Shown: piece after piece, positions 1-64,000 of the stretch | Layout of the letters: every line of letters starts with the position of its first letter | Position numbering within the stretch: the first letter of the stretch is position 1 | Source of the DNA: Escherichia coli | GTDB taxonomy: Bacteria; Pseudomonadota; Gammaproteobacteria; Enterobacterales; Enterobacteriaceae | Reading direction: 5' to 3' (one strand) | Assembly (NCBI RefSeq): GCF_003334355.1 | Contig: NZ_QOWP01000015.1 | DNA length: 64,000 bases | Translations under genes and position numbers: made by a program | Notes under the pieces: model-generated | The model's input: only the letters and a program-made list of their open reading frames with translations | The model's database searches: none | Told to the model about the DNA's origin: nothing

Positions 1-88
1 AGTGGTGGCGCATTATAGGGAGTTATTCCGGCCTGACAAGAGGAAATTTAAAATAATTTTCTGACCGCGCATTTTTTATTCTTTATGC

Positions 89-634
89 TTATTTCAGCGT
101 CGGTTTGTCGGTTAAATGGGCGATTTCTCGGGCGAAATTCGCCACCTGCTCCCAATCGGTATAGACAACTTCTTTGCGCGTATCCGTTTCACCGCCTGAC
201 ATCTTCATAATCAGCTTGATCATAAAACGGTCGTACCAGCGATAACGTGGGTAACGCAGCGCCCCGGCAATGACCGCGCAGCGATCGGGACGCCATTGCG
301 AGTTCATCAGAAACTTGCGCGCGTAGCTGTTGGTCTGTGGAGTACGCTTCTCCGGTTTGCGCGCCACCAGATTCACGGAGTAAAAGGCGCTCGGCATCGA
401 ATTCAGCCGCGTCGCATGTTTTTTGACAAATTCCTGGAACGCTGAATGGTAGTGACCATAGCGAATAGAAGCACCAATGACCACACGGTCATAGTTTTCC
501 CACTGTGGTTCTTCAATGCGGTGCACATTGGCGACATCCGCCTGGATCCCCAGTTCTTTCAGTTCCGAAGCCAGGTAGGAGGCAATCTCGCGCGTTTGTC
601 CGTCCCTTGTTGAGAAAAGAATTAATGTTTTCAC
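89..634 (-). CDS. hemG: Protoporphyrinogen IX dehydrogenase, flavodoxin-like (HemG)
   Basis: 181-aa ORF with flavodoxin-like N-terminus ([14 protein letters not shown]); immediately downstream of trkH as in the E. coli trkH-hemG arrangement. Confidence 0.92.
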
Positions 635-645
635 GTATTACTCCA

Positions 646-2097
646 TCATTCACGCCAGAAAGTCGGGGTAAAGAGCACCAGCAATGTAAAGACCTCGAGA
701 CGACCAAACAGCATGTTGGCAATCAGGATCCATTTAGCCACCGGGTTCATACTGGTAAAGTTATCAGCAACCACGCCAAGCCCTGGCCCCAGGTTATTCA
801 ATGTCGCAACAACCGACGCAAAGGCAGAAAAGTCATCCACGCCCGTGGCGATAATCGCCAGCATACTGACAATAAACACCAATGCATAGGCGGAGAAAAA
901 TCCCCAAACGGCTTCGAGGATACGTTCCGGCAGTGCGCGATTCCCCAGCTTAATGCTATAGACGGCGTTCGGATGCACCAGTCGTTTCAGCTCACGGTTC
1001 CCCTGCTTAAACAGCAGCAGGATGCGGATCACCTTCAGGCCACCGCCCGTTGACCCGGCGCAACCGCCGATAAAGGCTGAACATAAAAGCAGTACCGGCA
1101 AAAAGAGCGGCCAGCGGGCAATGCTGTCAGTTGTAAACCCGGCGGTTGTCGCCATCGACACCACCTGGAAAAACGCCTGGTTAATTGTCATCAGCGCCGA
1201 ACTGTAGACATTATGAAACCACAGTACGAGGGTACAAATAACCACCAGCGTAAACTGTACGCCGATAAACATGCGAAATTCCGGATCGCGCCAATAAACC
1301 TTCAGACTACGCCCACTTAACAGTGAAAAGTGCAGACCGTAGTTACAGCCGGAGATCAGCAGGAAGATAGCAATGATAGTGTTAATAGTCGGGCTATCGA
1401 AATAACCGATACTGGCATCATGTGTCGAGAAGCCGCCAATAGCGATAGTCGCAAAGCTATGGCCGATGGCATCAAAGGCATCCATTCCGGCAAACCACAA
1501 CGCCAGCGCACAGGCGACGGTCAGCAAGACATAAATCAACCACAGGGTTTTCGCCGTTTCCGCAATTCGCGGGCGCATTTTGTTATCTTTCAGCGGGCCG
1601 GGCATTTCTGCGCGATAGAGCTGCATCCCACCCACGCCGAGGATAGGCAGTATCGCAACCGCCAACACGATGATCCCCATCCCGCCAAACCATTGCAGCA
1701 TCTGGCGATAAAAGAGGATGGCGTGAGGGAGCGAATCCAGCCCCACCAGCGTAGTGGCTCCCGTAGTGGTCAGGCCAGAGAAAGATTCAAAAAACGCATC
1801 GGTAATCGTGAGGTTCGGGCTTTCCGAGAAGATAAAAGGGAGCGCACCGACGCTACCCAGCACGGTCCAGAACAGCACCACTATCAGAAACCCCTCACGG
1901 GATTTAAGTTCGCCTTTCTCTTTGCGGTTCGGCCACCACAGCATAGAGCCAATGGCGAGGGCGACAAAAAAGGTCTGGGTAAAAGCGCGGCCCGCTCCAT
2001 CCCGGTAGATGAGTGCTACCAGCCCAGGGATAATCATGGTCCCTGAAAATAAGATGACCAGTAGTCCAACGATTCGGGTAATGGCGCGAAAATGCAT
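646..2097 (-). CDS. trkH: Trk system potassium uptake protein TrkH
   Basis: 483-aa polytopic membrane ORF recognised as TrkH; synteny pepQ-yigZ-trkH-hemG. Confidence 0.95.
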   Translation of the reverse strand: MHFRAITRIVGLLVILFSGTMIIPGLVALIYRDGAGRAFTQTFFVALAIGSMLWWPNRKEKGELKSREGFLIVVLFWTVLGSVGALPFIFSESPNLTITDAFFESFSGLTTTGATTLVGLDSLPHAILFYRQMLQWFGGMGIIVLAVAILPILGVGGMQLYRAEMPGPLKDNKMRPRIAETAKTLWLIYVLLTVACALALWFAGMDAFDAIGHSFATIAIGGFSTHDASIGYFDSPTINTIIAIFLLISGCNYGLHFSLLSGRSLKVYWRDPEFRMFIGVQFTLVVICTLVLWFHNVYSSALMTINQAFFQVVSMATTAGFTTDSIARWPLFLPVLLLCSAFIGGCAGSTGGGLKVIRILLLFKQGNRELKRLVHPNAVYSIKLGNRALPERILEAVWGFFSAYALVFIVSMLAIIATGVDDFSAFASVVATLNNLGPGLGVVADNFTSMNPVAKWILIANMLFGRLEVFTLLVLFTPTFWRE

Positions 2098-2135
2098 CTC
2101 TGCCGCTTCCTTAGTTCTGCAAAACGAAGTGGGGA

Positions 2136-2753
2136 TTATTCTTCAATCGCTAACAATTGCAATGAACCACGGCTAAAATCCGCCAGCTTTGCGGAAAATT
2201 CAGCCACTTTCGCCGCCGGAAGCGCCACCCGCAGCAGAACGAATGCCTGATAATCACTGTTGATAATTTTGCCGTCACACTGCCCCAGCAACGCTTCAAT
2301 GCCGGTTAACTGATGATATTCACATTGCAAAGTATATTCGGTTAATGGCGTCTTGCGTTGGGTCGTTAGCTGGCGCAGCGCCTGATTCACGCCGCCGCCA
2401 TACGCTTTCACTAACCCACCGGTGCCAAGCAATATGCCGCCGTAGTAGCGCACTACCACAGCGGTAATTTCCCCGACGCCGCTGCCCATTAGCTGGGCGA
2501 GCATCGGTTTACCTGCCGTTCCCGCCGGCTCCCCGTCGTCAGAGAAACCCAGCTGTTGAGAATCATCCGGCGCACCCGCGACCCACGCCACGCAATGGTG
2601 CCGGGCATCGGGGTGTTCTGCCCGCACCGATTCAACAAACGCTTTCGCCGCCTCAACGCCATCGGTATGCGCCAACATCGTTATGAAGCGGCTCTTTTTG
2701 ATCTCTTCAACGACCGTGACCGGTGCCGCAGGAATTAACCAGCTTTCCATCAC
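2136..2753 (-). CDS. yigZ: IMPACT-family protein YigZ
   Basis: 205-aa ORF recognised as YigZ; 4-bp overlap with pepQ stop. Confidence 0.9.
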
Positions 2754-4081
2754 GCCAGTTTCAGATCCCGGGTCATGTTTTCCACGTTGTTTTCGTGGAT
2801 CACCACGTTGTCTTCGATACGAATGCCGCCGAACGGTTTCAGTGCTTCAATTTTCTGCCAGTTGAAGTGCTTGCTGAACTGCCCTTCACGCCACGGTGCC
2901 AGTAGCGATTCGATGAAGTAGATACCCGGTTCGATGGTTAACACCATGCCCGGCTGGAGAATACGGGTGCAGCGCAGGTACGGATATTTTGCCGGTGCCG
3001 CGAGGTGCGTACCGCTATCATCCTGCATAAAACCAGCGACGTCATGCACCTGCAGGCCCAGCGGATGGCCGATACCATGCGGCATAAACGGCCCGGTAAG
3101 ATCGTTTTCGACCATCGCTTCTTCACTCATATCGGTGATGATTTGATGTTTACGCAGCAGTTTGGCGATGCGCTGATGGAACTGGATGTGGTAATCCACA
3201 TAGCTGACGCCTGCTTTCATGGTGGCGATCAGCGCCAGTTGTTCATCATTAACGTCCTTCACCAGCTGCGCGTAGTCGTTGTCACTTTTTGCCGACCAGG
3301 TACGGGTCAGGTCAGCCGCATAGCCGTTATATTCTGCCCCGGCATCCAGCAGGAAGCTGCGCATCTCTTCCGGTGCCTGATGGTCCAGTTTGGTGTAATG
3401 CAGTACCGCAGCGTGTTCGTTAAGCGCCACAATGTTGCTGTAAGGTACGTCGGTATCACGATGACCGGTCGCGGTCAGATAGGCAATGTTGATATCGAAC
3501 TCGCTCATGCCAGAACGGAACGCTTCTTCTGCCGCGCGGTGACCGTTGACCGCCATTTTCTGCGCTTCACGCATACAGGCCAGTTCGTACTCAGTTTTGA
3601 AGGAGCGATAGTAATGCAGGTAGTCGATAACCCCTTTCGGGTTGATGTTGCTGGCCTCAATACCCAGTTGCAGCGCACGTTCCGGCACCGGACCGATATA
3701 ACCGATATTGCCGCGCGCAGCAGGCAGCAGGCTACCAATGCCATCGGCTTTCGGCAGCGCGATCACTTCCACATCTTCAGTCCAGAAAGAGGTCGGCAGC
3801 GGTTCGACGTTGTGCCAGTAATCAACCGGCAGATAGAACCACAGTTTCGGCTTGTTCACGCCATCCACCAGCAACCAGCAGTTTGGCACCTGAGTTACCG
3901 GCACCCACGCTTTGAATTGCGGGTTCACTTTAAACGGATAGGGATGATCGTCGAGAAAAACATTGAACAGCTCGCCGGAGTGAATAAGTAACGCATCCAG
4001 CTTGAAGCGCGCCAGCGCATCGCGAGTCCGTTCTTGTAAGGTAGCTATATGATTTTTATAGAGCGAGGCCAGTGATTCCAT
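2750..4081 (-). CDS. pepQ: Xaa-Pro dipeptidase (prolidase) PepQ
   Basis: 443-aa ORF recognised as PepQ (M24 metallopeptidase, HGIGH motif); divergent from fadB. Confidence 0.95.
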
Positions 4082-4228
4082 TTTTTACCCTTCTGTTTTT
4101 TTGACCTTAAGTCTCCGCATCTTAGCACATCGTTCATCCAGAGCGTGATTTCTGCCGAGCGTGATCAGATCGGCATTTCTTTAATCTTTTGTTTGCATAT
4201 TTTTAACACAAAATACACACTTCGACTC

Positions 4229-4245
4229 ATCTGGTACGACCAGAT
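4229..4245 (+). promoter_or_regulatory. FadR operator in fadBA promoter (ATCTGGTACGACCAGAT)
   Basis: 17-bp palindromic sequence matching the FadR box (ANCTGGTCNGACCNGTT-type) about 25 bp upstream of the fadB start; coordinates +/-2. Confidence 0.6.
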
Positions 4246-4270
4246 CACCTTGCGGATTCAGGAGACTGAC

Positions 4271-6460
4271 ATGCTTTACAAAGGCGACACCCTGTACCTT
4301 GACTGGCTGGAAGATGGCATTGCCGAACTGGTATTTGATGCCCCAGGTTCAGTTAATAAACTCGACACTGCGACCGTCGCCAGCCTCGGCGAGGCCATCG
4401 GCGTGCTGGAACAGCAATCAGATCTAAAAGGGCTGCTGCTGCGTTCGAACAAAGCAGCCTTTATCGTCGGTGCTGATATCACCGAATTTTTGTCCCTGTT
4501 CCTCGTTCCTGAAGAACAGTTAAGTCAGTGGCTGCACTTTGCCAATAGCGTGTTTAATCGCCTGGAAGATCTGCCGGTGCCGACCATTGCTGCCGTCAAC
4601 GGCTATGCGCTGGGCGGTGGCTGCGAATGCGTGCTGGCGACCGATTATCGTCTGGCGACGCCGGATCTGCGCATCGGTCTGCCGGAAACCAAACTGGGCA
4701 TCATGCCGGGCTTTGGCGGTTCTGTACGTATGCCACGTATGCTGGGCGCTGACAGTGCGCTGGAAATCATTGCCGCCGGTAAAGATGTCGGCGCGGATCA
4801 GGCGCTGAAAATCGGTCTGGTGGATGGCGTAGTCAAAGCAGAAAAACTGGTTGAAGGCGCAAAGGCGGTTTTACGCCAGGCCATTAACGGCGACCTCGAC
4901 TGGAAAGCAAAACGTCAGCCGAAGCTGGAACCACTAAAACTGAGCAAGATTGAAGCCACCATGAGCTTCACCATCGCTAAAGGGATGGTCGCACAAACAG
5001 CGGGGAAACATTATCCGGCCCCCATCACCGCAGTAAAAACCATTGAAGCTGCGGCCCGTTTTGGTCGTGAAGAAGCCTTAAACCTGGAAAACAAAAGTTT
5101 TGTCCCGCTGGCGCATACCAACGAAGCCCGCGCACTGGTCGGCATTTTCCTTAACGATCAATATGTAAAAGGCAAAGCGAAGAAACTCACCAAAGACGTT
5201 GAAACCCCGAAACAGGCCGCGGTGCTGGGTGCAGGCATTATGGGCGGCGGCATCGCTTACCAGTCTGCGTGGAAAGGCGTGCCGGTTGTCATGAAAGATA
5301 TCAACGACAAGTCGTTAACCCTCGGCATGACCGAAGCCGCGAAACTGCTGAACAAGCAGCTTGAGCGCGGCAAGATCGATGGTCTGAAACTGGCTGGCGT
5401 GATCTCCACAATCCACCCAACGCTCGACTACGCCGGGTTTGACCGCGTGGATGTTGTGGTAGAAGCGGTTGTCGAAAACCCGAAAGTGAAAAAAGCCGTA
5501 CTGGCAGAAACCGAACAAAAAGTACGCCCGGATACCGTGCTGGCGTCTAACACTTCAACCATTCCTATCAGCGAACTGGCCAACGCGCTGGAACGCCCGG
5601 AAAACTTCTGCGGAATGCACTTTTTTAACCCGGTACACCGGATGCCGTTGGTAGAAATTATTCGCGGCGAGAAAAGCTCCGACGAAACCATCGCGAAAGT
5701 TGTCGCCTGGGCGAGCAAGATGGGCAAGACGCCGATTGTGGTTAACGACTGCCCCGGCTTCTTTGTTAACCGCGTGCTGTTCCCGTATTTCGCCGGTTTC
5801 AGCCAGCTGCTGCGCGACGGCGCGGATTTCCGCAAGATCGACAAAGTGATGGAAAAACAGTTTGGCTGGCCTATGGGTCCGGCATATCTGCTGGATGTCG
5901 TGGGCATTGATACCGCGCATCACGCTCAGGCTGTCATGGCAGCAGGCTTCCCGCAGCGGATGCAGAAAGATTACCGCGATGCCATCGACGCGCTGTTTGA
6001 TGCCAACCGCTTTGGTCAGAAGAACGGCCTCGGTTTCTGGCGTTATAAAGAAGACAGCAAAGGTAAGCCGAAGAAAGAAGAAGACGCCGCCGTTGAAGAC
6101 CTGCTGGCAGAAGTGAGCCAGCCGAAGCGCGATTTCAGCGAAGAAGAGATTATCGCCCGCATGATGATCCCGATGGTCAACGAAGTGGTGCGCTGTCTGG
6201 AGGAAGGCATTATCGCCACTCCGGCGGAAGCGGATATGGCGCTGGTCTACGGCCTGGGCTTCCCTCCGTTCCACGGCGGCGCGTTCCGCTGGCTGGACAC
6301 CCTCGGTAGCGCAAAATACCTCGATATGGCACAGCAATATCAGCACCTCGGCCCGCTGTACGAAGTGCCGGAAGGTCTGCGTAATAAAGCACGTCATAAC
6401 GAACCGTACTATCCCCCGGTTGAGCCAGCCCGTCCGGTTGGCGACCTGAAAACGGCTTAA
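4271..6460 (+). CDS. fadB: Fatty acid oxidation complex alpha subunit FadB (enoyl-CoA hydratase / 3-hydroxyacyl-CoA dehydrogenase)
   Basis: Track ORF 4145..6460; recognised N-terminus [16 protein letters not shown] begins at in-frame ATG 4271 (729 aa) preceded by GGAG. Confidence 0.95.
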
Positions 6461-7633
<1,173 letters not shown>

Positions 7634-7636
7634 CCA

Positions 7637-7822
7637 CTTGCCGGATGCGGCGTGAACGCCTTATCCGGTCTACAGATCCGGCACCAATGTAGGCCTGATA
7701 AGACGCGCCAGCGTCGCATCAGGCATCGTGCACCAATTGCCGGATGCGACGTAAACGCCTTATCCGGCCTACGGTTCGGACTATTTGTAGGCACGATAAG
7801 ACGCGACAGCGTCGCATCGGGC
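7637..7822. repeat. BIME / cluster of REP elements downstream of fadA
   Basis: Several alternating-orientation copies of the REP core (gccggatgcggcgtgaacgccttatccggcctac and its complement) with spacers. Confidence 0.8.
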
Positions 7823-7884
7823 ATGGTTTGCCAGATACGTCATAGATCTAAATGCCACTGAATAAAGTTTTAGTTGCCGTTCTT

Positions 7885-7910
7885 CCCGCCTGTCAGGGGC
7901 GGGTTTTTTT
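7885..7910 (+). terminator. Intrinsic terminator of fadBA
   Basis: GC-rich hairpin cccgcc-tgtcag-gggcggg followed by T7 run on the + strand. Confidence 0.65.
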
Positions 7911-7915
7911 ATATC

Positions 7916-8617
7916 TCAGATAAATGCAAACGCATCGCCAAACAGGCGATCTTCCCGCGCATTACGCTCACTGCAAAACAGGTCACGGGCAATTTTCGCC
8001 ATCTCAAAACGTCCGGCAATATAGATATCATGCTCTGCCAGCGTACCATGATCCTGCAATACCGCCGTTAACACGGTACCAGTACGCCCACGCCAGCCTG
8101 CTTCCGGTTGTTCAACCACCGGCACCACTTGCAGACCAGGGTGCTTTAACGAAAGCGCCTCAAGCTCGCAGAGATCATACAGATGCCGCTCTTCACGCCC
8201 GCCCCAGTAAATGGTGATATCACGGTTTGGGTTACGCGCCAACGCTGTCAGCAAAATCGAGCGGGCATAAGAGAACCCGGTGCCGCCCGCAATCAAAATC
8301 ATCGGACGCTCTTCATCATCGCGCAGCCACGCTTCTCCGTGGGGAATATCGACCACGATTTGATGATCTTTGAGGATGCGGTCCATGACTGCTTTCGCGT
8401 AAAGGTTGATTTCAGAAGCGCCAATATGCAGCTCGATAAACCCTTTTTCATCCGGCGTCGAGGCCATTGAGAACGGACGTTTGTCGCGCTCATCCATCAC
8501 TACCATCAAATACTGACCAGCACGAAAAGAAAAGGCCGCGTCTGGCACGATGCGGACACGATATACGGTATCCGTGATAGCTTCTACCGAGGTCACTTTA
8601 CAGCTTAAGGTTGTCAT
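7916..8617 (-). CDS. fre: NAD(P)H-flavin reductase Fre
   Basis: Track ORF 7916..8650; recognised Fre N-terminus [21 protein letters not shown] starts at in-frame ATG 8617 (233 aa). Confidence 0.92.
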
Positions 8618-8662
8618 GCGCTTTCTCTGTCGGATCGATAAATAGGGCAAAACAAACGCGCA

Positions 8663-10156
8663 TCAGGCGCTTTTACCGTTGTTAAAAATAGCCAGTTCAT
8701 CCCAGATGGCGTCAATATGCGCGACAACATCTGGATCTTTTTTGATGGGACGTCCCCATTCACGCTGGGTTTCCCCCGGCCATTTATTCGTGGCATCCAG
8801 CCCCATTTTTGAACCCAGCCCGGAGACAGGCGAGGCAAAATCCAGATAATCAATAGGCGTATTTTCTACCAGAACAGTATCCCGCGCCGGGTCCATACGG
8901 GTGGTAATCGCCCAAATCACATCGTTCCAGTCGCGTGCGTTAACGTCATCATCGCAAACGATCACAAATTTAGTGTACATAAACTGGCGTAAGAACGACC
9001 AGACGCCCATCATGACGCGCTTCGCGTGTCCGGCGTACTGTTTTTTGATTGTCACTACCGCCAGGCGATAAGAGCAGCCTTCCGGCGGCAGGTAAAAATC
9101 GACAATTTCCGGGAACTGTTTTTGCAGAATCGGCACAAACACTTCGTTCAGTGCGACACCCAGCACCGCGGGCTCATCTGGCGGACGCCCGGTATAGGTG
9201 GAATGGTAAATCGCATCTTCACGCTGGGTAATATGCGTCACGGTAAATACTGGGAAACTATCGACTTCATTATAGTAACCGGTGTGGTCGCCATACGGCC
9301 CTTCCGGCGCAGTTTCGCCTTGTTCGATATACCCTTCCAGCACAATCTCCGCACTGGCGGGCACTTCAAGATCATTGGAGATACACTTCACCACTTCGGT
9401 CTTGGTGCCACGTAGCAATCCGGCAAACGCATACTCTGAAAGCGTATCCGGAACGGGAGTGACTGCACCGAGAATCGTGGCGGGATCGGCACCCAGCGCC
9501 ACAGAAACCGGGAAACGTTCGCCCGGATGCGCCGCACACCACTCCTGATAATCCAGCGCGCCGCCGCGATGCGACAGCCAGCGCATAATCAGTTTGTTTT
9601 TACCAATCAGCTGCTGGCGATAAATGCCCAGATTCTGCCGCTCTTTATGTGGGCCGCGCGTCACTGTCAGCCCCCAGGTAATCAGCGGCGCGGCATCTTC
9701 CGGCCAGCAGGTCATAATGGGAATGCGATTGAGATCGACGTCATCGCCAGAGACGATTTTTTGTTGGCAGGGCGCACCACGCAGCCGCTTTGTCGGCATG
9801 TTCAATACTTGCTTAAACTGCGGCAGTTTATCAAACAGGTCGCGGAAACCTTTTGGCGGCTCCGGCTCTTTCAGAAACGCCAATAATTTACCAACTTCAC
9901 GCAGCGCCGAAACATCTTCCTGCCCCATGCCCATCGCCACGCGCTTTGGCGTACCGAACAGGTTGCACAGCACCGGCATTGAGTAGCCTTTAGGGTTTTC
10001 GAACAACAGCGCAGGCCCACCGGCACGCAAAGTGCGGTCAGCAATTTCAGTGATTTCCAGATGCGGATCCACCGGGAGCGTGATACGTTTTAGCTCACCC
10101 TGCTGTTCAAGCAGCGTCAAGAAGTCGCGTAAATCGTTATATTTCATGGCGTCCAT
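8663..10156 (-). CDS. ubiD: 3-octaprenyl-4-hydroxybenzoate decarboxylase UbiD
   Basis: 497-aa ORF recognised as UbiD. Confidence 0.95.
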
Positions 10157-10277
10157 TGTAGCCTCTTAATCTGCGCCCATTATACGGCGTTCATCTTTGC
10201 GATGCTGTAAATTTGTTAAATTAGCGTGAACTCTGACGGTATAACGCAAACCGGGGAATATAATTAACTTAGCGTAA

Positions 10278-11590
<1,313 letters not shown>

Positions 11591-11631
11591 CCTGTACTCC
11601 ATATGACAACCGCCCTGACGGGCGGTTGAAT

Positions 11632-12408
11632 TTATTCTTCAGTTTTTTCGCTTTCTGCTTCAGCGTCGTTTTCCTCTTCCCGATTTCGCCCTTTACCAAC
11701 GTAAAAGCGTGAGAAGAAGACACCGATTTCAAACAGACAGTACATCGGGATCGCCAACAGCGTTTGCGAGAAGACATCCGGCGGCGTCAGCAACATCCCG
11801 ACAACGAATGCACCAACCAGCACATACGGGCGTTTTTTGCGTAAGTCTTCTGGCGAGGTAATCCCCATCCAGCACAGCAGCACAATTGCCACCGGCACTT
11901 CAAAGGAGACACCAAACGCCATAAACAGCGCCATAACGAAGCTTAAATAGCTGGCGATGTCGGTGGATACCTGCACCCCTTCCGGCGCGGTATTGGCAAG
12001 GAAGCCAAATGCCAGCGGAAAGACCACAAAGTAGGCGAACGCCATGCCGATATAAAACAGCAGAGAGCTGGAAACCAGCAGCGGCACCACCAGGCGACGT
12101 TCATGCTTATACAGCGCTGGGGCGATAAATGCCCACACCTGATAGAGAATCACCGGCGCTGACAGAATCAGCGACACCATAAAGGTCAGCTTGATCGGCG
12201 TAAAGAACGGCGAGGCCACGTCGGTGGCGATCATCGTTGAACCTTGCGGCAACTGCTTGATCAATGGCGCGGATACCAGGTGATAGATGTCATTGGCGAA
12301 ATAGACCAGACACAGGAATATCACGATCACCGCGATAATGCAGTTCAGCAGACGCTTACGCAGCTCAATCAGATGCGTGATAAGCGGTTGAGTATCTTCT
12401 ACAGACAT
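11632..12408 (-). CDS. tatC: Sec-independent protein translocase TatC
   Basis: 258-aa polytopic membrane ORF recognised as TatC. Confidence 0.95.
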
Positions 12409-12410
12409 GT

Positions 12411-12926
12411 TTACGGTTTATCACTCGACGAAGGGGAAGGTGCAGCGGTTTTCGGTTCAGCGTCCGCAGCAGGTTTTACCACCGGCTCTGGCGTGGTTTC
12501 TGGCTTCTGTTCCGGCGAACTGGCCTGCGTTTGTGCAGCGGCAGGCGTTACGCCCTCATGCGCAGCTTCATTATCTTTCACCACCGGGTTATGGATGGTG
12601 TGCGCTTCATCGCTCGCCTTTTCAGGATCGTTTGCAACGTAGGAACGCTTCATCGACTCCGCGGCCTGGCGTAGTTCATCCATCGACGCTTTCAGTTCGG
12701 GTGTCAGGTTAGTGAGGCTCGCCTTTTCAACCTTTTTCAGACTGTCCTGAAACTCCTGGAGTTTTAACTCCTGGGTCAGTTCGTTCTGCACCGTTGTCGC
12801 CAGTGAACGCAACGCGCGAATCCAGCCCGCTACCGTTTTTACCGCCACAGGCAGTCGTTGCGGCCCCAGAACGACGAGGCCGATGATGAACACCAATAGC
12901 AGTTCGCTAAAACCGATATCAAACAC
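12411..12926 (-). CDS. tatB: Sec-independent protein translocase TatB
   Basis: 171-aa [29 protein letters not shown] recognised as TatB. Confidence 0.95.
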
Positions 12927-12929
12927 GGA

Positions 12930-13199
12930 TTACACCTGCTCTTTATCGTGGCGCTTCGCGTCTTCTGTTTTAGCCTGTTCCTGATTCGTATCCGCCTGCT
13001 TATCGGCGATAGTTTTCGCAGTAAAATCAGCATCCTGACTGGTTTTATCCTGCTTTGGTTCATCATCGCTCATTGCTTTTTTAAAGCCTTTGATCGACGC
13101 ACCAAGATCGGAACCGATGGAGCCGAGCTTTTTGGTGCCAAAAAGCAGTACAACGATGACGGCAATAATCAATAACTGCCAAATACTGATACCACCCAT
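12930..13199 (-). CDS. tatA: Sec-independent protein translocase TatA
   Basis: Track ORF to 13241; recognised 89-aa Tat[28 protein letters not shown] begins at ATG 13199. Confidence 0.93.
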
Positions 13200-13277
13200 A
13201 CATGTTCCTCTGTGGTAGATGATGATTAAACAAGGCCGCATTATACGTTACACGGCCCGCCTTGAGCGATGAAAAAA

Positions 13278-15520
<2,243 letters not shown>

Positions 15521-15533
15521 TTCCGGTCTCCTG

Positions 15534-16289
15534 TCAGAACTTATAACCACGATGCAGCGCCACAACCCCTGCCGTCAGATTGTAGTAGTCGACACTTTCG
15601 AATCCGGCATCCTGCATCATGGCTTTCAGGGTATCCTGATCGGGATGCATACGGATGGATTCTGCCAGATAACGGTAGCTGTCGGCGTCGTTCGCGACCA
15701 GTGAGCCAATACGCGGCAGCACATGGAAGGAGTATGCATCATAGGCTTTGCTCAGCGGCTCGATAATTGGCTTCGAGAACTCAAGCACCAGCAGGCGGCC
15801 GCCGGGTTTCAGCACGCGATACATTGAACGCAGTGCTTTATCTTTGTCGGTGACGTTACGCAGACCAAACGAAATGGTGATGCAATCAAAGGTGTTATCC
15901 GGGAACGGCAGCGCCTCAGCGTTCGCCTGAACATACTCAACGTTGCCAATCACACCGATATTACGCAGCTTCTCGCGGCCCATTTTGAGCATGGATTCAT
16001 TGATATCAGCAAGGACCACTTTGCCAGTTTCTCCGACCAGGCGGGAGAATTTCGCTGTCAGGTCGCCGGTGCCACCAGCCAGATCCAGCACGGTCTGCCC
16101 ACGGCGTACGCCGCTGCAATCAATCGTGAATCGCTTCCACAAACGATGAATACCAAATGACATCAAATCATTCATGACATCGTATTTTGATGCCACGGAA
16201 TGGAAAACGTGGGCGACCATATCCGCTTTTTGTTCCTTCGCGACGGTCTGAAAACCAAAGTGCGTCGTTTCTTGTGACTTATCCACCAT
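15534..16289 (-). CDS. ubiE: Ubiquinone/menaquinone C-methyltransferase UbiE
   Basis: 251-aa SAM-methyltransferase ORF (LDLAGGTGD motif) recognised as UbiE. Confidence 0.95.
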
Positions 16290-16383
16290 CTCAATGCCTG
16301 CTCATCAAAAAATTGTTCCAGAAGTGTAACAGATTGGGCGTCGATGCCCTAGATTTCTACCCGGCTTAACTACTCCCAATGGG

Positions 16384-17811
16384 CTAGCGCGACTGCTGAT
16401 TATATTCATCATCGCGTTGATAAGCTTCATCATTCGGCTGCTCCGGAACCGACCGAAGTCGATACTCTTCATCCTGGCTCACCGCCTGTTCAGCCAAATC
16501 CGGATTAATCTCGCGTTTAATTTCTACTCCTAAACCGCGAAACGCTTCTGCCTGCGCCAGCACATTTCCGCGCCCTGAAGAGAGTTTTTTCATTGCCTGG
16601 CGATAGTTATCCTGCGCTTTGTCGAGACTTTGACCAATCGCTGACATGTCATCGACGAACAAACGCATCTTGTCGTACAGCTTGCTGGCACGATCGGCGA
16701 TTTGCTGGGCGTTGCGGCTTTGATGCTCATAACGCCACAGGTTGGCGATAGTGCGCAGCGCCACCAGCAGCGTAGTCGGGCTAACCAGCATGATATTGTT
16801 TTTCAACGCTTCGGTGATCAGCTCCGGCTGGCGGTCAAGCGCCAGTAAAAAAGCGGGTTCAACGGGAATAAACATCAGCACGTAATCCAGAGTTCGCAGC
16901 CCCGGCAGCTGTTGATAATCTTTGCGTCCCAGCAAACGGATATGGTTACGCACCGACGCGATATGTTCCTGTAGCGCGCTTTCGCGGGTGTAGTCGTCTT
17001 CGGCGTTAAAATAGCGTTCATAGGCGACCAGCGTCATTTTGGCGTCGATCACCACATCTTTTCCCTGCGGCAGGCGCACGATGACATCCGGCTGCATCCG
17101 CGAGCGGGCGTCATTTTCGATGCTGACCTGGGTTTCATATTCATACCCTTCACGCAGACCGGAAGCCTCCAGCACCCGCGTCAATACTACCTCGCCCCAG
17201 TTGCCCTGGGTTTTATTGTCGCCTTTCAGCGCGCGCGTCAGGTTGATCGCTTCCTGGGCCATTTGCGCGTTGAGTTGCTGGAGATTGCGAATTTCGTGGG
17301 TCAGGGTATGGCGTTCTTGTGCTTCTTTACCGAAGCTGTCCTGAACCTGACGGCGGAAACCGTCCAGTTGTTCACGTAGCGGCGACAACAGGCTGTTCAG
17401 ACTCTGACGGTTTTGCTCATCAACCCGGCGATTGCTGTGCTCAAAAATACGGTTGGCGAGGTTTTCAAACTGCTCACTGAGGCGCTGCTCGCTGTTAATC
17501 ATCTGGCGAATTTTATCGTCAGCATGTTGCTGTGCGGCTTCCATCCGCGTGGTTACTTCACGCAGATCGGCCTCCAGAGAGGTGTTAATACTTTGCAGGC
17601 TGCGCACTTCGTTATTGAGTAACTCGCACTCTGCACGCCAGTGCTCGCTTTGGGTAATTTGTTGTTTTGCCGCGCTTAACTCCGCGACCATCTCTTCACG
17701 TTCAGCTAATTGCTCGGCTTTTTGCTGCGCATGTTGATAACTGGCAAACAGCCAGCCAATTGCCACACCCACCAACGCAATAACTGCGTAAACCATGATT
17801 GAGAAATCCAC
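16384..17811 (-). CDS. rmuC: DNA recombination protein RmuC (YigN)
   Basis: 475-aa ORF with N-terminal TM helix and long coiled-coil region; synteny udp-rmuC-ubiE. Confidence 0.92.
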   Translation of the reverse strand: MDFSIMVYAVIALVGVAIGWLFASYQHAQQKAEQLAEREEMVAELSAAKQQITQSEHWRAECELLNNEVRSLQSINTSLEADLREVTTRMEAAQQHADDKIRQMINSEQRLSEQFENLANRIFEHSNRRVDEQNRQSLNSLLSPLREQLDGFRRQVQDSFGKEAQERHTLTHEIRNLQQLNAQMAQEAINLTRALKGDNKTQGNWGEVVLTRVLEASGLREGYEYETQVSIENDARSRMQPDVIVRLPQGKDVVIDAKMTLVAYERYFNAEDDYTRESALQEHIASVRNHIRLLGRKDYQQLPGLRTLDYVLMFIPVEPAFLLALDRQPELITEALKNNIMLVSPTTLLVALRTIANLWRYEHQSRNAQQIADRASKLYDKMRLFVDDMSAIGQSLDKAQDNYRQAMKKLSSGRGNVLAQAEAFRGLGVEIKREINPDLAEQAVSQDEEYRLRSVPEQPNDEAYQRDDEYNQQSR

Positions 17812-17951
17812 AACGCCTCCTGACGCAACAACTTACCCGCACAAAATAGAATTGTGCTGTACAAACGTCCAGTTGGAAAGGCATTTCCTGCGAGGCGCTA
17901 CGCAAAAATACAAAAGGCCGAACGCGTCGGCCTTCAGACAGGAGAAGAGAA

Positions 17952-18713
17952 TTACAGCAGACGACGCGCCGCTTCCACCACGATTTTCACCGCTTGGCTT
18001 TCAGTTTGTTTCATCGTCTCAGCATTCGGGATCTCTTGCTGGGTGCGGTTAACGATAACACCCGCTACCATACCGGCACGCAGGCCCTGACTTGCACACA
18101 TGGTCAGCAGGGTTGCAGATTCCATTTCATAGTTCATTACGCCCATCGCCTGCCACTCTTCCATAGAACCTTTAAAGTGACGAACTACGCGACCAGAGTA
18201 AGTATCGTAACGTTCCTGACCTGGGTAGAAGGTATCAGAAGAAGCTGTCACGCCAACGTGAGTTGTCGCGCCAATGGATTTCGCAGCTTCAACCAGCGCA
18301 GTCGTACATTCGAAATCAGCGACAGCCGGGAATTCCAGCGGTGCGAAGTGCAGGCTCGCGCCATCCAGACGGACAGACGCCGTGGTAACCAGGACATCAC
18401 CCACATTAATATGCGGCTGAATAGCGCCCGTTGTACCGATACGCAGGAAGGTGCGAATGCCCAGCTGTGCCAGCTCTTCAACAGCAATAGAGGTAGACGG
18501 GCCGCCGATACCGGTAGAGCAGACGATAACAGGTTTACCATCCAGCTCTGCACGCCAGGTGGTGAATTCGCGGTGAGATGCCAGCTTAACCGGCTTATCC
18601 ATCAGCGCGGCGATCTTTTCCACACGATCCGGGTCGCCAGGGACGATGGCAAGCGTAGCCCCTTGTAAATCGTTTTTAGTGAGGCCGAGATGAAAAACAT
18701 CAGACTTGGACAT
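17952..18713 (-). CDS. udp: Uridine phosphorylase
   Basis: Track ORF starts at an upstream alternative start; recognised Udp N-terminus [13 protein letters not shown] at ATG 18713 (253 aa). Confidence 0.95.
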
Positions 18714-18786
18714 ATACAACTCCTCTGTGAATCGGTTTAGTCAGAAGAAGCAAAAAGACACTTTACCGAAGGGTTTAACATTTTTT

Positions 18787-18802
18787 CGTGATACTCATCA
18801 CC
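18787..18802 (-). promoter_or_regulatory. CRP site (promoter-proximal) in udp promoter
   Basis: cGTGAtactcaTCACc matches the TGTGA-N6-TCACA CRP consensus; coordinates +/-2. Confidence 0.5.
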
Positions 18803-18838
18803 ATGACGCAAATGCGTTGCATAAATTTACCCACCAAA

Positions 18839-18854
18839 AGTGATTCAAATCACA
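18839..18854 (-). promoter_or_regulatory. CRP site (distal) in udp promoter, CytR-type tandem arrangement
   Basis: aGTGAttcaaaTCACa; centre about 52 bp from the proximal site, the spacing typical of CytR-regulated promoters. Confidence 0.5.
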
Positions 18855-18974
18855 TAAATCACTCTTCATTCTGCAGGACTGCATAAAAGATGAGCCGATT
18901 CAGGCAATGTGATTTGTTGCATGCTGACTATAGTTAACATTGCGCAACATTTTTATAAGGGTACGGAGAATACC

Positions 18975-19790
18975 ATGGCAACAACACAACAATCTGGATT
19001 TGCACCTGCTGCATCGCCTCTCGCTTCGACCATCGTTCAGACCCCGGACGACGCGATTGTGGCGGGCTTCACCTCTATCCCTTCACAAGGGGATAACATG
19101 CCTGCTTACCATGCCAGACCAAAGCAAAGCGATGGCCCACTGCCAGTGGTCATTGTAGTGCAGGAAATTTTTGGCGTGCATGAACATATCCGCGACATTT
19201 GTCGCCGTCTGGCGCTGGAGGGGTATCTGGCTATCGCACCTGAACTTTACTTCCGCGAAGGCGATCCGAATGATTTTGCCGATATCCCCACGTTGCTTAG
19301 CGGTCTGGTAGCAAAAGTGCCTGACTCGCAGGTGCTGGCCGATCTCGATCATGTCGCCAGTTGGGCTTCCCGCAACGGCGGCGATGTTCATCGTTTAATG
19401 ATCACCGGATTCTGCTGGGGTGGACGTATCACCTGGCTGTATGCCGCGCATAATCCACAGCTAAAAGCCGCAGTGGCGTGGTACGGCAAACTGACGGGCG
19501 ACAAGTCGCTGAATTCACCGAAACAACCTGTTGATATCGCAACCGATCTTAACGCGCCGATTCTCGGCTTATATGGTGGTCAGGATAACAGCATTCCGCA
19601 GGAGAGCGTTGAAACCATGCGCCAGGCGCTGCGGGCTGCTAATGCGAAAGCAGAGATTATCGTGTACCCGGACGCCGGGCATGCATTCAACGCTGATTAT
19701 CGCCCGAGCTATCATGCCGCATCTGCAGAAGATGGCTGGCAGCGTATGCTGGAATGGTTTAAGCAGTATGGTGGGAAGAAGTCGCTGTAA
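18975..19790 (+). CDS. ysgA: Dienelactone hydrolase family protein (putative carboxymethylenebutenolidase) YsgA
   Basis: Track ORF from 18909; 271-aa form begins [12 protein letters not shown] at ATG 18975 after ACGGAGA RBS. Confidence 0.85.
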
Positions 19791-19794
19791 TGAG

Positions 19795-19831
19795 AAAAGA
19801 CCGGGTGGTATTACCACCCGGTTTGGATTTT
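19795..19831. terminator. Bidirectional intrinsic terminator between convergent ysgA and metE
   Basis: Hairpin ccgggtgg-tatta-ccacccgg flanked by an A-run upstream and T-rich tract downstream; overlaps the metE stop. Confidence 0.6.
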
Positions 19832-22091
19832 ACCCCCGACGCAAGTTCTGCGCCGCCTGCACCATGTTCGCCAGTGCCGCGCGGGTTTCTGGCCAGCCGC
19901 GCGTTTTCAGGCCACAGTCCGGGTTGACCCACAGGCGCTCTGCCGGAATGCGTTTTGCCGCTTTCTTCAGCAAGGCTTCAATCCATTCCACGCTCGGTAC
20001 GTTTGGCGAGTGAATGTCATAGACGCCAGGACCGATTTCATTTGGATAATCAAACTCTTCAAACGACTCCAGCAACTCCATGTCGGAACGCGAGGTTTCG
20101 ATGGTGATGACGTCTGCGTCCAGCGCCGCAATCGAATCCATGATGTCGTTGAACTCGCAATAACACATGTGAGTGTGGATTTGTGTGTCATCTTTCGCCA
20201 CGGCGGCGTTGATACGGAAGGCCTCTACGCCCCACTGGAGATACGCATCCCAGTCGCTACGACGCAGCGGTAAACCTTCGCGCAGCGCCGGTTCGTCAAT
20301 CTGGATGATGCCAATTCCAGCGGCTTCCAGATCGGCCACTTCATCACGCAGCGCCAGCGCAATCTGTTTGGCGATGGTTTCACGGCTGACATCTTCACGC
20401 GGGAACGACCAGCAGAGTATGGTCACCGGCCCCGTCAGCATCCCTTTCACCGGTTTGTCGGTCAGCGATTGCGCATACTTCGCCCACTCCACGGTAATCG
20501 GTGCCGGGCGGCTAATGTCACCAATGACAATCGGTGGCTTCACGCAGCGGGAACCGTAGCTCTGTACCCAACCGTTTTGCGTAAAGACAAATCCGTCGAG
20601 GTGCTCGCCAAAGTATTCCACCATGTCATTACGCTCGGCCTCGCCATGTACCAGCACATCCAGTCCCAAACGTTCCTGCTCAACAATGGCCTGCTTGATA
20701 TGTTCCGCAATGCCCGTGCGGTAGTTGTTGGCGTCGAGATTGCCCTTTTTGAAATCCAGACGCAGGGTACGAATTTCCGTGGTTTGCGGGAAGGAACCAA
20801 TCGTGGTGGTCGGCCACGCTGGCAGTTTAAAACGCGCACGCTGGGCTTCAGCACGCACTTCATAGACATTCGCACGCTGGCTGTCCTGGGCGGTGATCGC
20901 CGCCAGACGCTTTTCTACCGCCGGATTATGTACGCGGGTAGAGTGACGACGTGCCTGAATCGGGGCGCTCCACTCTGCCAGAGCTGCCGTGTCACCACTG
21001 TTCAGCGCATCGCGCAGCAGTGCCAGTTCATGGCATTTTTGTAGGGCGAAGGCAAACCAGCTTTTCACTTCTGCATCAAGACGCGTTTCCACGCTCAGGT
21101 CGATGGGGCTGTGCAGCAACGAGCAGGAAGATGCCACCCACAAATCACGTTTGCCGACAATGTCCTTAATTTGCGCATATTTCTCGGTAAGATCGGCGCG
21201 CCAGACGTTACGACCATTGATCAGACCCGCAGACAGCAACCAGTCAGAAGGCAGGCGCTTGTGCAGTTCAGCAACGTCATCTTTACCATGTACGAGGTCA
21301 ACATGCAGACCCTGAACAGGCAGCGCAGTAATCGTGTCGAGATTTGGCGTTACGCCTTCAAAATAGGTGGTCAGCAGCAGTTTCACCTGTCCCTGGAGCG
21401 CGTCGTAAGCGGGTTTGTATGCGTCCAGCCACGCCTGTGGTAGTTCCAGTACCAGCGCGGGTTCATCAATCTGTACCCACTCGATGCCGCGTTTCGCCAG
21501 TTCTGCCAGCACTTGCTGATAAACCGGCAGAATGTCGTTCAGCAGGCTAAGGCGGTCAAACTGTTCACCTTTCACTTTCCCCAGCCACAGGTAAGTAACC
21601 GGCCCCAGCAGCACAGGCTTAACGTTGTGGCCCAGCGCCAGCGCCTCGTCCACTTCCTCCAGCAGCTGCGTCCAGGTCAGTTTGAACTGTTGGCCTTTAA
21701 CGAACTCCGGCACCATGTAGTGATAGTTGGTGTTAAACCATTTGGTCATTTCCGCTGCCGCCGCAGGTTCGCCAGTCGGCGCACGTCCACGACCAATACG
21801 GAACAGGGTGTCGATATCTACCGAACCGTCTTTGTTCTGATGACGTGGCGGAACATTACCCAGCAGCAAACTGGTGGTCAGTACATGATCGTACCAGGCA
21901 AAATCGCCCACCGGCAGCAGGTCGATACCCGCTTGCTTTTGTTGATCCCAGTGACGAGCACGCAGTTCACGCCCTACTGTCAGCAGTTCTTCACGCATGG
22001 AGTTCCCCGCCCAATAACTTTCTTGCGCTTTTTTCAGCTCGCGACGCAGGCCAACGCGAGGGAAACCGAGGGTGTGATTAAGAATTGTCAT
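19830..22091 (-). CDS. metE: Cobalamin-independent methionine synthase MetE
   Basis: 753-aa ORF recognised as MetE. Confidence 0.96.
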
Positions 22092-22121
22092 TATATGCCC
22101 CTTATGGAATTTTTAGTATTT

Positions 22122-22145
22122 AGCCGTCCAGATGTTTACACATCC
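22122..22145. promoter_or_regulatory. Candidate MetJ operator (three tandem met-box-like octamers)
   Basis: agccgtcc-agatgttt-acacatcc, each 5-6/8 matches to AGACGTCT, in the metE-metR divergent promoter region. Confidence 0.4.
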
Positions 22146-22196
22146 ATAATTGGCGGTTACTGTATATTCCTCAAGCGCAAATTATTCATGCCGAAG

Positions 22197-22209
22197 TGAA
22201 GGACTTTCA
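22197..22209. promoter_or_regulatory. Candidate MetR binding site (TGAA-N5-TTCA)
   Basis: TGAAggactTTCA immediately abutting the metR start codon. Confidence 0.35.
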
Positions 22210-23162
22210 TGATCGAAGTAAAACACCTGAAAACGCTACAAGCGTTGCGGAACTGCGGCTCTCTCGCAGCCGCTGCGGCGACGTTGCATCAGACGCAATC
22301 CGCCCTGTCTCACCAGTTTAGCGATCTGGAACAACGCCTTGGCTTCCGGCTATTTGTGCGTAAGAGCCAGCCGCTACGCTTTACACCGCAGGGAGAAATC
22401 CTGTTGCAACTGGCAAACCAGGTGCTGCCGCAAATCAGCCAGGCACTGCAAGCCTGCAATGAACCGCAGCAGACGCGTCTGCGCATTGCCATTGAGTGCC
22501 ATAGCTGTATTCAGTGGCTGACGCCCGCGTTAGAAAATTTCCATAAGAACTGGCCGCAGGTAGAGATGGATTTTAAATCGGGCGTGACGTTTGACCCGCA
22601 GCCCGCGTTGCAACAGGGCGAGCTGGATCTGGTGATGACCTCCGATATCCTGCCGCGCAGTGGCCTGCATTATTCGCCGATGTTCGACTATGAAGTGCGT
22701 CTGGTGTTAGCACCTGACCATCCACTGGCGGCGAAAACGCGAATTACACCGGAAGATCTCGCCAGCGAGACGCTGTTGATTTATCCGGTACAGCGTAGTC
22801 GACTGGATGTCTGGCGGCATTTTCTTCAGCCGGCAGGCGTCAGCCCGTCACTGAAAAGCGTCGATAACACCTTATTGTTGATTCAGATGGTTGCCGCACG
22901 GATGGGTATTGCCGCGCTACCGCATTGGGTAGTAGAGAGTTTTGAGCGCCAGGGTCTGGTGGTGACCAAAACCCTGGGCGAAGGCTTGTGGAGCCGACTG
23001 TACGCCGCCGTGCGCGATGGAGAGCAGCGTCAGCCAGTTACGGAAGCGTTTATTCGCTCAGCGCGCAATCACGCCTGCGATCATCTGCCGTTTGTGAAGA
23101 GCGCGGAGCGACCCACTTACGATGCACCCACAGTGAGGCCAGGATCACCAGCGCGCCTGTAA
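22209..23162 (+). CDS. metR: LysR-family transcriptional regulator MetR
   Basis: 317-aa ORF with N-terminal HTH recognised as MetR. Confidence 0.95.
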
Positions 23163-23949
23163 TGAACGTTGGCCAGTGCGGCTGTTGGTGCCAGATAGCC
23201 AGGTTTACCAGCAGCCCTGCCGGAACGTGCATATTATTCATAATGCCCAGCGTTCCGGCGTCCACCTGCGTCGCGCCGTAGTTCCACATAAAGTAGCCAA
23301 TCCCGGAAGCCACCACGCCAAGAAACACCAGAATGCCCCATTGCAACGTGGTTTGCGGCATTTTCTGCGTATTTCCCAGCAAGAACCATGCAATTACCGC
23401 CACCAGGAACGCGCCAAGATAGAACCACGCAAAGGCGTTATGCTGCGGCATCGGGCGAGTTTCCATCAGGCGTTTGTAACCCACCATGCCGATGGCAAAA
23501 GTGATATTGGAGAGTTGCACCAGCAACAAGCCAGTCCAGAAATGGTCGGTGACCTGATCATAGCGAATAATCCCGGCACCAATCACCGCCAACAAGGCAC
23601 TAAAAGCATATCCCCAGCGCAGACGGCGCTTACTCATGATGTCATAAATCAGCGTGATGTAGAGCGGCGTCAGTACGGTGAACAGCAGCAGTTCGGAAAC
23701 CGTCAGGTAGAGATAAGCGCGGAAACTCAGCATATACATCACGCCGAGCTGCATCGCGCCCACCAGCATATACAGGCCGACTGTTTTCAGGCTATTGCCA
23801 CGGGTACGCAGAAACGGCAGAAAAACGAGTGCCGCCAGGCCAACGCGCACCAGCACCGCAAAATAGCTATCGACGTGCCCCGCAAGGTACTCGCCATAAA
23901 AGCTAAAGGAGAAGGCCCACAGAATCGTGGTGATGATAAGTAGCGCCAC
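23050..23949 (-). CDS. yigM: EamA/DMT-family inner membrane transporter YigM (biotin uptake, BioP)
   Basis: 299-aa polytopic membrane ORF recognised as YigM; 3' end overlaps the metR 3' end convergently. Confidence 0.88.
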
Positions 23950-24024
23950 AATGGAAAACTCTTTGATTAACGGGTATCCATTGTAGCGAAGTATCAGGTT
24001 GACAACTGACCAAATAAAGAACGA

Positions 24025-24825
24025 TTACGATAAATAGAGTTTACGCAGATAATGCGGCACCGCGTCGTCGGCATTAGTACCAATCACTTCCAGCTCGGGA
24101 TGAAGGTCTTTCAGACGCTGGTGCGCACTGCCCATAATGCAGCCTTTCCCCGCCATCGACAGCATTTCGGCGTCGTTCATCCCGTCACCAAACGCAATAC
24201 AATCCTTCAGGCTGTAGCCCAGTTTCTTCGCCACCGCTTCCAGCGCATGGCCTTTTGAAACGCCGCCCGCCATCACTTCCAGACAGGTTAAGGTAGAGAA
24301 ACTGACGTTGACGCGATCGCCCCAACGAGCGTTAATCGCCTGCTCCAGCGGCAGCAGTTGTTCATGGGAATCGCAGGTGAAGAACACTTTGCTGACGCCT
24401 TCCGGCTCCAGTAATCCAGGCTCATACAGCGCATATTGGAACACCGCTTCTTTAAAAAAGCGCATCTCTTCCGGGCGATGGCGATTCATAAACCATTCGT
24501 CGTCGCGATAAACGTTAGTAATGATGTCCGGATTGTCGTTGACTACGCCAAACAGATCGCTGGCAATGTCGCGATCCAGGTTATGAGCAAAAATCAGATT
24601 ACCATCCAGATCGTGAACGCGCGCACCATTGGAGGTAATCATGTAAGACTTAATCTCCAGATTATCGCGAATTTGCCCCACATCAACGTGGTGACGACCG
24701 GTCGCAAACACAAAGTTGATGCCGCGCGCGGTGAGCAGCTTCAGAGTTTCTTTGGCGTAAGGGGATAACGTATGGTCGGGAGAAAGTAACGTGCCATCTA
24801 AATCAGACGCAACAACCTGGTACAT
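24025..24825 (-). CDS. yigL: HAD-superfamily (Cof-type) sugar-phosphate phosphatase YigL
   Basis: Track ORF runs into pldB; recognised 266-aa YigL begins MYQVVASDLDGTLL at ATG 24825, 7 bp below the pldB stop. Confidence 0.9.
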   Translation of the reverse strand: MYQVVASDLDGTLLSPDHTLSPYAKETLKLLTARGINFVFATGRHHVDVGQIRDNLEIKSYMITSNGARVHDLDGNLIFAHNLDRDIASDLFGVVNDNPDIITNVYRDDEWFMNRHRPEEMRFFKEAVFQYALYEPGLLEPEGVSKVFFTCDSHEQLLPLEQAINARWGDRVNVSFSTLTCLEVMAGGVSKGHALEAVAKKLGYSLKDCIAFGDGMNDAEMLSMAGKGCIMGSAHQRLKDLHPELEVIGTNADDAVPHYLRKLYLS

Positions 24826-24832
24826 AAGAAAT

Positions 24833-25855
24833 TTAAACCTCTGTAGAGCGGTTTCCGCTGGGTGAGTTATGCCTGTTGAAAAAATCAACGATGGCGTGGA
24901 GCGCGACTGAGCGCATTGCGTCCTTTTCAAAAAGGATCTCATGGTAAGCACCTTTAATTACCAACGGCCGTCCTCCTTCGACAGGATGGCCCGCGGCGGT
25001 GCGGAGTTCACAAAAACGGTCATGCATGCGGTTATCCACCACGCGTTCCTCTTCAGCCTGCAAGAGAAGCGTTGGCGTGGCGTCATCACCCGCACCGGCT
25101 AACACCTGTTCGCCAGCCAGAATACTTTCGCGTACCCAATGGTAGGTCGGCCCACCGACGCGAATCGTTGGGTCATCAGCATAGAAGCGTAAGTTACGTC
25201 GATATCGCTGTCTGCTGTGGGTCAGTACGTTGATAGCAAACGGCAACGCGCGCCAGCGCCCGGTGCCTATTGCATAGCCATCACGGAAACGTGGATGCGC
25301 TTCGGCCCAGTTGAGGATCTGCCGTGCCATAAATGACGGCATACGAATCACGATCCCAAACATTGGCGCAGTTAGCGCAATGGCGTCACATACACCTGGA
25401 TGGCGTTGCAGAAATAATGTGGAGATCGCACCGCCCATCGAATGTGCCAGTATATAGCGTTTACGCCACGGACCGGGCTGAACCTCCTGCTGCCAGAATG
25501 CCGCCAGATCATCAACATAATCATTAAAGCGATTAACATGCCCGAGATGCGGATCGGCTAACAGGCGACCGGAACGTCCCTGCCCGCGATGGTCGATGAT
25601 TAAGACATCAAACCCCAAATGGAACAGGTCGTAGGCCAGTTCCGCATATTTTACGTAGCTCTCAATACGCCCCGGGCAGATGACTACCACCCGGTCATGG
25701 TGCTGTGCGCGAAAACGGACAAAGCGCACCGGAATGTCATCCACACCAGTAAACTCTGCTTCATCACGCTGACGCCAGAAATCAGTCAGCGGTCCCAGGG
25801 TAAAAGCAGCAAACGCGTTTTCTCTTGTTTCCCAGTCTTTTTGCTGCTGAAACAT
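24833..25855 (-). CDS. pldB: Lysophospholipase L2
   Basis: 340-aa alpha/beta hydrolase ORF (HSMGG motif) recognised as PldB. Confidence 0.93.
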   Translation of the reverse strand: MFQQQKDWETRENAFAAFTLGPLTDFWRQRDEAEFTGVDDIPVRFVRFRAQHHDRVVVICPGRIESYVKYAELAYDLFHLGFDVLIIDHRGQGRSGRLLADPHLGHVNRFNDYVDDLAAFWQQEVQPGPWRKRYILAHSMGGAISTLFLQRHPGVCDAIALTAPMFGIVIRMPSFMARQILNWAEAHPRFRDGYAIGTGRWRALPFAINVLTHSRQRYRRNLRFYADDPTIRVGGPTYHWVRESILAGEQVLAGAGDDATPTLLLQAEEERVVDNRMHDRFCELRTAAGHPVEGGRPLVIKGAYHEILFEKDAMRSVALHAIVDFFNRHNSPSGNRSTEV

Positions 25856-25965
25856 CGGGTAATCTGCCTCTTAAACCACGTAAAATCGTTTTTTTTAGCG
25901 TGCCTGACACAACGCTGCGACAGTAGCGTATTGTGGCACAAAAATAGACACACCGGGAGTTCATC

Positions 25966-26586
25966 ATGACCTTAGAATGGTGGTTTGCCTACCTGCTGAC
26001 ATCGATCATTTTAAGCCTGTCGCCAGGCTCTGGTGCAATCAACACTATGACCACCTCGCTCAACCACGGTTATCGCGGCGCGGTGGCGTCTATTGCTGGG
26101 CTTCAGACCGGACTGGCGATTCATATTGTGCTGGTTGGCGTGGGGTTGGGGACGCTATTTTCCCGCTCAGTGATTGCGTTTGAAGTGTTGAAGTGGGCAG
26201 GCGCGGCTTACTTGATTTGGCTGGGAATCCAGCAGTGGCGCGCCGCTGGTGCAATTGACCTTAAATCGCTGGCCTCTACTCAATCGCGTCGACATTTGTT
26301 CCAGCGCGCAGTTTTTGTGAATCTCACCAATCCCAAAAGTATTGTGTTTCTGGCGGCGCTATTTCCGCAATTCATCATGCCACAGCAGCCGCAACTGATG
26401 CAGTATATCGTGCTCGGCGTCACCACTATTGTAGTCGATATTATTGTGATGATCGGTTACGCCACCCTTGCTCAACGGATTGCTCTATGGATTAAAGGAC
26501 CAAAGCAGATGAAGGCGCTGAATAAGATTTTCGGCTCGTTGTTTATGCTGGTGGGAGCGCTGTTAGCATCGGCGAGGCATGCGTGA
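25966..26586 (+). CDS. rhtB: Homoserine/homoserine lactone efflux protein RhtB (LysE family)
   Basis: 206-aa membrane ORF recognised as RhtB. Confidence 0.93.
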
Positions 26587-26594
26587 AAAATAAT

Positions 26595-26628
26595 GTCGGA
26601 TGCGGCGTAAACGCCTTATCCGACTTAC
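26595..26628. repeat. REP element between convergent rhtB and rhtC
   Basis: ggatgcggcgtaaacgccttatccg REP core. Confidence 0.7.
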
Positions 26629-26647
26629 TCTGAAGACGCGTCTGGCA

Positions 26648-27268
26648 TCACCGCGAAATAATCAAATGAATGCCAAATCCGGCAAATAACGCCCCGGCAA
26701 AACCATCAATCCACTTCGCCAGACGTTGATAACCACGGCGCATTTGCGGCAGGGCAAACAGGCTGGCAACGACGGTAAACCACGCCAGTGTTTCGACAAT
26801 GATCAGCGCAAAAATGCCCCAGCGCGCGGTAGTGCCAACGTTATCACCGACAAACAATGAGAACACCGAGCCAAAGTAGATAATCGCTTTCGGATTAGCG
26901 AGATTGGTCAGTAAACCTTTCAGGAAACTGCGCCCGCTTTTCGCCAGCTCAATCTGTGGTGCAGGCGCAGATACAGCCTCTTTTTTCAGTGCACCGCGTA
27001 GCATCTGGTAACCCATCCAGCAGAGATACAGGCCACCGCCAACCATAATCAGCGTATGCAGCCAGGCCATTTTTTCGATAATCAAATGCAGGCCAAGCAA
27101 CGCAATCCCAGCCCAAACCATTACACCGCAGGTAATGCCCAGCACGCCCATCATCGCTTCTTTACGGGAACGACTGACAGCGGTCTGAGAGACAAAAAAG
27201 AAATCGGGACCGGGGCTCATAAGCGCCACAATATGCACCATGGCGACGGTGAGAAATAACATCAACAT
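26648..27268 (-). CDS. rhtC: Threonine efflux protein RhtC (LysE family)
   Basis: 206-aa membrane ORF recognised as RhtC. Confidence 0.93.
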   Translation of the reverse strand: MLMLFLTVAMVHIVALMSPGPDFFFVSQTAVSRSRKEAMMGVLGITCGVMVWAGIALLGLHLIIEKMAWLHTLIMVGGGLYLCWMGYQMLRGALKKEAVSAPAPQIELAKSGRSFLKGLLTNLANPKAIIYFGSVFSLFVGDNVGTTARWGIFALIIVETLAWFTVVASLFALPQMRRGYQRLAKWIDGFAGALFAGFGIHLIISR

Positions 27269-27331
27269 ACATTTGACTCGCGGGGGAAACGTTTACGGAG
27301 TCTTCATCCTGGCACTTTTTTATGCCGCTGA

Positions 27332-29161
27332 CTACTCTTCGTCGTCGCCGTCAACATGCGCGCGGATAAGCGCCATAAACGGTTTACCAAAGCGTTCCAG
27401 CTTGCGCATCCCAACGCCGTTAACGCTGAGCATTTCGCTGGCGGTGATCGGCATCTGTTCAGCCATCTCAATCAAGGTTGCGTCGTTAAACACCACGTAC
27501 GGCGGGACATTGCTTTCATCGGCAATCGATTTACGCAGTTTGCGTAATTTGGCGAACAGTTTGCGATCATAGTTGCCGCCGAACGATTTCTGCATCGCTT
27601 TCGGTTTGAGCGCCACGATACGCGGCACGGCAAGTTGCAAAGAGGATTCGCCGCGCAGCACCGGGCGCGCGGCCTCTGTCAGTTGTAGGGCAGAATGCTG
27701 GGCAATATTTTGCGTCACCAGGCCGAGGTGAATCAGCTGGCGGATCACGCTCACCCAATGTTCATGGCTTTTATCACGGCCCATGCCATAGACTTTCAGT
27801 TTGTCATGACCATAGTCGCGGATACGCTGGTTATTAGCACCACGAATCACTTCCACCACATAACCCATCCCAAACCGCTGATTCACACGACCAATGGTGG
27901 AAAGGGCAATCTGAGCATCGGTTGAACCGTCGTACTGTTTCGGCGGATCGAGGCAGATATCGCAGTTCCCGCACGGCTCCTGACGCCCTTCGCCAAAATA
28001 GTTCAGCAATACCAGACGACGGCAAGTTTGCGCTTCGGCAAACGCGCCCATCGCATTGAGTTTGTGGCGCTCGATATCCTGCAACTGCCCCTGCGGCTTC
28101 TCTTCCAGACAACGGCGCAGCCACGCCATATCAGCCGGATCGTAAAACAGCATCGCTTCCGCAGGCAGGCCATCACGCCCGGCGCGACCGGTTTCCTGAT
28201 AATAGGATTCGATATTGCGCGGAATATCAAAGTGGACCACGAAGCGAACGTTTGGTTTATTGATGCCCATGCCGAACGCCACCGTCGCCACCACAATTTG
28301 CAGGTCATCGCGCTGGAATTTCTCCTGCACGTCGGCGCGGACATTATTTTCCAGCCCGGCATGATAGGCCGCCGCGCTAATACCCTTGCTTTGCAGGCGC
28401 GCAGCGGTGTCTTCTACTTTCGCCCGGCTGTTGCAGTAGATAATGCCGGGCTTACCGCGCTGTTCCTGCACGTAGCTCATCAACTGATCGAGCGGTTTGA
28501 ATTTCTCCATCAGCATGTAGCGAATATTCGGACGGTCAAAACTGCTGATTTGAATCAGCGGATCGTTCAGCCCCAGCAGGCGCACGATATCCTGGCGCGT
28601 GGTGTCGTCGGCTGTGGCGGTCAGCGCCATAAACGGCAGCGTCGGGAACCGCTGGCGCAACTGACCGAGCGCGGCATATTCCGGGCGGAAATCGTGGCCC
28701 CATTGGGAGATACAGTGCGCTTCATCAACGGCTAATAACACCGGATTCCAGTGCGCCAGATGCTCAAGAAAGTTATCCAGCATCAGGCGTTCCGGCGCGA
28801 TATAAAGCAGGCGGATTTGCCCGGTGCGACAGCCTGTCATCACTTCAAGTTGCTGCTCGCGGGTTTGCGTCGAGTTAAGGCACGCCGCCGCCACGCCGTT
28901 GGCTTGCAGTTGATCCACCTGATCTTTCATCAACGAAATCAGCGGTGAAACAACCACGGTAAGGCCGTTTAGCAATAAGGCAGGAATTTGATAGCAAAGG
29001 GATTTTCCGCCACCGGTGGGCATGACGACCAGGCAATCGCGACCGGAAAGCACAGTGTCGATAATTTCTTCCTGGCCGGGGCGAAACTGTTGGTAGCCAA
29101 AGGTTTCTTGTAAAACCTGTTTAGCTCCGGACTCCAGATTCAACACTTCCGCCTGCGCCAC
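27332..29161 (-). CDS. recQ: ATP-dependent DNA helicase RecQ
   Basis: DExH helicase motifs, RQC and HRDC regions; start set at GTG giving [15 protein letters not shown] (609 aa); track ORF begins 2 codons upstream at another GTG. Confidence 0.95.
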
Positions 29162-29180
29162 ATTCACCCCGATTGCCTGA

Positions 29181-29210
29181 AATAAAAACAGGCGCTATTT
29201 TCAGCGCCTG
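29181..29210 (-). terminator. Intrinsic terminator downstream of pldA, just upstream of recQ
   Basis: On the minus strand caggcgct-gaaaat-agcgcctg hairpin followed by a T-rich run (tttttattt). Confidence 0.55.
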
Positions 29211-29293
29211 CGCGAGAAACTGCAATGCTTTTAGTCTCTGAGAGGGTAATCCTGGATGCTGGATTCCAGATTTGCCAACCACTCAACCGTTCA

Positions 29294-30163
29294 TCAAAAC
29301 AAATCGTTTAGCATAACCCCCACACCGACACGGGTCTGGTTGAAGTTATAGTCGATGAGCGATTCGCCATAGCCGCTGTAAACCTGAGTATAAAGGCGCA
29401 CATGTTTGGTGATCGGGTAACTTAAGCCTAACTCCGCGCCGCCGTAGCCGGTGTTCCAGTTATACTGTCCTTTCGCACTGAGCACCGCATCACCGAGGTG
29501 ATAGCCGATTTTAAGCTGGTAGTAACCCATATATTTGGTGATATCCGGGTTATCGTCAGTATTACCCACCACATACCACGGCTTCACTTCTACCAGCCAG
29601 TTACCGTTTTCTGCCATCAGGCGAGTATAAAGGCGGTTCCAGCTGCGGGAGGTCGGGTCTGAACGCCCGTTAGAGTCGTGGTTATACCCCATCTCCACAT
29701 CGCGCAGCGTCCAACCTGCAAAACGGTAATCGGTGGCAAAACCGAGGAACAATTGCGGTTCGTAGTTGGTTTCACGAAACGGTGAAGACTCTTCGCTATT
29801 GGACAGTTGCCACCAGGATTTTTGCGTATAAGACGCACCCAACACCGAGTTCGGGCCTAAAATCCCACGCCACAGTGGAAATGCCAGGCTCAACTGAAAC
29901 TTTACTTCATCCTTACGCGCATTTTCCGCCCAGTCGTAACTGGCAATCGCTTCTTTGTTCAGATCGCTGGTTTGGGTGTAGATGAGGTAGTTGGTGTCAT
30001 AAGGATAGAGCGTGAACGGATTGTCATGCTCCTGCAGCATATTGGCGATAATACTGCCACGCACCGCTGGCGCGTCATGCACCTCTTTCACCGTTGCCTC
30101 TTGTGCATATACTGCCATAGGCAACATAAACACCGGCAACAACCAGCCCTGCAGAGTCCGCAT
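29294..30163 (-). CDS. pldA: Outer membrane phospholipase A
   Basis: 289-aa ORF with signal peptide, recognised as PldA (OMPLA). Confidence 0.95.
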   Translation of the reverse strand: MRTLQGWLLPVFMLPMAVYAQEATVKEVHDAPAVRGSIIANMLQEHDNPFTLYPYDTNYLIYTQTSDLNKEAIASYDWAENARKDEVKFQLSLAFPLWRGILGPNSVLGASYTQKSWWQLSNSEESSPFRETNYEPQLFLGFATDYRFAGWTLRDVEMGYNHDSNGRSDPTSRSWNRLYTRLMAENGNWLVEVKPWYVVGNTDDNPDITKYMGYYQLKIGYHLGDAVLSAKGQYNWNTGYGGAELGLSYPITKHVRLYTQVYSGYGESLIDYNFNQTRVGVGVMLNDLF

Positions 30164-30327
30164 CGGTCGTGTTCTCCGTAACGAATTATTGATAAGGTGA
30201 ATGTTTTTCTGCGGGCTATTTTACATACTTAACTCCATTGCCGTTAGTTATCCCTTCCTAAAGTAGAAACCAACAACAAAGAAGCATAAAATCAACATTT
30301 CATTAACCAATGAAGTGTAAGGATGAT

Positions 30328-30795
30328 ATGTCTGCCGTACTGACCGCTGAACAAGCCCTGAAATTAGTGGGTGAGATGTTTGTTTATCACATGCCATTTA
30401 ACCGCGCATTGGGGATGGAACTGGAGCGTTACGAAAAAGAGTTCGCACAGCTGGCCTTTAAAAATCAGCCGATGATGGTGGGTAACTGGGCGCAAAGCAT
30501 TTTGCACGGCGGGGTCATTGCGTCGGCGCTGGATGTCGCCGCAGGTCTGGTGTGCGTGGGAAGTACCTTAACCCGCCACGAAACCATCAGTGAAGATGAA
30601 CTACGCCAGCGGCTATCGCGGATGGGGACCATTGATCTTCGCGTTGATTATCTGCGCCCAGGCAGGGGCGAGCGTTTTACTGCTACCAGTAGCCTGTTGC
30701 GTGCAGGCAATAAAGTCGCCGTCGCCCGCGTTGAATTACACAATGAAGAACAGCTTTATATTGCCAGTGCCACCGCCACCTATATGGTAGGTTGA
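30328..30795 (+). CDS. yigI: Hotdog-fold thioesterase YigI
   Basis: Track ORF from 30310; 155-aa form begins [12 protein letters not shown] at ATG 30328 after AAGGA RBS. Confidence 0.88.
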
Positions 30796-30846
30796 AGACA
30801 TAAAAGCAGGTAAACTGCTGTTACCAATTAAAAATGAGTATTCCCG

Positions 30847-31737
30847 ATGGATGCAAAACAAACGCGGCAGGGCGTATTACTCGCTCTTGCCGCTTATTTT
30901 ATTTGGGGTATAGCGCCAGCGTACTTCAAGTTGATTTACTACGTGCCCGCCGATGAAATCCTGACGCATCGCGTGATCTGGTCGTTTTTCTTTATGGTGG
31001 TGCTGATGAGCATTTGCCGCCAGTGGTCCTATTTAAAAACGCTGATTCAGACGCCACAGAAAATTTTTATGCTGGCAGTCTCTGCCGTGCTGATTGGTGG
31101 CAACTGGCTACTGTTTATCTGGGCGGTGAACAATCACCATATGCTGGAAGCGAGCCTTGGTTACTTTATTAACCCGCTGGTGAACATTGTGCTGGGGATG
31201 ATTTTCCTCGGCGAGCGATTCCGCCGGATGCAATGGCTGGCGGTGATTCTGGCGATATGTGGCGTGTTAGTCCAGCTGTGGACTTTTGGTTCGCTACCTA
31301 TTATCGCGCTGGGACTGGCATTTAGTTTTGCCTTCTACGGTCTGGTACGCAAGAAGATTGCCGTTGAAGCGCAAACCGGCATGTTAATTGAAACCATGTG
31401 GCTGCTGCCCGTGGCGGCAATTTACCTGTTTGCTATTGCCGACAGCTCAACCAGCCATATGGGGCAAAACCCGATTTCGCTGAATTTACTGCTGATCACC
31501 GCCGGTATTGTCACTACCGTACCGCTGTTGTGTTTTACTGCGGCTGCGACACGCCTGCGTCTCTCAACGTTAGGCTTTTTTCAGTACATTGGCCCGACGC
31601 TGATGTTCCTGCTGGCTGTGACGTTTTATGGTGAAAAACCGGGTGCCGATAAGATGGTGACCTTCGCCTTTATTTGGGTGGCGCTGGCAATTTTTGTGAT
31701 GGATGCGATTTATACGCAGCGTAGAACGTCCAAATAA
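30847..31737 (+). CDS. rarD: EamA/DMT-family permease RarD
   Basis: 296-aa 10-TM ORF recognised as RarD. Confidence 0.93.
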   Translation: MDAKQTRQGVLLALAAYFIWGIAPAYFKLIYYVPADEILTHRVIWSFFFMVVLMSICRQWSYLKTLIQTPQKIFMLAVSAVLIGGNWLLFIWAVNNHHMLEASLGYFINPLVNIVLGMIFLGERFRRMQWLAVILAICGVLVQLWTFGSLPIIALGLAFSFAFYGLVRKKIAVEAQTGMLIETMWLLPVAAIYLFAIADSSTSHMGQNPISLNLLLITAGIVTTVPLLCFTAAATRLRLSTLGFFQYIGPTLMFLLAVTFYGEKPGADKMVTFAFIWVALAIFVMDAIYTQRRTSK

Positions 31738-31831
31738 AAAATAAATATATTCTGAAAAAATATGCCGACTCTTGCATGAGAGTGGGCATATTGCCATGCT
31801 GACCGGAGACTCATACAAGGATGTAAAATTT

Positions 31832-32212
31832 ATGTTACGTATATTTATCCCAACATCTAACGGTAAGATTTCCAGACGTCGTTATATATTTTCATTTATT
31901 TTAATAAATTTCATTTTTGCCTTTCTTATTATCTTTTTTAACGATGGAGAAGCAGGCTTTCTTGTTATAGTCTCTACCATCGTACTCCATTATCTCGTCA
32001 TCAACATGAATTGCCAGCGACTCCGTGATAGTGGTTTCATCTATATAAAAACTTATGTTTTTGGTACATTAGCAGTATATATCATCTCTATCATCACAAT
32101 GATAGCCGAAGATTTTGCCTGTTCAGGCAATGGTTCGATGATTTTTTTGATTTGTTATTTTTCCACTTTCAGTATGCTAATGCTTGCACCTACTGATTCA
32201 TCAAAACAATAG
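31832..32212 (+). CDS. yigG: Small inner membrane protein YigG (function unknown)
   Basis: 126-aa hydrophobic ORF in low-GC DNA; start chosen at ATG 31832 ([12 protein letters not shown]) after AAGGA; in-frame upstream ATGs at 31772 and 31796 cannot be excluded. Confidence 0.7.
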
Positions 32213-32225
32213 TTATGGAGTATTT

Positions 32226-32606
32226 ATGAGTAAGGAATATATGAACGATGGTTCATTAAGTGAAAAATGGAAATACCGATTTAATTTTTATGATCAACAT
32301 GGTTTTCCTGGATTCTGGGGGGCAACACCAGAATATAAAGCAGCATTTAAAGCATTAAAAGTAAGACAACGCTTAACTATTCAAATGAATTTCATTGCTT
32401 TCTTCTGCTCCTGGATATATTTATTTGTCCTTGGGTTATGGAAAAAAGCAATTATAGTTCTATTACTTGGTATTCTATCTCTATTTGTTGGTGCACTAAT
32501 TGGCGTTAACATTCTGGGAATTGCCGTAGCAGCCTATGTTGCTGTTAACACGAACAAATGGTTCTATGAGAAAGAGGTAAAAGGGTTAAATACCTGGAGC
32601 CTTTGA
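32226..32606 (+). CDS. yigF: Small inner membrane protein YigF (DUF2628-like, function unknown)
   Basis: 126-aa ORF from ATG 32226 (MSKEYMNDGSL) after GGAG RBS, 13 bp after the yigG stop; two predicted TM helices. Confidence 0.75.
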   Translation: MSKEYMNDGSLSEKWKYRFNFYDQHGFPGFWGATPEYKAAFKALKVRQRLTIQMNFIAFFCSWIYLFVLGLWKKAIIVLLLGILSLFVGALIGVNILGIAVAAYVAVNTNKWFYEKEVKGLNTWSL

Positions 32607-32612
32607 ATAACA

Positions 32613-32650
32613 GGTGGCTTAGCCAGACTAAGCCACCGCTCTCGTTTTTT
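32613..32650 (+). terminator. Intrinsic terminator after yigF (overlaps the corA stop)
   Basis: Hairpin gtggcttag-ccaga-ctaagccac followed by a T-run. Confidence 0.55.
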
Positions 32651-33599
32651 ACAACCAGTTCTTCCGCTTAAAGTACAGATACGGTGCCAGGCCCGCGAGG
32701 ATCATAAAGATAATCGCGCCTGGGTAGCCGAAACTCCACTTCAGTTCTGGCATAAACTCAAAGTTCATCCCGTAGCTGGAGGCAACCAGCGTTGGCGGCA
32801 GGAACACGACGGATACCACCGAGAAAATTTTGATGATGCGGTTCTGCTCGATGTTGATAAAACCCATTGCCGCCTGCATCAGGAAGTTCACCTTCTGGAA
32901 CAGGGATTCGTTATGCGGCAGCAGGGATTCGATATCTCGCAGGATTTCACGCGCCTGCTCCAGTTGCCCACCCGGTAAACGCGCTTTACGCACCAGGAAG
33001 TTGAGCGCACGCTGGGTATCCATCAGACACAGGCGCACTTTCCAGCCGATATCTTCCAGTTCCGCCAGAGTGGAGAGCGCCTCGTCGTACTCATCGCCCT
33101 GATGCCCTTCCATAATCACCCGGCTCAACTGCTCCAGGTCGCTATAGATATTTTCAATTTCATCTGCCAACTGTTCGATTTTGGTTTCGAACAGATCCAG
33201 CAGCAGCTCGTAGGCGTTACCGTCCACCATCGACTGGCTACGGGCACGCATACGATACAGACGAAAAGCGGGCAGTTCACGCTCACGCAGAGTAAACAGA
33301 CGACCATCACGGATGGTAAATGCCACAGTGGAGTTACCGGCGTGATCTTCCGCATCTTCAAAGAAGAAGAAGGAGTGAATATGCAGGCCGTCGTCGTCTT
33401 CAAAGAAACGTGCCGATGCTTCGATGTCTTCCAGTTCCGGGCGGGTTGCCAGGCTCTGACCAAGTTCAGATTGTACGCGCAGTCGCTCGTCGTCGTCCGG
33501 TTCGACAAGATCAATCCATACTGCATTTACAAGGGGTTGTGACTCTTCGACTTCCAGCCGGGTCAGTCGGTTATTTTCCAGTTGAAATGCGCTCAGCAT
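32649..33599 (-). CDS. corA: Magnesium/cobalt transport protein CorA
   Basis: Track ORF to 33614; recognised 316-aa CorA begins [15 protein letters not shown] at ATG 33599; C-terminal GMNF motif and two TM helices. Confidence 0.95.
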
Positions 33600-33968
33600 G
33601 ACCGGGACTCCCAATGCTTAAAATATCGGACAGTTCGGTGGGCACACAGAAACAAATTGGGTTTCAGACCATTAAACAGCCTGACTCAGCGCGACGGGAA
33701 AAATTGAGGTCGCTGACAACCGCTAAGGCTATCAGCAAAAAGGGATAGCCTTAGGAGTTGATCCTGGATGACAGGATAGTGAGCCAGTATCTACTGGGTG
33801 TGTCCAAGGCGAATGTCCTCTTAGAGTGATCGTGCGCGCATGTTACGCCAGCAAAATTTTGCCGTCAACACGCAACAGAACACCACAGAACAATAGTTGA
33901 ACTTCGCGCTTTTTGGTACTCGTCAAGGTCGCTAACAGGATAAAAAAATCCCACATCCAGGACCTATA

Positions 33969-34733
33969 ATGGCGCATCGGCTACTCATTGGTAAAGGAAT
34001 GATCACCTTGAATCTCAAACGGATTTTTCTCGCCCTCACCTTACTTCCCTTGTTTGCTGTTGCCGCTGATGATTGCGCACTCTCAGATCCGACGCTGACC
34101 GTACAGGCGTATACCGTTAATCCTCAAACAGAGCGGGTGAAAATGTACTGGCAAAAAGCCAATGGCGAAGCGTGGGGAACGTTACATGCTCTGCTGGCGG
34201 ATATGAATAGTCAGGGTCAGGTGCAGATGGCGATGAACGGCGGCATCTATGATGAAAGCTATGCGCCGCTCGGTTTGTACATCGAAAACGGTCAGCAGAA
34301 GGTGGCGTTAAATCTCGCTTCAGGTGAAGGGAATTTCTTTATCCGTCCTGGCGGCGTGTTTTATGTCGCGGGAGATAAAGTCGGCATCGTTCGTCTGGAT
34401 GCCTTCAAAACCAGTAAAGAGATTCAGTTTGCGGTGCAGTCAGGGCCAATGTTGATGGAAAACGGTGTAATTAATCCGCGTATTCATCCCAACGTCGCCT
34501 CACGTAAAATTCGTAACGGTGTTGGGATTAATAAACATGGGAATGCCGTGTTTTTGTTGAGCCAGCAGGCGACAAATTTTTATGATTTTGCCTGTTATGC
34601 CAAAGCGAAACTGAACGTTGAGCAGCTGCTTTATCTTGATGGCACGATTTCACATATGTATATGAAAGGCGGGGCAATCCCGTGGCAACGCTATCCTTTT
34701 GTCACCATGATTTCCGTCGAGCGGAAAGGTTAG
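33969..34733 (+). CDS. yigE: DUF2233-family exported protein YigE
   Basis: 254-aa ORF with N-terminal signal-like hydrophobic segment; synteny corA-yigE-uvrD. Confidence 0.85.
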   Translation: MAHRLLIGKGMITLNLKRIFLALTLLPLFAVAADDCALSDPTLTVQAYTVNPQTERVKMYWQKANGEAWGTLHALLADMNSQGQVQMAMNGGIYDESYAPLGLYIENGQQKVALNLASGEGNFFIRPGGVFYVAGDKVGIVRLDAFKTSKEIQFAVQSGPMLMENGVINPRIHPNVASRKIRNGVGINKHGNAVFLLSQQATNFYDFACYAKAKLNVEQLLYLDGTISHMYMKGGAIPWQRYPFVTMISVERKG

Positions 34734-34772
34734 AATGATAGTTTTGTGTCAGATACTAAATATGGTGCTGAT

Positions 34773-34808
34773 GCCGGATGCGACGTAAACGCCTTATCCG
34801 GCCTACAT
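34773..34808. repeat. REP element between yigE and uvrD
   Basis: gccggatgcgacgtaaacgccttatccggcctac REP core. Confidence 0.7.
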
Positions 34809-34878
34809 GACGTTGCAATTTATTGAATCTGAATGATTTTTAGGCCAAATAAGGTGTACAGCACCGCATCCCGCAACG

Positions 34879-37041
34879 TTATACCGTCTCCAGCCGGGCG
34901 TAAGCCGCCACCAGCCATTTGATTCCCTGGCCCTGGAACGCCACCTGCAAACGGCTATGTTCACCGCTGCCTTCCATATTGACGATGGTGCCTTCACCAA
35001 ACTTAGCGTGGCGTACACGCTGGCCGAGCTTGTAGCCGCTGTCGTTCTCGACCATCGGCGTACCCATACGCTGATGGCTGACCGGGCGGCTTACCGTGGC
35101 GCGCAGGCGCACCTCTTCCACACACTCTTCCGGCAACTCACCGATAAAGCGCGACGGGCGATGGTAAACCTCTTTGCCATACAGACGGCGAGTTTCCGCG
35201 TAGGTCAGCGTCAGTTTCTGCATCGCACGGGTTACGCCAACGTAGGCCAGACGGCGTTCTTCTTCCAGACGACCGCCTTCATCCAGCGACATCTGGCTTG
35301 GGAACATGCCCTCTTCCATACCGACGATAAACACCTGCGGGAACTCCAGCCCTTTCGCCGAGTGCAGCGTCATCAACTGCACCGCGTCCTGCCAGGTATC
35401 CGCCTGCCCCTCGCCCGCTTCCAGCGCCGCATGGGAGAGGAATGCCTGCAGCGGCATTAAATCTTCGTCTTCTTCGTTGTAGCTGAACTGGCGCGTTGCC
35501 GTCACCAGTTCCTCCAGGTTTTCGATACGCGTCTGACCTTTTTCGCCCTTCTCCTGCTCGTACATGGTGCGCAGGCCGGAGTCTTTAATTACCCGGTCAG
35601 TCTGTACATGCAGCGGCATATCGGCAGTTTCTTGCGCTAAGGCGTCGATTAATTCCATAAATCGCTGCAAGGCGCTGGCAGCTCGCCCGGCGAGGGCTTT
35701 TTCCTGCAACAGCTCACGACATGCCTGCCAGAGTGTTAACTGGCGATCGCGCGATGTCTGACGTACCACGTCCAGCGTCCGGTCACCAATACCCCGCGTT
35801 GGCGTATTCACCACACGCTCAAAGGCCGCGTCGTCGTTGCGGTTGGCAATCAGGCGCAGATACGAGAGCGCATCTTTGATTTCCTGGCGTTCGAAGAAGC
35901 GCATCCCGCCGTAAATACGGTACGGCATACTGGCCTGCAATAACGCCTCTTCGAGCACCCGCGACTGGGCGTTGCTGCGGTAGAGAATGGCGCACTCGGC
36001 AAGCGCTCCGCCGTTGTCCTGCCAGGTTTTGATGCGGTTAACCACAAAACGCGCTTCATCGAGTTCGTTAAAAGCGCAATAGAGGGAAATAGGCTCACCG
36101 TCCGCGCCATCGGTCCACAGTTTTTTACCCAGACGCCCGTTATTGTTTTCAATCAGGGCGTTAGCGGCGCTCAGAATATTGCTGGTAGAGCGGTAGTTTT
36201 GCTCCAGACGAATAGTTTCGGCACCGGGGAAATCATTAAGGAAACGCTGAATATTCTCCACCTGCGCCCCGCGCCAGCCGTAGATTGACTGGTCGTCATC
36301 ACCGACGATCATCACTTTGCCGGTGTCGCCCGCCAGCAGGCGGATCCACGCGTACTGAATGTTGTTGGTATCCTGGAATTCGTCCACCAGGATATTGGTA
36401 AAACGTTCGCGGTAGTGTTGCAGGATATGCGGCTTGTTAAGCCACAACTCGTGAGCGCGCAGCAGCAGCTCGGCGAAGTCCACCAGGCCCGCGCGGTCAC
36501 ACGCTTCCTGATACGCCTGATACACCTTCTGCCAGGTCTGCTCCACCGGATTACCGTAGCTTTGAATATGATGCGGACGCAGGCCTTCATCTTTCTGGCT
36601 GTTGATGTACCACATTGCCTGCCGCGGCGGCCACTGCTTCTCGTCGAGGTTCATGGCTTTGATCAGACGCTTAAGCAGGCGTAGCTGGTCTTCACTGTCG
36701 AGGATCTGGAAATCCTGCGGCAGATTGGCGTCCATATGGTGCGCACGCAGCAAACGGTGCGCCAGCCCGTGGAAGGTGCCGACCCACATACCGCCCTGGC
36801 TCGTGCCCATCAGTTGCCCGATACGATGACGCATCTCCGCCGCCGCTTTGTTGGTAAACGTCACCGCCATAATCGAGTATGGCGAGCAGTTTTCCACGCT
36901 CATCAACCAGGCGATACGATGCACCAGTACGCGCGTCTTACCACTGCCCGCGCCCGCCAGCACCAGAAGGTTGCTGCGTGGCGCGGCCACCGCTTCGCGC
37001 TGTTTGTCATTAAGGCTGTCGAGCAGGTAAGAAACGTCCAT
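34879..37041 (-). CDS. uvrD: DNA helicase II UvrD
   Basis: Track ORF extends to 37230; recognised 720-aa UvrD begins MDVSYLLDSLNDKQREAV at ATG 37041; Walker A GAGSGKT. Confidence 0.96.
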   Translation of the reverse strand: MDVSYLLDSLNDKQREAVAAPRSNLLVLAGAGSGKTRVLVHRIAWLMSVENCSPYSIMAVTFTNKAAAEMRHRIGQLMGTSQGGMWVGTFHGLAHRLLRAHHMDANLPQDFQILDSEDQLRLLKRLIKAMNLDEKQWPPRQAMWYINSQKDEGLRPHHIQSYGNPVEQTWQKVYQAYQEACDRAGLVDFAELLLRAHELWLNKPHILQHYRERFTNILVDEFQDTNNIQYAWIRLLAGDTGKVMIVGDDDQSIYGWRGAQVENIQRFLNDFPGAETIRLEQNYRSTSNILSAANALIENNNGRLGKKLWTDGADGEPISLYCAFNELDEARFVVNRIKTWQDNGGALAECAILYRSNAQSRVLEEALLQASMPYRIYGGMRFFERQEIKDALSYLRLIANRNDDAAFERVVNTPTRGIGDRTLDVVRQTSRDRQLTLWQACRELLQEKALAGRAASALQRFMELIDALAQETADMPLHVQTDRVIKDSGLRTMYEQEKGEKGQTRIENLEELVTATRQFSYNEEDEDLMPLQAFLSHAALEAGEGQADTWQDAVQLMTLHSAKGLEFPQVFIVGMEEGMFPSQMSLDEGGRLEEERRLAYVGVTRAMQKLTLTYAETRRLYGKEVYHRPSRFIGELPEECVEEVRLRATVSRPVSHQRMGTPMVENDSGYKLGQRVRHAKFGEGTIVNMEGSGEHSRLQVAFQGQGIKWLVAAYARLETV

Positions 37042-37099
37042 TGGCACCGCCGCGTAAAAATAGGTTGGGCGGAGAAGCGCAACGCCCTCCGCCAAAAAG

Positions 37100-37115
37100 C
37101 TGGGTATATATACAG
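37100..37115 (-). promoter_or_regulatory. LexA (SOS) box in uvrD promoter
   Basis: Minus-strand CTGTATATATACCCAG (CTGT-N8-CCAG, near-consensus SOS box) about 60 bp upstream of the uvrD start; coordinates +/-1. Confidence 0.7.
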
Positions 37116-37124
37116 ATTTGCTGA

Positions 37125-37841
37125 TTATATCAGCGAGGTCAGAGATGCCAACCGGGAAATTTCCAGATGCGGCAGTAAACGGCTGTCCCAGGTTTGCATC
37201 AGATCGCCATTTTCCGGTCTGATCCAACAAGCCTGCATTCCGCTGCGAATTGCCCCACCCACGTCAGTGGTGAGATCGTCCCCAACATGTAAGATCTCGC
37301 CGATCGGCACGTTGAGTTTTTCCGCAGCCAAAAAGTACATATCGCTGAACGGTTTTGAGCGCCCGTGCGGGCCAGCGCGCAGCACAAACTCAAAATAATC
37401 CCCCAAACCAAACAGCTCCGGCTGGGCGTTACCGTTGGTGATCGCCACCAGCGGCCATTTCTTCGCCAGCTGTTTTAAGGTGTCGTGAGTTTGCTGCGGG
37501 ACGTCGATTCGGCTGCGCCATTTGGCAAAGTTGATCATTGCTGCGTGTGCGCCTGCACTGGCTTCTTCGGCACTCAGCCCGGCGTCGAGCATCGCTTGTT
37601 CAATCGAACGAAAACGCCAGCGCGTCACGTCGTGATAAATCTCGGGTTCCGCTTCCCGTACCGCCTGGCGCAGGCGTTGCAGATCTTCATTCTGGAAGCT
37701 GCGCAGCGCCGGATGATAATTTTGCACAAAGGTAAGCGCCTCTCGCTCGGTGCGCAAAATCACCGGACGGTTATCGTAAAGGGTATCATCCAGGTCAAAG
37801 GTGAGCGCCGAGATGCGCCCCAAAGGCCGGTAAAAACGCAT
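37125..37841 (-). CDS. yigB: HAD-family phosphatase YigB
   Basis: 238-aa ORF with HAD motif I (FDLDDTL); last gene of the dapF-yigA-xerC-yigB cluster. Confidence 0.9.
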
Positions 37842-38737
37842 TATTTCCCCCGTTTGGCGCGTGGATGCGCCGCATCGTACACCGAGGCAAGGTGTTGAAA
37901 ATCAAGATGAGTATAGATTTGCGTGGTGGAGAGGTTGGCATGACCCAGCAGCTCCTGCACACCACGAAGATCGCCGCTCGACTCCAGCATATGCGTGGCG
38001 AACGAGTGACGTAATTTATGCGGATGAACGTGATTATTCAGCCCTTGTTTTATGCCCCATTCGGCAAAGCGTTTCTGCACATTACGCGCGGAGATACGCT
38101 TGCCCAGTTTCGACAGAAAAAGCGCGTCGTCTTCGCTACCAAACAGGTCGCGCAAATCAAGCCAGTGCTCAATCCACGCCACAGCGTTGCGACCAATCGG
38201 CAGGCGGCGCTCTTTGCTGCCTTTCCCCATAACCCACACTTCACCAGACTCCAGGTCGAGGTGTTTAATATCCAGCCCCACCAGCTCAGAAAGACGCAGA
38301 CCCGCGCCGTACATCACTTCCAGCATTGCACGGTCGCGTACAGCGAGGGGATCATTGATATCAATATCCAGCAGCCGATTCATATCGTCGACGTCGATGT
38401 TTTTCGGCAGATGACGCGGCGCTTTCGGTGCCGAAACACCTTTCGCCGGGTTAGCTTTGAGTTCGTTCTGGCTGACCAGCCAGTCAAAAAAGCTACGTAG
38501 CGCAGAAAGCCGTAACGCCAGACTTGCTGCTCCCAGCCCTTTACGGCGACTGCGTACAGCAAAATTGCGCACCATCGTCACATCACATTGCTGCCAGCTT
38601 TGCAGGCCGTTTTCGCTGGCAAAATTGATGATCGCCTCAAGCTGACGCTGGTAGTTAAGCAGGGTTATCGGGCTAAGCTGGCGCTCCACGCTCAGATAAC
38701 GTAGGTAGCGTTCTACATCGGTGTGTAAATCGGTCAT
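37841..38737 (-). CDS. xerC: Tyrosine site-specific recombinase XerC
   Basis: 298-aa ORF with integrase C-terminal catalytic residues (HxxR ... Y). Confidence 0.95.
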
Positions 38738-39441
38738 ACGCGTTCAATCCAACGCTCCAGAAGCTCCGGCAACATCAGCGCAATTTCATGAAGTAACTGC
38801 GTTCCTTGCCCTTGTTGATAGTGACTGGCATCGCGACTGGTAAACAGCACGACACCCAAATCAGCATCGCTTCCCAGCATCGACATCGCCACCGATCCCA
38901 CCGCTTTCGCTTCCGGTAGCACCACCAGCAGCTCTGGTCCGTTAAGCGGCCCAAGATAGTGCTGTTCCTGCCCCAAACGCTGAATACGCAGCGGTTCGAA
39001 AGACTGACGGCTTAATGCCAGATGAGTGTGGTTCGACGGCGCACCTAAGCGCCAGCGATCCGGAAACAGGCGCAGACTCGCACCTGCCAGGCCGAGATCG
39101 CGCGCCCAGCGGTGAAAGCGCATCAGCATATCGTCGAGACTGCTGGCGGCGGTGAGACTGCGCTGCAGGTAGAGTAGGCGATAAAACAGGCCTTCGTTGG
39201 CGATAGCCTGTTCCATCAACAGCGCCATGTTCTCTTCCAGAACATGAATATGATTACGTGCGCGGGCCATGTGCCACTCGACCAACGAAACGGTGCCGCG
39301 TACCGGATGCGGCACACGTATCGCTTCTACTGCGCGCGCATTACGGATAAAAAACTCAGGATTTTTAATCAGATAATCGACAACCGCCCGGTCATCAAGC
39401 TCCGTGAGTGTTTCCTGCAGTTCTTCCCCTGGTTGCTTCAT
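38734..39441 (-). CDS. yigA: DUF484-family protein YigA
   Basis: 235-aa ORF; 4-bp overlaps with dapF and xerC. Confidence 0.88.
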
Positions 39442-40262
39442 AGATGAATAAATCCGTCGTAGACATGTACCGCCGGGCCAGTCATATATAACGGGTGACC
39501 CGGACCTTTCCAGGCGATATCAAGACGACCGCCGGGGAGTTCCACGCGTACTTCTTCGGCCAGCAAACCTTGCTGAATCCCTACTGCAACCGCCGCACAC
39601 GCGCCGCTGCCGCAGGCCTGGGTTTCTCCTGCCCCACGCTCATAAACGCGTAAACGAATATGCTCGCGCTTAACCACTTGCATAAAACCGATATTGGCGC
39701 GCTCCGGAAAACGCTCGTGGCTTTCCAGAACAGGACCAAGCGTTTCTACCGCCGCGGTATCGACATCATCGACCTGAATCACGCAATGCGGATTTCCCAT
39801 CGACACCACGCCGCATAAGATTGTCTGCTCGGCGGCGCGCATAATATAGGTCTTTTCCGCTTTGTTAGCGCGAAACGACACGGCGGAAGGTTCGAAGTTG
39901 GGTTCGCCCATATTTACGCGGACCAGATCATCATCGGTGACGGTCAGAACCATCCGCCCGTTGGCGGTGCTGACGCGGATATCACGCTTATTGGTCAGTC
40001 CTTTCAGACGCACAAAACGGGCAAAGCAGCGCGCACCGTTGCCGCACTGCGCCACTTCACTGCCATCAGCATTGAAAATGCGATAGTGAAAATCCAGTTC
40101 AGGATCATACGGCGGCTCAACCACCAGCAGTTGGTCAAACCCTACCCCCAGGTGCCGATCAGCCAGGCGACGAATCAGCTCCGGTGAAAAAAAGACATTC
40201 TGCGTTACCGCGTCGACGACCATAAAATCGTTGCCAAGGCCATGCATTTTCGAGAACTGCAT
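39438..40262 (-). CDS. dapF: Diaminopimelate epimerase DapF
   Basis: Recognised 274-aa Dap[18 protein letters not shown]; track ORF has one extra upstream ATG codon. Confidence 0.95.
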
Positions 40263-40298
40263 CATTTACTCCAATCACGCGGGTACAGAAACTGACTT

Positions 40299-40502
40299 TT
40301 AGTAATTCACCTGGGATGGACCATCGCCAGTGGCGCGATCGTTTTTATCCGGCACCGTGGATTGCGTTTGCGTCTCTACCGGTTTGGTCGGCGGCGGTGC
40401 GTTTTTATCTGCAGGCGGGAAATAGAGCGGACCTTTCAGACCGCAGCCCGTCAGGCTGAAGAGAGTAAGTAATACAGTGAGTGCCTTAAACACGTTTTTC
40501 AT
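40299..40502 (-). CDS. yifL: Small lipoprotein YifL
   Basis: 67-aa ORF with signal peptide and lipobox LTGC. Confidence 0.85.
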   Translation of the reverse strand: MKNVFKALTVLLTLFSLTGCGLKGPLYFPPADKNAPPPTKPVETQTQSTVPDKNDRATGDGPSQVNY

Positions 40503-40964
40503 TATGGATTGCCTGTAAAGTTCATCGCTTTCTGCTTTCTATCATCGCAGGAGAAGACGTAAAAGCAAGCGTTTAGCGACTCTTTATGAAGTCTGAAAAG
40601 TGAGGAAATGCTGCGAGTATAACGCTTACTCGTGGGGATTTATGTTTTGCTGGTAGTTTCGTGATCGGCACCTCGCGCCAGGATGGCTTTATGCACTATC
40701 GCAATGTGGTTTGTTTGTTGTCTTTTTTAGTTCCGTCAGCGTGAGGATGCTCGCTCGGTAAACCTGATCATAATGTTTACCAGAAACAGGGAAAGACGTG
40801 GTGTAACTGCGCCCTAATGAAGAGACAAATCTTTCGCTACACAGAGACATCATTATTCCGGTGACGGATGAATCGTGCCGGAACGCAGCCGCAGAGGTGC
40901 AAACTTTGAAGCCCTGACCCCATGCCGCTATACTGCCGCCATCACTTAAAAACAGGATACAACA

Positions 40965-41285
40965 ATGAACGACAGTGAATTTCATCGCCTGGCTGATCAA
41001 CTCTGGCTGACCATTGAAGAACGCCTGGACGACTGGGATGGCGACAGCGATATCGACTGCGAAATCAACGGCGGCGTACTGACCATTACCTTTGAGAATG
41101 GCAGCAAAATCATTATCAACCGCCAGGAGCCGCTGCACCAGGTATGGCTGGCAACCAAACAGGGCGGCTACCATTTTGACCTGAAAGGCGATGAGTGGAT
41201 TTGTGATCGCAGCGGCGAAACCTTCTGGGATTTGCTGGAACAGGCGGCGACGCAGCAGGCGGGTGAAACAGTCAGTTTCCGCTAA
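40965..41285 (+). CDS. cyaY: Iron-sulfur cluster assembly protein CyaY (frataxin homolog)
   Basis: 106-aa acidic ORF recognised as CyaY. Confidence 0.95.
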
Positions 41286-41324
41286 GATTGCATGCCGGAT
41301 AAGCCTCGCTTTCCGGCACGTTCA

Positions 41325-43871
41325 TCACGAAAAATATTGCTGTAATAGCGGCGTATCGTGATCCTGATTGGCAGGCGGCATGTTACCGATAGATTTTGTG
41401 CGGAACGGAATCACCTGTTCACGACCATCAACCTTCACAATCTGATAGAACTGCGGCAGGTTGAAGTTGATGAAGCTTGAGCCGTAGGTAAAACGGTCAT
41501 GCGATGACGAGTAGAAGCGACTGACGTCACGTACCAGCTCCTCTTTGCTGCCTTCGCAGTGGTGATATACCTCAACCCGGTTGCTTTCGTCGAGAATGTA
41601 GATATTAAAGCCATTCTCGTCTTGCGTTTCTTCGAAAAAGAACTGGATGATCCCTTCGCTGGCAAAGCCGTCCACCACCGCCGGTAATTTGACGTGATTG
41701 GTTTCAACCTGCACTGACAGGCCGTGCAGTTTGTTATGCGAAATCGCGCCATAAAACTCGATGGCGTTTTCCAGTTTCTGTACCGATACATTCAGGCGTT
41801 CGAAGAACAACCCCCAGGTTTGACCAGAAACGCGCAGCGCCTTGAAACGCCCGGTTTCCTGGCGGGTGCTGGAAAGACGCAATTCAATACACTCAGAAAC
41901 CAGTTGCTGCACGCGAGTACGAATTAAGCCGCGCAGATGCTGGCTATAACAGAAGACTTCCACGCTATCTGGCGGTGCGGCGTCCTGATGCATTTTGCCG
42001 AGAATAGTTTTCAGGGCTTCGATCATCGATTGCTCGCCGTTGAAGTGCAGCGTACGCACTTCGTTCCACGAGTTGCGGTACAGCAGGTCAACGCTACCTA
42101 CCAGGCAATTTTGATTCTCGCCAAAGCTGAAGACATCCAGCTTACGGAAATCGAAATGCACCACCTGATTGCGGAACGCCGCTGTCGGGTCATATTCCAG
42201 GTTAACGATAATCGCCAGATGGCGGATCTCACACGGGCTGTAGAGCGCCTTCGGTGTCGGTGCAGGTAAGCGCAGCGGGAAATGGTGCGACACGTCGGCG
42301 ACCATCTCCTGCAACTTAGGCAAATCGACAATGCCGTTACCTTTAATATACAAACGGGTGCGCGAGGTCAGCAGGCCGTTAAACCATGCCCACGCCACCA
42401 GTTTATTCAGGTAACGGTTATATTCCAGCGGCTGATGGCTGATGATCGACTCAATATTTGGCGCGCGGTTATACAGATACCAACCTGAACGGTTAGCCCG
42501 GCCCGGCGGCACATAAATAAAGGTCAGATTCGGTTCCGAGAGATCGGGTGAAATCTGCGGGTTTACCAGCGTCACTTTACCTGGTAATGCTTCAAACGCG
42601 GCATACAGCTTACGCGTCAGCACGCCGATATCCTGCGGACTGGCGGAGACGCTAAGGTTATTGCGACGCGCAAAGCGGATCAGATTACGGTAGCTCTGCA
42701 TCATCGCGTCGAGCAACTCGTTGTGCGCCTCACGCACCTGATCAATCTTCCAGTTAGCGCGGTTATCGAGCATTGCCAGACGAGCTTCGTCCCAACCCCA
42801 CTCGCTCACTAACTGGCTCAACACTGCGCGACGCCAGCCTACGCAGGCGCGTTCACGGCTGAGCTTTTCGCACACTTTTAAATAGAAGCAGCGACGTACT
42901 AAATCCAGACGGGTAAAATCTTCAATCGCCGTCAGGTATTCAGTAACACGCTCCAGCATCATGCAGTATGGATCGAGACCAAACGATACAATCTCGCCGT
43001 CGTGCAAACGCTGTTTGATATCTTTCGCCAGCAGACGTGGGTTCGGGTATTCCCAGGAATAGGCTTCCAGCAGCAGTGTTTTCAGTACCGCTTTGTATGG
43101 GGAATCGATACTCTTGTAGAGCTGCCAAAGGCTGGCACCAAAGTACTCTTCAGCAGAAAGCGAGCTTAAGCCACCGAGATCCAGCCATTCATTTGGCGTC
43201 AGCACGCCCTGCGCGTAAAGCGTCATCACATAGTCGTCGTAATGCTCTTCTTCGTCGCACGGCACCATATTCCACAGAATACGCTTACCGGCGAGACGCA
43301 CGGCGGTACGATAAAATTCGTCAAGCAGCAGTATATGCTGGGTGGAGCCACAATCTTCGCCCCCCAGGCTGCCGCTTTCATTATGACGGAAGCGGTTTTC
43401 ATCAATCAGGAAGAAGCTGACTTCCACACCCAGCGAGGCGGCCCAGTTTTCCAGCAGGCTACATTTACGTTGTAGCAATTGGCGCTCTTCGCTATCGAGC
43501 CAGGATTGATGACAGACCCAGATATCCAGGTCAGAGGAACAACTTTGCCCTACGGACGAGGTGCTGCCCATGGTGTATACACCAGTAATTGGAAGCTCAC
43601 CTTTCGGCGGATCCTGTACTGACATTCCACGATACAGTTCAAGCTCGTTCAGGTAGTGGCGTTGAGTTTCATCAGGCGTGTAAAGGCAAATGCCTTTGGG
43701 AACGTTACCATCAAGGTAACCCGGCATTAGCGGATGGTGATAGTGCAACAATGTCGGCAGTAGACTGTAGACCTGTTGGAATGCAGGCCCCATAGCAGCA
43801 AGCGCGCGATCCACACGCAATTGATTTATGGCATCCAGTCTCTGTTTCAGAGTCTCAATATAGAGGTACAA
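41325..43871 (-). CDS. cyaA: Adenylate cyclase CyaA (class I)
   Basis: 848-aa ORF recognised as CyaA; first codon is TTG (rc of caa at 43869-43871), the known non-ATG start of cyaA. Confidence 0.95.
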
Positions 43872-44026
43872 GACGTATCGCCTGATTTGCTACCCGTCAT
43901 GACTGTGATTCCGCCAACATCAACGGTAACACGCGGCATTCGGGATATTTCGTATGTCAAAGGTAACCGTTACCACTTTTCGCGCCTGGTTTTTTTAGTT
44001 TCACGACGAAAAAATGGTCTAAAACG

Positions 44027-44044
44027 TGATCAATTTAACACCTT
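44027..44044. promoter_or_regulatory. Candidate CRP site in cyaA promoter/leader
   Basis: cGTGAtcaattTAACAc, partial match to TGTGA-N6-TCACA in the cyaA-hemC divergent region. Confidence 0.35.
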
Positions 44045-44257
44045 GCTGATTGACCGTAAAGAAAGATGCGCTACATACAAGTGTAGCACCGTTTATTCTC
44101 TGTAAATTCCTTATTACAACGGCGTGAAACGCCTGTCAGGATCCACTGCCAGACCTCATTTTACGGTTTGCGCAGGCGTCTACGTTTCACCACAACACTG
44201 ACATCACTCTGGCAAGGATGTTAGGATGGACCACGGATGATAATGACGGTAACAAGC

Positions 44258-45199
44258 ATGTTAGACAATGTTTTAAGAATTGCCACACGCCAAAGCCCAC
44301 TTGCACTCTGGCAGGCACACTATGTCAAAGACAAGTTGATGGCGAGCCATCCGGGCCTGGTCGTTGAACTGGTACCGATGGTGACGCGCGGCGATGTGAT
44401 TCTTGATACGCCGCTGGCGAAAGTAGGCGGAAAAGGCTTATTTGTAAAAGAGCTGGAAGTCGCGCTCCTCGAAAATCGCGCCGATATCGCCGTACACTCA
44501 ATGAAAGATGTGCCGGTTGAATTCCCGCAAGGTCTGGGACTGGTCACTATTTGTGAGCGTGAAGATCCTCGCGATGCCTTTGTGTCCAATAACTATGACA
44601 GTCTGGATGCGTTACCGGCAGGCAGTATCGTCGGGACGTCCAGTTTACGTCGCCAGTGCCAACTGGCTGAACGCCGCCCGGATCTGATTATCCGCTCCCT
44701 GCGCGGCAACGTCGGCACTCGCCTGAGCAAACTAGATAACGGCGAATACGATGCCATCATTCTTGCCGTAGCCGGACTAAAACGTTTAGGTCTGGAGTCC
44801 CGCATTCGCGCCGCGTTGCCACCCGAGATTTCTCTTCCGGCGGTAGGGCAAGGTGCGGTGGGTATTGAATGCCGCCTTGATGATGCACGCACTCGCGAGC
44901 TGCTTGCCGCGCTGAATCACCACGAAACTGCACTGCGCGTTACCGCAGAACGCGCCATGAATACCCGTCTCGAAGGCGGATGTCAGGTGCCAATTGGTAG
45001 CTACGCCGAGCTTATTGATGGTGAAATCTGGCTGCGTGCGCTGGTCGGCGCGCCGGACGGTTCGCAGATTATTCGCGGTGAACGCCGCGGTGCGCCGCAA
45101 AATGCCGAACAAATGGGGATTTCGCTGGCAGAAGAGCTACTGAATAACGGCGCGCGCGAGATCCTCGCTGAAGTCTATAACGGAGACGCCCCGGCATGA
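44258..45199 (+). CDS. hemC: Porphobilinogen deaminase (hydroxymethylbilane synthase) HemC
   Basis: Recognised HemC; start set at [19 protein letters not shown] (313 aa); in-frame ATGs at 44237 and 44243 give a 320-aa alternative. Confidence 0.92.
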
Positions 45200-45936
45200 G
45201 TATCCTTGTCACCCGCCCGTCTCCCGCTGGAGAAGAGTTAGTGAGCCGTCTGCGCACACTGGGGCAGGTGGCCTGGCATTTTCCGCTGATTGAGTTTTCT
45301 CCGGGTCAACAATTACCGCAACTTGCTGATCAACTGGCAGCGCTGGGGGAGAGCGATCTGTTGTTTGCCCTCTCGCAACACGCGGTTGCTTTTGCCCAAT
45401 CACAGCTGCATCAGCAAGATCGTAAATGGCCCCGACTACCTGATTATTTCGCCATTGGACGCACCACCGCACTGGCACTACATACCGTAAGCGGACAGAA
45501 GATTCTCTACCCGCAGGATCGGGAAATCAGCGAAGTCTTGCTACAATTACCTGAATTACAAAATATTGCGGGCAAACGTGCGCTGATATTACGTGGCAAT
45601 GGTGGTCGTGAGCTAATTGGGGATACCCTGACGGCGCGCGGTGCTGAGGTCACTTTTTGTGAATGTTATCAACGATGCGCAATCCATTACGATGGTGCAG
45701 AAGAAGCGATGCGCTGGCAAGCCCGCGAGGTGACGATGGTCGTTGTTACCAGCGGTGAAATGTTGCAGCAACTCTGGTCGCTGATCCCACAATGGTATCG
45801 TGAGCACTGGTTACTACACTGTCGACTATTGGTCGTCAGTGAGCGTTTGGCGAAACTCGCCCGGGAACTGGGCTGGCAAGACATTAAGGTCGCCGATAAC
45901 GCTGACAACGATGCGCTTTTACGGGCATTACAATAA
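45196..45936 (+). CDS. hemD: Uroporphyrinogen-III synthase HemD
   Basis: 246-aa ORF overlapping the hemC stop by 4 bp. Confidence 0.93.
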
Positions 45937-45957
45937 CTCTCATAACAGGAAGCCATA

Positions 45958-47145
45958 ATGACGGAACAAGAAAAAACCTCCGCCGTGGTTGAAGAGACCA
46001 GGGAGGCCGTGGACACCACGTCACAACCTGTCGCAACAGAAAAAAAGAGTAAGAACAATACCGCATTGATTCTCAGCGCGGTGGCTATCGCTATTGCTCT
46101 GGCGGCGGGCGTCGGTTTGTATGGCTGGGGTAAACAACAGGCCGTCAATCAGACCGCCACCAGCGATGCCCTGGCTAACCAACTGACGGCATTGCAAAAA
46201 GCCCAGGAGAGCCAAAAAGCCGAGCTGGAAGGCATTATTAAGCAACAAGCTGCACAACTTAAGCAGGCGAATCGTCAGCAAGAAACGCTGGCAAAACAGT
46301 TGGATGAAGTCCAACAAAAGGTCGCCACCATTTCCGGCAGCGATGCTAAAACCTGGCTGCTGGCTCAGGCCGATTTTCTGGTGAAACTCGCCGGACGGAA
46401 GCTGTGGAGCGATCAGGACGTCACGACCGCTGCAGCGTTGCTGAAAAGTGCAGACGCCAGCCTGGCGGATATGAATGACCCGAGTCTGATTACCGTTCGT
46501 CGGGCAATTACCGATGATATCGCCAGCCTTTCTGCAGTATCGCAGGTGGATTATGACGGCATCATCCTTAAGCTTAATCAGCTTTCAAATCAGGTAGATA
46601 ACCTGCGTCTGGCCGATAATGACAGCGATGGTTCGCCGATGGATTCAGACGGTGAAGAGCTTTCCAGTTCCATCAGCGAATGGCGTATCAATCTGCAAAA
46701 AAGCTGGCAGAACTTTATGGACAACTTCATTACGATTCGCCGTCGTGATGACACCGCCGTACCGCTGTTAGCGCCAAATCAGGATATCTATCTGCGCGAA
46801 AATATTCGCTCTCGCCTGCTGGTCGCAGCACAAGCTGTACCGCGTCACCAGGAAGAGACTTATCGCCAGGCGCTGGAGAACGTCTCCACCTGGGTACGTG
46901 CTTACTACGATACTGATGATGCCACCACCAAAGCGTTCCTCGACGAGGTGGACCAGTTAAGCCAGCAAAATATCTCGATGGATCTTCCGGAAACCCTGCA
47001 AAGCCAGGCGATGCTGGAAAAACTGATGCAGACTCGCGTGCGTAACCTGCTGGCACAACCGGCAGCAGGGACAACGGAAGCTAAACCTGCACCTGCACCT
47101 GCACCGCAAGGTGATACTCCGGCAGCCGCGCCGCAAGGAGAATAA
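45958..47145 (+). CDS. hemX: HemX membrane protein (annotated uroporphyrinogen-III C-methyltransferase homolog)
   Basis: 395-aa ORF: N-terminal TM segment, Gln/Ala-rich coiled coil, Pro/Ala-rich C-terminus; AGGAAG RBS. Confidence 0.9.
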
Positions 47146-47147
47146 CC

Positions 47148-48344
47148 ATGCTAAAAGTGTTATTACTCTTTGTTTTGCTGATTGCGGGGATAGTGGTTGG
47201 CCCGATGATTGCCGGTCATCAGGGTTATGTGCTGATCCAAACCGACAACTACAATATCGAAACCAGCGTCACGGGCCTGGCGATCATATTGATTCTGGCG
47301 ATGGTAGTGCTGTTTGCCATTGAGTGGCTACTGCGGCGGATCTTCCGCACTGGCGCGCACACCCGTGGGTGGTTTGTCGGGCGTAAGCGTCGCCGTGCAC
47401 GTAAGCAGACCGAACAGGCGCTGCTGAAACTGGCGGAAGGCGATTATCAGCAAGTTGAAAAGCTGATGGCGAAAAATGCCGATCACGCTGAACAACCGGT
47501 GGTGAACTATCTACTGGCTGCCGAAGCCGCGCAACAACGTGGTGATGAAGCGCGCGCCAACCAACATCTGGAACGCGCAGCGGAGCTGGCCGGCAATGAC
47601 ACCATTCCGGTAGAAATCACCCGTGTACGTCTGCAACTGGCCCGTAATGAAAACCATGCTGCACGCCACGGCGTGGATAAGCTGCTGGAAGTTACGCCAC
47701 GCCATCCGGAAGTATTACGTCTGGCGGAACAGGCGTATATCCGCACAGGTGCATGGAGTTCTCTGCTGGATATCATCCCATCAATGGCGAAAGCCCATGT
47801 TGGTGATGAAGAACATCGTGCAATGCTGGAACAACAGGCATGGATTGGCCTGATGGATCAGGCGCGTGCCGATAACGGTAGTGAAGGTTTGCGTAACTGG
47901 TGGAAAAACCAAAGCCGGAAAACGCGTCATCAGGTAGCGTTGCAGGTGGCAATGGCGGAACATCTTATTGAATGTGACGATCATGATACTGCCCAGCAAA
48001 TTATCATCGATGGCCTGAAACGCCAGTACGACGATCGCCTACTGCTGCCGATTCCTCGACTGAAAACCAACAATCCGGAACAGCTGGAAAAAGTGCTGCG
48101 CCAGCAGATCAAAAACGTCGGCGATCGCCCGCTGTTGTGGAGCACACTGGGCCAGTCACTGATGAAGCACGGAGAATGGCAGGAAGCATCGCTCGCCTTC
48201 CGCGCAGCGCTGAAACAACGTCCGGACGCCTACGATTACGCATGGCTTGCCGACGCGCTGGACAGACTGCACAAGCCGGAAGAAGCTGCAGCGATGCGTC
48301 ACGACGGTTTGATGTTAACGTTGCAGAACAACCCACCACAGTAG
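47148..48344 (+). CDS. hemY: HemY protein (TPR-containing inner membrane protein)
   Basis: 398-aa ORF; AAGGAG RBS; last gene of hemCDXY. Confidence 0.93.
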   Translation: MLKVLLLFVLLIAGIVVGPMIAGHQGYVLIQTDNYNIETSVTGLAIILILAMVVLFAIEWLLRRIFRTGAHTRGWFVGRKRRRARKQTEQALLKLAEGDYQQVEKLMAKNADHAEQPVVNYLLAAEAAQQRGDEARANQHLERAAELAGNDTIPVEITRVRLQLARNENHAARHGVDKLLEVTPRHPEVLRLAEQAYIRTGAWSSLLDIIPSMAKAHVGDEEHRAMLEQQAWIGLMDQARADNGSEGLRNWWKNQSRKTRHQVALQVAMAEHLIECDDHDTAQQIIIDGLKRQYDDRLLLPIPRLKTNNPEQLEKVLRQQIKNVGDRPLLWSTLGQSLMKHGEWQEASLAFRAALKQRPDAYDYAWLADALDRLHKPEEAAAMRHDGLMLTLQNNPPQ

Positions 48345-48391
48345 TTCCTTCTCACCCGGGGGCAAGCACCTCCGGGGCCTTCCTGACACAT

Positions 48392-48598
48392 AAAAAAACG
48401 CCTGCTCTTATTACGGAGCAGGCGTTAAAACAGGTCTGTATGACAACAAGTGGGTGCTTCACTCAACGTTGTGTCCATGGTGTCTGATGAGGCATAAGCG
48501 ACATCTGTCAGTGGACGATAAGCACCGTAAACGGCTCTGCGTCATTCCGGAGTTTATGAGGCACTAAGGCGAACATAAGAGATGGAATGAGCATCTAC
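48392..48598 (-). ncRNA. glmZ: GlmZ small RNA (SraJ/RyiA), glmS activator
   Basis: Minus-strand transcript beginning GUAGAUGCUCAUUCCAUCUCUUAUGUUCGCC and ending in hairpin AACGCCUGCUC-CGUAAUAA-GAGCAGGCGUU plus U7; location (hemY/aslA intergenic) and about 207-nt length fit GlmZ; ends +/-2. Confidence 0.8.
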
Positions 48599-49022
48599 TC
48601 GTTTATTATGCCACAGAGAATCGGGAAATAACATCCCTTAACACTTGTTATGAGATAATTCTGTAATCCTCTTTGCTTCCTGAGTAATAACTTCCTGAGT
48701 GAATATTTAACCTGAGCTTGATCCTACACATACTTATTATGAATGATAAAATTCATTCAATTAATAACACATATATTAATTGCCGTTAAAACTAAAAACA
48801 GCATCAATAATCAACGCGATATAATAAACCTGCCTTACATATCAACTGCGCCAGAGGTAGGATTGAAAACGCTCTCCTGATTTTCCAATTCATTTTCTGG
48901 ATAAATAAATAATTTATTTTTGTCACTATTATTTATGTAATCATCCTGTCAGGGAGAGGGATCTCAATTATCAATGCTTAATTACGTCATCATTTTGATG
49001 ACATGAAACCGGAGCATTTTGC

Positions 49023-49184
49023 ATGGAAATTTCGTTTTCACCCAAACGTCTTGTTGTTGCTGTCGCCGCCGCTCTTCCTCTCATGGCCAGCGCAGCAGAT
49101 ACCCCGTCAACTGCCACCGCACGCAAAGGCTTTGCCGGATACGATCACCCAAACCAGTATCCACAGAACGCTGCAATTTATTGA
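49023..49184 (+). pseudogene. aslA: aslA (arylsulfatase) N-terminal remnant, about 53 codons
   Basis: ATG-initiated frame encoding signal peptide [27 protein letters not shown]...; frame ends after about 53 codons at the REP/terminator; too little space before aslB for an intact sulfatase. Confidence 0.6.
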
Positions 49185-49198
49185 ATTTGCACGATCAT

Positions 49199-49236
<38 letters not shown>

Positions 49237-49244
49237 AACCGCAG

Positions 49245-49269
49245 GCGGCCACAAAATGGCCGCTTTTTT
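49245..49269 (+). terminator. Intrinsic terminator (aslA 3' end), abutting the aslB stop
   Basis: gcggcca-caaaa-tggccgc hairpin followed by T6. Confidence 0.55.
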
Positions 49270-50503
49270 ACTTACTCACCACCAGCAAATGCGCATGCAT
49301 AATGTCACTGGCCGGGCGACCGTGCGCCAGCAAATCAGCCATTGCTTTAAGATATGGCGGTAGATGGCGGAAATAACGCTGATACCCGGCACACAAATAA
49401 TTCAGCCCCGGTTTGCCTCTGGCATCGAGCATGAAGCGGTGTTTCGGGCAGCCTCCCCAGCACGCTTTTAACACGTTACAACTGCGACACTGCGCCGGTA
49501 ATTGCTTAAATTTATCTTCACCAAACGCCTGCTGTTGCGGGGAATCGATCATTTCTGCAATTGTTTGCTGGTGCATATTCCCCAGCCGATATTGTGGATA
49601 AACATAGTGATCGCAGGCGTAAACGTCGCCGTTGTGCTCAACAATCACCGAGCGCCCACAGGTTGGCTGATGATGGCAAACCGCACCCGGCGCACCGACA
49701 AAATTGGCAAACGCCCATTCGATATTCATCACGAAAATCTTGCCGACGTCGCGTTTAATCCAGTGGTCGAATATCGCCACCAGAAATTCACCGAACTCCT
49801 CGGGGCGCACCGACCATTCCGTTAGCTCACCCTGAATATCACCAGGCGCATGCAATTTCAGTCCTTCGCGGGCAGCCATTTCATCAGCCAGGCGCTCGAC
49901 CACCGGAATAAACTGGATGAATTCCACTCCCGCATCGCACAAAAAATCATATACCTGCAACGGTTGCTGCGCGCTGGTGCGATTAACGCAGACCAGCACG
50001 TTATAGTCGACATGATGTTTTTGCAGCAGCGTCAGGGCACGCATCACCAGCTTATGCGTGGGTCTGCCACCTTTAGTCACGCGATATTGATTGTGGATCT
50101 CAGGCGGACCATCCAGCGATAAACCAACAAGAAAATGATGCTCCGCGAGAAACGCGCACCATTCGTCATCCAGCAGCACGCCGTTAGTCTGGAAGCTGTT
50201 ACTTATCTTCCTGCCAGCACCATATTTCGCCTGTAGCGCTACGGCACGGCGGTAAAACTCCAGCCCGAGTAGCGTTGGTTCGCCGCCCTGCCAGGTAAAA
50301 GCCACTTCGTTTTGCAGTTCGCTGGCGGCGATATAGTGACGGATATACGCTTCCAGCGTGTCATCGTCCATATGCGTGACTGGCTTTTCGCGGTAAAGGG
50401 ATTGTTTTTCGAGATAAAAACAGTAGTCACAGTTCAGATTACAATCGGAACCACTCGGTTTCGCCATCACATGAAAAGCACGCGTTGGAACCTGTTGCAG
50501 CAT
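49268..50503 (-). CDS. aslB: Anaerobic sulfatase-maturating enzyme homolog AslB (radical SAM/SPASM)
   Basis: Track ORF to 50533; recognised N-terminus MLQQVPTRAFHVMAKPSGSDCNLNCDYC at ATG 50503 (411 aa); CX3CX2C radical-SAM motif and C-terminal Cys clusters. Confidence 0.9.
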   Translation of the reverse strand: MLQQVPTRAFHVMAKPSGSDCNLNCDYCFYLEKQSLYREKPVTHMDDDTLEAYIRHYIAASELQNEVAFTWQGGEPTLLGLEFYRRAVALQAKYGAGRKISNSFQTNGVLLDDEWCAFLAEHHFLVGLSLDGPPEIHNQYRVTKGGRPTHKLVMRALTLLQKHHVDYNVLVCVNRTSAQQPLQVYDFLCDAGVEFIQFIPVVERLADEMAAREGLKLHAPGDIQGELTEWSVRPEEFGEFLVAIFDHWIKRDVGKIFVMNIEWAFANFVGAPGAVCHHQPTCGRSVIVEHNGDVYACDHYVYPQYRLGNMHQQTIAEMIDSPQQQAFGEDKFKQLPAQCRSCNVLKACWGGCPKHRFMLDARGKPGLNYLCAGYQRYFRHLPPYLKAMADLLAHGRPASDIMHAHLLVVSK

Positions 50504-50624
50504 GGTCACTCCTTGCCTGAAGTCATCCTTCAATACGTTAAGGGCGAAATCATACCGTGGGGCAATGAGTTATTACGGGCGTTTATTGCGAAGGGAGGGT
50601 GACGAAATGCACAGAAAACAAAAA

Positions 50625-50647
50625 ACCCCGCCGAAGCGGGGTTCAAA
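50625..50647 (-). terminator. Intrinsic terminator of the tRNA operon (after proM)
   Basis: Minus-strand hairpin ccccgc-ttcg-gcgggg followed by T5. Confidence 0.6.
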
Positions 50648-50649
50648 AT

Positions 50650-50726
50650 TGGTCGGCGAGAGAGGATTCGAACCTCCGACCCACTGGTCCCAAACCAGTT
50701 GCGCTACCAAGCTGCGCTACTCGCCG
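50650..50726 (-). tRNA. proM: tRNA-Pro (anticodon UGG)
   Basis: rc reads CGGCGAGTAGCGCAGCTTGGTAGCGCAACTGGTTTGGGACCAGTGGGTCGGAGGTTCGAATCCTCTCTCGCCGACCA; cloverleaf with TTTGGGA anticodon loop; encoded CCA; ends +/-1. Confidence 0.93.
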
Positions 50727-50768
50727 AAATACTGCTTTTTGAATTTTTAGTTCAATTCTTTAAAGTCG

Positions 50769-50855
50769 TGGTGCGAGGGGGGGGACTTGAACCCCCACGT
50801 CCGTAAGGACACTAACACCTGAAGCTAGCGCGTCTACCAATTCCGCCACCTTCGC
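50769..50855 (-). tRNA. leuT: tRNA-Leu (anticodon CAG)
   Basis: rc reads GCGAAGGTGGCGGAATTGGTAGACGCGCTAGCTTCAGGTG...CTCGCACCA; 87 nt with long variable arm; ends +/-1. Confidence 0.93.
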
Positions 50856-50875
50856 ATTGTCACAACTTCTAATAA

Positions 50876-50952
50876 TGGGGTGGCTAATGGGATTCGAACC
50901 CACGACAACTGGAATCACAATCCAGGGCTCTACCAACTGAGCTATAGCCACC
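50876..50952 (-). tRNA. hisR: tRNA-His (anticodon GUG)
   Basis: rc reads GGTGGCTATAGCTCAGTTGGTAGAGCCCTGGATTGTGATTCCAG...CCACCCCA with the His-specific extra 5' G; ends +/-1. Confidence 0.93.
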
Positions 50953-51009
50953 ACTACAAATCTTGTTACGCGGTATTACTACCACCGCAGCTCAAGCGCC
51001 GGGACTAAA

Positions 51010-51086
<77 letters not shown>

Positions 51087-51107
51087 TTAGCGCCGTTGCG
51101 GGGGTGG

Positions 51108-51136
51108 ATAATACGGACTTCCCACCCCTCTGTCTA
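51108..51136 (-). promoter_or_regulatory. Sigma70 promoter of the argX-hisR-leuT-proM tRNA operon
   Basis: Minus strand: -35 TAGACA, 17-bp spacer, -10 TATTAT, then GC-rich discriminator CCACCCCCGC about 20 bp upstream of argX. Confidence 0.5.
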
Positions 51137-51188
51137 GTCCCTTTTTAAATAAATTGCGCGTTTGGTTACGGTTTGTGCGTTTTGCTGC

Positions 51189-52574
51189 TTATTCCTCCAG
51201 TTTATGCGCTTTCCCGTGGCGATTAAGGCCAAAAACTTTATAAATCGCCGTCACCGCCAGCATAAAGATGATGCCAACAAACAGCGACATACGCGTATCT
51301 TCATTAAAGTACATGCCGATCAAAACGCAAATCAGGAATGCCATTGTTACGTAGTTGGCCCACGGGAACAGGATTGAGCGGAACGGATGGCTGGCAATCG
51401 CCGCTTTATGTGCACGCCGAAAACGCAGCTGGCTTATCAATATCACAAACCATGGCACCATCCCCGGAAGCACGCTGGCACTGTAGACGTAGACAAACAC
51501 ACGCTGCGGATTGGGAATGATGTAGTTCAGGCATGAGCCAATTAGCAGAATAGCAATAGATACTGCCACACCCGCAACCGGTACGCCGTGACGGGAAACT
51601 TTCGCCATCGCCGCCGGTAACTGACGGTTTTTCGCCAGTGCGTAGAGCATACGTCCGCAACTGTACATGCCGCTGTTACAGCCAGAGAGCGCAGCCGTCA
51701 GCACCACAAAGTTGATAATGCCCGCCGCTGCGGTAATACCGATTTTGGCAAAAGTCAGTACGAACGGGCTGCCGTTGCTGCCAATTTCATTCCACGGGAA
51801 GATGGTGACGATAACGAAAATCGCGCCTACGTAGAAAATCAGGATCCGCCACAGCACCTTGCCTACGGCACTGCGCAGTGTCACCTGCGGATTCTTCGCT
51901 TCACCGGCAGTAATGCCAATCAGCTCCACGCCCTGGTAGGACGCCACCACAATACACAGCGCGGTCAGGAACCCTTTCCAGCCACCCGCAAAGAAACCGC
52001 CATGCTCTGTGAGATTGCTAAAACCAATCGACTGCCCACCATTGCCAAAGCCAAAGAAAATCACGCCCAGGCCAATGACAATCATCACGATAATCGTGGT
52101 GACTTTGATCATCGCGAACCAGAACTCGATTTCGCCGTACAACCGCACCGCCGCCAGATTCGCCAACGCCACCAGCGCCACTGCGATCAATGCGGGTATC
52201 CACTGCGCCATCTCCGGGAACCAGAACTGGACATAAACGCCAATGGCGGTGATTTCTGAGATCCCCACGGCCATCCACATAAACCAGTAAGACCAGGCGG
52301 TGAGATAACCAAAAAACGGGCTCATATAACGATGCGCATAAACGGCGAACGAACCGGTAACCGGTTCGAGGAACAACATTTCGCCCATTGAACGCATGAT
52401 GAAAAAGACGAACAGCCCGGCGATGATATAGGCCAACAATACGGATGGCCCGGCCCATTTCAGGGTACTGGCGGCCCCCATAAACAGGCCGACGCCAATG
52501 GTGCCCCCCAGGGCGATGAGTTCGATATGTCGAGCTTCCAGCCCACGCTGTAGCTCTGGTTTGTTATCTGCCAT
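51189..52574 (-). CDS. yifK: APC-family amino acid permease YifK
   Basis: 461-aa 12-TM ORF recognised as YifK. Confidence 0.9.
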
Positions 52575-52699
52575 AAATCCTCGTGTTGTGTTTGCATGCT
52601 TTCCGGTGTTACCGGTTATCGTTATGGGTACATCGAGTGTTGCGAATGTTTTCGTAATTCAGGAGAAATGGCAAATAAAGCATTAAAAATTTGAATGCT

Positions 52700-52746
52700 T
52701 TGTGTAATAAAAAAGCAGACAGGCGACGAAGTGACCACTCCGTCGC
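52700..52746 (-). terminator. Candidate terminator downstream of wecG (end of ECA operon)
   Basis: Minus-strand hairpin gcgacggagtggtcacttcgtcgc followed a few nt later by a T-run; a second palindrome aaagcatt...aatgcttt lies just beyond. Confidence 0.4.
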
Positions 52747-52764
52747 TTTACAAAGAGAGGAAAA

Positions 52765-53505
52765 TCAGAGGTTGCCGGTGTAATGCCAGCGTAAATAACG
52801 CAGCAAACGAAGCTGACGCTTAATGCGGCTCGGCTGCGAAAGCAGGCGGTAGAGCCACTCCAGTCCCAGCGTTTGCCAGATTTTCGGTGCGCGTTTTACG
52901 TGACCGGTGAAAACATCGTAAGTCCCGCCAACGCCCATATACAGCGCATCTGGATGCACCAGACGGCAGTCGCGCATGAAGATCTCCTGCTTTGGCGATC
53001 CCATCGCAACGGTGACGATTTGCGCTCCGCTGGCATGAATGCGTTCAAACAGCGCCTGACGCTGCTCGGGTTTAAAATAACCATCCTGACTGCCAACGAT
53101 ATTCACATTCCATTGGTTGCGCAGTTTAGCTTCAGTTTGCGCCAGCACTTCAGGTTTACCGCCCACAAGAAATACCGGCGTCCCTTCTTTGCCTGCGCGC
53201 GCCATCAGCTCTTCCCAGAGATCGGCACCGGCAACGCGGGAAACCTGCGCCTGCGGGTACTTTTTACGTACTGAACGTACAACGCTGATGCCATCCGCAT
53301 ATTTAAATTCGGCAGCGTTAATTAACTCCCTGACCTCGGCGTTATCTTCAATGGTCAGCATTTTTTCGGCATTAATGGCAACCAGCGTTCCCTGCTTAAG
53401 CTGCCCGTCAGCAAACAGATAATCGAGGGCATGCTGCATATCACGCCAACCAAGCAACTGTAAGCCACGCAGCGTATAGGTCGGTGCCGTGGTGTTGTTA
53501 TTCAT
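52765..53505 (-). CDS. wecG: UDP-N-acetyl-D-mannosaminuronic acid transferase WecG (RffM)
   Basis: 246-aa ORF recognised as WecG. Confidence 0.93.
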
Positions 53506-53507
53506 TG

Positions 53508-54860
53508 TTATCCTTCAACCTGCGTCCGGAGCGATGATTTTGTACGTTTATGAATGAGTCCGGCGCTTTCAAAAAGCCAGTACAACAGTTTTGCGATCAT
53601 CAGACATGCGCCGAAGACCACGATAAAAAAGACTACGCGTGAGACAAACGAATCCAGCCCTTCACGTGCCAGCACGATCATATTGAAGATCGCCCCAAAG
53701 CAGAAACTGTGCAATATCGCAGCCTTATAGCGATTAGTCTCGCGGTTGCCCAGCTCATACAGCCAGTCGAACCATTTGATGATCAGTCCAACCACAATCG
53801 CCCCGAGTGGGATGAACAACGCGCCGCCCATCACCACCAGTGAGCCTATAAGCGTAGGCGAGATCGCCAGTCCGGAGTGGTTATTCAGCACTTCCCAGGT
53901 AAAGTAGTTGGCTGAGTTCAGCACCATACTCGGGCGCCCCGGCCACAGCCAGGAAGGGATAAAGACATAGAAATCGCGGACAATTGGAGCCAGGCCCTGG
54001 AAGTCGATGTTGTCGTAGTTCTGCAACAGCAACGCCAGATTCTCCCACGGCGAGAAGGTGTCGCGAGTGAGATAGAGAAACGTATAGAACGCTTCATCGC
54101 CGCTCACATTCATTCCATAGCGTTTTAACGCCAGCCAGAACATGCCAACAATCCCCAGCACGCCCGCCGCCGCCAGCATCCACAACGAAATCCAGCCGCG
54201 AATAATGCCAATAAACAGGAAGATAGCGAATGCAATGATGATATTGGCGCGAGTGCCGCCGACAATCATATAAGTCAGCAAGCCAAAAGCGACCGTGCTG
54301 ACGAGGAAAAACAGCCACGCTTTGCTGTCCTGGCGCAGAAAGTAGACCACCAGCATCGCCGGGATGAAAAAGTAAAAGAAGCGTTTTAACGCCACGCCGG
54401 AGACTTCACTGGAAAAGATCTGACTGTAGGAGTTAAGCCGGAACAGCAAAAAGCCGTTGTGCATGAAGAAGATGCCGACGCTTACCAGCGCGATGCCCAT
54501 CAGGATCACCCACGTAAGATTGGTCTCCACGCGGTTCATGGTAAACAGCGGACGGCGCGGTACATCAGCAACGCGTTTGCGTAGGCGGGTTTTGTAGGTG
54601 ACATAGTAAACCGCGTAGAAGCAGCCCGCAGAAAGCAACGCCTGCAACAAGATTTCTGGCGGCGCGACACCAACATCAAAGCGAAATACCAGCACGCTGG
54701 TCAGCGGGAAGCCGAAGAAAAAGGTGAGCAAAAACAGCAATGAAAAGAAGACATTGAAGTTAAAGCGCACACGGCGAAACTCAAACCAGGTCAGCGTGGC
54801 AATAAACAGCGTGCAGAGCAGCCAGACAACAAACAGGCCACTGAATTGCAGCAGACTCAT
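53508..54860 (-). CDS. wzyE: Enterobacterial common antigen polymerase WzyE
   Basis: 450-aa polytopic membrane ORF recognised as WzyE. Confidence 0.93.
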
Positions 54861-55936
54861 GCGACCTCCCCGGCGGCAATCGCCAACGCCCGCTGCCAGC
54901 CTTGTAGATAGTTAGGGCTAAAGAAGGCAATGGTGTTTTTATCCACCGACGCCAACTGGCGCTGCGCTTCACGCACAATATCCTCGTTGAGATCGTCGGT
55001 AGTAAACAGCACCGGCAAATGTTGTTCCGTCATATCCTGCCAGAACGGATTTTCCCGGTTAAGCACACAAGGAATGCCCGCCTGAATCAGTAAGCACAGC
55101 GTACCAATGCCCTGCTGGCGGGCAAAAATAAAGTAACCAAGATCGCACTGACGAAGTAGCGCCAGATAGGCGTCAAATTCCAGTTTTTCGCTCAGAATTT
55201 GTAGATTTTCTTCGCTGAATAACTCCAGCCCCGCCTGACGAACTTCCTCAATGTACGCTTCGTTATTAGGCGGATATCCCATCGGCACCACCACTTTTAC
55301 CGTATCGCCAAATTGCTGATGAACGGCGCGCAAGGCAGCAATATGCTCATTGCTGCGGTCGCCGGAGTTCCCCACCAGAATGGTCATTTTCCCTTCACGT
55401 TGCCGATCGTTCGCCATCGTATTGAGCGAAGGGTCCATCCGCGTCGGGAAGTACAGCAGTTCGCCCCGCACCTTTGGGTGCGTTTTGGCAAAAAAGCTCA
55501 AATCGCCGCGGGTGGCAAATACACAGCCGACTCGCTTTTGCGCCAGGCGACGTAGTGGGTAAAAAAGCTTATATCTCAAGCCACTGGAAAGCTCATACAG
55601 GTCTGCCCCCCAGATATGCCAGAAAAACTGGCTGGGCTTAATGCCACCACTCAGCAGAGCCAGCCACAGTGTGGGATTGAACTGACCGTGGAAGAAAAAA
55701 CGCTGCTGACGGTTAGCTTTTGCTTTCGCGATGACCGCTTCCGCCAGCGATTTTTTCCCAGGGAAAAATTGCACAGAAAGCGCCGGACAGCTATCACTTA
55801 AGCCGTCGTCCTTGCCAACAACCATAAACTCGCGCGCGTGCTCGCTCGTCGCGGCCAGCGCGTCATTGAAAAACCGCAAAACGGTTCGGTTATGGTGAGG
55901 GATATCCGATCCCAGTACGTGAATCAGTACAGTCAT
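54857..55936 (-). CDS. wecF: TDP-N-acetylfucosamine:lipid II N-acetylfucosaminyltransferase WecF
   Basis: 359-aa ORF recognised as WecF; 4-bp overlaps with flanking genes. Confidence 0.93.
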
Positions 55937-57183
55937 GCCCGCCTACGCCAGAGTAAAAACACGCCACAACAAAGAGAAAAATAGACGATATAAGTTGCCA
56001 TATATGCCTGCGCCGCGCCCAGTGCACCATGCGCAGGGATTAGCCAGTGGGCAAATACCATCAATAAAGTGAACTGGCTGACTTCCGCCAGAATATAAAA
56101 CCGCAGTGACGCTTTGGCGATCACCAGATAACCAAAGACATAAGCGCCCACTTTTAACACATCACCCACTAACTGCCAGGCAAAGAGATCGCGCATAGCG
56201 GTAAATTTATTCGACAACAGCAGCCAGATAGCAAAATCACGCAGCAGCCAGACGGTAAAACTCGCCGCCGCCACTGCCGGTAAGACGAATTTCAGCGATT
56301 TAACCACTTCCCGGGTGATATCGCGCTTTTCCGTTAGCCGCGACAACGTGGGCAGCAAATATACGCTGAACGATGCCGTAATAAATTGCAGGTAGGCATC
56401 GGAAATACTGCTCACCCCTTGCCAGATCCCCACCTCATCCCAGCTATACTGCGCCGCCAGCAGTTTACGCATCATGATGTAAGCAACAGGCAAGGTCACC
56501 GACGTAATCAACGCCATGAGCGTAAATTTGCTCAACTGCCCTGCCAGACCGTTATCCCAGCTGGGTTTCAGATAGCTTAACGGGATGACACCACGTTTGA
56601 TCAACATGATGGCGGCAGGAATTACCACCAGCGCGGGAATCAGCGCCAGACCCAGCAACGCCCCTTCATAACCGCCCAAACGGTAACTGACGTAGTACGC
56701 GAGAACGCCAATCAAGCTGCCGACAATCAGCGATAACGCATTACCTGCGGCATCGCGAAAGCCTTTCATCAGCGCCAGTAACAGGTTGCCCCAGGCGATC
56801 CCCATTTGCACCAGCGCCACTAAACGCACCAGCCCCTGATAGTCGGTATTACCAAACAATCCCTGGCTGATTGGCGCAGCTGCCAGCACAAAAACCAGCG
56901 CCATCAGCGTAGAGAAACCAAGTACCATCGCTGATGAAGTGCCGACCACGCGGCGCAGCTGTTGCGGATTATCATGGTACTGGGCAACGTATTTGGTTAC
57001 ACCGTTAAAGATGCCAGCCCCGGCAAGCACGCCGAGCACGGTAATCAACTGGCGGAAATTTGCCGCCAGCCCAAGCCCCGCCGGACCAAATGACACCGCC
57101 AGCAATTTACCGACCAGTAACCCGGCACCAATCTTGACCAGTGTACTGGCCGCCGTCCACAAGGACGCTTTTGCCAACGACAT
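55933..57183 (-). CDS. wzxE: Lipid III flippase WzxE
   Basis: 416-aa 12-TM ORF recognised as WzxE. Confidence 0.93.
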
Positions 57184-57184
57184 A

Positions 57185-58315
57185 TCAGGAAAAGTAGTTC
57201 AACAAAGTCGCAATTACCGTACGCTGATTGACGGGCGACAGGTTGTAGAACAGCGGCAGGCGCAGCAGGCGCTCGCTCTCTTTGGTGGTGTAGCGATCTT
57301 CACCGTGGAACTCACCAAAGTGTTCCCCCGCAGGGCAACCGTGCAGCGGAATGTAATGAAACACCGCCATGATTTCCGCTTCTTTCAGAAAGTTAATCAA
57401 CGCGCTCCGGTCATCAATATCCCGCAGTTTAATGTAGAACATATGCGCGTTCTGCACGCAGCCATCGGGAATCGACGGCAGCTCGATACGCCCGGCTTTC
57501 GCCAGAGGCGCTAACGCATCGTAGTAGTTTTGCCACAGCGCCAGACGTTGCTGGTTGATACGATCCGCTGCTTCCAGTTGCGCCCACAGGTATGCAGCTT
57601 GCAGATCGGACATCAAATAGCTGGAGCCAATATCGCGCCAGGTATATTTATCGACCTGACCACGGAAGAACTGGCTGCGGTTAGTGCCCTTTTCACGGAT
57701 GATCTCGGCTCGTTCGATTAACGCTTTATCGTTAATCAGCGTCGCGCCGCCTTCACCGCCCGCCGTGTAGTTTTTGGTTTCATGGAAGCTAAAGCAGCCA
57801 ATATGACCAATGGTTCCCAGTGCACGCCCTTTGTAAGTGGACATCACGCCCTGAGCGGCATCTTCTACCACAAACAAATTATGCTTTTTCGCCAACGCCA
57901 TAATGGTGTCCATTTCGCAGGCCACACCCGCGTAATGGACCGGCACGATAACGCGCGTTTTGTCGGTGATCGCCGCTTCAATCAGCGTTTCGTCGATGTT
58001 CATGGTGTCCGGGCGAACATCCACAAAAACGATTTTTGCGCCACGCAGCACAAAGGCATTGGCGGTGGAGACAAAGGTGTAGCTCGGCATGATCACTTCA
58101 TCGCCAGGCTGGATATCGAGCAGCAGCGCCGCCATCTCCAGCGAAGCGGTGCAGGACGGCGTCAGTAACACTTTGGCGCTGCCAAAACGTTGCTCCAGCC
58201 ACTGCTGGCAGCGACGGGTAAAACCGCCATCGCCACACAGTTTGCCGCTACCCATTGCCGACTGCATATAGTCGAGTTCGGTTCCCACCACCGGCGGTGC
58301 GTTAAATGGAATCAT
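57185..58315 (-). CDS. wecE: dTDP-4-amino-4,6-dideoxygalactose transaminase WecE (RffA)
   Basis: 376-aa DegT/PLP-aminotransferase ORF recognised as WecE. Confidence 0.95.
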   Translation of the reverse strand: MIPFNAPPVVGTELDYMQSAMGSGKLCGDGGFTRRCQQWLEQRFGSAKVLLTPSCTASLEMAALLLDIQPGDEVIMPSYTFVSTANAFVLRGAKIVFVDVRPDTMNIDETLIEAAITDKTRVIVPVHYAGVACEMDTIMALAKKHNLFVVEDAAQGVMSTYKGRALGTIGHIGCFSFHETKNYTAGGEGGATLINDKALIERAEIIREKGTNRSQFFRGQVDKYTWRDIGSSYLMSDLQAAYLWAQLEAADRINQQRLALWQNYYDALAPLAKAGRIELPSIPDGCVQNAHMFYIKLRDIDDRSALINFLKEAEIMAVFHYIPLHGCPAGEHFGEFHGEDRYTTKESERLLRLPLFYNLSPVNQRTVIATLLNYFS

Positions 58316-58319
58316 GTGA

Positions 58320-58994
58320 TCACCTGTATAACCAGTACGCGGTGCTTTCTACATTCGCACCACTTTGTATGTATCGTTTAAGCGCGGCGGTGTTGCCCAT
58401 TTGGGTCGCCACCCGCAAAGTTGTTTTACCGCGAGCATACGCCCAGTTTAGCGCCGTTTGCATCAGCTCAGCACCTGCACCGCGTCCAGCCAGCAGGCCA
58501 ATTCGCGCATCTGTCGCATTGAGTTCCCGTAAAGAGACATAGCCGCGAATATCGCCGGACGCCGCACGTAAAATCAGACATTGATGATCAAAGGTGCCGC
58601 GCACGGCATTTTCAATCCACTGTGCATAAAAGCGACTGCTGGCGTCAGGCGCATACCACGGCGCACGAAAACGGCTTTGCGCAAATGCGGCGCTGGCTAA
58701 CTGACGTAATGCGGGAATATCGGTCTCTTGTGCCACTACAGCACCGCTATCACTGGCATTGTTCACGGGTAGCGCCAAATCAACTTCACCTTCTACCAGG
58801 GAGAATCCCAGCTGTTGCAGGGCATCCAGTTCACCCGTATTTGATGCCGCAATTTTGGCCTGCACCCGTGACCACGGCGCTAACGCGTCTGGCGTCAGGA
58901 GCGGTGCTTCAGACGTAATGCGCACGATGGCGCTGTTAACACCAAAGAAGGCGTTTTCCCAGGTTAGTGGCTCAATACTGGCGCGGACGGGCAC
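58320..58994 (-). CDS. wecD: dTDP-fucosamine acetyltransferase WecD (RffC)
   Basis: 224-aa GNAT-like ORF; overlaps the rffH 3' end by 23 bp. Confidence 0.9.
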
Positions 58995-59853
58995 GAAGTA
59001 ACTCCAGCAGATATTGGCCGTAGCCAGTTTTCGCTAATGAACTGGCAGCACGCTTCACACCCTCGTCATCGAGCCAGCCGTTACGCCAGGCAATCTCTTC
59101 CAGGCAGGCAATCTTAAAGCCCTGGCGTTTTTCCACCGTCTGTACAAAGGTGCTGGCTTCAATCAGGCTGTCGTGAGTGCCGGTATCCAGCCAGGCAAAT
59201 CCGCGCCCGAGCAGTTCAACGGTCAGGTTGCCCGCCTCGAGGTACATCTGGTTGATGGAGGTAATCTCCAGTTCACCACGCTCCGACGGCTTCACCTGCT
59301 TTGCGTACTCCACGACTTTACTGTCGTAGAAATAAAGCCCGGTCACCGCCCAGTTTGACTTCGGCTGTTTTGGCTTTTCTTCCAGCGAGATAGCGCGGAA
59401 ATTGTCGTCAAACTCCACCACGCCAAAGCGTTCCGGGTCCATCACCTGATAGCCAAAAACCGTCGCCCCTTCGGTGCGCGCCGCAACATGACGCAGCTTC
59501 GGACTGAAGCCCTGACCGAAGAAGATGTTATCGCCCAGCACCAGACAAGAAGGTTCACCATTAAGGAAGGTTTCACCGATGATAAAGGCCTGCGCCAGAC
59601 CGTCCGGGCTGGGCTGTTCGGCATATTCCAGCTGGATACCGAACTCACTACCATCGCCCAGCAGGCGCTGGAAATAACCTTTATCTTCCGGCGTAGTGAT
59701 GATGAGAATTTCGCGGATACCGGCCAGCATCAGCACCGACAGCGGATAGTAAATCATTGGCTTATCGTAAATCGGCAACAGTTGCTTCGATACGCCGCGC
59801 GTAATCGGATGCAATCGGGTGCCGGAACCGCCCGCCAGGATAATACCTTTCAT
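58972..59853 (-). CDS. rffH: Glucose-1-phosphate thymidylyltransferase RffH (RmlA2)
   Basis: 293-aa [21 protein letters not shown] recognised as RmlA-type thymidylyltransferase. Confidence 0.95.
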
Positions 59854-59871
59854 GTTTGCCTCCGCTGAAAA

Positions 59872-60939
59872 TTAGCCTTTCAGACCTAAACGCTCGCCCT
59901 GATAGCTGCCGTCCTGCACCTGCTTCCACCAGCTTTCATTAGCCAGATACCACTGCACCGTTTTACGCATTCCACTTTCAAAGGTTTCCTGCGGCAGCCA
60001 GCCAAGTTCACGGGCAATTTTCGAAGCATCAATGGCATAACGCAGATCATGCCCCGGACGGTCAGCGACAAAGGTGATCAAGTCACTATAGTGCACCACG
60101 CCGTGCGGCTTGTTCGGAGCCAGTTCTTCCAGCAGCTCGCAAATGGTTTCCACAACATCGAGATTCTTACGCTCGTTGTGACCACCAATATTATAGGTTT
60201 CACCGACTTTCCCGGTGGTCGCCACGCAATACAGCGCGCGAGCGTGATCTTCCACATACAGCCAGTCACGGATTTGCTGCCCGTTGCCATATACCGGCAG
60301 CGATTTACCCGCCAGCGCGTTGAGGATCATCAGCGGGATCAGTTTTTCCGGAAAGTGGTAAGGACCGTAGTTATTCGAGCAGTTGGTGATAAGCGTCGGC
60401 AGACCGTAGGTCCGCAGCCAGGCGCGCACCAGATGGTCGCTGCTGGCTTTTGACGCGGAATAAGGGCTGCTCGGCGCATACGGCGTGGTTTCGGTGAAGA
60501 AATCATCCGTCGAGTGCAGGTCACCATATACTTCGTCGGTGGAGATATGATGAAAACGGAACGCTGATTTTTTATCTTCCGTCAGCGTATTCCAGTAAGC
60601 CCGCGCCGCTTCAAGCAATGTATAAGTCCCGACAATGTTGGTTTCAATAAACGCTGCCGGGCCGTCAATAGAACGGTCAACATGGCTTTCGGCTGCCAGA
60701 TGCATGACACAGTCTGGCTGATGCTCAGTGAATACGCGTGCCAGTTCTGCCCGATCGCAGATATCAACTTTCTCAAAGGCAAAGTGCTCGCTTTGCGCGA
60801 CCGGTGCCAGCGACATCAGGTTTCCGGCGTAGGTCAGCTTATCGACCACTACCACCGCATCGCTCGTTTCGTTGATGATATAACGCACCAGCGCCGAGCC
60901 AATAAACCCGGCACCACCTGTTATCAGAATTTTTCTCAT
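59872..60939 (-). CDS. rffG: dTDP-glucose 4,6-dehydratase RffG (RmlB2)
   Basis: 355-aa [25 protein letters not shown]. Confidence 0.95.
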
Positions 60940-62201
60940 CAGCGCCAGACTCCTTTGGCATCGACGACATACTGCTGATGGACATTGTCGCCATTGATAA
61001 CTTTGAACTGACTATGATCGACCAGCATCACCAGCACGTCTGCCGTTGCCAGCGCCTCGTCAAGCTGCGCCAGAGTACAAAGCCCGGTCAGTTTTTTCGG
61101 CAACTGGTGGATGTTAGGCTCAACAACCAGCGTTTCGCCGCTGTGCCACTGGGCGATCAGTTCAGCGATTTCCATCGCCGGGCTTTCGCGCAGGTCATCA
61201 ATATTCGGTTTAAACGCCAGACCAAAGCAGGCGATTTTCAGTTCACTGGCGCGTTTATCGGTAGCAGCAAGGCAGTCGGCAACCGCCGCTTTCACCTGAT
61301 CGATAACCCAGAACGGTTTGTGATCGTTAACTTCGCGCGCGGTACGGATAAGCCGCGCCTGCTGGGGGTTCTGTGCCACGATAAACCACGGATCAACAGC
61401 AATGCAGTGACCGCCCACGCCAGGGCCAGGCTGAAGAATATTAACGCGAGGGTGACGATTCGCCAGGCGAATCAGTTCCCAGACGTTAATCCCCTGATCG
61501 GCACAAATCAGCGACAATTCATTAGCAAAAGCGATATTCACATCGCGGAAGCTGTTTTCGGTGAGCTTACACATTTCCGCCGTCCGCGAGTTAGTGACGA
61601 CACACTCACCTTCGAGGAAAATTTTGTACAGTTCGCTGGCGCGGGCCGAACAAACCGGCGTCATACCACCAATCACGCGATCGTTTTTAATCAGCTCGAC
61701 CATTACCTGTCCTGGTAACACGCGTTCCGGGCAGTAAGCAATGTTGACGTCCGCCTGCTCGCCCACCTGCTGCGGGAAAGTGAGATCCGGACGCATCTCT
61801 GCTAACCATTCTGCCATCTTCTCGGTTGACCCCACCGGCGAGGTGGATTCAAGGATCACCAGCGCGCCTTTTTTCAGCACTGGCGCAATGGAGCGAGCAG
61901 CCGATTCAACGTAGGTCATATCTGGCTCATGATCGCCCTTAAACGGCGTGGGTACAGCAATCAGCCAGGCATCCGCTTCAACTGGCGTCGTGCTCGCTCG
62001 TAAAAAACCGCCTTCTACGGCAGTTTTTACTACACTCGCCAAATCAGGTTCGACGATATGGATTTCGCCACGATTGATGGTATCAACCGCATGTTGGTTG
62101 ATATCGACACCAATTACCTGTTTTTGCCGTGAGGCAAACGCTGCTGCCGTTGGCAGCCCGATATAACCCAGTCCGATAACAGAAATGGTCGCAAAACTCA
62201 T
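60939..62201 (-). CDS. wecC: UDP-N-acetyl-D-mannosamine dehydrogenase WecC (RffD)
   Basis: 420-aa UDP-sugar dehydrogenase ORF with GLGYIG Rossmann motif. Confidence 0.95.
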
Positions 62202-63328
62202 AGTGATATCCGATTATTTTTTAACGCTTCCAGAATGCGAGAGCATGCCTGACCATCACCATACGGGTTATGGGCGCGGCTCATAGCTTGATATTCGTTT
62301 TCGTCTTTTAAAAGACGCGTCACTTCCTCGACAATTCGCTGCTTATCCGTGCCTACCAGACGCACCGTACCCGCCGTCACCGCTTCCGGACGCTCAGTGG
62401 TATCGCGCATCACCAGCACAGGTTTCCCCAGCGAAGGCGCTTCTTCCTGAATGCCGCCTGAGTCGGTCAAAATCAGCCAGGCGTGGTTCATCAGCCAGAC
62501 AAACGGTAAATACTCCTGGGGATCGATCAGAATGACATTTTTCACATGCCCCAGAATGCGATTGACCGGCTCTCTGACGTTCGGGTTGAGATGCACCGGA
62601 TAGACAATCTGGATGTCCTGGTGCGTGGTGGCGATGTCTGCCAGCGCGTGGCAGATTTCTTCAAAGCCACGACCGAAACTCTCACGCCTGTGACCGGTCA
62701 CCAGAATCATCTTTTTATCGGGGTCGATAAACGGGTAATTTGCCGCCAGTTCTGAACGCAGCGTGTCGCTGCTCATCACCTGGTCACGCACCCATAACAG
62801 TGCATCAATGACTGTATTACCGGTAATGAAGATTCGGCTATCCGCAACGTTTTCACGCAGCAAGTTTTGCCGGGAAGTTTCGGTTGGAGAGAAGTGATAC
62901 ATCGCCAGATGCCCGGTCAATGTACGGTTAGCCTCTTCCGGCCACGGCGAATAGAGATCGCCCGTGCGCAGACCAGCCTCAACGTGACCAACAGGAATAC
63001 GCTGATAAAACGCCGCCAGGCTGGTTGCCAGCGTCGTCGTCGTATCGCCGTGAACCAGCACGACGTCTGGTTTGAACTCGGCAAGAATAGGTTTTAGCCC
63101 TTCCAGAATCCGACAGGTTATCTCTGTCAGGCCCTGTCCTGGCTGCATTATGTTGAGATCGTAGTCAGGTACAATGGAAAAGAGTTTCAGCACCTGATCG
63201 AGCATTTCCCGATGCTGCGCAGTGACGCAAACTTTAGCCTCAAAAAAAGGATCTTTTGCCAACGCATGCACCAACGGCGCCATCTTGATGGCTTCCGGGC
63301 GCGTACCAAATACAGTCAGTACTTTCAC
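62198..63328 (-). CDS. wecB: UDP-N-acetylglucosamine 2-epimerase WecB (RffE)
   Basis: Track ORF to 63370; recognised 376-aa WecB begins with GTG-encoded M (GTG AAA GTA CTG = [16 protein letters not shown]) at 63328. Confidence 0.93.
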
Positions 63329-63383
63329 ATCGATTCTCTTCGAATAAGCGGCGAGCGCCTTTGCGCTCACCGCAGCAGTGTTG

Positions 63384-64000
63384 CTATTTCGAGCAACGGC
63401 GGGTTAATGCGACACCAGCCCCGATCAGCCCCCCGACAATGCCCCACATAATCATCAGGAAGGCACGACGTGGGCTATCGCGTTTTACCGGTTCTTCCGG
63501 CGTACGCAAATAGCGATAGGTCTGAAAACGCGGATCCAGGGTTGGACCAACATTCAGGGTGTTTAACATGGCCCGATTCTGATCATAGTCGAGATCAAAG
63601 GCCGGACCGACGGCCTGTAAATTTTCCAGTCGAGCCTGAAGCATTGGACGCCCAAGCAGGAACATTTCTGAATCAGGTAATTCCTCGGCAGGTACATCTG
63701 TCGCACTGCGCGAAATATTATGCTGCTCAGCAATTTTCAGCGCCTGCTCAATGCTGTTCATCCGGCGGTCGTAGATGGCTTTCGCCACCTCTTCCTGACG
63801 CTTCACCTGAGCTTTCATCTGGATGGTACGCGCCGCCCATGCGCCTTTCAGCTCATCATTCAGATGGCTGGCTGCACGCTGGCTGGCAAAAGCAACATAC
63901 TGACGTAACAGGTTATTAGCGTCAGGCGCGGTTTCGGCAATAAGCTTCACGCTGTCATTGACCGCGCGGGTAAAGTCTCCGGGGATAAACTGGATGTTGT
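63384..64000 (-). CDS. wzzE: ECA polysaccharide chain-length modulation protein WzzE (3' part; 5' end beyond window)
   Basis: C-terminal part with terminal TM helix ([15 protein letters not shown]); reading frame stays open to the window edge; synteny with wecB. Confidence 0.85.

Follow-up and report, generated by a model that had tools for sequence, protein, structure and literature searches.

Introduction

REP sequences are repeats dispersed through the genome and linked to the REP-associated Y1 transposase (TnpA-REP/RAYT). A GTAG foot belongs to their definition, and the BIMEs which contain them fall into two classes: BIME-1 elements combine Y with Z1 units, have a conserved long L linker which often carries an IHF site and occur as single copies, whereas BIME-2 elements combine Y with Z2 units, have short linkers and are arranged in tandem, with copy numbers that vary between strains (Ton-Hoang et al. 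2012). BIME-2 elements are enriched for gyrase cleavage, mostly at their Y units, and a block of transcription raises, rather than lowers, this cleavage (Sutormin et al. 2019). The K-12 copy of the locus studied here is catalogued as a BIME-2 of 280 bp under the name “fadA>-<fre” (Sutormin et al. 2019, supplementary table DS3). Another Y/Z2 array, REP325, acts as a partly Rho-dependent terminator and mRNA stabiliser (2026 preprint).

The 3′ UTR of fadBA is also the source of a small RNA. FadZ is a Hfq-dependent RNA of approximately 40 nt which RNase E cuts from the conserved end of this 3′ UTR. It has been seen on northern blots in both Salmonella and E. coli and represses the mRNAs of the porins OmpD and OmpC (Liu et al. 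2023). In K-12 its 3′ end is at position 4,027,232 (Bar et al. 2021, Table 2B).

Here we describe the fadA–fre locus in a 64,000-nucleotide stretch of E. coli DNA (assembly GCF_003334355.1, contig NZ_QOWP01000015.1), hereafter the window. Our overall explanation, which we hold to be very probable, is that the locus carries a BIME-2 in the fadBA 3′ UTR which arrived in the Escherichia lineage, has expanded and contracted in register with its repeat unit, and plays a part both through gyrase and through stem-loops in RNA.

Layout of the fadA–fre spacer

The genes fadA and fre converge on a spacer of 282 bp (7634–7915); gene names were taken from RefSeq E. coli chromosomes which are 99.9–100% identical across the region. 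From the fadA stop codon (TAA at 7631–7633) the order along the spacer is 6 nt, a BIME-2 of 4.5 REPs, approximately 26 nt, FadZ with its terminator, and a final 3 nt before the fre stop codon (Table 1). The T-run of FadZ ends 5 nt short of this stop codon. On folding, the spacer was much more strongly structured than its shuffles on both strands (z = −9.5 on the plus strand and −6.3 on the minus strand). The K-12 reference annotation (NC_000913.3) has no repeat_region feature at this locus.

A preliminary description of the window had reported an alternating REP cluster at 7637–7822 between convergent fadA and fre. RefSeq annotation bears out the position, consensus searches recover the alternation, and the coordinates are no more than 3 nt off those of the four complete REPs, with a half-REP extending the array slightly. 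The same description had the spacer composed almost entirely of REPs, which overstates their share: the four REPs and their linkers account for 183 of the 282 bases (65%), or 202 bases (72%) counting the half-REP, and the distal third consists of FadZ and the fadBA terminator, neither of which the preliminary description mentions.

Table 1. Features of the fadA–fre locus, in window coordinates
Feature	Position	Strand	Evidence
fadA (3-ketoacyl-CoA thiolase), last gene of the fadBA operon	6470..7633	+	ORF list; RefSeq records 99.9–100% identical
Mechanical ORF, 64 aa, through the REP array	7630-7824	-	ORF list
REP 1, Y type, CTAC end distal (iREP orientation on + strand)	7640..7673	+	0 mismatches to Y consensus
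Tail-to-tail linker, 15 bp, AGATCCGGCACCAAT	7674..7688	.	architecture parse
Mechanical ORF, 69 aa, through the REP array	7652-7861	+	ORF list
REP 2, Z2 type	7689..7724	-	0 mismatches to Z2 pattern
Rfam naRNA4 (RF02564) match, REP 3 + linker + REP 2	7692..7769	-	87.8 bits; gathering score 59.5
Head-to-head linker, 14 bp, ATCGTGCACCAATT	7725..7738	.	architecture parse
REP 3, Y type	7739..7772	+	1 mismatch to Y consensus
Tail-to-tail linker, 14 bp, GGTTCGGACTATTT	7773..7786	.	architecture parse
REP 4, Z2 type	7787..7822	-	Z2 pattern match
Truncated Y REP (5′ half), TGCCAGATACGTC	7829..7841	+	allele comparison
FadZ (STnc790), 3′ UTR-derived Hfq-dependent sRNA, ~40–45 nt	7868..7912	+	literature, coordinate mapping, conserved module
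fadBA/FadZ intrinsic terminator: stem-loop 7885–7903, T7 7904–7910	7885..7910	+	terminator scan; fold
fre (NAD(P)H-flavin reductase), convergent with fadA	7916..8617	-	RefSeq annotation; translation

Anatomy and class of the array

Four REP palindromes lie within 7640–7822 in alternating orientation (Y+, Z2−, Y+, Z2−), the first of them beginning 6 nt past the fadA stop codon. A repeat finder resolved the array into two direct units at a spacing of 98–99 bp and with 87–88% identity, each of which holds two inverted palindromes. Matches to the Y and Z2 consensus are not expected by chance, with a mean of 0.00 in 100 dinucleotide shuffles of the window. All four REPs form imperfect hairpins, with a stem of 6–7 bp, a 2-nt bubble and a further stem of 3–5 bp. 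Their energies as DNA range from −9.7 to −12.9 kcal/mol (REP 1, −10.1; REP 2, −12.9, z = −5.1; REP 3, −9.7; REP 4, −11.0, z = −4.1), with z-scores between −2.9 and −5.1 overall, and every one of the four has the GTAG/CTAC tetranucleotide at the foot of its hairpin. As is characteristic of REPs, they are imperfect palindromes of 30–40 nt with a GTAG foot, extragenic and highly repeated; the array query matched a median of 36–37 places per genome across 5,426 E. coli genomes.

Beyond the fourth REP is the half-REP TGCCAGATACGTC, in whose place other strains have TGCCGGATGCGAC, the 5′ half of a Y REP; it marks the distal limit of the array in every Escherichia allele examined. No hairpin formed on folding this truncated REP (7829–7841).

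The REP portion of the query also has matches on plasmids (127–138 places). Elsewhere in the window there is a degenerate Y REP at 26595–26628 (+), a Y REP at 34773–34806 (+) with a possible inverted partner at 34840–34853 (−), and a perfect Y REP at 49199–49232 (−), all of these being smaller than the fadA–fre array.

With alternating inverted Y and Z2 REPs, linkers of 15, 14 and 14 bp, and tandem units whose number varies between strains, the array is, judged by its sequence, a BIME-2: two tandem Y/inverted-Z2 units with short linkers and a terminal truncated Y. It departs from BIME-1/RIP elements in its Z2 partners, in having no long L linker, and in being tandem rather than single.

Copy number among E. 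coli

The preliminary description had stated that such clusters vary in copy number between strains and had suggested counting REPs at this locus in other E. coli genomes. This count has now been made, and the locus does vary, with 2, 4 or 6 REPs. We fetched 12 representative E. coli loci and parsed their spacer architecture, and took two systematic samples (39 and 59 rows) down a BLAST ranking of 5,426 complete genomes, hence the frequencies given here are sample estimates. In the sample of 59 chromosomes, 37 had 2 REPs, 16 had 4 and 6 had 6, consistent with the 24, 12 and 3 chromosomes respectively in the sample of 39; most sampled E. coli therefore carry one Y/Z2 unit. Spacers measure 180–191 bp with 2 REPs (Nissle 1917, O157:H7 and E. 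albertii), 271–282 bp with 4 REPs (this window, ATCC 8739 and S88-type strains) and 380 bp with 6 REPs (K-12 MG1655). There was no zero-REP allele among the ~98 sampled E. coli chromosomes, and the last Y/Z2 pair is kept in all of these as well as in E. albertii.

For 524 genomes (9.7%) no single alignment spanned at least 80% of the query, a share in keeping with that of the six-REP class. With the 951-bp query, 42 genomes were without a single alignment covering at least 80%, and IS insertions or rearrangements are possible in these.

Every allele starts 6 nt past the fadA stop codon and has a truncated Y at its end. The alleles are separated by indels of 91–99 bp which keep the register of the unit and have their breakpoints within REPs, the pattern expected of unequal recombination or slippage between direct repeats. 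The K-12 allele corresponds to the allele of this window with its second unit duplicated, and the FDAARGOS_433 allele to the same allele minus its first unit. This window and strain Eco_23-2678 have the two linker types in opposite order.

Distribution across Enterobacterales

To see which parts of the spacer are ancestral, we searched species-representative genomes for the FadA C-terminus with a degenerate pattern. The convergent arrangement of fadA and fre is kept across Enterobacterales with spacers of 45–209 bp, including in Yersinia, Hafnia, Erwinia, Pantoea, Pectobacterium, Cedecea, Kosakonia, Citrobacter, Shimwellia and others. Y/Z2 REPs were found at the locus only in E. coli and E. 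albertii among the Enterobacterales loci scanned, with REPs located by Hamming scans, which miss REPs containing indels, and with one REP unit each in loci L007 and L045 assigned by eye.

Other loci have REP-like palindromes of their own, with CTAC/GTAG feet, between fadA and FadZ. These were observed in Kosakonia cowanii (L070), Citrobacter sp. R56 (L059) and Pseudocitrobacter faecalis (L040), in each case within the first ~100 nt past the fadA stop codon. It may be that REP families land repeatedly in the gap between fadA and FadZ.

The far side of FadZ also varies. In L050, L057 (Citrobacter youngae) and L082 (Citrobacter sp. Cu233), the FadZ module lies ~130–160 nt past the fadA stop codon whereas fre is 1.7–2.3 kb away from it, which points to an insertion between FadZ and fre. 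Enterobacter sp. Ag1 (L021), Cedecea neteri (L069) and Enterobacter sp. Cy-643 (L103) have a second hairpin between FadZ and fre which reads as a U-tailed terminator on the fre strand; such a hairpin is also present in L041, L051, L066 and L070, and E. coli is without one.

FadZ and the fadBA terminator

The K-12 3′ end of FadZ maps to position 7912 of the window, directly after the T-run, and an RNase E-like AG/UUUU site suggests the position of its 5′ end here. In 20 of the 26 Enterobacterales loci, ranging from E. coli to Yersinia, there is an almost unchanged module of ~42 nt, GTTTAGTTGCCGTTCTTCCCGCCTGTCAGGGGCGGGTTTTTT, which can be written in degenerate form as GTTT(T)AGTTGCCGTTCTTCCCGCCTGTCAGGGGCGGGT(6-7). 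Across the Enterobacterales loci the terminator hairpin begins anywhere from 30 to 252 nt past the fadA stop codon. As described for FadZ, the segment is the conserved 3′-terminal part of the fadBA 3′ UTR and ends in a Rho-independent terminator. No sigma-70-like promoter was predicted in 7300–8300, consistent with FadZ being processed rather than a primary transcript. FadZ itself has no match in Rfam 15. A match to the anti-hemB family over the FadZ terminator (7847–7912) was below threshold (21.8 versus 49.5 bits) and was taken as chance. FadZ is thus an RNA that has already been described, and the array sits just upstream of it.

Proposed origin and working

The way in which the array works is proposed here from what has been published on its family and on its K-12 counterpart. 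The array probably entered the fadA–fre spacer in the Escherichia lineage, and unequal recombination or slippage between its 98–99 bp units would then have produced the alleles with 2, 4 and 6 REPs.

At the DNA level, the Y units would provide a transcription-independent site of gyrase binding and cleavage between the converging transcription units. The preliminary description had attributed gyrase binding to such clusters, and for the K-12 allele of this locus the claim finds support in mapped cleavage sites: none with ciprofloxacin, one with rifampicin and ciprofloxacin, none with microcin B17 and three with oxolinic acid (Sutormin et al. 2019, DS3). Gyrase cleavage is documented, modestly, for the six-REP allele of K-12 only. 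IHF would not be expected to bind at the array.

At the RNA level, the fadBA transcript on the plus strand and any fre read-through on the minus strand would both gain stable stem-loops, which would block 3′–5′ exonucleases and could partly attenuate transcription. [quoted passage not shown] The preliminary description had also credited these clusters with stabilising upstream mRNA. General stabilisation of this kind is plausible but depends on context, and terminal REPs had no genome-wide effect on mRNA half-life (2026 preprint).

Since RNase E cuts FadZ from the fadBA transcript, transcription of fadBA must cross the array to yield FadZ. Once RNase E has released FadZ, the fadBA mRNA would probably have the REP hairpins close to its new 3′ end. 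No U-tail follows the FadZ hairpin on the minus strand, and fre has no U-tailed terminator of its own here. Transcription of fre probably extends into the array, which would attenuate it or be the point to which its transcripts are trimmed. RNA-seq in rich medium gave a baseMean of 4307 for fre and 273 for fadA (Harris 2026, supplement); with fre expressed so far above fadA, most transcription into the spacer under such conditions probably comes from fre. A REP less than 16 nt from a stop codon is reported to give stalled terminating ribosomes (Liang et al. 2015, as relayed in PMC12306157), and REP 1 falls inside this distance from the fadA stop codon.

Alternative explanations

Three readings assign the array a different identity. 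The preliminary description had such clusters binding IHF, which would make this array a BIME-1/RIP-type element recruiting IHF, and for this there is just the general point that some BIMEs bind IHF (Ton-Hoang et al. 2012). IHF binding is a property of BIME-1, whereas the Z2 partners, the linkers of 14–15 bp, the tandem repetition and a spacer free of the IHF core consensus WATCAANNNNTTR make the array a BIME-2, to which the remark on IHF does not apply. The consensus had no exact match in the spacer (7634–7915) and was matched only at 19524 in the whole 64-kb window, and the published catalogue classes the locus as BIME-2 rather than BIME-1 (Sutormin et al. 2019, DS3). We have rejected recruitment of IHF and attach next to no credence to it. 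It is also highly improbable that the array is the gene for a naRNA4-like nucleoid-associated non-coding RNA, whose Y/Z2 transcript would bind HU and condense the chromosome. The naRNA4 match exceeds its gathering score and is the only above-threshold Rfam match at the locus, and the minus strand on which it lies would be transcribed if fre reads through. The naRNA4 model, however, was built from a single Y/Z2 pair of REP325 and therefore matches any BIME-2 unit; the match indicates membership of the Y/Z2 sequence family and nothing specific on function. REP325/naRNA4 itself produced no measurable nucleoid compaction and acts as a local 3′ UTR element (2026 preprint). Coding of small proteins by the array region is vanishingly unlikely. 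Both ORFs (64 and 69 aa) are indeed present in the mechanical ORF list, but the symmetry of palindromic repeats predicts an ORF on either strand, REP copy number alters the length of these ORFs or abolishes them, and a CDS annotation over the array is absent from all RefSeq records examined, hence we dismissed them as palindrome artefacts.

A further reading accepts the array as a BIME-2 but takes it as essentially neutral selfish DNA which has been amplified in a tolerant spacer, with no role in gyrase action, mRNA fate or FadZ output. Natural isolates vary freely between 2, 4 and 6 REPs, and such variation in healthy strains suggests that selection on REP number is weak, so a large part of the array may be selfish DNA that is tolerated and not a tuned device. 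In other genera spacers of 45–209 bp suffice and are without Y/Z2 REPs, and the null result for terminal REPs on genome-wide half-life (2026 preprint) points the same way. Against neutrality, the last Y/Z2 pair was never lost in the ~98 E. coli chromosomes or in E. albertii, the K-12 allele is cleaved by gyrase in vivo (Sutormin et al. 2019), and exonucleases are documented to be blocked by stable hairpins in a transcribed 3′ UTR. We consider a wholly neutral array somewhat unlikely, and a largely neutral, tolerated repeat remains a serious rival to a BIME-2 with gyrase and RNA stem-loop roles.

Significance

As it stands, the significance of the array is small: it is a textbook BIME-2, the locus is in published repeat and gyrase maps, and polymorphism is usual for the family. 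The literature we consulted on the locus does not state that a variable BIME-2 parts fadA from FadZ in Escherichia, in a natural series of 2, 4 and 6 REPs. Two corrections to annotation follow, the labelling of the array as a BIME-2 of the gyrase-binding type rather than an IHF-binding BIME-1, and the addition of FadZ and the fadBA terminator.

FadZ lacks a promoter of its own and is separated from the fadA stop codon by the BIME-2, and this leads to the speculative and rather doubtful idea that REP copy number (2, 4 or 6) serves as a strain-specific dial on the ratio of β-oxidation enzyme to FadZ. If so, more hairpins would mean more attenuation before FadZ and better protection of the fadBA mRNA after the RNase E cut, and the ratio between the enzyme and a porin-repressing sRNA would shift with coding and promoter sequence untouched. 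Should REP number tune FadZ output or fadBA stability, the 2/4/6 alleles would be a handy natural series for studying how REPs act in 3′ UTRs.

Comparison with known systems

The array is the allelic counterpart of the element already catalogued in K-12, and as a kind of element it is already known. It has in common with the BIME-2 elements of K-12 (fadA–fre, sucB–sucC and eco–mqo) the alternating Y and Z2 REPs, the short linkers and the tandem units of ~98 bp, as well as the extragenic siting at 3′ ends and a copy number that varies between strains. Set against the K-12 fadA–fre element itself there is no qualitative difference, with two Y/Z2 units (4 REPs) here and three (6 REPs) in K-12. 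Inverted REP pairs which include Y are also common to BIME-1/RIP elements, whereas Z1, the long conserved L linker with its IHF site, and the single copy are BIME-1 features absent here.

The published FadZ and the one in this window are identical in conserved sequence, terminator and K-12 3′ end, and FadZ makes up the distal 45 nt of the spacer. It is not a part of the REP array but an older neighbour, which the array parts from the fadA stop codon: its terminator hairpin begins 252 nt past the stop codon here, in contrast to as little as 30–60 nt in other genera.

REP325/naRNA4, in the yjdM–yjdN spacer, is likewise a tandem Y/Z2 array, and one unit of the fadA–fre array scores above the gathering score of its model. 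REP325 has 12 hairpins between tandem genes, while the fadA–fre array has 4 between convergent genes and upstream of a small RNA, and the HU-related function claimed for naRNA4 is disputed. Like REP325, the fadA–fre array probably acts as a 3′ UTR hairpin array, both terminator and stabiliser.

Follow-up and report, generated by a model that had tools for sequence, protein, structure and literature searches.

The 262-bp intergenic region between udp and the divergent gene ysgA in the 64,000-nucleotide stretch of DNA analysed here (the window) almost certainly contains the udp promoter udpP, at which class II activation by CRP is countered by CytR through anti-activation and this repression is relieved by cytidine. 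Two CRP sites lie in this region, a very strong distal one and a weak proximal one, 52 bp apart and separated by a CytR operator (Table 1). From the window itself we establish where the sites lie, how far apart they are, how well statistics and evolution support them, and that they are identical to published reagents and ChIP-seq targets; the mechanism of activation and repression is taken from the K-12 literature and carried over to the strain from which the window derives. The architecture of the udp promoter is already known and well characterized, and what we describe is a textbook promoter, not a discovery. The window belongs to Escherichia coli: every one of 5426 complete E. coli genomes contains a match to the 501 bases around the sites, with udp and ysgA annotated beneath it. 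By coordinate conversion it spans about 3.971-4.035 Mb of the K-12 chromosome, and both cytR and crp lie outside its 64 kb. An earlier, sequence-only reading of this DNA had placed tandem CRP sites upstream of udp, which is borne out; it left unstated that udp is on the minus strand, with its ATG at 18713.

Table 1. Features of the udp/ysgA region, in window coordinates; promoter positions are relative to the inferred +1 at 18753
Feature	Sequence	Position	Strand	Basis or remark
Distal CRP site (CRP-2), 22-mer, in udp orientation	TTATGTGATTTGAATCACTTTT	18836-18857	minus	PWM rank 1
CRP-2 core	AGTGATTCAAATCACA	18839-18854		Centre 18846.5, at -93.5
Proximal CRP site (CRP-1), 22-mer	CATGGTGATGAGTATCACGAAA	18784-18805	minus	PWM rank 3
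CRP-1 core	CGTGATACTCATCACC	18787-18802		Centre 18794.5, at -41.5
CytR operator	TATGCAAC-GCA-TTTGCGTC	18805-18823	minus	Match to published operator; centre about -61
Distal CytR octamer	TATGCAAC	18823-18816	minus	Better octamer
CytR operator spacer, 3 bp	GCA	18815-18813	minus	
Proximal CytR octamer	TTTGCGTC	18812-18805	minus	Poorer octamer; abuts CRP-1 22-mer
-10 hexamer	TAAAGT, within GGTAAAGT	18760-18765	minus	Sigma-70 -10 of udpP, Table S1 of PMC2760140
Transcription start zone		18748-18757	minus	454 end 18748; inferred +1 18753; SMRT-Cappable-seq 18757
Shine-Dalgarno sequence	GAGGAG	18720-18725	minus	6 nt before udp ATG; read from sequence
udp CDS, uridine phosphorylase, 253 aa		17952-18713	minus	ORF list and annotation in all matching E. 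coli genomes
udp intrinsic terminator	9-bp stem, then T run	17903-17935	minus	Terminator scan
ysgA, putative dienelactone hydrolase		18976-19790	plus	Divergent to udp

Two matches to the CRP consensus, about 52 bp apart, had been claimed for the interval 18780-18860. Both strings are present there, and their centres are separated by exactly 52 bp (18794.5 and 18846.5). The CRP-2 core departs from TGTGA-N6-TCACA at a single position and is the only site in the window with one mismatch or none; the CRP-1 core has two mismatches. Counts of this kind would suit an explanation in which an AT-rich intergenic region happens by chance to resemble the CRP consensus twice: matches with up to two mismatches are common and not enriched (15 in the window versus 25.1 ± 4.5 in shuffles), and those with at most one mismatch number 1 in the window versus 1.8 expected. 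Matches with up to two mismatches are in fact rarer than in dinucleotide shuffles, all 100 of which held at least 15. As consensus counting alone shows no enrichment, a matrix and a pair statistic are needed. The CRP matrix used here is symmetrised, 22 nt long and built from 29 sites in Table S4 of PMC2760140, with udp left out. A matrix scan, which the sequence-only reading had proposed as a check, ranks CRP-2 first (23.65 bits) and CRP-1 third (12.58 bits) among about 64,000 positions. The second-ranked match, AAACGTGATCAATTTAACACCT, scores 13.1 bits and lies at 44022-44043 (core 44025-44040) in the hemC/cyaA intergenic region; its core, CGTGATCAATTTAACA, is listed for the hemC/cyaA CRP ChIP-seq peak of enterotoxigenic E. 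coli (ETEC) H10407 (PMC4287617), so that the matrix has a positive control in this site, which presumably mediates CRP autoregulation at the adenylate cyclase promoter. The top three matches of a simple matrix in the window, udp CRP-2, hemC/cyaA and udp CRP-1, are thus all CRP sites reported elsewhere. Weighing against chance, a pair of sites of at least 12.5 bits placed 50-54 bp apart arose in 0 of 1000 dinucleotide-preserving shuffles, and any site of at least 23.65 bits in 2 of the 1000.

The pair is also well placed relative to the udp core promoter. Table S1 of PMC2760140 lists GGTAAAGT as the udp sigma-70 -10 element, assigns it to the known udpP with a promoter distance of 5, and gives a 454-sequenced udp 5' end, supported by 7 reads, 35 nt upstream of the ATG. 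From this promoter distance and the sign convention of the other rows in the table, we infer that the RegulonDB udpP start lies 40 nt upstream of the ATG, at window 18753. A start at this position would put TAAAGT at -12 to -7, CRP-1 at -41.5, the proximal position of class II promoters (about -41.5), and CRP-2 at -93.5; the sites had been predicted at about -41 and -93, which fits both this start and the invariant -10 box. SMRT-Cappable-seq reports a udp-only transcript running from K-12 4016387 to 4017234 in two data sets (PMC6131387), and its start, converted through the K-12 alignment, is window 18757, 44 nt upstream of the udp ATG. The reported 5' ends therefore scatter 35-44 nt upstream of the ATG, and none of them is incompatible with the two CRP sites, although the extreme ends would put CRP-1 at -46.5 or -37.5. 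A single -10 box lies just upstream of all of them, and the start zone overlaps a run of five T residues (18756-18752). The three sources place the udp 5' end at -35, -40 (as deduced from RegulonDB) and -44 from the ATG; the scatter could be technical, or could arise from a choice among start sites or from slippage along the T run. Coordinates for the udp locus were not found in the Cappable-seq supplements of PMC4782308. At the -35 position the sequence is CGAAAA, which shares 2 of 6 bases with TTGACA, and a generic sigma-70 scan called no promoter on either strand between 18600 and 19100; this silence is what a class II CRP promoter without a -35 element would produce, and hence is not counterevidence.

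At the other end of the gene, the intrinsic terminator coincides with the SMRT-Cappable-seq transcript end (K-12 4017234, window 17910). Two further transcripts deserve mention. The SMRT-Cappable-seq data include a minor second udp-sense transcript from K-12 4016185 (window 18959, minus strand), which begins just downstream of an extended -10-like TGgTATTCT (18967-18975) overlapping the ysgA start codon and would traverse the whole CRP/CytR region. Despite udp's own terminator, the same files also list a read-through operon variant comprising b3831, b3832, b3833, b3834 and b4707; this variant, noted at window 16384-18713, starts with udp (b3831) and rmuC (b3832) and runs on through ubiE (b3833) into further downstream genes.

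Between the CRP sites, where the sequence-only reading had suggested looking for a pair of CytR half-sites, lies a CytR operator made up of octamer repeats with a TGCAA/TTGCA core. The natural udp CytR operator oligonucleotide of NMR and binding studies, 5'-GTAAATTTATGCAACGCATTTGCGTCATGGTG-3' (bioRxiv 10.1101/2021.02.28.433298), is matched exactly at 18799-18830 on the minus strand; the 3-bp spacing of the octamers is as given in that study, and a RegulonDB-matrix scan also reported a CytR site here. The proximal octamer fits the GTTGCATT consensus poorly (5/8) and is variable even within E. coli. Patterns of the form TGCAA-N2-6-TTGC are not enriched in the window, and the operator is not recognisable by statistics alone; it is identified because it is identical to the published operator and conserved. 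ATGCAAC is a heptamer much rarer in the window than expected (3 copies versus 14.7), and two of its three copies fall in the udp/ysgA intergenic region, at 18916-18922 and 18816-18822 on the minus strand, exactly 100 bp apart. The upstream copy adjoins a lone TCACA and was considered as an additional CytR half-site; this candidate was rejected, being conserved only in Escherichia and Citrobacter and located in the likely ysgA promoter spacer.

A scan with the Udp protein, restricted to one genome per species, yielded 80 Enterobacterales loci from genera that include Escherichia, Citrobacter, Salmonella, Enterobacter, Leclercia, Kluyvera, Buttiauxella, Cedecea, Kosakonia, Yersinia, Serratia, Hafnia, Rahnella and Erwinia. 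In 74 of the 80 loci the highest-scoring CRP pair upstream of udp has a spacing of 52 bp and in five, all from Yersinia, one of 53 bp, in agreement with a comparative study that places the 22-nt udp CRP boxes 30-31 bp apart, equivalent to 52-53 bp centre to centre, in Enterobacteriales and Vibrionales (PMC3454398). The window, at 52 bp, falls within the range of about 50-53 bp expected of tandem CRP sites at such promoters. The one anomalous locus (L062, Yersinia aldovae) has a low-scoring best pair 46 bp apart, with a CRP-1-like sequence much further upstream, as in locus L059; the anomaly probably stems from the start codon or from the 330-nt limit of the search. The CRP-1 centre lies 78-87 nt from the udp ATG in nearly all loci. 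An information footprint of 74 distinct sequences anchored on the CRP pair sets the half-sites of CRP-2 (1.96 and 1.6 bits per position) and CRP-1 (1.72 and 1.87 bits) apart from their spacers (0.67 and 0.37 bits, respectively), and across genera the distal CytR octamer carries 1.04 bits per position versus 0.26-0.55 in the neighbouring columns between the sites. GTAAAGT, whose distance from CRP-1 is the same in all 74, approaches 2 bits per position. Within an Escherichia alignment the half-sites, TATGCAAC, TAAAGT and the 5' UTR are invariant; the CRP spacers and the proximal CytR octamer vary. Retention of spacing and half-sites in 79 of 80 loci is hard to reconcile with chance resemblance.

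In vivo occupancy of this region by CRP is documented for another strain. ChIP-seq of CRP in ETEC H10407, a strain other than the source of the window, found a high-confidence ysgA/udp peak and assigned to it two sites, GGTGATGAGTATCACG and TGTGATTTGAATCACT (PMC4287617, Table 1); the former is CRP-1, and the latter is the window's own allele of CRP-2. Shuffles, conservation and the ChIP-seq peak together refute chance resemblance, whose probability we regard as negligible.

That the region is bound by CRP leaves the question of which gene the sites serve. The CRP sites, and the distal one especially, could also or mainly serve ysgA as part of a bidirectional CRP/CytR unit; CRP-2 would then be shared, anchoring the CytR complex of udp while placing ysgA under the control of cAMP-CRP and perhaps of CytR. 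If so, ysgA, which encodes a dienelactone-hydrolase-family protein, would gain cAMP-CRP control from a site about 94 nt upstream of its predicted start. We consider both this arrangement and a shared CRP-2 unlikely, although several observations are consistent with them: (i) ysgA is divergent to udp in 79 of the 80 Enterobacterales loci; (ii) a conserved TTAACTATAG block holds a good -10 hexamer, TATAGT (18929-18934, plus strand), and CRP-2 would lie near -94.5 of the start predicted for ysgA (near 18941); (iii) CRP-2 is 81.5-82.5 nt from the TATAGT box in 32 of the 47 motif-bearing loci; and (iv) ChIP-seq and PhyloScan tables name the target ysgA/udp, a label that follows from the region being common to both genes. 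The geometry toward udp is far tighter, however: CRP-1 and the -10 box are separated by the same distance in 74 of 74 loci, and the CRP-1 to udp ATG distance stays within the narrow range given above, whereas CRP-2 is anywhere from 104 to 140 nt from the ysgA ATG. The experimental literature gives the sites to udp (PMC3454398; PMC4581735), and a role at ysgA would be additional to that at udp, not a replacement for it. No data on the start site or regulation of ysgA were found in the literature and start-site data searched. An attempt to use synteny breaks to separate udp-linked from ysgA-linked function failed because ysgA neighbours udp in all but one of the loci. On the ysgA side, the conserved block CTATAGTTAAC...TTGCGCAA extends over 18929-18947 on the plus strand; its TATAGT looks like a ysgA -10 box, and the 8 bp of TTGCGCAA (18940-18947) form a perfect palindrome. 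The ysgA protein evolves much faster than Udp, with YsgA identity of about 50% in Citrobacter and 82-84% in representatives of other Escherichia species, compared with 96-99% for Udp at the same loci.

Among known promoters, the nearest to that of the window is K-12 udpP (Brikun et al. 1996; Gavigan et al. 1999; RegulonDB). The locus is the same, and the 262-bp intergenic regions are identical but for two bases; both sets of CRP half-sites, the CytR operator, the -10 box and the 5' UTR are shared. One difference, at 18845, falls in the CRP-2 spacer (in udp orientation, TTTGAA in the window and TTTGCA in K-12), the other, at 18863, 6 nt upstream of the CRP-2 22-mer (A in the window, G in K-12), and neither is in a half-site. 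The TTTGAA allele removes a TGCAA core that overlaps CRP-2 in K-12. The window allele is common: the 46-mer at 18815-18860, which contains 18845, occurs exactly in 1205 of 5426 E. coli genomes and its K-12 version in 1888, while the remaining genomes carry other haplotypes, of which there are at least four.

The 18845 allele raises the prospect that the promoter in the window's strain is a CRP-only one, its control by CytR weakened or altered for want of this TGCAA/TTGCA core. The loss of a TGCAA motif from within CRP-2 and the high frequency of the window allele would be in keeping with such a promoter. Extra CytR sites at udpP presumably overlap the CRP sites. A CRP-only promoter would also be favoured by the work of Gavigan et al. 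(1999), whose title speaks of multiple CytR binding sites and of competition at udpP. We nevertheless judge a CRP-only promoter very improbable, since the main operator between the sites is the same as in K-12, the CRP-2 spacer shows, both within Escherichia and between genera, the free variation expected of unconstrained positions, and the CRP-2 matrix score is nearly the same for the two alleles (23.65 for the window and 24.6 for K-12). A minor possibility is that CytR competition at udpP is adjusted from one E. coli lineage to another by this common A/C polymorphism of the CRP-2 spacer.

We return to udpP as a promoter under joint control of CRP and CytR. In the K-12 model, cAMP-CRP bound at CRP-1 (about -41.5) would overlap the position of the missing -35 element and recruit RNA polymerase to a -10-only promoter (TAAAGT), which constitutes class II activation, and a second CRP dimer would occupy the much stronger distal site 52 bp upstream. 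Because 52 bp amounts to about five helical turns, the two dimers are expected to lie on the same face of the DNA. They would flank the weak CytR operator TATGCAAC-GCA-TTTGCGTC, to which CytR would bind cooperatively with both, and the resulting CRP-CytR-CRP complex would mask the activating function of CRP, repressing udp by anti-activation. Cytidine bound to CytR would break the CytR-CRP cooperativity and allow activation by CRP to resume, with the outcome that udp would be expressed when glucose is low and nucleosides are present. Published accounts agree that CRP alone activates, that CRP-CytR-CRP represses and that cytidine relieves this repression by acting on the cooperativity between CytR and CRP and not on DNA binding, and they assign one CRP site at udp to activation and both to repression (PMC3454398; PMC4581735). 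Heterologous cooperativity and anti-activation have long been studied at udp as a model locus, and our results leave this picture unchanged; they do indicate that a CRP-CytR-CRP architecture can be recognised correctly from sequence alone.

How closely udpP resembles other CytR-regulated promoters can be judged by applying the same CRP matrix to the K-12 intergenic regions upstream of deoC, cdd and nupG. The best CRP pairs are 53 bp apart at deoC and 50 bp apart at both cdd and nupG, and TGCAA/TTGCA motifs lie between the sites in each. The comparison with deoP2 and cdd that the sequence-only reading had called for thus reveals the tandem architecture it anticipated. Its description of 52 bp as the signature spacing is fair when widened to 50-53 bp, which is characteristic; 52 itself is no fixed number. 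Some CytR promoters are built otherwise, as exemplified by cytR, which has one CRP site (PMC3454398). The deoP2 promoter of deoCABD is like udp in having tandem CRP sites with a TGCAA-containing stretch between them and a proximal site about 85 nt from the ATG, and its spacing is 53 bp versus 52 bp at udp. It differs in the CytR half-sites, which have no spacer at deoP2 and a 3-bp spacer at udp (bioRxiv 10.1101/2021.02.28.433298), and in the strength of its CRP sites, which are both moderate (17.1 and 13.5 bits), whereas at udp the distal site is very strong and the proximal one weak. The cdd and nupG promoters likewise have TTGCA/TGCAA motifs between tandem CRP sites, but at cdd the strong CRP site is the proximal one, the opposite of udp, and at both cdd and nupG the two CRP sites contribute to activation, whereas only one does so at udp (PMC3454398).

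Follow-up and report, generated by a model that had tools for sequence, protein, structure and literature searches.

The window, by which we mean the whole stretch of Escherichia coli DNA that was analysed (64,000 nucleotides from contig NZ_QOWP01000015.1 of assembly GCF_003334355.1), carries two convergent genes whose 3' ends occupy the same DNA. On the plus strand metR runs from 22209 to 23162 and encodes the LysR-type regulator MetR of 317 amino acids (aa), and on the minus strand yigM, also called bioP, runs from 23050 to 23949 and encodes a biotin transporter of the DMT/EamA family with 299 aa. Both genes were delimited from the list of open reading frames (ORFs), in agreement with RefSeq, and both end in TAA, at 23160-23162 for metR and at 23050-23052 on the minus strand for yigM. 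MetR scored 741.4 bits against the NCBIfam profile NF011950 (cut-off 382), with residues 1-317 of 317 covered. Its orthologues have both PF00126 and PF03466, that is the HTH and the LysR substrate-binding domain, and PDB 5fo5, found as a structure match, is the DNA-binding domain of E. coli MetR. YigM reached 309.8 bits against TIGR00950 (cut-off 230.2), over residues 11-273 only, and its AlphaFold2 model (mean pLDDT 88.5, pTM 0.86) is a helical bundle with the last helix at residues 259-280. Profile score and predicted fold place YigM among the DMT/EamA carboxylate/amino acid/amine transporters with ten membrane helices; RefSeq names the gene 'bioP: biotin transporter', and the function of BioP/YigM in biotin transport is taken from the literature.

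According to the ORF list and the codon table the two genes share 113 bp, at 23050-23162 on both strands. The shared segment holds MetR codons 281-317 with the stop and YigM codons 263-299 with the stop, and within it the first codon positions of the two genes face each other, the second position of metR is paired with the third of yigM, and the third of metR with the second of yigM. An earlier note on this DNA had described a convergent overlap of about 37 codons in each gene at this place, which was exact by the ORF list, the codon table and RefSeq alike; RefSeq/PGAP has the identical two CDSs, overlapping by 113 bp, in all three strains that were looked at and also in MG1655 (bioP at 4011076-4011975, metR at 4011863-4012816). 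It had also regarded both ORFs as full-length and the overlap as genuine, and suggested that both C-termini be aligned to orthologues. This view holds, since both C-termini agree with those of orthologues (in Enterobacteriaceae, 317 aa for MetR and 299 aa for YigM throughout) and neither gene has an earlier in-frame stop, and from the absence of such stops we infer that both proteins would be translated through the shared segment. The note did not point out that the overlap had already been annotated and published, nor that it consists of weakly constrained tails.

Every one of the 5,426 complete E. coli genomes matches the region from 22100 to 24000 at 95% identity or more, and one strain does so at 100%. 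In one of the 5,426 (E. coli Z135-6, NZ_CP159632.1, about 3027-4204) about 1.2 kb with a 'hypothetical protein' stands in place of the 3' parts of metR and bioP, and hence of the entire overlap, and the annotation treats the two genes as partial pseudogenes. Some of the mechanically listed ORFs of the neighbourhood deserve a comment. An ORF of 255 aa at 23176-23943 on the plus strand lies antisense within yigM, and several of 60-230 aa lie antisense within metE; they resemble mechanical shadow ORFs, and no evidence for genes was found in either case. The mechanical ORF for yigL (24025-24951, minus strand, GTG start, 308 aa) overlaps the 3' end of pldB, and the RefSeq CDS of yigL is 801 nt long and starts at window position 24825, 7 nt past the pldB stop.

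Cores, tails and the stop codons

The regulatory domain of Neisseria MetR in PDB 4ab5 aligns to residues 87-296 of E. coli MetR, and the whole Neisseria protein (309 aa) ends two residues beyond the equivalent of E300. In the enterobacterial alignment MetR residues 281-302 are highly conserved and residues 303-317 differ in almost every genus. An AlphaFold2 model of MetR, built on an 18-sequence alignment, had a mean pLDDT of 50 and was unusable, and we therefore placed the end of the core by means of PDB 4ab5 and the Neisseria protein. The core of MetR, its regulatory domain, thus extends to about residue 301, and the core of YigM, with its last membrane helix, to about residues 280-282. Over YigM residues 281-299 the AlphaFold2 pLDDT is low, at about 60 and then 47, and distant YigM homologues outside Enterobacterales have tails of 3-20 residues that are not alignable. 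Projected on the DNA, these ends fall at about 23111-23114 for MetR and at about 23104-23115 for YigM, that is, the two cores abut.

The overlap can accordingly be divided at this point. Segment A (23050-23102) contains the YigM tail, residues 283-299 and the stop, over the conserved C-terminal helix of MetR, residues 281-298. A junction of 12 nt follows (23103-23114), in which A299-E300-R301-P302 of MetR stand opposite W279-V280-A281-P282 of YigM. Segment B (23115-23162) contains the variable MetR tail, residues 303-317 and the stop, over the last membrane helix of YigM, residues 263-278. The tail of each protein is encoded antisense to the core of its partner, and the overlap is built from two weakly constrained tails and not from two fully constrained coding segments. 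The frequency of antisense stops in this phase is about 0.045 per codon in the long ORFs of the window, which gives an open run of 16-20 codons a probability of about 0.4-0.5, and the lengths of the tails are therefore unremarkable. The size of the overlap is what would be expected by chance once the cores abut; what goes beyond chance, judged from the sequences compared, is that the arrangement and the lengths of both ORFs are kept across about 80 species.

The stop codons are determined by the partner. An antisense stop in this phase arises only where NTT, NTC or NCT stands before a codon whose first base is A, and TTY before such a codon always reads T-(A/G)-A on the opposite strand, which is a stop (TAA or TGA). 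Read from the sequence, the minus-strand stop of yigM is set in this way by F281-I282 of MetR (TTT ATT, 23049-23054). F281 never varies, and 76 of 77 species have Ile at residue 282, the remaining one having Thr, whose codon still starts with A; the Phe-Ile pair was present in every Enterobacterales locus read. At the other end (23158-23166) F262-I263-T264 of YigM set both the metR stop at 23160-23162 and an in-frame back-up TGA at 23163-23165. A primer based on K-12 (Côté et al., Table S1) has TAATAA at the metR stop and the window has TAATGA (23160-23165), so strains differ at 23163-23165, a site that is the wobble position of YigM F262. An earlier stop that is silent in the partner can arise at one site only for each tail. 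GTT or GTC at MetR V296 cuts YigM to 284 aa if the codon for residue 297 starts with A, as in Kluyvera (L023), and GTT or GTC at YigM V268 before I269 cuts MetR to 312 aa, as read from sequence and codon table in locus L015.

The constancy of the ORF lengths was considered as a sign of selection on the tails and rejected, as both stops are fixed by amino acids of the partner; the ORFs keep their lengths because conserved residues on the other strand set the stops, and the constancy is largely a by-product. Shorter forms of YigM do occur, with 278 aa in E. coli (P0526 and P0527, 75 contigs), 284 aa in Kluyvera (P0511) and 285 aa in Salmonella Gaminara and Citrobacter portucalensis (P0515 and P0078). 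These forms, and a MetR of 311-312 aa that is fixed in some families, suggest that much of each tail is dispensable. The 278-aa BioP of E. coli ends directly after the last membrane helix.

Spread and substitution pattern

The species loci, 80 in number, were taken from the yigM alignment, and together with three E. coli records they make up 83 enterobacterial loci. The overlap is 113 bp long in 73 of the 83, 116 bp in eight and 98 bp in one, and the remaining locus, from Leclercia, is anomalous. In this assembly (Leclercia adecarboxylata NCTC13032, L069) the overlap is nominally 87 bp and the metR match has 52% identity over residues 106-260 only; the odd metR may be due to frameshifts in a long-read assembly or to a damaged gene. 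A first-stop scan of the 77 species that align without gaps gave a MetR of 317 aa in 68, 318 aa in seven and 312 aa in two, and a YigM of 299 aa in 76 and 284 aa in one. Orthologues of MetR with 317 aa are found in Salmonella, Klebsiella, Buttiauxella, Cronobacter, Yersinia and others, and those of Dickeya, Rahnella, Pectobacterium and Brenneria have 311-312 aa.

Outside the family the overlap is 113 bp in Yersinia, 98 bp in Dickeya and 95 bp in both Rahnella and Pectobacterium, and the yigM stop has the identical position inside metR in all four. A more divergent locus (L092, with the YigM P0243, 57% identical) overlaps metR by 98 bp. This YigM has an unaligned internal stretch at about 205-245 that resembles a frameshifted segment in a Logan assembly; its C-terminus and the overlap with metR are intact. 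The YigM homologues of Vibrio and Microbulbifer (about 50% identity, 292-294 aa) have unrelated tails and lie away from metR. Taken together, the overlap is genuine and old, and it appears to be a feature of Enterobacterales, as judged from Enterobacteriaceae and from Yersinia, Dickeya, Rahnella and Pectobacterium.

Substitutions were analysed in the ungapped alignment of 77 species, by parsimony counts on a neighbour-joining tree and not by a full codon model; the tests were stratified by codon degeneracy, with the rest of each gene as baseline, and each test covers only 16-20 codons. Nucleotide diversity peaks at the third positions of metR up to 23111 and at the third positions of yigM from 23115 on, with a sharp flip at about 23112. 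The third positions of metR have 13.85 changes per site where metR is alone against 6.80 under the YigM tail, and those of yigM 15.13 where yigM is alone against 11.69 under the MetR tail. The second positions of the two cores have 0.92 and 1.03 changes per site; those of the tails change about 7 times (YigM tail) and about 13 times (MetR tail) faster than this, and slower than free wobble positions.

Relative to expectation, the third positions of MetR codons 282-301 have 0.48 of the changes, below all 262 sliding windows elsewhere in metR, and those of MetR codons 283-298, under the distal YigM tail, 0.60 (P=0.0004). For YigM codons 264-279 the figure is 0.77 (P ~0.03), and the diversity (pi) at the third positions of yigM, which are second positions of MetR, is 0.402 in Segment B against 0.419 in the part with yigM alone. 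The junction is the most constrained part, with 0, 1, 0 and 0 changes at the third positions of MetR codons 299-302 in 77 species, where about 15 per site were expected (ratio 0.02). The codon for MetR R301 is CGA, a rare codon for arginine, and its third base is fixed in all 77 species, though two of these have Gln (CAA) at residue 301; a common arginine codon at this site would turn V280 of YigM into Asp or Gly. Purifying selection was thus found in both frames of the shared segment, its part in the MetR tail being weak, at the P of about 0.03 given above. The signature of dual coding is real by these counts, with a strong signal at the junction, a moderate one in the YigM tail and a weak one in the MetR tail, and the reduced wobble change under the tails may reflect only slight selection.

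Transcription, termination and published genetics

There is no intergenic DNA between the two genes, and each mRNA therefore extends into the other gene. As each mRNA must contain its own stop codon, the two have at least 113 nt of complementary sequence, which bears out the expectation of the earlier note that transcription converges through both 3' ends. The antisense interference that the note named as potential is, by the sources read, still no more than potential. The published RNA-seq map points the same way, as bioP-metR was listed from RNA-seq coverage among 165 convergent excludons of MG1655 (ExcludonFinder, 2025 NAR, PMC12288877).

A scan for intrinsic terminators over 22000-24100 gave one weak site, in metR at 22763, which is below the count in shuffled sequences, and none near the overlap, and no Rfam match at E<=1 was obtained over 21500-25000. 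For the yigM strand a region of Rho termination has been published (Adams et al. 2021, PMC7815308), at MG1655 position 4011704, which converts to about 23321 on the minus strand of the window via the bioP coordinates. In Supplementary file 2 of that study it is classed as 'internal' to yigM, with a Rho score of 5.07 (P=1.3e-12), and read-through rises five-fold with bicyclomycin, at the coarse resolution of 800-nt flanking windows. The best Rho coordinate is thus inside yigM and upstream of the overlap, nothing is reported there for the metR strand, and the Term-seq table of the same paper has no 3' ends at 40116xx-40121xx. Rho appears to limit read-through on the yigM strand. The RNA 3' of both stops is modestly C-rich (C:G ratio 1.35-1.76 over about 160-240 nt); we did not count this as a specific Rho site, as it is expected for RNA that is antisense of coding sequence. 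A hairpin in the 3' extension of metR (23219-23227 and 23251-23259) was rejected as well, the wobble positions of its arms varying freely and without compensation.

Genetic work on K-12 has already met the overlap. Côté et al. (2016, mBio, PMC5120140) stated that yigM overlaps metR substantially, found that loss of metR, like loss of yigM, is synthetic lethal with bioA and makes the strain sensitive to a BioA inhibitor, and ascribed this phenotype to disruption of yigM. According to their primer table the metR deletion keeps only the last six metR codons, so that 23050-23141 and with it the codons for YigM residues 270-299 are lost, and the yigM deletion was designed to end at 23184 and to spare metR. 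From this phenotype we infer that YigM residues 270-299 are translated. The overlap is in other words known and not new, being annotated in RefSeq (b3827/b3828) and published both by Côté et al. in 2016 and with ExcludonFinder in 2025.

Interpretation and comparison with known overlaps

The overlap is genuine, conserved and mechanistically ordinary, and we consider it very probable that two unrelated, functional genes have long overlapped here tail to tail in their coding sequence, with the tails lying over abutting cores. The conserved cores of MetR and YigM meet on the DNA with no spacer between them, probably after loss of a spacer and of the ancestral stops, and each frame runs on beyond its own core, antisense to that of the partner, as far as the stop that a conserved Phe-Ile dipeptide of the partner fixes. 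The outcome is C-terminal tails of 15 residues in MetR (303-317) and 17 in YigM (283-299), presumably translated because no stop precedes them and weakly constrained, and a junction of 12 nt that serves both proteins under strong constraint. Termination would most likely depend on Rho once the ribosomes leave at the stops, which is put forward here for both directions and for the metR strand purely by reasoning.

That one of the proteins really ends earlier, and that the overlap is an artefact of annotation or sequencing, is extremely improbable. An early Salmonella MetR sequence was reportedly shorter. It is also true that annotated overlaps of more than 60 bp are mostly misannotations, among them 124 of 178 convergent ones (PMC2478687), but the stops are not predictions, neither gene has an earlier one in frame, and the identical sequence is found in thousands of genomes. 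Of 77 species, 75 have a MetR of 317-318 aa and 76 a YigM of 299 aa, and when the shared DNA is deleted from the metR side the function of YigM is lost (PMC5120140). Somewhat less far-fetched, but still very unlikely, is that the extra constraint at 23050-23114 reflects a terminator, a stabilising hairpin or some other RNA element of one of the two mRNAs rather than coding in two frames. An 11-nt inverted repeat at 23054-23064 and 23101-23111 is 91% complementary and takes part in the minimum-energy folds of both strands, but the fold energies are like those of shuffled sequences (z = 0.16 and -0.71), 12-17 of 77 species have disrupted pairs with no compensating change, and covariation is essentially absent. 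The repeat has neither a T-run behind it nor an Rfam match, and the invariant sites are second codon positions of YigM, and we therefore rejected the hairpin.

A further idea, to which we would give only a small chance, is that selection has kept the overlap as a regulatory device, namely a convergent excludon in which transcription of metR and bioP interferes and the coupling explains the conservation. The route would be collision of polymerases or RNase III cleavage of a duplex of at least 113 bp, with metR being repressed by MetJ-SAM and autoregulated. SAM is consumed in biotin synthesis, and a link between SAM and biotin is conceivable. The place of bioP-metR among the MG1655 excludons, the arrangement kept across Enterobacterales and the absence of a separating terminator are all compatible with such a device. 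Against it, we found no report in the literature that expression of metR or bioP depends on transcription of the partner; metR, yigM and bioP are not named in the supplement on p19 dsRNA capture, an absence that is no proof against a duplex; and the read-through on the yigM strand appears to be limited by Rho (PMC7815308). The expected direction, with low SAM giving more metR and less bioP, is not obviously useful, and the conservation has a simpler account, in that abutted cores can be separated only by duplication or insertion and both stops are fixed by conserved residues. We hold it equally doubtful that the locus has been kept without spacer and terminator as a switch between the SAM-responsive metR promoter and the pldB-yigL-bioP side. 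If it were so, each side would control the output of the other through polymerase collision, Rho access or RNase III, and biotin uptake would be tied to methionine and SAM throughout Enterobacterales; in the same manner, an overlap of the transcripts that turned out to be regulatory would link SAM status to vitamin uptake.

Returning to the coding overlap of two tails, which we prefer, its practical consequence is that any deletion, insertion or recoding within 23050-23162 affects both methionine regulation and biotin uptake, which are unrelated functions, and the misleading synthetic lethality of metR and bioA (PMC5120140) is a case that it has already produced. The locus is also a clean and conserved example of a long convergent overlap, with low-constraint tails over high-constraint cores, and this arrangement, together with stops that are fixed by the partner, makes it useful as a benchmark for the detection of dual coding.

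As an object the overlap does not differ from the one published for metR/bioP of E. coli K-12, which is the identical locus with the identical 113 bp. What we add is modest detail on its comparative anatomy, that is the way in which tails overlie cores, the junction of 12 nt, the fixing of each stop by the partner's Phe-Ile and the spread in Enterobacterales. With the long convergent overlaps described by Rogozin et al. (2002) and Pallejà et al. (2008) it shares the tail-to-tail orientation, a length above 60 bp, two well-characterised genes and ORF lengths consistent with orthologues. By these criteria Pallejà et al. accepted 54 of 178 convergent overlaps of more than 60 bp as possibly real (PMC2478687), a small class of long overlaps to which metR/bioP belongs, and metR/bioP was not found by name in their supplement; the accepted cases are mostly kept in very close species, whereas metR/bioP is kept across several families of Enterobacterales. 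Overprinted antisense genes such as mbiA/htgA in yaaW and laoB in a CadC-like gene are likewise coding on both strands, but in those an entire novel ORF is contained within an older gene, and in metR/bioP no new gene has been formed and only the last 15-17 residues of each protein are antisense to the other.

Follow-up and report, generated by a model that had tools for sequence, protein, structure and literature searches.

The 3′ end of pldB in this stretch of Escherichia coli DNA carries a pairing site for the small RNA SgrS, and the locus is very probably the E. coli pldB–yigL operon with its published post-transcriptional switch. SgrS control of yigL through pldB is already known (Papenfort 2013, as relayed by works that cite it), and the window (the whole 64-kb stretch of DNA that was analysed) is an instance of that published system. 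To the earlier accounts we add a profile of synonymous constraint, the finding that the 7-nt gap between the two genes is lineage-specific, a constraint 5′ of the SgrS site that is independent of it, and the limitation of the coding-region site to a subset of Enterobacteriaceae. The locus brings no new biology, and the modest gain is evolutionary: the regulatory RNA function has shaped the codon choice of pldB and probably two of its amino acids.

Gene arrangement and the published SgrS switch

Both genes are encoded on the minus strand (Table 1). The mRNA across their junction reads ...ACA GAG GUU UAA AUUUCUU AUG UAC..., and the yigL product begins MYQVVASDLDGT. A preliminary description of this DNA had placed the yigL start 7 bp after the pldB stop, with no room for a promoter in between. 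The distance is borne out, and RefSeq gives the identical 7-nt gap in an identical E. coli genome and in K-12. The gap is indeed too short for a promoter, and the coding strand holds no sigma-70-like site across 23900-26100; neither a promoter-like nor a terminator-like site was found on the coding strand at the junction. The 2.1 kb around the junction are 100% identical to several complete E. coli genomes and present in 5426/5426, and pldB lies next to yigL at each of the 91 loci studied. Gaps this short are, by themselves, not statistically unusual within operons.

Table 1. Features of the pldB–yigL region, in window coordinates
Feature	Position	Strand	Description	Basis
pldB CDS	25855..24833	minus	lysophospholipase L2, 340 aa; TAA 24835-24833	ORF list, translation check, RefSeq annotation of identical genome
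yigL CDS	24025..24825	minus	HAD-type sugar phosphatase, 266 aa; ATG 24825-24823	ORF list, RefSeq, translation
pldB–yigL spacer	24832..24826	minus	7 nt, mRNA AUUUCUU	
yigL Shine-Dalgarno GAGG	24841-24838	minus	inside pldB codons 339-340, the last two sense codons	
pldB C-terminal extension SPSGNRSTEV	24865-24836	minus	10 codons in E. coli; intergenic spacer in most relatives	
SgrS pairing site	24921..24901	minus	pldB +935..+955	literature coordinates, RNAduplex, conservation
Near-invariant 27-nt block UACCAUGAGAUCCUUUUUGAAAAGGAC	24946-24920	minus	pldB +910..+936, codons 304-312	per-codon counts, alignment
Tentative hairpin GUUGA-UUUUU-UCAAC	24875..24889	minus	pldB +967..+981, 3′ of SgrS site	RNAalifold, pair counts
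RNase E-like motif GUUUU (putative)	25013..25017	minus	at -190/-191 relative to yigL ATG	motif scan

According to two reviews (PMC4021124, PMC4098024), whose account is consistent with that of the two research studies cited next, the pldB–yigL mRNA is dicistronic and is cut by RNase E, which yields a 'pldB-yigL RNA that is then degraded further. As described there, SgrS pairs with the processed RNA and masks an RNase E site, so that the yigL mRNA is stabilised independently of translation, and processing is required to free the pldB segment of ribosomes. An RNase E crosslinking study places the SgrS site at pldB +935-955 and the RNase E cleavage site at +948-955; in pathogenic E. coli, the in-vivo crosslinks of RNase E lie immediately 5′ of the cut and across the SgrS site (PMC5286369). 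In a preprint on the SgrS target hierarchy (Bobrovskyy; bioRxiv 10.1101/221978), a yigL RNA spanning -191 to +50 bound SgrS barely detectably in vitro, although yigL ranked as a high-priority target of SgrS in vivo; the yigL RNA was also bound by Hfq.

At this locus the mechanism would run as follows. Since the 7-nt gap holds no promoter for it, yigL would be transcribed together with pldB. RNase E would cut the dicistronic mRNA within pldB, leaving a 'pldB-yigL RNA whose 3′ pldB segment is free of ribosomes and which RNase E would go on to degrade. Under sugar-phosphate stress, Hfq-dependent SgrS, encoded elsewhere in the genome, would pair with pldB +935-955 and cover the RNase E site at +948-955; the stabilised yigL message would then give more YigL phosphatase, without translation control.

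Several proposals of the preliminary description agree with this picture. Expression of yigL from the pldB transcript matches the RNase E-processed dicistronic mRNA of the literature, and the second role proposed for the pldB 3′ coding sequence, that of a regulatory RNA, is the one it has in the published mechanism of SgrS, whose site is present here. The proposal that the junction itself, at 24820-24840, is the regulated region stands only in part: a control site exists, but it lies outside that interval, ~70-90 nt upstream of the junction (69-89 nt from the pldB stop).

The closest known system is SgrS-'pldB-yigL of Salmonella and E. coli (Papenfort, Sun, Miyakoshi, Vanderpool, Vogel, Cell 2013, as far as citing works describe it), with which the locus shares the genes, the organism group and the site at +935-955. 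Pairing also involves the SgrS seed of that system (nt 168-187); G176 and G178, critical for ptsG regulation, pair here with C947 and C945, and we see no substantive difference from the published case. It is a textbook case of activation by an sRNA that keeps RNase E from a site within the upstream cistron's coding sequence. RydC acting on cfa mRNA (Frohlich et al., EMBO J 2013, as summarised in PMC4021124) is alike in that an Hfq-dependent sRNA masks an RNase E site and activates independently of translation; unlike SgrS, RydC pairs in the 5′ UTR of a promoter-specific cfa isoform and not in the processed coding sequence of an upstream cistron. MicC resembles SgrS in pairing with ompD within the ORF and working via RNase E and not the ribosome-binding site, but MicC promotes cleavage and represses, whereas SgrS blocks cleavage and activates the downstream gene.

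Evolution of the 7-nt junction

We compared the junction in the window with that of 80 pldB loci from different Enterobacteriaceae species, giving 81 loci. The 7-nt gap is restricted to six Escherichia sequences, the window included. The gap measures 8 nt in three Citrobacter (amalonaticus, sedlakii), 14-15 nt in other Citrobacter, Salmonella arizonae and some Raoultella, and 21-52 nt in most Enterobacter, Klebsiella, Kosakonia, Lelliottia and others; five loci have gaps of 66-192 nt, with inserted palindromic elements. The yigL Shine-Dalgarno and its spacer, AGAGGTTnAAnTTTyyTATG, are found in nearly all 81 loci with minor variation. PldB of most relatives has 330 aa and ends ...HN-stop, and the ten-codon extension of E. 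coli pldB runs into the yigL Shine-Dalgarno. The 330-aa PldB of relatives, taken with this extension, indicates that the tight junction reflects a lineage-specific migration of the stop codon and is not a conserved coupling device. Judged from these alignments, the pldB stop codon of Escherichia has shifted downstream across the former spacer, and the distance of 7 nt is incidental.

The two genes had been described as a tightly coupled pair. Were translational coupling the function of the junction, ribosomes would end at the pldB TAA and reinitiate at the yigL AUG. The geometry in E. coli allows termination-reinitiation, given the 7-nt gap and a yigL Shine-Dalgarno (GAGG) that lies in pldB codons 339-340. 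A coupled pair has its stop and start overlapping or within a few nucleotides and keeps that spacing in relatives, which is not what the 81 loci show: Escherichia alone has 7 nt, the 75 other Enterobacteriaceae have 8-192 nt, and what is conserved is the segment from Shine-Dalgarno to AUG. In addition, the published regulation, as presented in PMC4021124, is yigL-specific and translation-independent, and the SgrS-responsive RNA has no pldB start codon. We therefore regard coupling as the unlikely reading and 'tightly coupled pair' as an overstatement: the spacing arose in one lineage when the stop codon shifted, and only yigL is subject to the published regulation.

SgrS pairing and synonymous constraint in pldB

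The pldB 3′ end had been suggested as a place to look for complementarity to SgrS, RNase E-type sites and synonymous conservation. For the pairing analysis we used the SgrS sequence of E. coli K-12, confirmed as Rfam RF00534; sgrS is annotated in K-12 at 77367-77593, and an Rfam scan of the 64-kb window found no sgrS. The complementarity is there, as 12 + 4 pairs at +935-955. In RNAduplex, SgrS 168-179 (GUGUGACUGAGU) forms 12 contiguous pairs, three of them G.U, with pldB +944-955 (GCUCAGUCGCGC), and ACGC at +935-938 pairs with SgrS 184-187 to add the remaining four. The duplex has a dG of -23.8 kcal/mol and reproduces the published interval.

Complementarity by itself does not stand out from chance matches in 64 kb. 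Counted as an IUPAC pattern that tolerates G.U, the 12-mer occurs twice in the 64-kb window versus 4.05 expected, with no enrichment. When the 34-nt SgrS pairing region was scanned against the whole window, chance sites at about -31 to -33 kcal/mol outranked the true site (-25.6 kcal/mol). Since many chance sites score better, hybridisation energy alone is not discriminating, and it is conservation that is decisive. An RNAduplex run of full-length SgrS against a 2-kb mRNA was discarded; it returned a meaningless 480-nt 'interaction'.

Codon alignments of pldB and yigL were built from 77 Enterobacteriaceae sequences that are mutually <97% identical, and constraint was expressed as observed versus expected synonymous codon differences over 76 minimum-spanning-tree pairs. 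The strongest constraint of both genes coincides with the SgrS site, so that neither of the two absences named beforehand as speaking against the proposal, of SgrS complementarity and of raised synonymous conservation in the pldB 3′ region, is seen: codons 304-318 have an observed/expected ratio of 0.27, the lowest of pldB and yigL, and the lowest window falls in the pldB 3′ end at all window sizes tried in both genes. By comparison, the ratio lies between 0.70 and 1.37 in the 499 15-codon windows of the gene bodies, and the translation-start regions go down to 0.39 in pldB and from ~0.5 to 0.38 (first 12 codons) in yigL.

The near-invariant codons are TAC CAT GAG ATC CTT ... GAA AAG GAC and CGC TCA GTC GCG, while codons 309, 313 and 319 are free to vary, the last of these being the 3′ edge of the SgrS duplex. 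At the four core codons, the set that pairing permits (CGY, TCR, GTY, GCR) was used in 302/303 synonymous choices; elsewhere in pldB/yigL the joint frequency of this set is 0.044. All 12 pairs with the E. coli seed are kept in 72/77 sequences; divergent targets are seen in Intestinirhabdus, Siccibacter, Leclercia and Kluyvera. Within E. coli, the 52 nt at 24946-24895 are identical in 5089/5425 genomes, and an O157:H7 strain has two changes in the site, C951U and C955U, both opposite G, so that pairing is kept. That the variants obey RNA pairing rules argues for constraint at the RNA level and against a DNA motif or protein constraint.

Selection for translational accuracy or preferred codons was considered as a cause and rejected. 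In standard E. coli codon-preference tables CAT, GAG, CTT, TTT and AAG are not preferred codons, and at least five of the nine codons of the 27-nt block are non-preferred. Windows over codons 126-150, which include AHSMGG, presumably the serine-nucleophile motif of PldB, are unconstrained (1.27-1.30).

Position -191 relative to the yigL ATG, where the processed 'pldB-yigL message probably begins, corresponds to window position 25016 and pldB +840. It falls in CCG/UUUUUG, a match to the cleavage preference of RNase E, R-N/W-U-U (the slash marks the cut). The search for RNase E-type sites in the pldB 3′ end thus yielded a putative one, the GUUUU motif of Table 1, which is without synonymous constraint in the 77 sequences. 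It sits where the in-vitro yigL RNA of the preprint starts (-191; bioRxiv 10.1101/221978).

Two other sources of constraint have to be weighed against RNA pairing. One is that yigL is driven mainly by a promoter, sigma-54 or other, in the pldB 3′ coding region, with the constraint belonging to promoter DNA. A genomic SELEX paper assigns an RpoN-holoenzyme peak to the pldB>yigL junction, at a position that we compute as ~yigL +26 in K-12 coordinates, and the only coding-strand TGG-N9-TGC near the junction, at 25038..25024, has its GC 8-12 nt upstream of -191 (25016). This motif is, however, a poor match (TGGATA/ATGCA); no TGGCAC-N5-TTGCW with invariant GG/GC was found to precede the RNA 5′ end at the proper distance. 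The GG of the motif needs Val273 to be GTG, as it is in 53/77 species, and this codon is under no synonymous constraint; the O157:H7 strain has lost the TGC. The centre of the SELEX peak is ~225 bp away, and the constrained block lies ~70 nt downstream of the motif. Nor does the coding strand offer a sigma-70-like site, and the core variants exchange one purine for the other where they face U and one pyrimidine for the other where they face G, a pattern not expected of a DNA motif. In the literature (PMC4021124, PMC4098024) the short RNA is described as an RNase E product. An internal promoter for yigL is unlikely, and one that is both its main promoter and the cause of the constraint is very improbable.

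Less probable still, to the point of being scarcely credible, is that the constraint in pldB codons 304-330 comes from an overlapping ORF in the +1 frame, which would begin at an AUG at +914 (MRSFLKRT.CAQSR...) and in E. coli continue in frame into yigL. The AUG is present in 73/77 sequences, the frame is open into yigL in 23/77 species, E. coli included, and third positions of pldB codons are second positions of the +1 frame. Yet the length of the ORF ranges from 12 to 305 codons, most species have it in a different frame from yigL, in the Klebsiella/Raoultella group it stops just past the SgrS site, and the free codons 313 and 319 give radical changes in the +1 frame (Q/P/L and S/F/Y/C). We rejected it because length, frame relative to yigL and sequence are all unconserved.

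The conserved block 5′ of the SgrS site

SgrS pairing accounts for only part of the conserved region. The constraint reaches ~25 nt 5′ of the pairing site, over the 27-nt block, where SgrS contacts only +935-938. We deepened the sample with ten more distant pldB–yigL loci, obtained by protein search and exact-match contig look-ups. The full SgrS site is present in two lineages at 69-71% PldB identity, and the coding-region complement of the seed is absent in 8/10 (Serratia, Mixta, Pantoea, Paramixta, Shimwellia, 'Erwinia' sp., Buttiauxella and one other). In these eight site-less relatives, PldB residues 316-317 are AE, AA, AG, AK or TE, not SV, and the most constrained pldB windows are codons 303-317 (observed/expected 0.54) and 306-314 (0.41). 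Constraint on the block is thus not tied to SgrS pairing; because it extends beyond the site and persists where the site is absent, SgrS pairing explains only part of the conservation.

Judged from this distribution, the 27-nt block is probably older than the SgrS site. We suggest tentatively, and with rather less than even confidence, that it is a cis-acting RNA element in its own right, of greater age, within the yigL leader, and that the SgrS site was grafted beside it later. Such grafting would probably have changed PldB residues 316-317 from Ala-Glu-like to Ser-Val. The block may act as a docking hairpin for Hfq or RNase E, or as an internal ribosome-loading site. If it is a recognition determinant for Hfq or RNase E, it could mark what makes a weak in-vitro binder a high-priority target in vivo. 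Docking of either protein would fit the crosslinking data as well as the weak in-vitro versus strong in-vivo action of SgrS.

RNAalifold placed four helices around the SgrS site, which we treat as tentative hypotheses. A hairpin UCCUUU/AAAGGA (+920-925 with +930-935) would lie within the 27-nt block, and a 4-bp hairpin (+941-944 with +951-954) would expose CUCAGU, a part of the SgrS site, as loop sequence; the third is the hairpin 3′ of the site (Table 1) and the fourth a closing stem. In the 3′ hairpin, pair 99-109 is CG in 34 sequences, UA in 17, UG in 11 and unpaired in 15, which is weak evidence because the hairpin is partly forced by the D-F-F codons. Across the helices 97.5% of alignment cells are paired, a figure to be read with the fact that they were derived from the same alignment and show little independent covariation. 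One compensatory change, U-A to C-G, occurs in two Phytobacter-like sequences and costs K311E. A single-sequence fold of the -191..+50 RNA was no more stable than shuffles (z = -1.34), so we claim no overall leader structure.

The ribosome-loading function deserves separate scrutiny. It would take the Shine-Dalgarno-like AAGGA (+931-935), a 4-nt spacer and the in-frame AUG314 (+940-942) as an initiation region, from which the last 17-27 pldB codons would be translated toward yigL on the processed RNA; the SgrS site, covering the spacer between Shine-Dalgarno and AUG plus codons 2-5, would have the layout of a classical sRNA-targeted initiation region. Lys311 is encoded by the minor codon AAG in 74/75 sequences, ATG314 is nearly invariant, and codon 313, the block's only freely variable codon, sits in the spacer between Shine-Dalgarno and AUG. 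AAG-GAC-NNN-ATG is also kept in four site-less species (Shimwellia, Buttiauxella, P0112 and 'Erwinia' CPCC). Against this, codon 311 is AAA, AGA or CGG in Erwiniaceae and Serratia, the constraint on codons 304-308 is left unexplained, and the idea is purely sequence-based. Activation is, moreover, translation-independent and the region ribosome-free after processing, as stated in PMC4021124. We consider ribosome loading quite improbable as the block's function.

Among the more distant relatives, three Erwiniaceae have (U/C)ACUCAGA directly after the pldB stop, complementary to the Rfam-conserved SgrS core (u)CUGAGUA. This complementarity points to a possible relocated site: in Erwiniaceae an SgrS site may have been independently acquired in, or relocated into, the spacer, with UACUCAGA as the candidate, opposite an SgrS that would read UCUGAGUA.

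The constrained block in pldB

The strongest synonymous constraint in pldB falls on a near-invariant block of 27 nt. The same holds for eight Enterobacterales in which the SgrS seed has no complement, where the ratio of observed to expected synonymous codon differences (obs/exp) was 0.41–0.54. A GATC is invariant within the block, which also carries a Shine–Dalgarno-like AAGGA 4 nt upstream of the in-frame AUG314. A hairpin within these codons is possible.

Variation of the pldB stop and the pldB–yigL spacer

The pldB stop is labile across Enterobacteriaceae, with PldB lengths of 330, 338, and 340 aa among the loci examined. The C-terminal extension of E. coli pldB derives from the sequence that forms the pldB–yigL spacer in most relatives. 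A 435-aa NCBI protein (P0028) joins PldB and HAD phosphatase domains and matches PldB at 100% identity. It resembles a PldB–YigL fusion call, plausibly the result of a frameshift, or of loss of the stop, that bridges the 7-nt gap.

In Raoultella terrigena and Enterobacter sp. 10-1 (L049 and L050), a metagenome-assembled genome (L033), and Enterobacter sp. JUb54 (L066), palindromic (REP-like) insertions give rise to spacers of 66–192 nt, and the conserved yigL Shine–Dalgarno segment stays in place despite them. In the Erwiniaceae loci (L084, L088, and L089), the coding-region SgrS site is absent from pldB. Directly after the pldB stop, these loci carry (U/C)ACUCAGA, which is complementary to the family-conserved SgrS core CUGAGUA. 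The motif may be an SgrS site that was relocated or acquired independently.

Sigma-54-like motif and other features of the window

A sigma-54-like TGG-N9-TGC lies 8–12 nt upstream of position −191 relative to the yigL ATG, the start of the published in-vitro yigL RNA. Its conservation is weak, and it is gone in an O157:H7 strain. A published SELEX screen reported an RpoN-holoenzyme peak at the pldB–yigL junction.

Coordinates of features in the window and in pldB–yigL loci of relatives
Feature	Position	Strand	Remark
Near-invariant 27-nt block, pldB codons 304–312	24920–24946	−	5′ of SgrS site; synonymous constraint
pldB C-terminal extension, 10 codons	24836–24865	−	E. coli
TGG-N9-TGC	25024–25038	−	sigma-54-like
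Enlarged spacers	L049 and L050 ~3494–3685; L033 3494–3613; L066 3494–3559		
Mixta, Pantoea, Paramixta spacers	L084 2494–2541; L088 2194–2259; L089 2197–2276		
Erse sRNA	14915–15166	−	Rfam, gathering threshold
GlmZ	48392–48598	−	Rfam, gathering threshold
naRNA4	7692–7769	−	Rfam, gathering threshold
Four clustered tRNA genes	50653–51086	−	Rfam, gathering threshold

Elsewhere in the window, bioP on the minus strand and metR on the plus strand are convergent, and their 3′ coding ends overlap by 113 nt (23050–23162), an arrangement annotated identically in K-12 RefSeq.

Follow-up and report, generated by a model that had tools for sequence, protein, structure and literature searches.

A conserved promoter-like signal within the terminator hairpin between pldA and recQ of Escherichia coli

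[quoted passage not shown] The reading that we favour, with some reserve, is that the terminator for pldA is interleaved with a weak sigma-70 promoter for recQ, and that this one element would both insulate recQ from pldA transcription and supply it with low independent expression. The junction as such is a well-known E. coli arrangement, and the feature is ordinary and largely annotated already. Its kind (a GTG start behind the pldA terminator) was known before, and the current understanding of terminators, promoters and RecQ is unchanged by this locus.

RecQ, a helicase of genome maintenance, is present in few copies, and the literature on what sets this level is modest. Should the embedded promoter prove real, the junction would be a compact, strongly conserved case of one 50-bp element that terminates one gene and initiates its neighbour, which would explain how recQ is expressed behind a seemingly efficient terminator. 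There is also a caution for annotation here: a terminator directly 5' of a gene does not mean that a promoter is absent.

The junction lies on the minus strand of the window (the whole analysed stretch of 64,000 nucleotides from contig NZ_QOWP01000015.1), as identified from the list of open reading frames and the RefSeq annotation of identical or near-identical loci. From pldA to the gene that follows it, the main elements are:

29294–30163, minus strand: coding sequence of pldA (outer-membrane phospholipase A), from the ORF list and RefSeq annotation of matching E. coli loci
29296–29294, minus strand: TGA stop codon of pldA (ORF list)
29220–29225, minus strand: −35-like hexamer TTGCAG (top site of the sigma-70 position weight matrix (PWM); TTG invariant in alignment A2, described below)
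29188–29211, minus strand: terminator hairpin, 10-bp stem GCAGGCGCUG/UAGCGCCUGU with the 4-nt loop AAAA (terminator scan, fold)
29210–29189, minus strand: core palindrome of the hairpin, CAGGCGCT-N6-AGCGCCTG (sequence)
29197–29202, minus strand: −10-like hexamer GAAAAT, which is the hairpin loop (PWM scan; invariant in A2)
29189–29192, minus strand: predicted recQ transcription start, 6–8 nt past the −10 and within the 3' arm of the hairpin (promoter geometry)
29180–29188, minus strand: U-run of the terminator, TTTTTATTT (sequence, terminator scan)
27332–29161, minus strand: coding sequence of recQ, 609 amino acids plus stop (ORF list, RefSeq)

The hairpin and its U-run have the make-up of a canonical intrinsic terminator, which looks efficient. 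The stem consists of ten pairs, six of them G-C, and is directly followed by the U-rich tract UUUUUAUUU, with U at eight of the nine positions of TTTTTATTT. It is the sole strong match of the terminator scan in 28700–30500. Folded alone, the hairpin reaches −16.6 kcal/mol (z = −3.1), a value equalled by 2 of 200 shuffled sequences, and its 22-mer occurs once in the window with 0 occurrences expected. The preliminary description had placed a hairpin and U-run on the same strand about 20–50 bp upstream of recQ, and they are indeed there, the stem 27–50 nt and the U-run 18–26 nt upstream of the GTG. As in other intrinsic terminators of E. coli, the stem is GC-rich and 9–10 bp long, the loop has four nucleotides, the U-run (8/9 U) is directly 3' and the whole sits behind the stop codon of a gene on the same strand, in this case 83 nt past the stop of pldA. 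Unlike in those terminators, the sequence of the recQ hairpin, including its loop, is conserved over ~17 genera with no covariation. The Term-seq supplement of Adams 2021 has no entry for either pldA or recQ.

A 61-nt stretch that contains the hairpin is found in one copy each in 5426 of 5426 complete E. coli genomes, at an identity of at least 99% in 5413 of them, and this single-copy state rules out a repeated element such as REP. Membership in a known RNA family is ruled out as well: a search with the Rfam covariance models over 28900–29600 returned only a spurious match on the opposite strand, well below the gathering score. Of note, a search in distant mode gave two places per genome, which may simply reflect self-matching of the palindrome across the two strands.

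Between 29700 and 29150, the highest-scoring sigma-70-like site of the recQ strand (6.6 bits in the PWM scan) is TTGCAG-17-GAAAAT, and it overlaps the hairpin: the 17-nt spacer takes in the 5' arm, and the −10 hexamer lies in the loop. Like other sigma-70 promoters, the site has TTG at −35, a 17-bp spacer, and both A at −11 and T at −7 within GAAAAT; also like them, it has conserved hexamers at a fixed spacing with a free spacer sequence. Unlike them, it is embedded in a terminator hairpin and matches the consensus at 8 of 12 positions, below the 9/12 cut-off of the terminator/promoter scan. Sites of this score are expected by chance in the window at a density of 0.17 per 100 nt per strand, and the match alone is therefore not significant. 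The space between the hairpin stem and the recQ GTG is too small for a promoter, so the preliminary description, which saw little room for one, was right about the 27 nt from stem to start codon and missed that the best candidate site overlaps the hairpin itself.

In the interleaved arrangement, pldA transcription would end at the hairpin (29211–29188) and its U-tract, and RNA polymerase would recognise TTGCAG (29225–29220) and, across a 17-bp spacer, GAAAAT (29202–29197). Transcription of recQ would then start at about 29192–29189, inside the 3' arm, 28–31 nt upstream of the GTG (3977489–3977492 in NZ_CP009644.1). RNA made from this promoter would lack the 5' arm and thus could not form the terminator. 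It would carry a U-rich leader of ~28 nt, with its 5' end at the U-run, followed by a moderate Shine-Dalgarno sequence, GGGGUGA, and the GTG at 29161–29159, and the GUG codon would cut recQ translation further. A search of Adams 2021, Kim 2012, Conway 2014, Yan 2018 and Ettwiller 2016 turned up neither a mapped start for recQ nor a 3' end for pldA.

The case for this arrangement comes from conservation. Alignment A2 comprises 19 sequences from ~17 genera of Enterobacteriaceae, in all 19 of which the embedded site is the best sense-strand site and occupies the homologous position. The TTG, the ungapped distance of 17 nt, GAAAAT, the stem arms, the GG(G/A)G of the Shine-Dalgarno sequence and the GTG are invariant in this alignment. 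Mean pairwise identity is 0.2–0.5 in the 5' spacer, in the region 5' of the −35 and in the leader from the U-run to the Shine-Dalgarno sequence; these segments are not conserved, and their identity matches that of a neutral benchmark, the 47 four-fold sites of recQ (identity 0.49, 6% invariant). The intergenic region of rhtC/rhtB, taken from the same loci as a control, shows no conservation at all. When metagenome loci are added, there are 63 distinct sequences with the hairpin core GCGCTGAAAAT(A/G)GCGC. In all 63, TTG precedes GAAAAT by exactly 17 nt, with TTGCAG, TTGCAC or TTGAAG as the −35 hexamer (63/63), whereas the −10 stands anywhere from 30 to 74 nt before the GTG.

The stem itself hardly varies. 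Seven of its ten pairs are invariant among the 19 aligned sequences and there are zero compensatory changes, so covariation was dropped as support for the hairpin; two compensated stem pairs (GAGGCACC/GGTGCCTG) are found in one divergent metagenome sequence (L168). Neither a promoter nor a terminator requires arms as invariant as these, a hint that some further constraint is at work. One might accordingly regard TTG, the 17 nt and the 22-bp palindrome with its GAAAAT loop as a single ancient 'terminator-promoter' module kept by selection beyond the needs of both functions, a notion that we find distinctly unlikely. Within it, the excess constraint on the palindrome could reflect a regulator's operator centred on the −10.

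A palindrome of this kind could also be mainly a DNA site. According to this explanation, CAGGCGCT-N6-AGCGCCTG or the adjoining CTGTTTTTATTTCAG is a protein operator, for example an SOS box, and the RNA hairpin is secondary. Both arms are invariant and uncompensated at a divergence that saturates neutral sites, as is typical of protein-binding palindromes, and repressors often bind where this palindrome has its centre, at the −10. A recQ promoter and an 'SOS box' were reportedly proposed in 1986 by Irino, Nakayama and Nakayama (Mol Gen Genet 205:298), who are also said to have seen a recQ-lacZ fusion induced in an SOS-dependent manner. A perfect CTGT-N8-ACAG does occur in two Pluralibacter-like sequences (L087, L145), but the geometry of a LexA site fails in E. 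coli, where CTGTTTTTATTTCAG reads CTG-N9-CAG rather than N10 and is thus one base off the spacing of an SOS box. Across the 63 sequences with the hairpin core, the LexA-type spacing is N9 in 30, neither in another 30, and N10 in 3. A LexA/SOS box (CTGT-N8-ACAG) is therefore ruled out by the N9 spacing and the unconserved sequence. To our knowledge, no known operator consensus matches the palindrome. Moreover, the two compensatory changes in the divergent metagenome sequence preserve pairing and not sequence, and a U-run always stands behind the hairpin, as befits an RNA terminator. We hold an operator as the main function to be most improbable.

A second explanation dispenses with a recQ promoter: the mRNA would come only from polymerase that passes the terminator of pldA or that starts at a promoter within this gene, with the terminator acting as a fixed valve. 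There is a familiar parallel in the rpsU-dnaG-rpoD operon, where the internal terminator T1 and poor translation signals hold primase (dnaG) low. As in that operon, a low-abundance gene of DNA metabolism stands behind a same-strand terminator and has sub-optimal translation initiation; unlike there, the terminator before recQ shares its sequence with a conserved promoter-like signal, and read-through need not supply the mRNA. That most Enterobacteriaceae have pldA and recQ next to each other in the same orientation speaks for read-through, as does a sigma-28 genomic-SELEX peak that was mapped within pldA (Shimada 2017, PMC5493296). In several lineages recQ is expressed in the absence of the element, a point against the embedded promoter, namely in Buttiauxella (L088), the 'VATSAVLNQ' group, L190/L214 and L156; all of these except L156 are known to have no hairpin and a pldA–recQ gap of 25–35 nt, which makes co-transcription plausible in them.

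Read-through leaves three observations unexplained. The first is the exact TTG-17-GAAAAT in 63 of 63 sequences amid drifting flanks. The second is that the module tracks recQ when the upstream gene changes: it stays beside recQ with a neighbour other than pldA in Superficieibacter (L008), in E. albertii (L005, with an inserted gene) and in L009. The third is that the −35 and −10 outlast damage to the terminator. The U-run is kept in nearly all sequences that carry the hairpin, and where it is degraded (Ent_Ag1, L012), or where the stem is broken on one side (L193 and L194), both hexamers are retained. Furthermore, a hairpin with 8/9 U looks efficient as a terminator. For these reasons read-through as the source of recQ mRNA appears unlikely, though less so than the operator. 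The preliminary description had suggested that recQ may depend on read-through from pldA or on an upstream promoter; such dependence would not be needed if the embedded promoter works, and it is still conceivable because the hairpin-less lineages have a gap of 25–35 nt.

A general rule that the −10 sits in the loop of hairpins upstream of recQ did not hold in other lineages and was dropped. The hairpins of the 'VSTAAVIN' group have negative promoter scores, and the site in L102 (ACGACA-17-TATACT, 7.8 bits) is not kept in its close relative L183. The hairpins of L139/L176, L163 and L210 are recognisably the same element as the E. coli module.

Helicase genes can be preceded by a terminator of their own, as uvrD carries one in its leader. 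The recQ hairpin might likewise be a leader attenuator, in which case the transcript of an upstream promoter, located in the E. coli-specific spacer or at the 3' end of pldA, would mostly terminate before recQ and regulation would act through termination. Like the Merino–Yanofsky attenuators and the uvrD leader, recQ has a terminator-like hairpin directly before a helicase gene; unlike them, it has neither a conserved upstream promoter nor an antiterminator. The idea has a precedent in Table S6 of Mendoza-Vargas 2009 (PMC2760140), which lists a Merino–Yanofsky 'transcriptional attenuator' for recQ at 4003827–4003878, an interval that maps to 29221–29170. This was the sole data set among those searched with an entry for recQ, and the entry is an 'attenuator' and not a promoter. 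The same study has one 454 read whose 5' end is upstream of the hairpin; it is recorded with 'Promoter predicted: No' and could just as well stem from decay of pldA mRNA. A second sigma-70-like site does lie upstream of the hairpin, TTGGCA (29278–29273)-18-CAGGAT (29254–29249) with 6.57 bits, and Photorhabdus has CATAAT just 5' of the equivalent hairpin, but the TTGGCA-18-CAGGAT site is found only in Escherichia. In most genera, a promoter and an antiterminator would not both fit into the 15–18 nt from the pldA stop to the hairpin. When the read-through RNA is folded, no structure competes with the hairpin, so that a mutually exclusive alternative fold is absent at recQ along with a conserved upstream promoter. 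Both an antiterminator and a 3' arm that sequesters the start region were considered and abandoned, as no robust structure emerged from the folds. The 5' arm of the hairpin shares a 9-nt repeat, GCGCAGGCG, with codons 2–4 of recQ; the downstream copy is transcribed only after the termination decision. An attenuator thus seems highly doubtful.

Returning to the unlikely notion of an ancient module, another cause of its excess constraint could be that polymerase released at the hairpin re-initiates at the overlapping promoter, which would couple pldA termination to recQ initiation. If so, recQ output would track pldA transcription without read-through.

The elements around the recQ start are:

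29164–29170, minus strand: Shine-Dalgarno sequence GGGGUGA (sequence; GG(G/A)G invariant in alignment A2)
29165–29167, minus strand: upstream in-frame GTG, not the start (unconserved)
29163–29159, minus strand: out-of-frame ATG overlapping the recQ start as ATGTG (sequence)
29159–29161, minus strand: GTG start codon of recQ (RefSeq, N-terminus of PDB 1OYW, conservation)
29140–29163, minus strand: 7-codon ORF, ATG TGG CGC AGG CGG AAG TGT TGA (sequence)

The longest recQ ORF (29167–27332, minus strand) begins just 3' of an in-frame TAG within the hairpin loop and contains two in-frame GTGs, at 29167–29165 and 29161–29159. The comparison settles which of them starts recQ. The second GTG is the annotated start in RefSeq/PGAP (609 amino acids) in all four E. 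coli records inspected, and it matches the N-terminus of PDB 1OYW, MAQAEV. The first is replaced by GTT, GTC, GAT, GTA or GAG in 12 of the 19 aligned sequences, E. coli N96 included, and is ruled out as the start since it is unconserved even within E. coli. The earliest in-frame ATG is residue 49 of the longest ORF and cannot be the start because it directly precedes the Walker A motif. The start position carries GTG in 112 of 119 distinct related upstream regions, and ATG in Vibrio, Shewanella, Haemophilus and Legionella. The claim that recQ opens with GTG and has no usable ATG nearby is thus confirmed.

GGGGUGA could form seven base pairs, including one G-U, with 3'-CUCCACU-5' of 16S rRNA. 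It stands 9 nt past the U-run, at an aligned spacing of 13 to the second GTG; by a stricter definition, recQ was scored as 'no SD' by Kohl et al. 2022 (PMC9841429). The preliminary description had the ribosome-binding region overlap terminator sequence, but the hairpin lies outside that region; of the terminator parts, only the U-run would fall inside the 30S footprint on recQ. That description had also proposed that this architecture keeps RecQ low. RecQ is indeed scarce, at 0.594 ppm (PaxDb, as tabulated by Kohl et al. 2022, PMC9841429), and the putative weak promoter, the terminator and the GUG codon may each contribute to this. Initiation at GUG reaches 10–100% of that at AUG, and GUG is the start codon of ~14% of the genes in E. 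coli (Hecht et al., bioRxiv 063800).

The out-of-frame ATG at 29163–29159 was absent from the preliminary description. The recQ start belongs to the ambiguous AUGUG starts, whose annotated codon lies in ATGTG or GTGTG; it reads AATGTGG at 29164–29158, and recQ is among the 18 atGTG genes in Table 2 of Kohl et al. 2022 (NAR 51:271, PMC9841429). Like the other sites of this class, recQ has its GTG inside ATGTG; its overlapping ATG is rare in other genera, being missing from most of those in alignment A2, and looks incidental. The aligned spacing of 13 between GGGGUGA and the GTG would likewise favour the GTG over the overlapping ATG.

Every one of 5426 complete E. coli genomes is matched by a 601-nt query across the pldA–recQ junction, and annotation of the matched region gives pldA and recQ. 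The preliminary description of the junction as a whole is confirmed, on the minus strand; its interpretation is partly supported. The junction is laid out as follows.

30163..29294, minus strand: pldA (ORF list of the window)
after the pldA stop TGA, recQ strand: spacer of ~65 nt
29225..29220, minus strand: −35-like hexamer TTGCAG
between TTGCAG and the hairpin, minus strand: TTTCTCGC
29211..29188, minus strand: hairpin GCAGGCGCTG-AAAA-TAGCGCCTGT
directly 3' of the hairpin, minus strand: TTTTATTT
between TTTTATTT and GGGGTGA, minus strand: CAGGCAATC
GGGGTGA, then AT, then the recQ GTG (29161..29159), minus strand
29167..27332, minus strand: recQ maximal ORF (ORF list of the window)

The hairpin is the sole strong terminator-like match found by a terminator scan in 28700..30500. 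It folds with −16.6 kcal/mol (z = −3.1), is directly followed by eight U in nine nucleotides and, because it follows the stop codon of pldA on the same strand, has the sequence attributes of an intrinsic terminator. Its stem lies 27–50 nt upstream of the recQ GTG, as originally stated.

Overlapping the hairpin is a promoter-like signal, TTGCAG-17-GAAAAT, which matches 8 of 12 sigma-70 consensus positions and scores highest among the sigma-70-like sites on the recQ strand over the 550 nt that precede recQ; the density of sites with such a score is 0.17 per 100 nt per strand. The junction was compared in about 17 genera of Enterobacteriaceae in an alignment of 19 sequences, in all of which this position holds the best sense-strand site. 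The TTG of the −35-like hexamer, the ungapped 17-nt interval, GAAAAT, both stem arms, GG(G/A)G and the GTG start codon are invariant. Conservation does not exceed that of neutral sites (47 four-fold degenerate recQ sites, identity 0.49, only 6% invariant) in three stretches, whose mean pairwise identity is 0.2–0.5: upstream of the TTG, across the nine 5'-most spacer bases, and in the leader from the U-run to the Shine–Dalgarno (SD) sequence. With metagenome loci added, GCGCTGAAAAT(A/G)GCGC is present in 63 distinct sequences, and TTGCAG, TTGCAC or TTGAAG stands exactly 17 nt upstream in 63/63, while between 30 and 74 nt separate the −10 from the GTG. The block adjoins recQ in Superficieibacter, though the upstream neighbour there is a thioredoxin-like gene and not pldA, and in E. 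albertii despite a 160-aa gene inserted between pldA and recQ; it is kept in locus L012 although the U-run is degraded, and in L193 and L194 despite one-sided stem breaks. No conservation was seen in the rhtC/rhtB spacer of the same loci.

A promoter would be expected to keep its hexamers and their spacing while the spacer sequence drifts, and the block shows this pattern; we infer that a recQ promoter probably overlaps the hairpin. The earlier view that little room is left for a promoter overlooked this conserved candidate and is not borne out. Annotation or publications already cover the gene, its GTG start and the terminator; what is modestly new is that a putative promoter woven into a terminator is conserved across genera. 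On the opposite strand, an antisense sigma-70-like site, TTGCCT (29173..29178)-17-TATTTT (29196..29201) (plus strand, 9.57 bits), scores above the sense site and would direct transcription into the pldA 3' end. Only Escherichia and Kosakonia sequences carry the −35 of this site, which is thus not conserved.

Promoter and terminator function together do not obviously require stem arms as invariant as these. The 19 sequences contain no compensatory stem changes; the divergent sequence L168 has two compensated pairs. This excess invariance makes an additional constraint, such as a protein operator, possible. The 5' arm (29205..29213) and recQ codons 2–4 (29150..29158), both on the minus strand, share a 9-nt direct repeat, GCGCAGGCG; the 3' arm could therefore pair with the beginning of the recQ coding region as well. 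CAGGCG is invariant at both places; no function of the repeat is evident.

With the −10 in the hairpin loop, the recQ transcript would begin at ~29192..29189, within the 3' arm, and could then not form the terminator. No mapped recQ transcription start was found in the accessible literature and supplements. If the recQ start is at 4003887 in U00096.2, as we assume, the interval 4003827..4003878 maps to 29221..29170 of the window. This interval is a predicted recQ "transcriptional attenuator" (Mendoza-Vargas et al. 2009, Table S6, PMC2760140), with one 5'-end read upstream and the entry "promoter predicted: No". A second sigma-70-like site, TTGGCA-18-CAGGAT (6.57 bits, 29249..29278, minus strand), lies upstream of the hairpin inside an Escherichia-specific gene relic and could be the source of that 5' end. 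A sigma-28 genomic-SELEX peak lies inside pldA at K-12 position 4003446, ~440 nt upstream of recQ (window about 29600; Shimada et al. 2017, PMC5493296).

Read-through from pldA, on which recQ had been suggested to depend, is a less likely source of recQ mRNA than the putative embedded promoter; co-transcription is plausible in lineages without the hairpin. In Buttiauxella (L088:1472-1500), the "VATSAVLNQ" lineage group and L190/L214, no hairpin is present and the pldA–recQ gap is 25–35 nt, as also in L109, L114, L128, L134 and L144, among others, an arrangement that looks like an operon. In an Enterobacter-like metagenome contig (L156:1063-2313), a 1.25-kb insertion with two opposite-strand ORFs (122 and 200 aa) has taken the place of the −35 and the hairpin; its breakpoint is at the U-run, and a different hairpin follows pldA. 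Since several lineages express recQ without the element, other promoters or co-transcription with pldA can suffice. Positions 29231..29278 (minus strand) of the E. coli spacer hold a relic of a gene's 3' end: the last ~48 nt of an intact 160-aa ORF in E. albertii (L005:1949-2431), including its TAA stop, are homologous to it. In Pfam, this ORF hits the WapI-like immunity family (PF24716, E = 7.5e-20); in NCBIfam it hits none.

SOS induction of recQ was reportedly described in 1986 by Irino et al. The sole LexA-like sequence is CTGTTTTTATTTCAG, CTG-N9-CAG, and thus lacks one base of the N10 that a LexA box needs; among the 63 sequences, the spacing is N9 in 30, N10 in 3 and neither in 30. The spacing that defines an SOS box is thus absent and the sequence is not conserved, and an SOS box for recQ was therefore rejected. 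In L087 and L145 (Pluralibacter-type), CTGTTTTTATTTACAG, a perfect CTGT-N8-ACAG LexA-box core, stands at the position of the too-short E. coli sequence.

The recQ ORF has two in-frame GTGs six bases apart, and an in-frame TAG lies inside the hairpin loop. Because the first in-frame ATG, residue 49, immediately precedes the Walker A motif, only a GTG can start recQ. The second GTG is the RefSeq start (609 aa, 4/4 records inspected), agrees with the N-terminus MAQAEV in the crystal structure of the E. coli RecQ core (PDB 1OYW) and is invariant in the alignment; the upstream GTG is replaced by GTT, GTC, GAT, GTA or GAG in 12 of the 19 sequences, and by GTT in E. coli strain N96. GTG occupies the start position in 112 of 119 distinct upstream regions, drawn from genome and metagenome contigs sharing a 10-residue RecQ motif, and ATG starts recQ in Vibrio, Shewanella, Haemophilus and Legionella. 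The GTG start, correctly recognised at the outset, is therefore a conserved Enterobacterales trait. It is not rare in itself: GUG starts ~14% of E. coli genes, with initiation at 10–100% of AUG (Hecht et al., bioRxiv 063800).

GG(G/A)G is conserved 5 nt upstream of the GTG, and E. coli GGGGUGA could form 7 bp with the 16S 3' end, one of them G-U, at an aligned spacing of 13; recQ is scored as "no SD" under a stricter rule (Kohl et al. 2022, PMC9841429). The initial reading that the ribosome-binding region overlaps terminator sequence is not supported. The expected low expression agrees with a PaxDb abundance of 0.594 ppm (Kohl et al. 2022, PMC9841429). The GTG is overlapped by an ATG in another frame (ATGTG), the first codon of a 7-codon ORF (29140..29163, minus strand); this ATG is missing in most other genera of the alignment, and recQ is among the genes whose GTG sits in ATGTG (Kohl et al. 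2022, PMC9841429). Beyond recQ, the rhtC stop codon is closely followed by a REP-like palindrome, GTCGGATAAGGCGTTTACGCCGCATCCGAC (about 26595..26624, minus strand), in a spacer that differs completely in other genera.

Follow-up and report, generated by a model that had tools for sequence, protein, structure and literature searches.

The AT-rich yigG-yigF operon between rarD and corA of Escherichia coli: a putative old membrane-protein cassette in a recombination hotspot

Apart from the DUF805 and DUF2628 families treated below, three kinds of described systems come close to the yigG-yigF pair of Escherichia coli. The first are the immunity proteins of pore-forming colicins and membrane-targeting T6SS effectors. 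Like YigG and YigF, these are small, polytopic and located in the inner membrane, their loops are very short, and they are often AT-rich and polymorphic. Despite this likeness, no homology between YigG/YigF and these immunity proteins was found by sequence search of the PDB or, for YigF, by Foldseek search of the PDB, and no toxin gene is adjacent. The second is the cassette encoding DUF3289, a colicin-M-like T6SS effector, and its immunity protein DUF943 (PMC11148199, PMC12469244). This orphan cassette, likewise AT-rich and of two genes, is found in the rarD-corA hotspot either instead of yigG-yigF or in addition to it, but it is unrelated to YigG/YigF in sequence and fold and is absent from the window (the whole stretch of 64,000 nucleotides of E. 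coli DNA analysed here). Furthermore, a toxin/immunity function is published for DUF3289/DUF943, while YigG and YigF carry no toxin domain or secretion marker.

The third are the H-NS promoter islands and extended protein occupancy domains (EPODs), AT-rich stretches that are crowded with promoter-like sites, occupied by H-NS, and little transcribed. The yigG-yigF locus is a published example: the region has been reported as an H-NS-bound "promoter island" (PMC3661553) and as an EPOD (10.1101/2020.01.29.924811), and its fragment "yigG 1.2" as an intragenic promoter that is repressed by H-NS and depends on an AT-tract (PMC7229825). In K-12, the islet has an H-NS coat, very low transcription, and promoters that are spurious rather than regulated (PMC3661553, PMC7229825, 10.1101/2020.01.29.924811). 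Nothing is new in that; what the present analysis adds is the hotspot character of the rarD-corA spacer. Compared with a typical island, yigG-yigF has no integrase, transposase, tRNA, or att hallmarks and is syntenic across genera.

In E. coli DNA of 100% identity, RefSeq annotates the genes rarD, yigG, yigF, and corA, which bears out the placement of the pair between rarD and corA in the original prediction. The rarD-proximal spacer (31738..31821, + strand) is common to most haplotypes and belongs to the rarD flank, outside the variable DNA. Within this spacer, ATATGCCGACTCT-TGCATG-AGAGTGGGCATAT (31760-31791, + strand) forms an imperfect inverted repeat of 13 bp with no T-run. The alignment of six haplotypes/species showed that this spacer is conserved to ~84 nt past the rarD stop, except in the O157-type haplotype. 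Over its first 84 nt, the spacer of L001 agrees at 95% with that of the BL21 type carrying yigGF (L004) and at 96-99% with genomes of the K-12 arrangement.

Beyond it lie the two expected tandem ORFs of 126 aa each, yigG (31832..32212, + strand), for a predicted four-helix inner-membrane protein and divergent member of the DUF805 fold, and yigF (32226..32606, + strand), for a DUF2628 protein. They are 13 bp apart, and each has its own Shine-Dalgarno: AAGGA (31817-31821, + strand), 10 nt ahead of the yigG ATG, and GGAG (32217-32220, + strand), 5 nt ahead of the yigF ATG. The published "yigG 1.2" fragment corresponds to 31983..32132 (+ strand), as the primers printed in PMC7229825 match exactly at 31983-32008 and 32108-32132. 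The block is a bicistronic yigG-yigF operon of E. coli.

Between the convergent yigF and corA, a bidirectional terminator-like hairpin (32613..32650, both strands) consists of a stem-loop at 32613-32637 and a T-run at 32645-32650. The terminator scan and RNA folding give it a 10-bp stem with −17.5 kcal/mol and z = −3.4 on the + strand; the folds of the shared hairpin on the two strands are −17.5 and −22 kcal/mol, each with z = −3.4. The corA strand is served by the same hairpin, and the structure 3' of yigF is kept in the aligned yigF-carrying E. coli haplotypes (L003, L004, and L006). A terminator with a T-run overlapping the corA stop had been proposed. The hairpin and the overlap with the stop codon (32649-32651) stand, but the T-run begins 7 nt beyond the stem, a spacing that makes this a sub-optimal intrinsic terminator on the + strand, and the − strand tail (UGUUAUUC) is weakly U-rich. 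The Rfam search of the islet returned no RNA element.

The block was also said to be markedly AT-rich relative to both neighbours, and sliding GC, GC3, and codon adaptation agree. In 300-bp windows over 31700-32500, GC is 0.31-0.34, against ~0.50-0.55 in the flanks. The 911-bp block 31738-32648 has a GC of 0.347, the minimum among all 911-bp windows of the 64 kb (median 0.530, 1st percentile 0.401). GC3 is 0.315 for yigG and 0.283 for yigF, both 6-7 SD below the 50 long ORFs of the window (0.591 ± 0.043), and the CAI referenced to the window is 0.512 and 0.493, respectively, ~4 SD below the window genes (0.677 ± 0.044, minimum 0.551). The compositional break at yigG-yigF is far beyond chance and, since GC3 and CAI are both low, it is more than an effect of amino-acid composition. 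GC and codon usage are thus clearly distinguishable from those of the flanks, and the block combines the AT-richness and the codon usage atypical of the host that characterise acquired DNA silenced by H-NS.

Horizontal origin, suggested from this break, is supported in one part. The xenogeneic character holds, in view of the H-NS/EPOD literature and of the swap site in E. coli described below. A recent or K-12-specific acquisition does not, as the same pair adjoins corA in Salmonella, Superficieibacter, Atlantibacter, and Kosakonia, as well as in Escherichia spp. This synteny across genera speaks for long residence, with turnover by homologous recombination, and against a recent insertion. As for an association with mobile DNA elsewhere, the records examined included no true mobile-element copy of the pair. 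Two inspected "plasmid" records proved to be chromosome fragments with recQ-pldA-yigI-rarD...corA-uvrD, and the other four "plasmid" records of close identity were 4.9-Mb or had the same identities. Two "phage" records were unannotated fragments of 1.6 and 3.5 kb. The copies on Pantoea megaplasmids are distant, solo YigF homologues.

Transmembrane helices had been predicted in both proteins, and hydrophobic segments and AF2 models confirm them. YigG is matched over residues 1-126 by the YigG equivalog NCBIfam NF008474/PRK11371 (255.6 bits, E=1e-76), passing the curated cut-off of 217 bits. Pfam DUF805 (PF05656) matches the YigG of the window at E=0.023, which is below Pfam significance; among nine YigG-type sequences compared with the DUF805 HMM, two scored at E<=0.001 and five at E<=0.1, with 5.8e-5 as the best value. 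YigG has four hydrophobic segments, and its AF2 model shows four helices (pLDDT 84), with a topology predicted to be N-in/C-in by the positive-inside rule. Beyond the YigG clade, the Foldseek neighbours in AFDB50 are almost all DUF805 proteins, with probabilities of 0.9-1.0 and E-values of 0.1-2. Two motifs mark the protein, an N-terminal (S/T)R..Y and, between helices 2 and 3, an R-x-R-D-x-G that is invariant; the multi-helix membrane bundle whose second helix is followed by a basic motif, typical of the DUF805 fold and topology, is thus found in YigG. Out of 1.84 billion representatives, the clade accounts for 37 clusters at E<=1e-3. It is confined to Enterobacteriaceae, and most full-length members that were examined have a DUF2628 gene as partner. 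YigG is like DUF805 proteins (E. coli YhaH/YhaI, COG3152) in size, multi-helix inner-membrane architecture, motifs, and structural neighbours, but it differs in its sub-significant Pfam score, tiny clade, restriction to Enterobacteriaceae, and DUF2628 partner. Taken with the weak Pfam hits, the modelled structure identifies it as a very divergent four-TM offshoot of DUF805.

YigF is matched significantly by Pfam PF10947 (DUF2628) over residues 17-117 (E=5.2e-10). Its AF2 model (pLDDT 87.7) shows a helical N-terminal part of ~55 aa followed by two to three membrane helices; the N-terminal part is basic and probably cytoplasmic, and a membrane hairpin comes after it. Foldseek gave 138 matches at E<=0.001, and almost every one of the 50 best in the list carries the DUF2628 annotation. 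The conserved motifs are KW..RF.F, YLFxLGLWKK, and TN..Y.KEVKG, and YigF shares YLFxLGLWKK and KEVKG with homologues from Pseudomonas, Pantoea, and Actinobacteria. In sequence, YigF is an unremarkable DUF2628 protein. What sets the Enterobacteriaceae copies beside corA apart is their YigG partner and their extreme AT-richness; homologues elsewhere stand alone, have the GC of their host, and lie in varied contexts. We looked for a conserved partner or context around the solo homologues of Pseudomonas, Pantoea, Budvicia, Dyella, and Nocardia and found none, their neighbourhoods being heterogeneous. The absence of an assigned function, already remarked for both proteins, was confirmed: DUF805 and DUF2628 themselves have no known function, and no relative of solved structure emerged from the PDB by sequence profile for either protein or by Foldseek for YigF. 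The equal length of the two proteins does not reflect tandem paralogy, which was ruled out by BLASTP (no alignment) and by hhalign (probability 0.1%).

The only setting in which a YigG-type gene was found followed by yigF is next to the 3' end of corA in Enterobacteriaceae, where the two form a fixed unit shared by six or more genera. A DUF805-motif ORF lies next to yigF at all 17 corA-side loci tested and at 0/~70 solo loci. Downstream of the distant YigG-like genes P0215 and P0204, a DUF2628 gene and the corA 3' end are found again; P0209, on a contig of 1 kb, also has a DUF2628 gene downstream, and at L095 the yigG-type and yigF ORFs overlap by 4 nt. On every contig that is long enough to show the flank, the pair lies beside corA, and solo YigF occurs elsewhere. 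The partnership is not obligatory, as a YigG-like ORF stands without YigF in the O157-type haplotype and YigF occurs without YigG in many bacteria. Vertical synteny alone could account for the constant position next to corA, which is then not evidence for a mobile unit.

The same position bears on a possible accessory role, in which YigG/YigF would modulate CorA (a Mg2+/Co2+/Ni2+ channel) or RarD; small membrane proteins that regulate Mg2+ transporters include MgtS and MgtR. This would explain the invariant corA-side position: every pair with a visible flank is convergent to corA and shares the hairpin region, even where rarD is not upstream. However, the convergent orientation precludes co-transcription, corA is 99-100% conserved in strains without the pair, the slot may hold unrelated cargo, and solo YigF homologues occur away from corA. 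We consider such a role very unlikely.

The dN/dS values are 0.14-0.27 for yigG and 0.03-0.18 for yigF, against 0.01-0.10 for the flanks, and these sequence comparisons indicate that both genes are kept intact under purifying selection. On the same comparison, YigG evolves faster than YigF. These values weigh on the idea that the K-12 pair is a silent leftover with no current function, made harmless by H-NS, with its AT-richness due to mutation bias on unexpressed DNA. Coherent with a relic are the H-NS/EPOD coat, the very low transcription and spurious intragenic promoters, the codon adaptation ~4 SD under that of the window genes, the loss or replacement of the pair in ~46% of E. coli, and the yigG pseudogene of BL21-type strains. 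On the other hand, the ORFs are intact with conserved motifs, dN/dS stays at 0.03-0.27 up to dS > 1, six or more genera retain the pair, and the deletion in Salmonella has phenotypes, so that we hold this idea to be improbable.

Within E. coli, the spacer is variable. The yigGF pair is present in 2955/5426 complete genomes (54%) and missing from the remaining ~46%, and the DUF3289/DUF943 cassette is found in the rarD-corA spacer of ~49% of E. coli. The two E. coli yigGF alleles differ at dS 0.70 and 1.19, while the flanks differ at 0.16 and 0.11. By these sequence distances, the two alleles are far older than their flanks, with 5-10 times more divergence. In E. whittamii, the cassette is a mosaic, and an orphan DUF943 immunity gene lies directly 3' of yigF. 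Such patchy distribution and incongruence with the flanks (2955/5426 genomes, allele dS, E. whittamii mosaic) are likewise characteristic of acquired DNA silenced by H-NS. In BL21-type strains, a yigG pseudogene stands beside an intact yigF, and the deletion haplotype retains a yigG remnant. A corA' direct repeat occurs among E. coli haplotypes, and rarD' and corA' fragments occur in Atlantibacter. Modular in content, the rarD-corA spacer is a hotspot of recombination and, in E. coli, a swap site. The K-12 corA 3' end has "true corA" variants and zero corA' markers, and the K-12 arrangement, like that of Salmonella, may simply be ancestral and unstacked rather than the result of a corA'/corA crossover that deleted slot 2.

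The O157-type haplotype carries a third YigG-like ORF, with 24% identity. In the one such record that was inspected, this allele is missed by the RefSeq annotation. A "hypothetical" protein of 99/104 aa from O157-type strains was considered as a YigG/YigF relative and rejected, having no relation to them and no Pfam match; its distribution is limited to E. coli and Pseudocitrobacter.

The content of the hotspot raises the possibility that YigG/YigF, and hyp100/YigG-like-3, form orphan immunity-like modules that neutralise the membrane-targeting toxins of competitors (T6SS, CDI, or pore-forming bacteriocins) and are retained without the cognate toxin. Immunity against pore-forming colicins and membrane-disrupting T6SS effectors usually relies on small polytopic proteins of the inner membrane that have minimal loops. 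Moreover, a T6SS effector/immunity pair sits in the same hotspot in 49% of E. coli, the DUF943 orphan follows yigF in E. whittamii, presence is polymorphic, at least three deeply diverged slot-1 alleles exist within one species, and YigG evolves faster than YigF. Against this, more than 20 loci that contain the pair have no toxin gene beside it, dN/dS is well below 1, synteny is stable over several genera with no rapid turnover, the PADLOC search was empty, DUF805 and DUF2628 have only incidental mentions in the literature and no link to immunity, and solo YigF homologues lie in unrelated, housekeeping-looking contexts. We therefore regard orphan immunity as unlikely. The broader proposal, that rarD-corA is an interbacterial-conflict hotspot whose slot-1 cassettes, the two deep yigG-yigF alleles and hyp100/YigG-like-3, are orphan inner-membrane immunity modules against membrane-targeting toxins, or else phage-exclusion factors, kept by balancing selection alongside DUF3289/DUF943, seems to us quite unlikely; if true, it would give a first function for a DUF805-type and a DUF2628 protein.

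A toxin-like or phage-exclusion system, entertained in the original prediction, found no direct support. No PADLOC-DB or PHROGs family matched YigG or YigF at E<=1, no toxin partner was seen, and the domains of a T6SS effector/immunity system are present only in the separate slot-2 cassette, with no toxin or secretion domain in YigG or YigF. The single indirect hint is that T6SS pair in the neighbouring slot of other strains. A membrane toxin/antitoxin or abortive-infection pair, in which one protein permeabilises the membrane and the other restrains it, would fit a two-gene, AT-rich, H-NS-silenced operon of small membrane proteins with variable presence. Not only do the PADLOC and PHROGs results speak against it, but each partner also occurs alone in many genomes, the BL21 yigG pseudogene stands beside an intact yigF, the Salmonella ΔyigG single deletion is viable, and the records examined show no association with mobile elements. 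We consider this reading extremely unlikely.

We favour the explanation that yigG-yigF is a bicistronic pair of unrelated membrane proteins, an old hotspot cassette, and a dispensable envelope module, and we put the chance that it is right as a whole at about even. According to this explanation, yigG-yigF would be an old AT-rich cassette of xenogeneic type in "slot 1" of the rarD-corA hotspot, where cassettes would be exchanged, stacked, and deleted via recombination in the conserved flanks. Such turnover is suggested by the corA'/rarD' fragments, the yigG remnant, and the two alleles whose divergence exceeds that of the flanks 5-10 times. "Slot 2" holds the DUF3289 effector and DUF943 immunity genes in about half of E. 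coli, and is missing from K-12. YigG and YigF might cooperate within the inner membrane, forming an accessory module that the cell can do without. By analogy with Salmonella ΔyigG, which has weak, pleiotropic attachment, aggregation, and motility phenotypes (PMC3579871, PMC4219756), the expressed module might alter the envelope and cell-surface behaviour. Possibly, the pair is neither a toxin nor a dedicated defence system. Whatever its role, it is dispensable, since ~46% of E. coli have no pair and BL21-type strains carry a yigG pseudogene.

The yigG and yigF genes have long been among the "y-genes" of E. coli, and no function is known for either of the large families DUF805 and DUF2628. As a conserved unit under selection, the two genes are worth studying together. 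With a validated T6SS toxin/immunity pair in the hotspot of roughly half of the E. coli strains and a deep polymorphism in slot 1, the choice between immunity or protection and an envelope accessory role becomes testable.

The gene order around the pair is that of the E. coli chromosome, recQ-pldA-yigI-rarD-yigG-yigF-corA-yigE-uvrD, and DNA 100% identical to positions 31700-32700 carries the RefSeq names rarD, yigG, yigF, and corA. The anatomy described in the original prediction was confirmed. Between the end of rarD (31737) and the stop codon of corA (32649-32651), which is convergent to yigF, two ORFs of 126 aa each, yigG (31832-32212, +) and yigF (32226-32606, +), are separated by 13 bp, and both have a Shine-Dalgarno sequence (AAGGA, 10 nt 5' of the ATG, for yigG; GGAG, 5 nt 5' of the ATG, for yigF). 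A hairpin with a 10-bp GC-rich stem (32613-32637; −17.5 kcal/mol, z = −3.4) lies between yigF and corA, with a T6 run overlapping the corA stop on the + strand 7 nt beyond it; the hairpin folds on the corA strand as well. Directly past the rarD stop, an imperfect 13-bp inverted repeat without a T-run (31760-31791), kept in E. coli haplotypes (O157 type excepted), Salmonella, and Superficieibacter, may bind a protein or form the stem-loop at the rarD 3' end. At 31821-31826, ATGTAA is a minimal ORF of a start and a stop codon; it overlaps the last base of the Shine-Dalgarno of yigG and the spacer that follows. The REP-like Rfam family naRNA4/CssrE matches between yigE and uvrD (34729-34803) below threshold, with 39 bits vs a gathering score of 59.5.

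The 911-bp block (31738-32648) has a GC content of 0.347, the minimum among all 911-bp windows of the 64 kb (median 0.530, 1st percentile 0.401), and sliding GC is 0.31-0.34 over 31700-32500 vs about 0.50-0.55 on either side. In the window, 50 long ORFs have a GC3 of 0.591 ± 0.043, whereas yigG has 0.315 and yigF 0.283. The codon adaptation index (CAI), with the window's own genes as reference set, is 0.512 and 0.493, respectively, vs 0.677 ± 0.044 (minimum 0.551) for those genes. The compositional break that had been claimed is real. Since AT-richness at third codon positions matches that at the other two, the break is not merely a by-product of hydrophobic amino-acid composition.

The horizontal origin read from this break stood in part. 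The gene pair was already annotated, and its AT-rich, H-NS-silenced nature is known: yigF-yigG is among 78 "promoter islands", drawn in Figure 1 of PMC3661553, lies under a small extended protein occupancy domain that shows silencing of the H-NS type (10.1101/2020.01.29.924811), and is one of the horizontally acquired loci that supply intragenic promoters repressed by H-NS (PMC7229825), the fragment tested there mapping to 31983-32132. The cassette is an old one that keeps its synteny from genus to genus. It is still AT-rich in Escherichia, Salmonella, Superficieibacter, and Atlantibacter (GC3 0.28-0.44), and amelioration has gone far in Kosakonia (GC3 0.54-0.59) and in L094 (GC 0.51). As to an association with mobile DNA, a search for genuine plasmid or phage copies of yigGF found none. 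A metagenomic plasmid-like contig (L097:1773-3671) carries a distant YigG/DUF805-like gene within a run of small genes, shortly 3' of hha, hns, and a Pmp3-family gene, with a ParA gene nearby and without a DUF2628 partner. A contig of 1.5 kb that bears the label "uncultured Alistipes sp." is 100% identical in sequence to rarD-yigG-yigF-corA of E. coli and is probably bin contamination of a metagenome-assembled genome.

The two proteins are unrelated to one another. YigG matches NCBIfam PRK11371 ("hypothetical protein") with 255.6 bits (cut-off 217) and Pfam DUF805 weakly (E=0.023); among nine YigG-type sequences, the DUF805 match reaches E<=0.1 in five (best 5.8e-5). Its AF2 model is a four-helix bundle (pLDDT 84, pTM 0.73), and nearly all structural neighbours from outside the YigG clade carry a DUF805 annotation. 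The aligned sequences keep an (S/T)R..Y motif at the N-terminus, and R-x-R-D-x-G is invariant between helices 2 and 3; by the positive-inside rule, the charge distribution gives a predicted N-in/C-in topology, in which the two periplasmic loops are short and acidic. The clade is tiny (of 1.84 billion representatives searched by profile, only 37 clusters reach E<=1e-3), unlike the widespread DUF2628, of which YigF is a clear member (E=5e-10). The YigF model (pLDDT 87.7) has a basic helical N-terminal part of ~55 residues, a short helix terminating in an invariant LGLWKK, and two long membrane helices. Neither protein has an assigned function, as originally stated. Relatives of both were sought in PADLOC, PHROGs, and PDB, and none were found; that yigGF is a toxin/antitoxin or abortive-infection pair appears very improbable, more so than the immunity-like role discussed below.

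A YigG-type ORF, frequently overlooked by gene callers, lies directly 5' of yigF in the rarD-corA interval of several Escherichia species (E. whittamii and Escherichia sp. E1V33), as well as of Salmonella, Superficieibacter, Atlantibacter, and two species of Kosakonia. Among distant YigG-like proteins, P0215 and P0204 are followed by a DUF2628 gene and then the corA 3' end, and P0209, on a 1-kb contig, by a DUF2628 gene; in L095, a LacI/enolase-superfamily neighbour replaces rarD upstream and the ORFs of the pair share 4 nt. Over pairs whose dS extends beyond 1, yigG has a dN/dS of 0.14-0.27 and yigF one of 0.03-0.18 (flanks 0.01-0.10). About 70 YigF homologues are solo, in heterogeneous neighbourhoods (Pseudomonas, Pantoea, Budvicia, Leminorella, Dyella, Luteibacter, Nocardia), and no DUF805-motif ORF was seen near them. 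From the dN/dS values, the recurrent adjacency by corA, and the solo YigF elsewhere, it follows that yigG-yigF is a conserved bicistronic unit bound to the corA side of the locus in Enterobacteriaceae. As to whether the genes are always together, a partnership is likely, though not an obligatory one. Despite this position, a role as a CorA/RarD accessory seems improbable, again less likely than immunity.

The rarD-corA spacer is a hotspot of modular build. Among 5,426 complete E. coli genomes, yigGF is present in 2,955, including about 564 with a second allele (about 81% nt identical) and 299 with a "stacked" arrangement, yigG-yigF-corA'(147 bp)-DUF3289-DUF943-corA. A further 931 carry rarD-[52-nt yigG remnant]-DUF3289-DUF943-corA, derived from the stacked form by a deletion that removed the 147-bp corA fragment. 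The O157/O55-type (1,433 genomes) has a 99/104-aa TM ORF (-), an unannotated 128-aa YigG-like ORF, corA', and DUF3289-DUF943; by subtraction, about 107 have other haplotypes. The corA' fragment, which repeats the 3' end of corA in direct orientation, precedes DUF3289-DUF943 in stacked and O157-type haplotypes. In Atlantibacter (L009/L017:4429-4910), two 3' fragments, one of corA (80 aa) and one of rarD (60 aa), lie 5' of the DUF3289 cassette, after yigF, and are the footprint of two alternative rarD-corA spacers stacked. Therefore, the cassettes are alternative spacer "alleles", stacked when their flanks recombined. Between the two yigGF alleles of E. coli, dS is 0.70 (yigG) and 1.19 (yigF), vs 0.16 (rarD) and 0.11 (corA) in the same genomes' flanks; the E. 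whittamii cassette is mosaic, yigG being nearer allele 2 and yigF nearer the K-12 allele.

In the O157/O55-type strain KSC1031 (L002), the YigG-like ORF (1879-2265, +; RefSeq annotation blank) is a third, very divergent allele, with 24% identity to K-12 YigG, the SR..F and KRIRDTG motifs kept, and no yigF 3' of it. The "hypothetical" 99/104-aa membrane protein divergent from it (L002:1369-1683, -) matched no Pfam family and is unrelated to YigG and YigF, with homologues in E. coli and Pseudocitrobacter only. In a T7Express/BL21-type strain (L004:2095-2475), yigG is an annotated pseudogene with an internal stop and yigF is intact.

DUF3289 is a colicin-M-like, T6SS-linked toxin neutralised by DUF943 (PMC11148199, PMC12469244). 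An orphan DUF3289 (YPO3983-family, colicin-M-like T6SS effector) with its DUF943 immunity gene lies beside corA in ~49% of complete E. coli genomes (deletion haplotype L001:4349-5690; L002:2623-3959; L004:3239-4575) and is absent from the window. E. whittamii (L014:4487-4975) has an orphan DUF943 gene (77% identical) directly 3' of yigF, without the toxin gene. The hotspot context, the deep polymorphism of alleles, and the protein type suggest an orphan immunity-like role of YigG/YigF; this main rival is nonetheless unlikely, as the toxin partner is absent, the synteny stable, and dN/dS well under 1.

We tentatively favour, as a possibility, that expression of the yigGF module alters envelope and cell-surface behaviour. 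Salmonella ΔyigG attaches less, with increased aggregation in one serovar, and yigG is down-regulated under chlorine (PMC3579871); ΔyigG is also mildly hypermotile (swimming 1.36x; PMC4219756). In an ASKA overexpression screen for Ala-Ala tolerance, yigG appeared in the first round only (PMC10299036), and PATRIC lists yigF as "virulence factor", basis unstated. YigG and YigF would form a dispensable two-protein inner-membrane accessory module, silenced by H-NS in K-12. That the silenced pair is instead a relic is rather doubtful, and less likely than orphan immunity. Overall, the observation behind the original prediction stands and its interpretation is supported in part. What makes the locus valuable is the hotspot with its alleles, and it could lead to a first function for a DUF805-type and a DUF2628 protein.

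Follow-up and report, generated by a model that had tools for sequence, protein, structure and literature searches.

The corA–yigE spacer of Escherichia coli: the corA promoter and a 232-nt leader that very probably acts as a translation-coupled, Rho-dependent attenuator

The window (the whole stretch of 64 000 nucleotides analysed here, from contig NZ_QOWP01000015.1) is E. coli chromosome, in which corA (33599..32649, minus strand; ATG at 33599–33597) and yigE (33969..34733, plus strand, in agreement with the mapped RefSeq annotation) diverge from an intergenic spacer of exactly 369 bp (33600–33968), much as the first-pass annotation had estimated (about 370 bp). An open reading frame (ORF) scan found no ORF longer than 44 codons within these 369 bp. 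The earlier statement that the spacer holds no credible ORF is therefore correct for conventional ORFs, but it overlooked the annotated 18-codon ysgD/corL. Similarly, the spacer had been judged to be of the right size and position for a leader element; the leader is indeed present, but it accounts for only the corA-proximal 232 of the 369 bp, the other 137 bp being the corA promoter and DNA upstream of yigE. The spacer is base-for-base identical to that of K-12 MG1655, and an 801-bp query across it found a match in all 5426 complete E. coli genomes; in 5432 of 5444 E. coli records the best match reached an identity of 99% or more. In E. coli, yigE lies between uvrD and corA; it is absent in Salmonella Montevideo, where uvrD lies directly upstream of corA, so that the divergent corA–yigE arrangement is lineage-specific and the promoter and leader are common to both. 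Directly downstream of corA, where yigF/yigG lie in the window, E. coli strain CP53 carries an IS1A.

A promoter scan detected one sigma-70-like promoter on the corA strand and no other (33868..33840, minus strand), comprising a −35 element TTGACG (33868..33863), a 17-bp spacer and a −10 element TAACAT (33845..33840) that is followed by the GC-rich discriminator GCGCGCAC. Conservation was assessed at CorA-anchored loci from 80 Enterobacterales species, and pairing in an alignment of 45 species; the −10 element together with the discriminator (33832–33845, minus strand) is invariant or nearly so across the 45 aligned species. GC-rich discriminators are typical of promoters inhibited by ppGpp/DksA; nothing specific on regulation of the corA promoter by ppGpp emerged from the literature searched. 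The transcription start site given here is literature-derived, having been deduced from the fusion oligos and numbering published for E. coli (Vézina Bédard et al., 2024; PMC11552253). The PcorA fusions of that study begin at 33908 (oligo 5′corA-309), its Ptet and lacUV5 fusion oligos are joined directly to GATCACTCTAAGAGG (PMC11552253, supplementary oligos), and the positions named in oligos corA41-71 and corA68-99 agree with the sequence only when the G at 33831 is taken as +1. The corA 5′ leader (5′ UR) therefore comprises 232 nt (33600..33831, minus strand), and all leader nucleotides (nt) are counted from 33831. By Salmonella numbering, in which U240 lies inside the AUG, +1 would correspond to 33833, i.e. 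2 nt upstream of the 33831 of the E. coli paper. The published termination sites U211 and G216–U220 fit the sequence only with +1 at 33832, whereas the oligo names of the same paper imply 33831 (PMC11552253).

The start site of the published constructs thus lies 232 nt upstream of corA, and not within the 50 bp or so next to its start codon that the first-pass annotation had regarded as telling against a long leader. This bears directly on the notion that the spacer simply houses divergent promoters and that the corA 5′ UTR is short and does not function as a leader, to which we give practically no credence. It draws solely on the prior that many divergent spacers have such a size. Against it, 33868..33840 is the one place on the corA strand with a sigma-70-like promoter, +1 falls at 33831 according to the published constructs and the numbering of their oligos, and sequence and structure alike are conserved throughout the order from +1 as far as the AUG. 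Published data have already refuted it (PMC11552253).

A search of the minus strand for a short ORF with a Shine–Dalgarno (SD) sequence, as the first-pass annotation had proposed, found corL (33807..33751; leader nt 25–81), which RefSeq annotates as ysgD (b4799). It consists of a UUG start, 18 codons (MDTPSRYWLTILSSRINS) and a UAA stop, and is preceded, 9 nt upstream of the UUG, by the SD sequence AAGAGGA (33816..33822, minus strand; nt 10–16), the GAGGA of which is invariant in the 45-species alignment. The UUG start, single proline and internal CUG match the published description of corL (PMC11552253), and ysgD and corL are confirmed to be one ORF. Of the 45 other species sampled, 44 possess, within 300 nt of corA, an ORF of 17–19 codons that starts with TTG, and the start motif of corL (TTGGAC..CCCAGT) precedes corA in all 80 Enterobacterales species. 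In the one exception among the 45, Serratia sp. Ag1, an insertion in the leader has moved the corL motif further upstream. This insertion of about 80 nt in the distal leader (locus L073, about positions 1400–1480) is located between a conserved GTTGTC tract and the corA SD, with corL and the promoter intact upstream, and ends in CAACTTGAAGTATGAAGGGCATA, presumably akin to the end of an ERIC/IRU repeat.

Such conservation might in principle reflect coding, with YsgD/CorL acting in trans as a functional small protein. The tagged YsgD protein has been detected in published work, PIRT-seq also detected ysgD, and the N-terminus of CorL (MDTPSR[YC]WL) is conserved. The nucleotides behave otherwise, however: synonymous positions are invariant throughout codons 1–9, the frequent Y7C replacement (20 of 44 sequences) corresponds to a U-A to U-G change within an RNA hairpin (hairpin 1, below), and the C-terminal half of the peptide shows unrestricted variation, although compensatory changes maintain its RNA hairpin. 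CorL variation thus tracks RNA pairing and not the peptide, which argues against a trans-acting protein, and the corL start-codon mutations act in cis on corA (PMC11552253). We consequently rejected CorL as a conserved peptide and regard a function in trans as very unlikely.

Within corL, an invariant ACACACCC (33796–33803, minus strand; nt 29–36; codons 2–4) is unpaired in both of the published folds of the leader. It is complementary to a GUGUG (33643–33647; nt 185–189) beside U188, and the two pair in the minimum-energy fold of the full-length leader. Pairing of ACACAC (nt 29–34) with this GUGUG was rejected as the cause of the invariance, the GUGUG not being conserved outside Enterobacteriaceae. 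Two further reading frames were noted around corL. A 24-codon ORF (UUG94–UGA168; 33664–33738, minus strand; MLIALAVVSD...) shares the frame of corL, begins four codons beyond the corL stop and overlaps stems B, D and E described below. With an ATG, TTG or GTG start in only 29 of 45 species and a C-terminal frame that is not conserved, it was discarded as a candidate gene and is probably non-coding, as judged from sequence; PIRT-seq and Ribo-RET work notes translation past the ysgD stop. The second ORF overlaps corL in the +1 frame (33733–33831, minus strand; nt 2–100; MPWT[HR]PVDAGS...), its first codon being ATG in Pseudocitrobacter, Shimwellia and two species of Pantoea, and UCG in E. coli. 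It may be the ‘CDS177’ (AUC start) that PIRT-seq reported as translated.

The leader RNA fold is more stable than those of all 200 dinucleotide shuffles (z = −3.7), and its parts can be arranged in two alternative ways. In the OFF state, folding of nt 1–125 gives the base helix of stem A (33748..33810, minus strand; nt 22–28 with 78–84), in which, by stepwise folding, the corL UUG start is paired with the corL UAA stop. This helix surrounds two hairpins (nt 35–48 and nt 55–71) in a three-way junction, and an outer helix is formed by pairing of nt 11–15 (AGAGG, the corL SD) with nt 89–93. The stem A base helix and hairpin 1 are paired in 99–100% of cells of the 45-species alignment, and hairpin 2 (nt 55–71) contains four pairs with compensatory changes. 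Stem-loop B (33710..33738; nt 94–105 with 111–122; 93.7% of cells paired) completes the OFF state, and its formation keeps the flanking pyrimidine tracts single-stranded in the predicted fold. The ON state instead contains stem-loop C (33717..33760; nt 72–76 with 111–115 and 78–88 with 99–109), which is mutually exclusive with A and B and is paired in 96.7% of cells, with three pairs showing compensatory change. It also contains stem-loop D (33691..33713; nt 119–123 with 137–141; 98.6% of cells), which encloses a CCUCAAUUUUUCCC tract. Stem-loop E (33664..33684; nt 148–153 with 163–168) was placed by folding, RNAalifold and coordinate transfer from Salmonella, and is paired in 95% of cells, with two pairs showing compensatory change.

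Taken as wholes, the OFF fold is paired in 92.2% of cells (26–48% with slid partners) and the ON fold in 95.6% (20–40% with slid partners), these pair counts being made on the E. coli-derived structure and most helix positions being invariant, which leaves modest covariation support. Compensatory changes fall in the hairpin at nt 55–71, helix C and stem E, and invariant pairs are as expected for nucleotides bound by two folds and a reading frame. RNAalifold, run without the E. coli-derived structure, recovered A, B and E. The helices also coincide with the positions altered in published mutants, since the ON mutant swaps exactly nt 72–77 and 111–115 and the OFF mutant rewrites nt 101–118 (PMC11552253), a coincidence that confirms the helix assignment. 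The spacer is accordingly not a chance sequence, given its identity to MG1655, the E. coli-wide matches, the z-score of its fold and the motifs present in all 80 Enterobacterales species.

Computed folding energies of the two states are nearly equal (−40.3 kcal/mol for A + B vs −38.6 kcal/mol for C + D). With a simulated ribosome footprint over the beginning or the middle of corL, the predicted structure was the C + D fold, and a footprint at the corL stop codon gave stem B with the downstream tract unpaired. These modelled outcomes agree with the published switch, to which they lend plausibility rather than proof.

C-rich, G-poor tracts resembling a rut site, another element that had been proposed for this spacer, were found by a composition scan (33693..33748, minus strand). 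They flank stem B (nt 84–95, CUAUCCCUUUUU; nt 121–139, GACCUCAAUUUUUCCCGUC), the C/G ratio reaching a peak of 3.7 over nt 51–80, and they overlap helices C and D, by which they would hence be sequestered in the predicted ON fold. A Rut peak by H-SELEX is reported within the E. coli corA leader, and a corA 5′ UTR template was a strong Rho terminator in vitro. The published in vitro Rho/NusG termination sites (U211 and G216–U220, ±1 nt; PMC11552253) map here to 33612..33622 (minus strand), i.e. to a U-rich tract just before the corA SD and about 12–20 nt before the corA AUG.

The function of this leader has been studied in derivatives of MG1655, in which Mg2+ control of corA depends on the 5′ UR rather than on the promoter (Vézina Bédard et al., 2024; PMC11552253). 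In the same study corA responded to intracellular Mg2+, RNA polymerase (RNAP) ChIP-qPCR at corA gave a Rho termination score of 3.3, corA expression rose when the corL UUG was changed to AGG and fell when it was changed to AUG, and the ON and OFF structure mutants behaved as predicted. The rho R66S mutation raised RNAP within the corA ORF but left Mg2+ regulation at 2.4-fold, compared with 3.3-fold in the wild type, and in vitro termination amounted to 24% without Rho and was doubled by Rho/NusG (PMC11552253). The residual 2.4-fold regulation and the Rho-less termination imply that Rho provides only part of the regulation.

The latter figure could be taken to mean that stem-loop B is an intrinsic (Rho-independent) attenuator, the more so as a terminator scan flags 33738..33710, followed by CCTCAATTTTT. 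The U-run, however, begins about 8 nt past stem B and is interrupted, and it is some 90 nt farther on, at +211 to +220, that the mapped products end (PMC11552253). Together with the doubling of termination by Rho/NusG and the increase of RNAP within the ORF in rho R66S, the location of the mapped 3′ ends led us to set aside this reading of stem B as very unlikely.

Very probably, then, the spacer consists of the corA promoter and a 232-nt leader that acts as a translation-coupled, Rho-dependent transcription attenuator. RNA polymerase would start at about 33831 and transcribe the UUG-started, 18-codon corL. High cytoplasmic Mg2+ would favour efficient translation of corL up to its stop, where ribosomes would block helix C; stem-loop B could then form, leaving the flanking pyrimidine-rich tracts single-stranded as a rut site. 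Rho would load there and, aided by NusG, stop RNA polymerase around +211 to +220, shortly ahead of the ribosome-binding site of corA. Where corL translation is slow, stalled or absent, C and D would instead bury the rut tracts and polymerase would read into corA, with stem-loop E presumably setting where Rho can act. The Mg2+ response via the 5′ UR, the involvement of Rho, the termination sites and the effects of the corL-start and ON/OFF mutants have been demonstrated experimentally on the identical sequence (PMC11552253). Our analysis adds the sequence identity itself, the conservation of every part across the order and the finding that the two folds hardly differ in energy; the choice of fold by ribosome position and the manner in which Mg2+ is sensed are inferred. 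No sequence evidence contradicting the attenuator model was found.

It is on the sensing of Mg2+ that a different account deserves most attention, namely that the leader RNA itself senses Mg2+, in the riboswitch-like manner originally put forward for mgtA, and that Mg2+ binding, and not corL translation, selects A + B. The E. coli study allows Mg2+ to act either on RNA folding or on corL translation, and its corL-AGG mutant keeps a 1.3-fold response (PMC11552253); the near-isoenergetic folds could, moreover, be tipped by a small ligand effect. Arguing the other way, a cmscan of 33300–34300 against Rfam (E ≤ 10) found no Mg_sensor, M-box or family for the corA leader, returning only four chance hits (mir-76, AaHKsRNA54 and two snoRNAs), all far below their gathering scores. 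In addition, mutations of the corL start codon strongly alter corA expression (PMC11552253), and the UUG start and corL frame, unneeded by a pure riboswitch, are kept almost throughout (44 of 45 species, with the motif in 80 of 80). Direct sensing therefore appears improbable, if by no means as improbable as the other alternatives, and we favour the translation-coupled attenuator.

A second layer of control may be superimposed on this attenuator. Folding predicts a distal hairpin (33601..33639, minus strand; nt 193–231) with the character of an anti-SD structure, in which a UCC (nt 202–204) pairs with the corA SD GGGAG (33612..33608; nt 220–224). RNAalifold found the UCC:GGG pairing across the 45 species, and the corA SD was paired to an upstream partner in 38 of 40 distinct species sequences, compared with 59% when the upstream segment was shuffled. 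Our search of the corA leader literature found no description of this hairpin. We advance only tentatively, as a rather unlikely proposal derived from predicted structure, that an order-conserved anti-SD hairpin gates initiation of corA translation independently of Rho; if it did so, it could account for the 2.4-fold (vs 3.3-fold) Mg2+ regulation left in rho R66S. A related possibility is that translation which continues past corL, or re-initiates at the in-frame UUG four codons beyond its stop, alters the folding of B, D and E.

In enterobacteria CorA serves as the principal Mg2+ channel, and its leader is a textbook-grade case of translation-coupled, Rho-dependent attenuation; across the Enterobacterales there is next to no variation in either fold, in the UUG start or, indeed, in the promoter discriminator. 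Since the element had been described in E. coli before, finding it here adds nothing new; what the present analysis contributes is a map that gives exact coordinates on the window for each published part.

The Salmonella corA leader reportedly received its first experimental treatment from Kriner and Groisman in 2015 (J Mol Biol). It adopts mutually exclusive folds, of which A + B expose a rut site and C + D sequester it; efficient translation of corL favours B and Rho-dependent termination, and stem-loop E positions termination (Kriner and Groisman, 2017; PMC5314796). Alignment of the E. coli leader with that of Salmonella Montevideo gave 97% column identity, with four single- or double-nucleotide indels, the Salmonella leader being 4 nt longer between shared landmarks. 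After these indels and the 2-nt offset in +1 are taken into account, Salmonella stem-loop E (152–172) corresponds to E. coli 148–168, the Salmonella pause site U192 to U188 (33644), and U240 to the U of the corA AUG. All parts of the Salmonella element, i.e. corL, stems A–E, the rut tracts, the pause equivalent and the termination window, align with E. coli. The suggestion that the spacer holds an equivalent of the Salmonella leader is thereby upheld, on the strength of this identity, of corL with its SD, of the C-rich tracts and of the experiments on MG1655 (PMC11552253). Its placing of such leaders ‘in related enterobacteria’ was right for Salmonella but too narrow, the element being documented in E. 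coli itself as well (PMC11552253); a 2025 review lists corA for both Salmonella and E. coli. The element described for E. coli in 2024 (PMC11552253) is this same element, without substantive difference, since its MG1655 sequence and the spacer examined here are identical.

Among other known systems, the mgtA leader with mgtL is alike in that an upstream ORF lies in a three-way junction, two exclusive folds are available, a rut site is exposed in the high-Mg2+ fold and the regulated gene encodes a Mg2+ transporter. It differs in having no detectable homology of sequence or structure with the corA leader. Unlike mgtL, corL contains one proline and few acidic codons, and the corA promoter is not controlled by PhoP; in E. 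coli, Rho was not found to take part at mgtA (PMC11552253). The tnaC-tnaA, speFL and cruR systems share with corA the principle that the behaviour of a ribosome on a short leader ORF sets the access of Rho to a nearby rut site. In those systems, however, a stalled ribosome physically shields the rut site, whereas in the corA leader the position of the ribosome would select the RNA fold, and efficient translation promotes termination.
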